DNA of 62,827 bases, counting the filler, from Collodictyon triciliatum (taxonomy: Eukaryota), in the NCBI GenBank assembly GCA_043381765.1. It is 4 parts of 4 records of this genome, joined end to end, with 100 filler letters (N's around TTAATTAATTAA, not from the genome) between each part and the next. Parts side by side here need not be neighbours in the genome. Positions count along the whole stretch, not along the records: positions 50,279 to 61,418 come from JBHJMP010000967.1; 3 more parts are not named here. One strand, written 5' to 3'. The position numbers and the translations under genes are program-made. Positions 1 through 62,827 of the stretch are shown here, one piece after another. Positions within the stretch are counted from its first letter, which is position 1; each line of letters starts with the position of its first letter. The notes beneath the pieces are model-generated. The model was given only the letters and a program-made list of their open reading frames with translations, did not search any database and had not been told where the DNA came from.

Positions 1-12510: not shown

Positions 12511-13690
12511 ATGATGCCACATATCGAATCAAAACCCACCGTGGAGCATCGCGGACGGAAGCGAGAGTGCCGTCCAAAGAGCGCACATCGAGACTTCAAC
12601 TACCTCTCCTACTCCGAAGACCCGGCCCAACTCCGACAGCAGGTTTGCCCACCGCCCCTTATTCCTCTCCCGGAGTTCCATGAGCACCGTTCTGACAACT
12701 TCAGACCAAACAAACAAACAAACAAACAAACAAACAAACAAACAAACAAACAAACAAACAAACAAACAAACAAACAAACAAACAAACAAACAAACAAACA
12801 AACAATGGTCGAGCCCCTTGCTTCTCTCTCCTTGGCCTCTGTCCCACTAGCCTATCCCATCGCCTTCCGCAAATGAGAACGGCCGCAACACCCACCCGTC
12901 TGAAACAAACACACTTCCCAGGCCGATGGCTGGAAGGACGTGCACTTTGGCAAAGGCTTTTATCGAAGGCCCCGCGACACATCTGTCGAGGCGGTCAAGC
13001 AGGCCCAGTACGAAGCAAAGGTAAGCCGCCTCATTGCCTCACACGCAACAGACCGAACTGCTTGCCCTGACTCGAAGCCGCCTTTCCCCATACACATAGC
13101 TCCGCGACGGCGCCCTGCGTGAATCCCTTCGCCAGCAGGTGATCGCCCAGGCCGACAGGTACAACGGCTACGACGTGATTAACGGAGATATCAGCAACGA
13201 GCAGGTGAGTCATCCAGACAACTGATGCCACTTTTATACACACTCACACTCACACTCATACCCTCTCCTCACTTTGGTGCATCGAATGGTACAATCATCC
13301 CTGCTCTGCAGCGCATCAAGACGGCCGAAAGGTATTGTGCCACCCTTCCCAGCATAATCCGGCACACACACGTACACCCCGCGTTGTCATTGGGCGGGGA
13401 TGTCCAAAGAGTCTCACACAAAAACAAACAAACAAACAAACAAACAAACAAACAAACAAACAAACAAACAAACAAACAAACAAACAAACAAACAAACAAA
13501 CAGGCGACTGCAGCCGCAGAGGCGCCATTTTGAGGACCAGTTCGGCCCCAGTGCCACGAACCCCACCACGCCAGACGCAAAGACATACTTCCTGCCAAAC
13601 CCACGGCGGCATCTCGCACCCCTCAGCGGCTCGCTCGACTCGAAGACAAAGCTCATGACGTGGCCGGCACAGGAGCCGTTTCTGTCCTGA
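12511..13690 (+). CDS. Small (~175-180 aa) five-exon hypothetical protein
   Basis: GC-rich exons join in frame through GT-AG introns, two of them filled with (AAAC)n: MMPHIESKP...LRQQ / ADGWKDVHFGKGFY...YEAK / LRDGALRE...YNGYDVINGDISNEQ / RIKTAER / RLQPQRRHF...EPFLS*. No family recognised. Confidence 0.65.
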
Positions 13691-13889
13691 ATGCGCTCTC
13701 CCTTTTCACTCTCTGTCTCTTGGCCTGTCACTCGCAGCTGGCCAAACACGGAGGCCGGACAATCTTGTACGTCATCTCACACGCCGACGTTTTGTCACCT
13801 TGTTTGTCTGCTAATTATTATTTTTTTGTCCGAGCGTGTCTTTATTCCGACCTGGTTTCGGTTTCTCCTCAATGTGTGGGGTCTGGTCA

Positions 13890-16800
13890 CTACTGCCCTC
13901 CAGGGCTTCCACCTGCAAGGGTGTCATTCTGTCTTGTTAGCCGCATGCCTCAATAAAAAAAAAATGAATGAATGTGCACACAGGGCCAAAACCAAGCCCA
14001 ACCTGGGAAGGAGCCCATAATCGAGCCGATTGCGCCCATCACTTCGGGGTCGTTCATGTAGCGGAGCATCGCCATTGGGCCTTCGCGTTGCATCTCCTCG
14101 GCAATCTGGCGCATGCGTGGGTTGGATTGGAGATTCTACGGGAAAGGGTTACAATCAGACCGGCTGTGGTTGTGCCGAGTTGTGCGGAGCAGGGAGTGAG
14201 GAGAGAGTGTCGCGTGTCTGCATCACGGGCTTTAAAGCAAACCTGGACGGCGGGGTTTGTGGCCATGTTGCCCAGTAGATCGGCGACATCCGCTATTCGG
14301 CCACCACAAGCACATGAGTATATGTTATTGGTTGGGATACATTATGAGAAGAAAGTCGGAATGCGGGGTTTGTATGGTTTGTCGTGTGGCGATATTGGTG
14401 GGGTCATTACGGGAGAGTGGTGGCTCTGGCGTCTCTGTAGGTGCTGCTTGAGGAGGAGTCGCCTAGACAGAAGACGGCAATATTCAGCGAGGATGTCCTT
14501 TTCTTGCAATTTTTTTTCTCAAGGACGATATAGTTTGTGTTTGTGTGGTATTGATGGAATGTAATTGGGACGAACTTGGGAAGGAGATGAGGCACCCCTG
14601 CATTCAAAGATTAGATTTAGAATAATGTAACCATAAAATCAGGAGAAATAGGATGCCCTCCATGAGACATAGCGCAACTGATGGATTATTCTTACCCTTG
14701 TCCGCCAAACATTCCAAGGACAGAGTTCATCATGGCAGGATTAGACATCATCTACAAAGGCGTTGTGGCCGGAGAAATACTTCTTATTGAGGGTTTTTTT
14801 TTCTATAGACTATCAATCATGATGACAGTGGTGCTTTTACGGGCGCATATGTAATATTATATCTGCAATTAAAGCCACCTGAGATGCCATATTCATAATG
14901 GCAGGGTTGCTTAGGAGGGAGGCAAGGTCAGGAGCACCACCAGGAGCCTTTGAGATACATAATTAAAAGTAAGAATCAAAAGCCAACAATTTCAATGTCT
15001 AATTTTATTTTGTTTCATCTACCAAGTACTTGTTGTCAGGAGAGTGTTTTGTGGTGGACAGGAATAATTACAGCTGCTGGGCGTTGCGGTCTCAGTCTTT
15101 GCTTTGTTTCTTCCACAACTTCCTTGTAAGACTCGTTTGATGGTTCCAGCTTTGCAGCAACCTCGTATCCCTTCGTGAGAGCATTTTCATGTTGACCCAG
15201 TTGTGTGTAGGCCTGCCCCTATTTTATATTTAGGCAACTATAGTTAATATGGATTGTAACCTGCTTTTAAATGTCGATAATAATATGGGTGCTATTGTAT
15301 TAGTTGGAAATATGAAGCCCGTAAAGAAGAGGCAAAATAGACCCACATATATGATAAAAAATCAATAAGTAAATCAAAATTTACCAAACGGTAATAAGCC
15401 TTTGCATAATTAGCGTTGAGTCGAATAGATTCATTACAATCGGAGATGACTTCGTTGTACTTTTTCAGTTGGAAAAAAGCGGCAGCACTGTGTTATGAGG
15501 GGATTGAAAGGATGTACATTACATGATGAAAAAGAAAAGAAAAAGAAAAGGAAAGTGATACAGCCAACACAAACTTAGTCTGAATCACATTTTTCCTTAT
15601 CTCATCCTCCTTTTCGACATGAGCTTACCGATTTCCATAGTAGATGTGAGTCGGGACTAGGCTAATAGCTTCTGTGTACAGAGCAACAGCTTCCTCGTAC
15701 TTTTTTTCACTAATCTTTTCATTACCTGAACAGATAATGGTTTTGTAAGATTTAACCACAATATATGCTTACATAAAATATGCAGGAATCGTACAATTCT
15801 TCAAAAGAAAGTATTGTATACCTTTGACCTTGAACTCTTCAGCCCTGCGCGTCTTCGATTCAAGGGATTCCTCTTGCTGAGTTGGTGCAGAGCGACTTTG
15901 AAGTTTAACCTTCGCCTTTTCCAAAATCTCATAGTATTCTATCATAAAACGATAGGTAAGAAAATATTAATACCATGTAATTTTCTCCTTTTATCTATAA
16001 ATGGAGCCAAAAATTGAAAAAACACAGCAAAACTAGAAAAAAACGAGCAAATCCAACGGAAGTTTTTTTTTCTTCCTTTCGATTTTGTGCAGGGCCGTGG
16101 GAACGGAAGTTATTCAATATAATTCTTCATTAATCGAAAGTGTTGATGAAACCTTTTGATCCTTCGGGTACTTGTTTGAAGACACCCTTGCTCTTCAAAT
16201 GCTGTTCAAGGGTAATATCTATGGAATTGATCATTGTTATTAAAGAGAAGTTTATTTACTTTGAATCGAATAAAGGAGAAAAAAAAAAGAGAAGTTTAAT
16301 TGGCATTTAGACAATAAATGATGAAGTTTACCTTCAGGCGAAAGGACGGGTCTCTGTGCATATGGAAGAAGATAAAGCCAGAAAAATAAAAGACGACATA
16401 TATAGGATTATGATTAGCTATGTGTTACACAGTCGATTATATTTTACTTTTTTCAAAAAAAAAAAACATATATACAATATTTGCAATTCTTCAAACAAAG
16501 GTTTATTGAAGATGGTGTACCTGGAATGCTAACGAGCCGATTTTTTTTTTATTAACAAGGAAACAAAATAAAGATGTTAAACTAGCTTCTAAAGCAAAAC
16601 CCCAATAAGATACTGCAAATAGAACACGTACCTGGTACATCTCCTTGCTTTTGAGATTCCTATCAAGAAGAGAAAAAAAATAGTATTTGAGCATACTTGG
16701 AGTGAAATAATTCTGATGGCCAAACTTTTTCTCTGTCACTTTTTCTTACATAAAAGTAGAGTTGGTTTTTTCAACGCTGAAAATCCTTACGTGAGCCGAT

Positions 16801-17606
16801 TTCATTCCTTGGACGGCAGCAGAAACCTGACGATGTCCAACAGAAAATACCGCATCCAGTGTAGCAGGGCTGATGGACAATTCTTTGGTTTGTTGGGGAT
16901 CCTTTGGTTGTTATATTAAACCGACATAAGATAGAATATGACTTCGTGGGAGTTATGCATTTTTCTGTAAGGTTAAGAGATTGACTGGGAATGCTATTTT
17001 GATAAAAAGGGGTTAAATAAGTAAAGGATTAGGCTGCGACTAAGATTATTAACAATTAATTAATAATTTAAAGAGTTGGCTTCGCAACTTAATAGATTAT
17101 AAAAACGAGAAAAAGGCAAGAGAGAAAGATGAAGAGGAATATATTAATGAATAATACACATACACATAAACTTACGAAAACAAAAACAAAAACAAAAACA
17201 AAAACAAAAACAAAAACAAAAACAAAAACAAAAACAAAAACAAAAACAAAAACAAAAACAGACACAAATACAAATACTAAAACAGACACAAATACAAATA
17301 CAAGTACAAGTACTCCCTTTTCCATCACTACGCACATTCAGATTCAATTTGAACACAGAGCTAAGGCAGTCGATGGCCACGTTCAAGCTTTCATTTGCGT
17401 CCTCGTCCCCAGCTACAATCTGTAGTAGGAGATTGCGATAAGAAAAGAAAACAAAAGAAAACAAAAGAAAACAAAAGAAAACAAAAGAAAACAAAAGAAA
17501 AAAGAAAAAAGAAAAAAGAAAAATAGGAAAGGGCACATACCTGAGATTTCAGGTACTCCAAGATCGCATAGTGGAGCCTCTTTTGTGTCTCACTACGGTC
17601 AGCCAT
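13890..17606 (-). CDS. SGTA: SGT2/SGTA-like TPR co-chaperone (N-terminal dimerisation domain, three TPRs, C-terminal STI1-like NP/Met-rich repeats)
   Basis: N-terminus KRLHYAILEYL...ESLNVAIDCLSSVF matches the SGTA dimerisation domain. TPR segment AEEFKVKGNEKISEKKYEEAVALYTEAI...IYYGNRAAAFFQL...YAKAYYRLG. C-terminal LLSNPAIMNMASQMMSNP and RYMNDPEVM motifs. Confidence 0.88.
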
Positions 17607-17949
17607 CAGATCAGAGCTTCTGCAGCGGTCTTTATGTGAAGGTGGTTAAGTTGCAGACAGGAACAAACATGCACACCCACTGTGTCGAATCTGCTCGTCC
17701 CACGATCGCGGCACAAACACCCACGCTTCAACATCACCTCAGACACGGTTTAGATGATCTGATCAGACTGATCTGTCCATTTCGGGTTGCCTGTTCTGGA
17801 ATATAGAACCTTCGGGAAGATGCGCGCTTGGGCTGGATGGAGCAGTTTATATGGGTGGATGAGGCACGAGTGGGGCTGGATGGAGCAGAATGCGACTGGG
17901 TTTCAAGTATTCTCTCCCTTTGAATCTCATCCGCTTTTCTTTCGTATCT

Positions 17950-18440
17950 TTAGTACTCATCTGCCTATGGTATACATCAAATGAACATGTTGAATCTAGA
18001 GCGCAAATGGCTGAAACAAATATATTGTATTTCGTATTCTGGCCCACCAGATTTACGATTTCTGATAGCGGCTCCTGTAAGGCGAATTTCTTTAGATTTC
18101 TGGTGAAGATGGGCACAACATCACCTATGAGTGTTATTTGATGGTTCAATACATTTCGAGTTGATGATGCTGTCCCTCTCCAACAAAGCATTCCCCTCGG
18201 TACCAACCTGAATAGCTGATTCCAGACACGTGTGGTGTTATGACAACATTTGGCATACCCCATAGGGGACTTTCGGGATTTAAAGGTTCTTGTGTGAAAA
18301 CATCGAGAACAGCGCCACCCAGATAGCTAAAAAGCGAGGAAATGGCATTGACTTGGTTATCGTCATTACAATTACTTTAATTTGGCAATGATGAAGCGAT
18401 GATAACCTGAAAGTTGTAGGTTTCTAAAAGTTTGAAAAGA

Positions 18441-18538
<98 letters not shown>

Positions 18539-20002
18539 ATAAAAAAATTCTACTCAAAATTATTGTGATAAGATGAAAGAAAAATATACCCATGTGTTAG
18601 ACTGGCTATCAGGTCACTTTCGCTGGTGACATCTCCCCTTCCTATGTTGATGAATACACTTCCAGTTTTAAAGCCAGCAAACATATCCACGTTCAACAAG
18701 CCTCGTGTCTTAGCTGTGCTTGGGAGTGTATTTATGATGTAGTCTGCATGCCTTGCGTGACGCGTGAATTCCAAGAAATCTTTGGCTACTTCATCAAAAC
18801 TGTTTTGTGATCATAAAAATCTAAGCGTATGTCATGAAAAACCTTCATGGTATGTATATATAAACTATTACTGGTCGACTTTCTTTCCGGAGCGAGAATA
18901 TCCGTACACTCTCATATTGAATGCACACTTTGCAACACGGCCTATTTCCTTTCCGATGTCACCCGTTCCCAATACAAGAATTGTGATATCCTTTAATTTT
19001 CTATAACTGTACGCTGAATCGTTCATCAACCCCCATTTACTGCTCTCCTATATATGCGTGCGTGCCAAGCGAGGTATGTGACTTATATTATACCAGAAAT
19101 TTGAAGTAGGTTACCTGTAGTATCACTTTCATAATCATTATTGCTAATATGTACAAATTTAATCTGGTTTGGTTATTCACAGTGCCTAGAAGCAAAAATC
19201 ACACCTGAGATTTTCTAAGGTTCTCAAACTTCCTCTCTATAGATATTATGTGCCCTATACAATACTCAGCCATGGCACACCCAAATATTCCTGAAACCCT
19301 TGTCAGTTGGAAGGTGACCTGATTATTCGAAATGATGTTGAGAGTCCTCCTCAATGCTACATATGAATATCCGTATTGATATATCACCTTGTAATGTATA
19401 ATGAACCTACTTCCTTAGGAGTAGCTTCTTTTTGAATTAAAACCTCATCAAAGTACTCAAATAGTGAATGCATCCATTCAAGAAACTTAGATGAGTGCTG
19501 TGGTCATCGAGTGTTTAAATATGAAATGCTGATTAAAACTATGCACTGGTTGAAAGTAAATAAAGGGGAAGAAAAAACACCAACAGAAAAATCGGAATAT
19601 ATGTAAAGAGAAATCTCACTGAATAAATTCTATCGCATGTAGATTTGTCTACATATCGACTATGAATGCAATTCTCTCGCACATATTCCACAACTTTGAG
19701 GGTGAGGAAATGCGGTTGGAATCGCTTTACTGAATCCAAGAAGCTCTAATATTTAGTAAAATTCAAAATCTAAGCATCCGACACAAGTTTTTCTCTCTAA
19801 AGCAGTCAACATTATTCAAAATAATTAATGAGACTATACTATGTCTTGAGTTTCCTTTAACACTTTCCTCCAGTCAGGTCTCACTCTGGGAACGTCTCCT
19901 GTCACAGTAACCACAAGTCCCTCGAACAATCGAGCAAGCCTAGTGTATTATGATTATGATGAGTAGGAAGGAGCTATTGATATATATGAATCGATGTTGT
20001 AC

Positions 20003-20098
<96 letters not shown>

Positions 20099-20867
20099 TG
20101 TTTTATGCTGATCAGAACGAGTGTGAATATCTGATGAAATGTAAGTGTTACATCTCAGGTGGGCGATGGAGAGCCATAAGCTCGTGAATATCATGACGGC
20201 GAATTTCATTCAGTTTGCGGCGTGCTTTACTTAATCTATCTTCGATCTCTCTCTTATTTTCAAGGTCTACGTTCTTGAAGTTTCATATGTAAGTAAATCA
20301 GAAATCGTGTTTGTCGAATACATATCAATCATAAATTGAAACTTCTAAAATCATAAGGGACAAAATGAATCACTAAAATTATATTCGCCGACCGATATTT
20401 ATACCATAATTTTAATTTCAATTTATATAGAATAAAAGGGGAAAGTTATAATGTTAATGTCATCAAACATAATTTACTGTTTTGAAGACAAAAACCGAAA
20501 AAGTAATCTTTCATGTGTATCATCTTGTTGACTGTATAAATAGAAGCAAAAATTAACAAACAAACCGGATGAATAGCCTTGATTAGTTTGTCAACACCAG
20601 CAAATGTGGATTGCACCCATTTGGCTGATAAACCGCCGCTAACATACGGGGCCAGCAAAGGAGGGTCTGCAAGTATAATCTGGCCGGTGCATAATGAAGG
20701 CGATGTAAGCAAGAAGGAAATATAGGGTTCTGCATTCACCAAGCTAGTTCAAGAATAGTTAAGTTGGAAGGTAAAGTCGCACTCTATACACTAAATATTT
20801 ATTATTATTATTATTGTTATTGTTATTGTTATTGTTATTGTTATTGTTATTGTTATTGTTATTGTTA

Positions 20868-20965
<98 letters not shown>

Positions 20966-21214
20966 CATTCATATTTTCAATTTGCCAATGAACTAAAAGA
21001 TATATGCTATTAAGATAACTTTGAGAGTTGCTATATTGTATGTATGGGCGTGTCAATCAACCTCTGCATCTTTGAGCAGCGGAAGCGGATCAGCCAAGTC
21101 GCAAGGAATCACGTCTATTCGAATAGGCGGAAAATCTGCTTCGTTCTGGAGTTCTGCAACCGCACGAGTCACATCTACCACCAGAGAGTCGATCTTGACA
21201 TCATGCAGATGCAT
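17950..21214 (-). CDS. D-isomer-specific 2-hydroxyacid dehydrogenase (GhrA-like) with a 145-aa inserted dynein-MTBD-like domain
   Basis: Motifs [23 protein letters not shown], Rossmann [25 protein letters not shown] (catalytic Arg), [10 protein letters not shown] (Glu) and ITPHVSG (His) are all present. Four extra in-frame exons (20273-20152, 19939-19840, 19745-19620, 19497-19411) lie between the WVQST and LTRV motifs. Confidence 0.9.
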
Positions 21215-21825
21215 ACATAAGAGAGGCTGGTCAGAAACTTAATAAATAGTCGAATGAAGTAGAGTATGGTGGCAAGAGGGATAATGCCTTGCTGTGCTCA
21301 TATGAAGCGTGTTTATACCTTACTAAGGACAGCCACACGCAGCGGTTCTCTGGACATAACGTTATGGTGAAAGCTCCGTCCTCTTTCGCTAGAAAACTTG
21401 GCAGATTTAAGAAAAGGGACACTCATAAACGCTGCATTTGATCCGCCTAGCGTCTCTTCGCTTTAGACGTTTTCTCTGGCAATAGGGATGCCACGCGAGT
21501 CACGTTTTTGCAGTTCTGATAACCGGCTCGCGTATTGGTTGGTATCTTTTGTGCAACTCCTTTTTTTTCATGTGAACACATAGCCGGATGGTCGAGCTGT
21601 GCGCAAGTTAAAGGCAGGAACGCTACGCGCTGGATTTCTCGCATGCCCTGCTCTGCTGTGGTTGGCTGCTGGCTGGTGGCGGCCTCATGCCAAGAGGTTG
21701 TGTCCGTGTGCGTGTGTGTTTGTGCTTGTGCTTGTGCTTGTCTTTGTTTGTCTTTGTTTGCTTGTCTTTGTTTGCTTGGAAAGGAGGAGGAAAGGAGGAG
21801 CAAAGAAGTGTGCGAGGTTGTGTGT

Positions 21826-23468
21826 CTACTCTGCGTGTGAATGACGGAGCAGACTTGGCTGAGTGTCGAACGAGTTGCCTTGAAGGACGCCCTGGATTTC
21901 TTCGGAGAGCTCGTTGATGGCCGCTGGGTTGTGCGACACAAAGAGAGATGTCCCGGCAGAAGAATGTGCGATTTCCTTGATGGTATCAAAGTATTGATTC
22001 ATCATCACAAGCTGCATGATGGAGCGTGGATTGCTTCCAGGGACAGATTGGGAGAATTCCAGGATAGACGAGCCAAGCCCGTCGATGATAGCCTGTTTGT
22101 AGTGTAAAGACACGCAGTTGATGGAGACGTTAGCAGCTTCACGACGAGTGTGTCGTCTTAATGTTTTTATTTTTTTTTATAATCTCCGCTGAATGGGTCA
22201 TCGAATCAACTTTTGCTATATTATTATCTGGTTTGGATATGCGTTCATGGTTACCTTGCGTTGCTTGGCCAGTCCCACTCCGGAAAGGTATTTGCTTTCG
22301 GCCTCTGCCTCGGCGTTCTTAACCATCGTCACTTTATCTCCTTCAGCCTATTACGGAGGCCGAATGATAACATGAAAAAATGGTTAACATAAAGTCACAT
22401 TTATATCAGACGCGCGAGATGCATATAATGTTGCTTTGTTTTTCAGTGTTAAAAAGCTGAAGACCTTTGCAACAGCGGCTGATCTTAGTCTTTCTTGTGT
22501 ATTGATCTCGTTCATTGCATTCTTGACTCCTTTGTCGGGGTCTATGTCAGATATAAGGACCTGTAGGATTTTGAACCCGCTGCTTTCTAGGTCGGTGGCC
22601 AATTCCGAGCGGACGGTGTTGGCAACTTTGTCTTTGTTATCGAAAAGCTATTGTTTCAAAAGGAGAAATGCGAGGACCAAAAAAATTTCAAAGTTTGAGT
22701 AAAGTTGTAACAAATCCATTCAGCATGATACATCATATGGGTGGAAAAAATTACACGTCTTGTTCCGCCACACATACAAGTAATAGATTCCTTAAGTATA
22801 TGAAAAGTGGGTTGGAGAGAAAGAGAGAGAGAAAAAAAACCTCATCCAAGGTCATGGTAGGGACGGTGGAACGTACACTCGCTTGGACGCATACAGTAAT
22901 ATGTTCGATTGGGTTGCTAAGAGAGTAGAATGCCTTGTATGCGTCGACTTGCTCAGTCTTGTACGTGATTACCAGCTGGTATGGAGAAAGAGTGATTAAA
23001 CGGCGATGTGACGAAAATGGTAGAATCTGGCACTGACGAATGCAACATATCAAATCTCCATTTTTCCCAAGTAGCAAAACTGATGTTGTTCGTACACAAT
23101 ATAAAACTATTCGAAATAGGATGCAAGAAATACCTTTACTATTACAAACACATTATCGGCAGACTTAGACTCTACATGTGTTTCCACATTCTAAATACAA
23201 TTTTTTTCTATTATCTGTTATTCATATATATATATTAAGTCTGAAGATTTTTTTTTAGAAAAAAAAATCCTCGACCGAGCTTCGTAGTTATTGCTTATTT
23301 ATCATAGATGAATCCGTGTCGCACCTGAACCCGAAGGCTGACTTCCCCAGCAACACAATCAACACATGGAATCAAAGGGTGAAACCCGGGTGATAGAATC
23401 CCATCGAATGCTCCACAGCGCTCTTTGACAGAAACGCTTCCTTGTCCGACAATCGTGCAACACGACAT
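21826..23468 (-). CDS. SPFH/band-7 protein, hypersensitive-induced-response (HIR)-like
   Basis: Spliced product MSCCTIVGQGSVSVKERCGAFDGILSPGFH...SLRVQ...ESKSADNVFV...AFYSLSNP...VRSTVP.MTLDE.F...ISDIDPD..VKNAMNEIN...[26 protein letters not shown]...QYFDTIKEI matches HIR-family SPFH motifs. Confidence 0.9.
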
Positions 23469-24139
23469 CCCGATCTTACTTTGTGTTCTTTCCTTTTATT
23501 TCTTTTTTCATTATTACTATTATTTTATAATTTAATTCTCTTCTTTTTTCTTGTTTGACTGCAGCGCATTCCCCACTCGTAGCGGCAAAAAGGAGGAAGG
23601 AAGCTGCATTAGTTGCGCCGGAGAAGCAAGTTCGCCACTTTCAAGACGCGACACACGCCCGTCTCCAGAGTCTCGTCGACCACGTGTTTTCATTGTGCAG
23701 CCTTGTCACCAAACCCAATGTCAACCGGGCGCTCTGATGACCGAGCAGCGAAATGCCGGTTTGGTGGCGTGACTGGGCGTAACGGCAGCCACACATGATG
23801 CAGCCGTAAGTATTTCCATTTTTTATATACTTTATTACCAGATTTAACAAATTAAAACATTGTGCAGGATTTACACATTTAATTTAAGGCATAAATGTGT
23901 AATACATAGTATTTTCCGGATATAAAAAATTAATCTGGAAAATAAATCAACGGAAAAGCGGACACTTAAATCAAAAACAACACATCCTGTGAGCCCCGTG
24001 AGCTCTTTCTCTTGCAGTTTGTTGAGTATCAGGCGTGTCGCTCTGTTCGCTTTGCTCCTCGCTCTACTATTCTTTTCATCTCCTCTCATTTATTTCATTC
24101 TGCAAGACAAAAGTTTTCAACACCGCTTCGCCAGGCCGC

Positions 24140-27100
24140 ATGGATGCAGCCTATCTCGACGCACAAAAGTTGCTCACCCAAGCAGTCCGCCTGCGATTCT
24201 CTGTGGTGGGTGTGTCGAGTGAGGACGAAGGTCACCTCGCCAACCAGCTTGCCTCACAGAGTCCGCAGACGCGAGGATGGAGTTCGGCCGGCTTCTGCGA
24301 ATATCCACAGGAGCTGCTGTTCAAGTTGGACGGGCTCAGCATGGTCCAGAGGCTCCAGATACTCTCCCACCAGTCCCGCATCTCGTCGAGGATAGAGATT
24401 TATGCTGGAATGGATTCCGCGTCTTCTATGAAGCGTCTTGGGTATCTTTTAGGACACATTCGTATATTCCGTAGTTGTGGATATGTGTGCGATTGCATGT
24501 TGAATGGTCCGAGATGTCGGCGTTGTTTCCTCTGCTATTTGCGTTAAACACGCACCTTTTTCCCTTACACCCCTCTTCCATTTATTCTGGTTATTTTTCC
24601 CTTTATTCGATTGTCCATTTAATTTGTTTATATAGTTGCTATGAATTTTATATTTTCATGTATTTTCAAAATTATCATAATAATCATAATCATAATCATA
24701 ATCATAATCAATCGGATTAGGTATATGTCTTTAGACATAAATGAAAGATCTGAGTTCAAGGTATATTTCAAGAAGTATCCATATTGAATTAAACTGTACT
24801 GGCTTAATAGTCATCTGACAATATATATTTACGGTTCAACATAATACCAGCCTCCTTTAACGTTCTCACACAAAAAAATTCAGGCTCGTGAACTGAAGAC
24901 GGTACAACTGAACTTCAAGGCTCAATTTATCCGACTAGTTTTCCACAAATGCCATATCAACAGATATAATCTATATAATCAAGTAACTATTCATTTCCTT
25001 TAATCAATTGTAAAAATAAATTAATAATACCTCTGTTAACACATCATGATTAATATATCTTCAATACCTGATTTCAAATTAGGTTGGATTGGTCGCTGTT
25101 AGCTTTCTAGGTTATCCTCTGGCAAATTATGACGCATCTGAAAAGGTTAGTCATTAACCATAGCCATAACCATTACTATAACCATTGACATTGATATTAT
25201 TGAAAAATAAAGTTCAAAATCCATATTAAACTTAGCCAAACCCCTAGCTATTATTTCAACAATCATTGTCTTATTGGTAGTTCAAATCTCAATGTTTTTT
25301 TTTAAAAAATAATAAAACTAGATTCCGCGGTCACAATCAGCTGATTTACAGAGACTTGATGACGTAAGAAGTGGAGGAGGGAAGAAACAAGTTGAGTTTT
25401 CTTTATCATAAAGTATAGAGGGTATAGAAAATAAAGAAAATTAATCTGCATCGACCAAATGTTTTACTTTTTATTCTATTGAAAAATAATTTATGCATAA
25501 TCCTCTCAATTTGTGTTAGCCTATGTACGACCTGATGTACGATATGAACTTCGATCCTGCGACCGCTGAATCAATTAGGATGCTTGAGAAGGAGAAGGAC
25601 AGATCGATCCAACGTAAAAGGAAAATAAATTCTCGCCTGCGATGCACATATTACATCCCGCAAATATACTTAGTCATCGGTGGCATTTCTATCGTTAATA
25701 ATTCATTATGCACACAGAGGAAGATTATGATGAAGCTAAAAAGATTAAATTGGGAATCGAATATTTGAAGCAAATTGGACTCGATATAGCAAAAATGGAA
25801 ACGCGAAAAACCGAGGCTGTAGACCGAGAGGACTTTGATGGCGCTAAAATATTGAAGGTGATGCTTTATTTTTTTGTCATTATAGTACGATTATATCATC
25901 TATTTTAAAAAAAACATCTAGTAATTATAATATGGAAGGAATTGACCTTTTTATAAATATGTTCCTTGCAGATGGAGATAGAGCAAATGCGGACGTTGGC
26001 AACCCAAAAAATGTCTCTTAAAATTTCTTACAATCTCAAAATCATTTGACAAAGTTTACTCCAGCAATGCTAAATGTTTTGTATGTCTGATATAACTTTG
26101 ATGCTCTCTTAGGAAACAGTATCAATTGTCAAAGTACCTGATTCATTACGGAGGTCGTGAGAAGGTCGATACAGATTGATTTATGAATTGTAAATAATGG
26201 CACCTTGAAGCATTTTATTATTTCGTCTCATATCTTCTAATTCTCTTATGGTACAAATACATATAGGCTAAAGAATTAAGACCAGCCAGGTTTTCATAAC
26301 TGATTATGATTTATATTAAGCTTTTATGTTTTTTTTTTAAAAAAAAACTGATTTACGCGAATAATGCACTTTTAATTCTTTATCTCAATTTATCAAAAAG
26401 TATCCCGAATGAATAATGATATTCTTTGCATAAAACTGCATTATGTTCATTATAATTACCATGAAATTAGCACCCATGGAGAGCCTAGTGTAGGTGAAAT
26501 TTCAAAACAGGAATTTGGAAGACCAGCAAGCAGAAAACAGTCGGCTGGGTCAGCAAATAGACCACCACAAATGCTATCTGAGCCTCCTACTCAACAAACA
26601 AGTTTGATTATACATTCATTCAAACCCATTATATTTATTGTTTACATTCATAGCAAACAATTCTGCATAATCCATAATTAAATTAAACACTCACATAATA
26701 TCACAGGCCTTAATGCCCAACCACTTTATCCTAAGACACCTGCTAATCCAGACGACCAGCCCATTCAGCAGAAACAAAGTAAATTATAATTAATTGTCAT
26801 TTTTTTAAATCTATCGCATTATTTTCAGCATAATTGCATATCATAAGATATCGTTTCCTTCTCTATAAGATTTTTTTAATCACAATAATATGGTGTGAAC
26901 TGCAAGGTCTTTCTTACACCGACCCGGACGACCGACCCATAAAACCGAGAAAAGGTTTGCTTGTATTTTTCTGTTCATAAACAATGTAAGGTTTTAAATG
27001 GGCTATTATCACTCTGTTTCACTGATTTTATAAATTCGATATCACAGATTTGGCCTTAGGTCAGGTAATATAAAGGAATATAAATTCTACGTAAAGGATA

Positions 27101-27964
27101 ACAGATAAAGGTCTCATGTGTTATCATAATACAGAACTAAAAGTACATACTTACCTGCTCATATTTTTGACAGGAAGAAGCCGATGGTAGTTCAAACAGT
27201 GACCCTTTCAAAAATTCGTGTGAGTATATACTCTTATTCATATTAAAATATGACCACATTCTCAGAGTCGATATTCCACTTTTAACCCCCACTCATTCTT
27301 ATTTTCTAATTTATCCAAAAAAAAAGCAAAGAAACTTCCTGCTGAAGACAGACCAATTCGACCCGCGCAGTAAGATTGTCATCAGCACCAAGTGTTTTAA
27401 TAGACGCCATATATTGAGCTCTTCCTCCTAAATATTAAAATGTTGTGAAGGGGTGTCACCTTTAATGATGACTCGGACGGGACGGATGGCTCTGACCTTC
27501 GCTCATCATTTGGAAAGATGAAGGTAGTATCTAGTGCTCAAAGCTTTCCATTCCAAATAATATATATGGAAAACATTAATATTCTGAGATTCACAGCAAT
27601 GTATATTCATAGATTATTTTGTGTCGCTGGTAACTTTTATTTTTGTTTTTATTATTTTTAGTATTCAGTAACGCAACAATAACTTGAATTTATTAAGGTT
27701 GACGCAAAGAAAGGCTCCTCAAAAAGTGTCCTTGCATCACCAAAGCTCTTAGGGTCGAAAGAGCCAATTACTGCGAAGCCAGGCAAGGACGCATTTAAGC
27801 CGAGAAACACTGCAATTGATCGTGGAATTTAAGTACTTATCCTCCTTCAAACTTTTTTAAGGAGATTTACCAGAACCGGAGCCTCTTTCCAGCGCTGTTC
27901 AAAAGGAATCAAAGTTCATCATAAATGTTTTTGGAGAGCGTACAGTAAGGTGCCTATACTCTCG
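24140..27964 (+). CDS. CEP104: Centrosomal/ciliary-tip protein CEP104 (FAP256), 3' truncated at contig join
   Basis: SSED.GH.A..L...SPQTRGWSSAGFCEYPQEL...LQILSHQ..ISSRIEI...LGYMSL..NERSEFKARELKTV...HINRYNLYNQVGLVA is the CEP104 jelly-roll. UVR-like EDYDEAKKIK and REDFDGAKILK follow, and the TOG region begins (PEPEPL...VFGERTVRCLYS) just before the N spacer. Confidence 0.92.
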
Positions 27965-28064
27965 NNNNNNNNNNNNNNNNNNNNNNNNNNNNNNNNNNNN
28001 NNNNNNNNTTAATTAATTAANNNNNNNNNNNNNNNNNNNNNNNNNNNNNNNNNNNNNNNNNNNN
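27965..28064. other. Artificial contig/scaffold spacer (44 N + TTAATTAATTAA + 44 N)
   Basis: Exactly 100 nt with a 12-mer that places stops in all six frames. It recurs identically three times, and the flanking genes are truncated. Confidence 0.93.
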
Positions 28065-28225
28065 CATAAAAAAACATAAAAAAACATAAAAAAACATAAA
28101 AAAACATAAAAAAACATAAAAAAACATAAAAAACATAAAAAAACATAAAAAAACATAAAAAAAACATAAAAACATAAAAAAAACCACATGAAAATTTTCC
28201 AATAAAATAAAATGAAACACTATAG

Positions 28226-37153
<8,928 letters not shown>

Positions 37154-37637
37154 AGGGCATTTGGTATCAGAAAGCTGGCAAGCAGAATCACTACATTATC
37201 GCTGGCAATGAAACAAAAAAAATGGGAGAGAAAAGACTGAATCTCGTTCGCAAAAGTATAAAAATAAAAAAAATGCTTTAAAATAAAACGTGGCCATGTG
37301 GTATTTTCTCGGAAGCAAATGCAGTAATGGGATTCTCTCCCATTTGATGTTATATTCATACCATTTCCTGTACATCATTACAATCAGCATCGCATAATGC
37401 AGGCCGAATACTTATAGAGCTTACTCCTTCAAGATTTTCAGTTCCCCGCGCCTTTTCTTAACTGAGAAGCTTTATATATAATCGATTAAGGCCTTCCTTT
37501 AATTAACAAAATAAACAAAGAACCACTGTTAAAATGCAAAGGGAAAAGGGAAAAGGCTAGAAGGGGACAACAAAAAGCAAGAGGCAAGAAGCATGATGGA
37601 AAAAGGGAAAAGTATGGTCTCCTTCTGCAGCAGCCAA

Positions 37638-44655
<7,018 letters not shown>

Positions 44656-45150
44656 CCTCTCCGGCCTTCCTTGTGTGCTGAGTCAGTTCCTTGTGCTTTC
44701 CTTCTTCTTTGCGTGGTCGTTCGAGTCCGCGCTTGGGCGAAAGAAAGAAAAGGTGCAAAAGGGCGTGATCTGACCTTTTGGAAGATGCTTGGTTGATCAC
44801 TTGTATTTTATTATATGCATATTACATTATATTTTGATAATTGTATTACTGTATGATATAGTCAGTCGTTATTACGCTATGATAATCTAAAAATATATAA
44901 ATTCCGCATGTAATTATTCCAGAAGTGTATCTGTATATTTCTATGTGTGTGATGTGATGTATTCTTGCGGCAGAAAATCAGGCATCCGTCATTTCTTCGA
45001 GGCGGGTAAAAGAGTTCGTTGCTGGGTAATGGGATCATCAGAGCAGAACGAGAGAATGAGACTCCTTCTTGGCGTGTCTCATACTCCCGGCCATGCTTCG
45101 CTTGGCTTCGCTTCTCGCTCTCACCCTCTCTCGTTCTTTTCTCGCTGCTT

Positions 45151-48790
<3,640 letters not shown>

Positions 48791-49479
48791 AACACATTAT
48801 AGCTCCAGTTTCTCGAGAGAAATAAAGCATAAGGAACAACTATTAGTGAGTGACCCCTCTAAATGTAGGAAAAAGTCACACGCGAAGAGAAAGACATACG
48901 TAGGCTTTTCATTTTCAACAACGTGCCAGGACTATGTCGAACATATCTGTTTAAAGGATAACAACCTTCCTGTTTTTCCATGATATTTGCATCATCACAT
49001 GAAAGTGATTAATCAACACAATGCAAATCCTTCAGCAACAATATGATGCAATTGAATTTCCCTTTGATATTGAATAATATATTAATATTAACTTATTCTT
49101 TTAAGCCATAATGGTCTTCTATAAACTCTAGTCGGTTCCCAAAGACACTCTCATCACAAGTCACCCCGTATTTAAGGGAAGCTTGAAGCGGCCGGATCCT
49201 TATCGATTTTGTGGACAAGTCCACAGAACCGGGACAATAGCAAGTCTTTGTGGGATACTTTTTCTAGTGATGCAAGGAGGAGAAAGTGATGGACGAGTAT
49301 TGGCATATAATAGGGTGAAAGGAAAAGTAATTATCTGTGTGCAACAGGACAATGAACGAAGAGTGAGCTAATGTCGCATACCTGTCCTTCTCAATCCCAG
49401 AGCTACCGTGTGTATATTAGTCTAAGGAAACAAAGAAGCTGCTCTCATGCAGCATGAAACGGCGCGTTTTGACCTGTGT

Positions 49480-50086
49480 TTATCTCCGTCCGATGCGTTT
49501 CTCCTTTTCTTTGTTAGATAAATCTTGCCGAAAGAAAGAATCGATGCTGTGTGAACATCATATCTTTTCTTTACCTTTTGAAACAGAGTACAACTTTCCC
49601 AGAGCGCGGTTGAGGCAGACTTTCTGTAGAACCTTATCAACAACACGTTCTTCAATCGTAGATTAAAATGACTTTATTATGAACGTTGTTGGGCTCAAGG
49701 ATTGGGTGTGGCTGGTGTTTTTTTTTTTAAAAGGTCTAGTCATTATCCTTCAGTATTTTTATTATTACTATTATTATTATTATTACTATTATTATTACTA
49801 TTATTATTACTATTATTATTACTATTATTATTACTATTATTATTACTATTATTATTACTATTATTATTACTATTATTATTACTATTATTATTACTATTAC
49901 TACTACAGAAGCGATCTATTTTTCTTATTCGCCAGCTGGTTGAAACGACAAACATAAAAGAAACGCCAGCAAGGGCCACCCTTTTTCTAAGTAGCTCTTG
50001 TGACTTTTCTTTCTCTTTCGTGTAGAAGGACATGGACGCAACGGACAGCTTCTTTATTTCATTTTCAGCCGAGCCTGGCGTGGTAA
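49480..50086 (-). CDS. Putative 3' end of an unidentified gene truncated at the contig join
   Basis: Three exon-like blocks can be joined as TTPGSAENEIKKLSVASMSFYTKEKEKSQELLRKRVALA-ERVVDKVLQKVCLNRALGKLYSVSK-EKEKRIGRR*, but this needs one GC donor. No family recognised. Confidence 0.35.
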
Positions 50087-50130
50087 CTATGTTTACTTTT
50101 GCTTTCAACGTTTATGTTGCTTTTTATATA

Positions 50131-50178
<48 letters not shown>

Positions 50179-50278
50179 NNNNNNNNNNNNNNNNNNNNNN
50201 NNNNNNNNNNNNNNNNNNNNNNTTAATTAATTAANNNNNNNNNNNNNNNNNNNNNNNNNNNNNNNNNNNNNNNNNNNN
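50179..50278. other. Artificial contig/scaffold spacer
   Basis: Same 44 N + TTAATTAATTAA + 44 N structure. Confidence 0.93.
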
Positions 50279-50377
<99 letters not shown>

Positions 50378-50491
50378 AACATTAATTAGTGCATTTTGAC
50401 AAGAGTCTATTAAATTTTAGTCTTAAATGAATTCTTTTAACAACCGCAACTGAAATAAAAAAAAAAACAACCACCTTGTAATCAATTGCAG

Positions 50492-53047
50492 CTGGTCGCC
50501 CATCTCTTAGTGAGATTGCTGCCCATCCGTTCTTCCGATCTGGACACGTCCCCAAAAGCATCCCCACAAGCGCCATGAAAACAACACCGTCTTTCCTCGA
50601 ATCTGCTCCTTACGACTCGCCTCCCACTGTAGCAACGAGTGCGATAGCTGCACCCATCACGACACACGCGCGCCTCAGCGTGGGCAACGAATGCACAGAC
50701 AAAGAGAACCATGCAAATGCCAATGTTATCGCAAATGCAGATCATGACAACATAGAAAGACTTGAGCAAGCCTTCCATCAGAAACTCGACTTGAAGCACG
50801 AGCCGAAGATTCCCACCCGTGGAAGCCAGAATTCGAACCCAAGCAATTACGACAGCACAGTGCCCTTGCCTACACGGGCAGCTTTGGCTCCAACTTCCTC
50901 ACTGGCCTCATCGTCTCCTTTCGCATCGAGACCAACTGCAGGAATTACTCCCCGCTCGCTGGCCATCGCCGCTGGTTCTAACCCATCGCCCACCGGAAAT
51001 CCAAAAAGCACAGAGACTCAGTCAACTCAGGTCCAACAGCCCATCACAACCCAGGCACAGTCATACACTCCACGCGCTGTGCCCAATTTTGCAACTTCAA
51101 CACCAACCACACTCAAGGATTCCAAACCGAACAGCTGTTTAAAGAGCGATGCAAATGGAGTCATCGAAGCCTACCGCTCAGAGTCGCGCGGCCGTTCTCG
51201 CTTGTCTCCCACAAGTATGATGCCAGTTGATATCCCTAATTGAATCTGTTAAATATTTAGGACATGAAAACATATTACACTTCCCCCATTATTCTACCTC
51301 ATATTGAGGAAAGAGAGAAGAACATGCACGTCATGAGAAAAATGACACTTTTCTTTTTATCAGACCCATCAGAGCAAGTACAAGTACAGGGACAAGCAAC
51401 ATCATCGCATCCTGCTGTTGGCGGAAAGACCAAAGAATCAAATACTGAACAGGCACATGCGACTGAAGCCAAGGCAGATATCCCAGACAATTCACCAGAC
51501 TTGGACGAAGACGATCGTGGAAATCTGACCTTTGTGCACCAGACCCTTGAAAACTACGCCAGTGGGAAAGCCTCATCTGTTGGTGAATGCCAAAAGATTG
51601 GACGCAATGAGACACCTGCTCTGAGTCGGTGTTTCTATGTGACATTAGATGTTCCATCCATTTCATACATCTCATCACCTATTATCCTTTCTAACCAAAC
51701 TTTCCACTTTTTAAGACACTTTGTTACATTTTATAAATTGTTTTCTCCTTGATTTTGTTTAATTTTTATTTACCGATTCGGTCCACAATTACAAACCGCA
51801 TTTAAGAAACCATTACAACTCTTTTTTTTATAAGCGCCCCTACCTTTGGACATTTGAAGACATCCTGCATAAAAACTAACTTTTCATTCATAGATTCCGA
51901 CGCAGTCTCAAATGAGAACGGTGAGATTTCAAATGCCAGTATTTTGTGGATTACAAAGTGGGTCGACTATTCAAACAAGTACGGCCTCGCCTACCAACTC
52001 AGCAGTGGCATCATCGGTGTCTTTTTCAACGACCAAACAAAGATTGCGCTCAAGTCAAACAACGAGTATGATATTTATTCTCTATCTACAAATTGCATGT
52101 ATCTTCCAAGATTTAAATATTTTACTGCTGTTGTTTACTTCGTGTCCAAACAATTTAATTAAAACAGGTTCAATTAAAACAAATAAGCATTTCATCAGCA
52201 TTCAGTACAATCCTGTATTTGATGCTTAACCCAGTCAAAAATTCTACTGAGTGCGTTTCATTTCCTTCTAGATCGTTCGATTACATCCCTTTCATACGCG
52301 GCTCGTCCGAAGAACATCGCGAATCCTACACTCTGACACAATTCCCACCTACACTCCAGAAAAAAGTCACTCTTCTGCAGTATTTCAGGGATTATATGAG
52401 GGAAAATGCTGGCGCTAATCCTACATCTGCTTCTTCTGCACCATCGACCAGCAACGAGAGCTCTATTCCGGCGGTGTATGTGAAGAAGTGGCTTCGCACC
52501 AAGCACGGGATGGTTTTCCGACTGAGCAACAAGAATGTTCAAGTACTTTGCGTTCAATACACACGAAATATACAGAGTAAATCGTCGCCGACTTTAATTC
52601 GCTACCTTATTCTTTCTCATGGTAAAATGAACTAAACGCTTTTTTTTTTTAAAAAAACAAAACAAAACAAAACAAACGCAGGTGAACTTTTTCGACCATA
52701 CAAAAATTATTCTATCGAACGACGCCCAAATTGTGACATACATAAACCGAAACAAACACATGACCACGCACTCCATCTCCTCGGTTATGCGTGGGCAGTC
52801 GTCAGATCTACTGAGTCGATTAAAGTACACCAAGGTATAGCTCCTTCGAATCCTCTTGTCCAAAAATCTGCGTTCGTTACCTCCCTTTACCGCACACACA
52901 TTAGAAAAGAATTGAAATATTTTTTCTCTTCACAACACCGAAATTCTTTTCACTGAAATGTATTTGAAATGCCTTCTTTCCCTCTCCTTACCTTAAAATT
53001 ATTCTGAACCATCGCAGGAGGTCCTATTCCAACTTCTCAGCAAGTAG
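50492..53047 (+). CDS. PLK1: Polo-like kinase, C-terminal part (end of kinase domain, linker, two polo boxes); 5' truncated
   Basis: Kinase subdomain XI RPSLSEIAAHPFF. Polo box 1 WITKWVDYSNKYGLAYQLSSG.IGVFFNDQTKI...LQKKVTLLQYFRDYM. Polo box 2 VYVKKWLRTKHGMVFRLSNKNVQVNFFDHTKIIL...RLKYTKEVL. Confidence 0.93.
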
Positions 53048-53844
53048 AAAACCTTCAATTGAATGAACAAAGTCTTTCGTCTCTTTTTTCCATTTCTCCC
53101 GTCTGTTTTGCTCATCAATGTATCCTTGTTCGCGCACAAAAGGATTGGAATTCGAAGAAAAGCTCTATAGTCTTTCTACATTTGATACCCAGCTGCTTCG
53201 CCATTTTACCTTCCCTTCTTGCTCCTATTTCGAGGTTGACTAAATTCTGCCACACTCTGCGTCATGTGCCATTCGCATGGCTGGGAATATGTAGGCAGAC
53301 AGCATTAAGTTGCTGTTGTCTATTAGTTAGTCCACTCAACTTCCTCTTCCCATTAAACGAAACCAAAGCGCAGCCGGTGAAACATTATCCTTCATTTACA
53401 CCTCTTGCGTTAACCAGCAGAGGGCGAAAGGTTGGAGATTTCACAAAAAAAATTGTCCAACTTTCTCAACCTGCACTTTCTGGGAGAGCAAGGAATCGAA
53501 TATCAAATCCGTCACAACAGAGCCACCCACCATTCTGCAAACCTTCCTAACATTTCATCCTTTTTGCATTCCCAAAGCATCTTTTTTTTTTATTTTTATA
53601 TCCAATAACACGAGCATCACAAATTTTTGCCTCTCTGCATCTAATCCGTGCGGAGAGCATAACCTTGTGTACAAATAAATCCTCAAGCTTTCCCAATATA
53701 CAACACGCATGAAATTGATGAGCATTTAATATTCTCAAGCAAAGAGCAAGATAGCACCATAGCACAGTCGCATGATATTCAGCCTCAATTTATTTCCCTG
53801 AACAAGCGAAGGGCTTTTCATTGTGTAATTCCCGACTCGGTGAT

Positions 53845-54195
53845 TTAGTCGCTCTGGGACAGGCTTTTGATGTCACCAGCAGCACGATTGCGTCCAAACG
53901 GACAAAGTGAGATGGAGCTTGTCTCACCAAAGTATTCCGACGGCAACATAAAGGCACGCGAGTAGGAACGTCCGATCAAATGGCTCTTGTGGTAGATTTC
54001 CACATAGTCCACACTGGCATCGCATTGCCATTCTATCAGAGTGTCAGCAACATGAATTCCTTTGTCCAGGCTTGACGCATTCCAAATGAGTTTTGTAGTC
54101 ACATCTCGAACCTACACAAATTTTGCATGATTAAAACTTTCCATTTTGTACGAGGCGCTTGTCGCACCAACGCTTGGAAGATAAATGGTGTTGTC

Positions 54196-54293
<98 letters not shown>

Positions 54294-57200
54294 TGTCTTT
54301 CTATTGATGAACATCGCACTTGCGGCGCATAGCTCTCCTTTCCTTTTTGTGTCCCCATGAATACATGTCCGATGCTTGTCAAGCCTGACTCTGGTCCACC
54401 CGGTCCGTGCTCTGACTCATGCAGACAAACATTGATGCGAGAAATTGTGGCCTCTTTGATTGCACTGACAGGAACCTCGAAGCGACGAATTTTCCACTGT
54501 GTTTCAGGGACGTCGCTTTCGCAGTACAAAACATCTTCAAGTGCGGAGAGCGGCATGTTTTGAACATTTGGGTGGGCGCCTATCGCGGTGTGGTGGAGGT
54601 GGATGAGGTCTCCAGAGGGCAATTCAAGCACCAGATACAACCCATGAGAGTTTTCATCGGAAATACTGTACTCAATCACAAGGATATCGTGTCCAACAAG
54701 ACTGACTTGGCACTCGAAGATGCTTAGAATTGCGTATCTTTCGCCTCCATGGAAAGACCCAACCCAGGCCCAGGAATTCCCTCCATCAAAAACGGTGCTG
54801 TAATTTGGGCCGTATGTTCTAATAAACTGGCAACCAGCGGTGGGTTGAATGCTGTGATTAGGTTGTACATGTTGCTCCAGCATGTTGGCCCATTTGGCCG
54901 ACTGAATCACCTGCGTTAGGGAGTATGATTTTCAGTTTGTTTTCATTTTATCAAACCACACATTACTTGAGAAAAGGATGAAGAAGCACGGTCATATACT
55001 TTTCTTAACTGCGTCTCATATTTTTATGTTTACCTTTCCTCTGCGATAGAAACTGTTTCCAATTCCTTGGCTAAAGTTAGTGTACAGAGGAAGTACTCCA
55101 GGTATGCATCTTGGTGCAATCTTTGTGGCGATAGAACCTATACAAAAAAGATAAAAGTCATGTCAAGTAAGTTTTTTTTCGATACTAATCAGCACGATTT
55201 TATAACATGAGATATAAGACATCACACGGACCGCAAAGATTGCGAGGTTTTTCGATAAAGATTGCCGTTCCATCAATAACCGTTCCATAATGACCAGCCC
55301 AGTACTCGACATCTTTTCCGCCATCCTCTAAATATATGTAGCGCAGGCCTCTTCCATAAGAATGGAATTCTTTTTGCACACTTTGCCAGCTTTCCAAGGC
55401 AGTCAATATTCCGGTGTGGAATGAAGCTATGGCTGCATGGTTTTCATCACGCAGTTCGATTTGAACATAAAACAAATCCTTGAAGTTTGGTCCAGTTCCT
55501 TTGAACCAATCCTCAACGATAATTCTTGGCTGATATTCGTCCAGAAGCGTCGAATTGAACCCATCAACCTCCAATAAGTTTAACTCGATACATCGTTTGT
55601 TCCATTCGTACGAAGTGATGAGCATATCCCCACCAAACCGAGAGCCTGTAATTGTCTTCCAGCCGCCGCCACCGTTTTCACGTGAGCACCAACCGTCACT
55701 CTCAAACTTGCTCATCTTCCCACACAGCAAGTCTAACATGTTTCCTTCATTAATAAAAACTTTTTTTTTTTTTTTGCTATTATGGTGGTTAGTTTTAAAT
55801 TTCTAGTTGATGTAAAATTGTGAAGAAGGCTGGGTTCAAGTTTTGAATGTAGTGCTGTTGTTATAGAGTGGCATGTGCTTTTCAAAATATAAATGAAATG
55901 AGCAAATACTGACCATGCCATTGAAGACCCATCCAAAACCGGTCTTCAGACATTTCAAATCGCAGGCGACAGCCTTCATGCCCTTTGTTGCTTTCAAAAG
56001 TCCAGCCTGGGGCAAAAAGGGCCACGGATGTTCCACTTTTTTCAATAACTTCAAGCGCCTTAATTTTATTTCATGTGAATTAAGCGATGCATGGCGTTTA
56101 CAAGGAATGTACGAACTTGATGGGTGGGTTAATCATCCTTTTCCCAATCATTAAGCGGTCCACATTTGGGGTTTCAGAAAAGGTAATATCGATCAATATC
56201 ACTATCTATCTTCATATGTTCCAACAATGAAACCAAACCCACGCACACATAAAACAATAAATAATAAAAAAAAAATTTTTTTGGCTACAGTTAATGCATG
56301 AATACATCTAACCTTGATAGCATCGTATCCACCACCTCCAAAAGTGCCTCGGCCAAAAATGTCGATACCCATGTATATTTCACGACAACGTGACGGCCTC
56401 AAAGAAATGGACTCGCTGGGATAATTTTCCTTCCAAGCATCTAGGGTGATTTCTATTAGAGTTTTCTACATATATGTCTTTGCATCATTTAAGAACAATA
56501 TCATCTTTTGTCATGGACTTTTCAGAGTGTATGAACTGAGATGTATGGAAATCGTATGGTGTGTTTTCGTACAATTGGCAAAGAATCCATCGCATTCGTC
56601 AAAAAAGTGGCAATTTTCTTCATTAAGTCTGTTTTGCCACTTAAGTTCGCCTGCATGCGTCACACTATCGTACCAAATGACAGTCCATTTTGGATTATGT
56701 GCTTTCATAGCTTTGGTTAGCTCCCTCACAAAGACTCGCATTTTGTTGACCAGGGACCCAGACAGTTTGTTTTCTATGTTGAGGAACCAACCGTCTAATT
56801 TGTAGTATTCTGCCACTCGGACGAGTTTGTTGATGATGAACATGAGTTTTCCAGTAGCCTCACAACCTTCTACAGCGCATCTTTGGTACTCTGGCTCGTC
56901 TTCCTCCAACAAACGAATGCTTTCTTTTTCTCCTTCATCCCATTCGGTGATATAGGTTCCCTGCGTGCAATAAAATCACATGTTCATATATTGCGATGAG
57001 AAGTCAAGTTCTCCTTTGTTTTGACTGACTAGCGAAAAGAGGAAAATGCGTGGGCCAATCAGACCAGAATGCCATTTTTTTAAAGTGGTAGATAGAAAAA
57101 AGAAAAGAAAATAAGCAGAAAATTAATGAGTTTGTCACACTATCAAGTCATTACCATGATTTCGACTCCGTTTTTATGAGCAGCATGAACCCAACCGATG

Positions 57201-62827: not shown

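Follow-up and report, generated by a model that had tools for sequence, protein, structure and literature searches.

A stretch of 62,827 nucleotides of DNA from Collodictyon triciliatum (the window) carries on its minus strand an expressed nuclear gene of this freshwater protist, in which a whole Fbs1-type beta-sandwich (FBA domain), encoded by one symmetric exon, is inserted in the linker between the GH85 barrel and domain 2 of an endo-beta-N-acetylglucosaminidase (ENGase). This fusion is a real, expressed and lineage-wide ENGase variant, common to several distant protist groups. The inserted domain is rather likely to act as a lectin, in the manner of a carbohydrate-binding module (CBM), that would hold N-glycan substrates near the GH85 site. 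The gene has 11 exons (58656..53845) and its spliced product of 998 amino acids, free of internal stops, is arranged as a probable LamG-like domain, the GH85 barrel, the FBA domain, beta-sandwich domain 2 and a C-terminal Ig-like domain (Table 1).

Table 1. Exons and key codons of the ENGase-FBA gene, with the RNA joints and family matches that place them (window positions)
Feature	Position	Strand	Content and evidence
Exon 1	58340..58656	-	ATG 58654-58656; probable LamG/ConA-like N-terminal domain begins; X1 contig joint 58339/58010
Exon 2	57785..58011	-	Remainder of probable LamG-like domain; joints 58010/58339, 57785/57672
Exon 3	57391..57672	-	Linker and GH85 barrel start; joints 57672/57785 (X1, X2), 57391/57201 (X1); Pfam GH85 E 1e-08
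Exon 4	57155..57201	-	47 nt, GH85; RNA joints and open frame
Exon 5	56573..56960	-	GH85 core; Pfam GH85 E 1.7e-37
Catalytic codons, exon 5	Asn 56778-56780; Glu 56772-56774	-	Asn and Glu in DGWFLNIE; Tyr in IWYDS
Exon 6	56313..56440	-	GH85; joints 56440/56573 (X1, X2, X3), 56312/56057 (X2)
Exon 7	55914..56058	-	GH85 barrel end (...FAPGWTFE...DRFW...); Pfam GH85 E 1.1e-08; joint 55914/55732
Exon 8	55232..55732	-	FBA (Fbs1-type) domain, 501 nt, phase 1-1; RNA joints both sides
Aromatic codons, exon 8	Tyr 55302-55304; Trp 55299-55301	-	Fbs1 Y279 and W280 equivalents
Exon 9	55034..55137	-	ENGase domain 2 begins (...LPLYTNFSQG...); joints 55137/55232, 55034/54910
Exon 10	54320..54910	-	Beta-sandwich domain 2; joint 54320/54111 (X1, X2); alignable to C-terminal part of P0001
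Exon 11	53845..54111	-	C-terminal Ig-like domain; stop codon 53845-53847; weak GH85_C match, E 0.055

All ten introns are bridged by spliced RNA contigs and read GT..AG on the minus strand. The contigs came from four runs, X1 and X2 belonging to one study and X3 and X4 being freshwater metatranscriptomes of a second; the latter two gave small shares (0.07 and 0.06) and were used solely for the joints bridged. The joint between exons 1 and 2 takes the GT..AG form when it is shifted by 1 nt on reading. An initial gene model, in which exon 10 ended at 54365 and the start ATG lay at 57733, was replaced, as the RNA contigs and the alignment to the orthologue from Diphylleia rotans (P0001) gave 54320 and a start at 58656. 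The product of exon 1 can be aligned to the N-terminus of P0001, and the whole-length alignment extends through exon 11 to residue 998.

A first-pass annotation of this DNA had described the FBA exon as 513 nt long (55232..55744), flanked by phase-1 introns. Its 3' end stands: the donor follows 55232 (GTCCGT), with the joint 55232/55137 present in X1 and X2 contigs. The 5' end was 12 nt off. The RNA uses the acceptor TGTTAG/AC, with 55914 joined to 55732 by contigs of X1 (150+112 letters) and X4 (88+39 letters), so that the border at 55744, which is also an AG and in phase with 55732, was rejected. The corrected exon counts 167 codons, roughly residues 512-678 of the product, and its phase of 1 on either side survived the correction. 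The exon is present in spliced contigs from two studies; among the joints listed from the RNA contigs, which drop rare variants, none skips it. Together with the Pfam matches below, these joints place GH85 and FBA in one transcript.

To the same annotation is owed the identification of the domain as FBA, and it was borne out. Translation of 55233-55742 gives the peptides that had been quoted, and exon 8 matches Pfam FBA (PF04300) with an E-value of 1.5e-23 (83.9 bits against a cut-off of 32.4) over profile positions 21-173 of 175. Compared with solved structures, the exon finds mouse Fbs1 as its best match (2e31_A, E 2.3e-21), and within the Fbs1/Fbs2 group it also matches 8zuh_A (E 5.7e-17). 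At the level of sequence comparison, a match by chance is excluded by these E-values. The AF2 model of the domain has 10 strands (pLDDT 91.2, pTM 0.86) and, in Foldseek, a TMq of 0.84 to the Fbs1 sugar-binding domain (1umi, 1umh and 2rj2). Its best ten PDB matches are all sugar-binding domains of Fbs1, Fbs2 or FBG3 (TMq 0.77-0.84), and the next matches after this group are modules of CBM22, CBM4, CBM16 and CBM61 at a TM of about 0.5. A six-frame scan with the FBA profile found this single FBA place in the window. As had been claimed, the exon lies between the DRFW and LPLYTNFSQG segments, more precisely between '...DRFWMGLQWH' and 'GSIATKIAPRCIPGVLPLYTNFSQG'. No F-box family was matched by Pfam in the window exons or in full-length P0001, in agreement with the first reading; the protein is therefore not an SCF subunit, and in it the GH85 barrel precedes the FBA domain.

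The enzyme part appears intact. Three exons match Glyco_hydro_85 in Pfam (exons 3, 5 and 7, Table 1), and the orthologue P0001 matches the same family with an E-value of 3e-90. In the alignment to Endo-A (3fha), DGWFLNIE and IWYDS of the window protein stand opposite DGWFINQE and MWYDS, and the catalytic Asn, Glu and Tyr are intact, falling on N171, E173 and Y205. This agrees with the catalytic numbering of Endo-A, with N171 and E173 in N-x-E and Y205 as the Tyr of WYD. Behind the barrel, the two beta-sandwich domains (window residues 679-998) match the C-terminal part of P0001 (E 1.2e-60). The profile A2 matches Endo-A residues 14-607 (E 1.3e-80), and through it exon 9 matches 'VPFVTHFNTG' of Endo-A. 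In the full-length model of P0001 (pTM 0.86) the three-domain core of Endo-A is kept (TMt 0.74-0.79), the Fbs1-like insert being matched separately. At the N-terminus, window residues 1-200 match P0001 residues 2-194 (E 1.6e-18); the single exons of the window gave no Pfam PF13385 match, while P0001, P0082, P0163 and P0167 pass PF13385, the N-terminus of P0001 as Laminin_G_3 with an E-value of 2.6e-09. Judged from these alignments, the protein is an active-looking endo-beta-N-acetylglucosaminidase. It is probably cytosolic, given its homology and an N-terminus that aligns to a folded domain and not to a signal peptide.

The architecture was found in 17 protein clusters, which include CRuMs (Diphylleia), Amoebozoa, Heterolobosea and, tentatively, Rhizaria. 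Members are Diphylleia rotans P0001, Arcella intermedia A0A6B2KYC7 and Naegleria fowleri A0A6A5ATW8, as well as proteins of Willaertia, Balamuthia, Rhizamoeba and Copromyxa; architecture and insertion point are as in the window gene. The closest known relative of the window gene is the ENGase of Diphylleia rotans: window residues 4-998 share 47.4% identity with P0001 residues 2-986, barrel identity is 70%, and the two genes are sisters (SH-aLRT 100). Three cases did not pass Pfam for FBA. P0002 has no Pfam FBA match and was found by phmmer on the full database (E 3.8e-11); Amorphochlora P0175 reaches 17.5 bits for FBA, below the Pfam cut-off, its sole support being an E-value of 7.6e-08 in the 276-protein pool; and Dictyostelium P0262, also without a Pfam FBA match, has as sole support a profile built for this analysis (E 1.7e-07). 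The Dictyostelium insert is degenerate and its Trp loop is gone, an observation that sits badly with a lectin role; the module can thus degrade while the enzyme is kept. Wherever a pool protein has both matches (26 proteins), FBA lies C-terminal to GH85, an order that suits a lectin.

PF04300 is missing from every listed ENGase that is named for an animal, a plant or a fungus. This fits the expected separation of the two proteins in animals, where distinct proteins, ENGase on one side and the Fbs lectins on the other, handle glycoproteins expelled from the ER. The novelty that the first-pass annotation implied is reduced, since the architecture has a wide distribution among protists and two members are automatically named 'FBA domain-containing protein' in UniProt. 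In the literature on ENGase or GH85 with FBA or on their domain architecture, and on PF04300, we found no description of the fusion, and no functional study of GH85-FBA proteins was found; papers found for ENGase and Dictyostelium all concerned NGLY1; their database names are automatic ('FBA domain-containing protein', 'hypothetical protein').

How would the domain serve the enzyme? In the favoured reading it would work like a CBM, the loops at its far end binding the N-glycan, whether core or high-mannose, so that glycoproteins whose glycans are exposed, or free oligosaccharides, would be held close to the GH85 site. That site would then cleave the GlcNAc-beta1,4-GlcNAc bond. The benefit could lie in proximity, in hand-over or in a substrate that carries a second glycan. 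One chitobiose presumably could not lie in the GH85 active site while bound in the lectin pocket; since the two sites would compete for one disaccharide, a picture in which both act on the same core needs the hand-over or the second-glycan model. Fold, residues and loop conservation make the lectin role plausible. At the positions of F177, Y279 and W280, reported as essential for GlcNAc-GlcNAc binding by Fbs1 (PMC4603797), the window protein has Y, Y and W in the alignment. The YW pair on which the first reading relied is therefore present. As an argument for binding, it is weaker than first claimed. FBG3 (FBXO44) shows Tyr, Tyr and Trp at these three positions but is described as having no sugar-binding activity, which the source attributes to differently set loops (PMC4603797). 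The position after the Trp is Ala in the window and in FBG3 alike. With identical residues and no sugar binding in FBG3, the residues alone prove nothing. In addition, among 15 ENGase-FBA domains the Trp280 equivalent is kept in 15, while the Tyr279 equivalent is Tyr in four and otherwise N, H, T, G, R, K or Q, and the first essential position is Y, H or F in seven, six and two.

These observations allow, as a possible if rather unlikely alternative, that the domain is no lectin at all: like FBG3/FBXO44 it would retain the fold and the aromatics, but its ligand would be a partner protein or an unfolded polypeptide, or else it would be a mere structural spacer between the barrel and domain 2. 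Besides FBG3 (PMC4603797) and the Tyr variable in the orthologues, the full-length model (pTM 0.86) may point the same way, as it suggests a fixed, packed domain and not a free tethered module. However, the best-conserved columns belong to those loops from which the Fbs1 pocket is built. Invariant in the 15 domains are G78, P81 and D85 of the beta5-beta6 loop and E142, W144, G146 and G149 of the beta9-beta10 loop, and the three binding-end loops have a mean conservation of 0.63, 0.71 and 0.74, compared with 0.25-0.59 for the strands and 0.72 for beta9. The Trp is retained throughout, the only known substrates of the host enzyme are N-glycans, and, outside FBA, the folds closest to the model are those of carbohydrate-binding modules.

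Distinctly less likely is that the FBA loops are part or gate of an extended cleft of the enzyme itself, setting its choice of substrate or regulating its activity in place of distant recruitment; the loops could then bind the GlcNAc-Asn or peptide side at the reducing end, or the product. The insertion immediately behind the last barrel helix, its position strictly kept in 26 of 26 pool proteins, and the compactness that the full-length model (pTM 0.86) suggests would suit such a cleft, but Endo-A, Endo-D and the animal and plant ENGases function without such a domain. Finally, an artefact (mis-assembly, a pseudo-exon or a usually skipped exon, leaving a mature protein without FBA) is extremely improbable and already refuted as the main form, with no support found for it, an exon joined on both sides in spliced contigs of two studies, and transcript-derived orthologues from Diphylleia, Rhizamoeba and Copromyxa with FBA at the equivalent place, although minor skipping could have escaped contigs that drop rare variants.

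The lectin reading can be set against the known systems. With Fbs1/FBXO2 and Fbs2/FBXO6 the domain shares its family by sequence, its fold (TMq 0.80-0.84) and the aromatics at the F177, Y279 and W280 positions, but it lies inside a hydrolase that has no F-box and is no SCF subunit. It also has Ala where Fbs1 has K281, and at the places of a Val and a Trp of Fbs1 the ENGase forms have E142 and H147, invariant or nearly so. FBG3/FBXO44 shares the fold (TMq 0.80) and the Tyr, Tyr, Trp and Ala of the window (PMC4603797); it differs as an F-box protein described as lacking sugar binding. The animal and plant cytosolic ENGases and the bacterial Endo-A and Endo-D share the barrel with Asn, Glu and Tyr and the two following beta-sandwich domains, but a short linker stands in place of the 167-residue FBA of the window gene, and the predicted LamG-like N-terminus is missing. 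A Planktothrix protein (P0259) joins GH85 to a jacalin module and is an independent case of a glycan-binding module on an N-glycan-removing enzyme, although its lectin fold is unrelated and the module C-terminal, whereas the FBA of the window is internal. Animal PNGase, with its mannose-binding PAW domain, is a further lectin-appended deglycosylating enzyme, again with an unrelated fold at the C-terminus.

It is conceivable, though unlikely as a whole, that the fusion arose once, before the split of CRuMs, Amoebozoa and Heterolobosea, and was lost towards animals, fungi and plants, so that FBA would first have been a built-in substrate sensor of ENGase and the animal SCF-Fbs a later exon-shuffled re-use. 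If this were true, the sensor would allow ENGase to attack unfolded glycoproteins directly, with no PNGase step beforehand, and the mobility of the module would have left its trace in the symmetric phase 1-1 exon. A natural fusion that is so widely conserved hints, in the manner of a 'Rosetta stone', that the sensing and the cleavage of core glycans are parts of one pathway. An interplay of ENGase and Fbs is relevant to NGLY1 deficiency: direct action of ENGase on glycoproteins gives N-GlcNAc proteins, and Engase deletion partly rescues Ngly1-null mice (PMC5398483). GH85-FBA proteins offer a simple system in which to ask if ENGase is directed to unfolded glycoproteins by an Fbs-type domain, and they could give a self-targeting ENGase for glycan remodelling.

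The use of FBA as an add-on module appears to have precedent. In a Pfam scan of 67 of the best 150 FBA matches, those of up to 1600 aa, the companions of FBA were a T9SS tail in 18, an F-box in three, an NAGPA glycosidase in three, GH85 in two and PLD in one. With an F-box in three of the 67 scanned matches, FBA is not 'F-box associated' over most of its range.

Both domains that the first-pass annotation had predicted were matched in a Pfam profile scan. The neighbouring minus-strand ORFs match Glyco_hydro_85 (E 1.7e-37, 1e-08, and 1.1e-08), and the product of the inserted exon matches FBA (PF04300) over profile positions 21-173 of 175 (E 1.5e-23, 83.9 bits; Pfam gathering score 32.4). Across all six frames of the whole window, the FBA profile matched this exon and no other place. 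By sequence, the solved structures nearest to it are those of mouse Fbs1/FBXO2 (2e31_A, E 2.3e-21), FBXO6 (E 5.7e-17), and FBXO44 (E 3.1e-15). A model of the exon product, built from a 29-row alignment, has ten strands (pLDDT 91.2, pTM 0.86). The top ten PDB matches of this model are Fbs1, Fbs2, or FBG3 only (TMq 0.77-0.84); carbohydrate-binding modules of bacteria come next, at TM ~0.5.

The window protein aligns over residues 4-998 to residues 2-986 of P0001, a transcript-derived ENGase of 986 aa from Diphylleia rotans, with 47.4% identity. P0001 matches Laminin_G_3 (E 2.6e-09), GH85 (E 3e-90), and FBA (E 1.2e-26); the Pfam scan of this full-length protein showed no F-box. Its full-length AlphaFold model (pLDDT 85.2, pTM 0.86) has two separate sets of matches, one to the bacterial GH85 enzyme Endo-A (TMt 0.74-0.79) and one to the sugar-binding domain of Fbs1 (TMt 0.80-0.85). 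In the window GH85 exon, DGWFLNIE and IWYDS align onto Endo-A N171, E173, and Y205, a numbering that agrees with the alignment; since the motifs fall on these residues, the window enzyme looks active. With a profile built from 46 ENGases, which covers Endo-A residues 14-607 (E 1.3e-80), FBA is placed in the linker that joins the barrel end ('...FW') to the opening strand of domain 2 (VPFVTHFNTG in Endo-A, LPLYTNFSQG in the window). A predicted LamG/ConA-like domain lies at the ENGase N-terminus (57785-58656, minus strand), upstream of the region covered by the first-pass annotation. The order Laminin_G_3, GH85, FBA occurs in Diphylleia P0001, Balamuthia P0082, P0163, and P0167, and Laminin_G_3 accompanies FBA in 5 bacterial proteins among 67 that were Pfam-scanned from the best 150 of 676 FBA matches.

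According to PMC4603797, GlcNAc-GlcNAc binding by Fbs1 needs Phe177, Tyr279, and Trp280. The window has Tyr, Tyr, and Trp at these positions in the sequence alignment, and Ala where Fbs1 has Lys281. For FBG3 the same paper reports Tyr, Tyr, Trp, and Ala236 at those positions, yet no sugar-binding activity, owing to a differing loop arrangement. The 'YW pair' initially read as contacting the sugar is therefore present but not diagnostic, since FBG3 has these residues without sugar binding. We hold it to be rather improbable that FBA is an FBG3-like non-lectin module. Conservation was mapped on an alignment of 15 ENGase-borne FBA domains. G78, P81, and D85 in the beta5-beta6 loop and E142, W144, G146, and G149 in the beta9-beta10 loop are invariant; S40 and W43 of the beta3-beta4 loop are retained in 14 of the 15 and H147 in 13. 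Mean conservation is 0.63, 0.71, and 0.74 in the beta3-beta4, beta5-beta6, and beta9-beta10 loops, and 0.25-0.59 in nine of the ten strands (beta9, 0.72). Going by the loop assignment of the model and PMC4603797, these three loops make up the ligand end of Fbs1. Because conservation concentrates there, it argues for a conserved ligand site in the ENGase-borne domains. A strict Fbs1-like pocket is disfavoured, as the position equivalent to Tyr279 is Y in only 4 of the 15.

We lean towards FBA as a built-in carbohydrate-binding module, which would gather N-glycan substrates near the GH85 site and concentrate them there. Chitobiose is required by both the Fbs1 lectin pocket and the GH85 active site, so the module could work only by binding a neighbouring glycan, by binding first with a hand-over to follow, or by recognition of the mannose portion. 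We think it unlikely that FBA, lying in the linker, acts as a gate or belongs to the cleft of the enzyme itself. An artefactual exon is effectively refuted by the RNA evidence.

Four sequencing runs were found with matching sequence: X1 and X2, both labelled 'RNA?' and from one study, and X3 and X4, freshwater metatranscriptomes from a second study. Nine joints were listed in run contigs on 53800-58700, each reading CT..AC along the plus strand and so GT..AG in the direction of a minus-strand gene, and X1 record 4 shows a tenth; combined, they span every intron of an 11-exon gene. With the border of intron 1 shifted by one base to give GT..AG, the spliced exons make 2997 nt, or 998 codons, with one stop, which is terminal. 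A model with another exon 10 end and another start codon was dropped; the RNA contigs and the orthologue disagreed with it. Translation of 55233-55742 on the minus strand reproduces the peptides quoted in the first-pass annotation. Its 3' border for the FBA exon, 55232, is exact (X1, side 77; X2, side 91), and its 5' border, 55744, is moved by the contigs to 55732 (X1, 150+112 letters; X4, 88+39 letters). Both 55744 and 55732 are AG acceptors in phase 1, and the exon is thus 501 nt and symmetric 1-1. Inclusion of the exon, which had been proposed for checking in RNA, is seen in spliced contigs with joints on both sides (X1, X2, X4); no exon-skipping joint was among the listed contig joints, and contigs may mask rare forms. 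The last intron (54112-54319) holds a perfect (ATT)n microsatellite of ~120 nt (54184-54306). An AAT/GAT-rich repeat (58239-58337) would read in frame as poly-Asn/Asp but, being part of intron 1, is missing from the spliced X1 contig. At 58664, just upstream of the ATG region, an X1 contig carries 23 further letters without match to the window; they may stem from an additional 5' exon, a spliced leader, or an adapter.

Exons of the ENGase gene and other genes in the window
Feature	Position	Strand	Evidence
Exon 1	58656-58340	-	contig joints
Exon 2	58011-57785	-	contig joints
Exon 3	57672-57391	-	contig joints
Exon 4	57201-57155	-	contig joints
Exon 5	56960-56573	-	contig joints
Exon 6	56440-56313	-	contig joints
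Exon 7	56058-55914	-	contig joints
Exon 8 (FBA)	55732-55232	-	contig joints
Exon 9	55137-55034	-	contig joints
Exon 10	54910-54320	-	contig joints
Exon 11	54111-53845	-	contig joints
Polo box	51806-52162	+	E 1.3e-11
PXA domain	41921-43306	-	E 3e-33
Cyclin	883-2577	-	E 2.9e-05
Arm repeat	7965-8633	+	E 2e-05

A HMMER search with the exon gave 676 proteins at E <= 0.001 (1.84 billion representatives). The GH85 segment of P0001 also matched 11 proteins among the best 150 of these plus the homologue P0002. When residues 200-720 of P0001 were the query, PF04300 was precomputed in 9 of the 120 matches listed and absent from the animal-, plant-, and fungus-named rows among them. In a pool of 276 proteins, 135 match the window GH85 segment and 26 of the 135 also match the FBA segment, which is no natural frequency, the pool having been chosen for these domains. 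FBA follows GH85 in all 26, which form 17 clusters at 90% identity. Among the named members, looked-up lineages place Diphylleia rotans in CRuMs, Balamuthia in Amoebozoa, and Willaertia in Heterolobosea; the others are Arcella, Rhizamoeba, and Copromyxa of Amoebozoa and Naegleria of Heterolobosea. The FBA Pfam cut-off was passed by 12 of 15 further GH85 proteins. Amorphochlora (Rhizaria by looked-up lineage) scores 17.5 bits, less than this cut-off, and no Pfam FBA match was obtained for P0002 or the Dictyostelium ENGase. The latter (P0262, DDB_G0268520) has a degenerate FBA insert in the same place (residues 665-803), of low complexity and without the conserved Trp loop, found only by a profile built for this analysis (E 1.7e-07). 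The GH85-FBA fusion is real and expressed, and public databases already contain it under automatically assigned names: in UniProt, 'FBA domain-containing protein' is the name of the proteins from Naegleria and Arcella. No paper describing an ENGase with FBA was found in the literature searched, a collection with few subscription journals.

In a quick maximum-likelihood tree of 45 GH85 barrels, the window groups with Diphylleia (SH-aLRT 100), the D. discoideum ENGase falls among FBA-bearing forms, and the deep branches have no settled order. The FBA label needs 5 changes on this tree and 12.2 in shuffles, none of 500 being that low. Forcing the 14 FBA forms and Dictyostelium, which was joined to the group after the tree had been viewed, into one clade was not rejected (p-AU 0.585), and the constrained tree lies 3.12 log-likelihood units above the free search. 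In a FastTree of 157 FBA domains, from which ten redundant cluster members and partial domains had been removed, all 17 ENGase-borne domains lie together with six intruders on the same side of a branch, 23 rows in all. Among the intruders, P0109 and P0151 have matches to the C-terminal part of ENGase and probably represent truncated ENGases. A single old GH85-FBA fusion is compatible with these results, not proven by them.

FBA partners were scanned with Pfam in 67 of the best 150 of 676 FBA matches, all of them of <=1600 aa and within a residue limit. An F-box was present in 3 of the 67, a T9SS sorting tail in 18, bacterial cadherin or Ig arrays in 7, NAGPA glycosidase and EGF repeats in 3 each, GH85 in 2, and PLD in 1; FBA stood alone in 21, and 9 had other combinations. 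Judged by these partners, FBA is an add-on module of general use, in many cases extracellular and bacterial. The NAGPA phosphodiester glycosidases P0008, P0011, and P0029 and the phospholipase D P0063 each carry two or three FBA domains, and FBA seems to be an add-on to several hydrolases. A cyanobacterial GH85 protein from Planktothrix sp. (P0259) has a C-terminal jacalin-like lectin (E 1.9e-16), an independent lectin-ENGase fusion with a lectin unrelated to FBA.

A calcineurin-like metallophosphoesterase ORF (58687-59487, plus strand; Pfam E 3.4e-05) and the ENGase gene (ATG at 58656) are arranged head-to-head, and the short upstream region that they share is possibly a bidirectional promoter. 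The polo box, PXA, cyclin, and Arm repeat genes are ordinary eukaryotic neighbours, and the GC of the window is 0.398.
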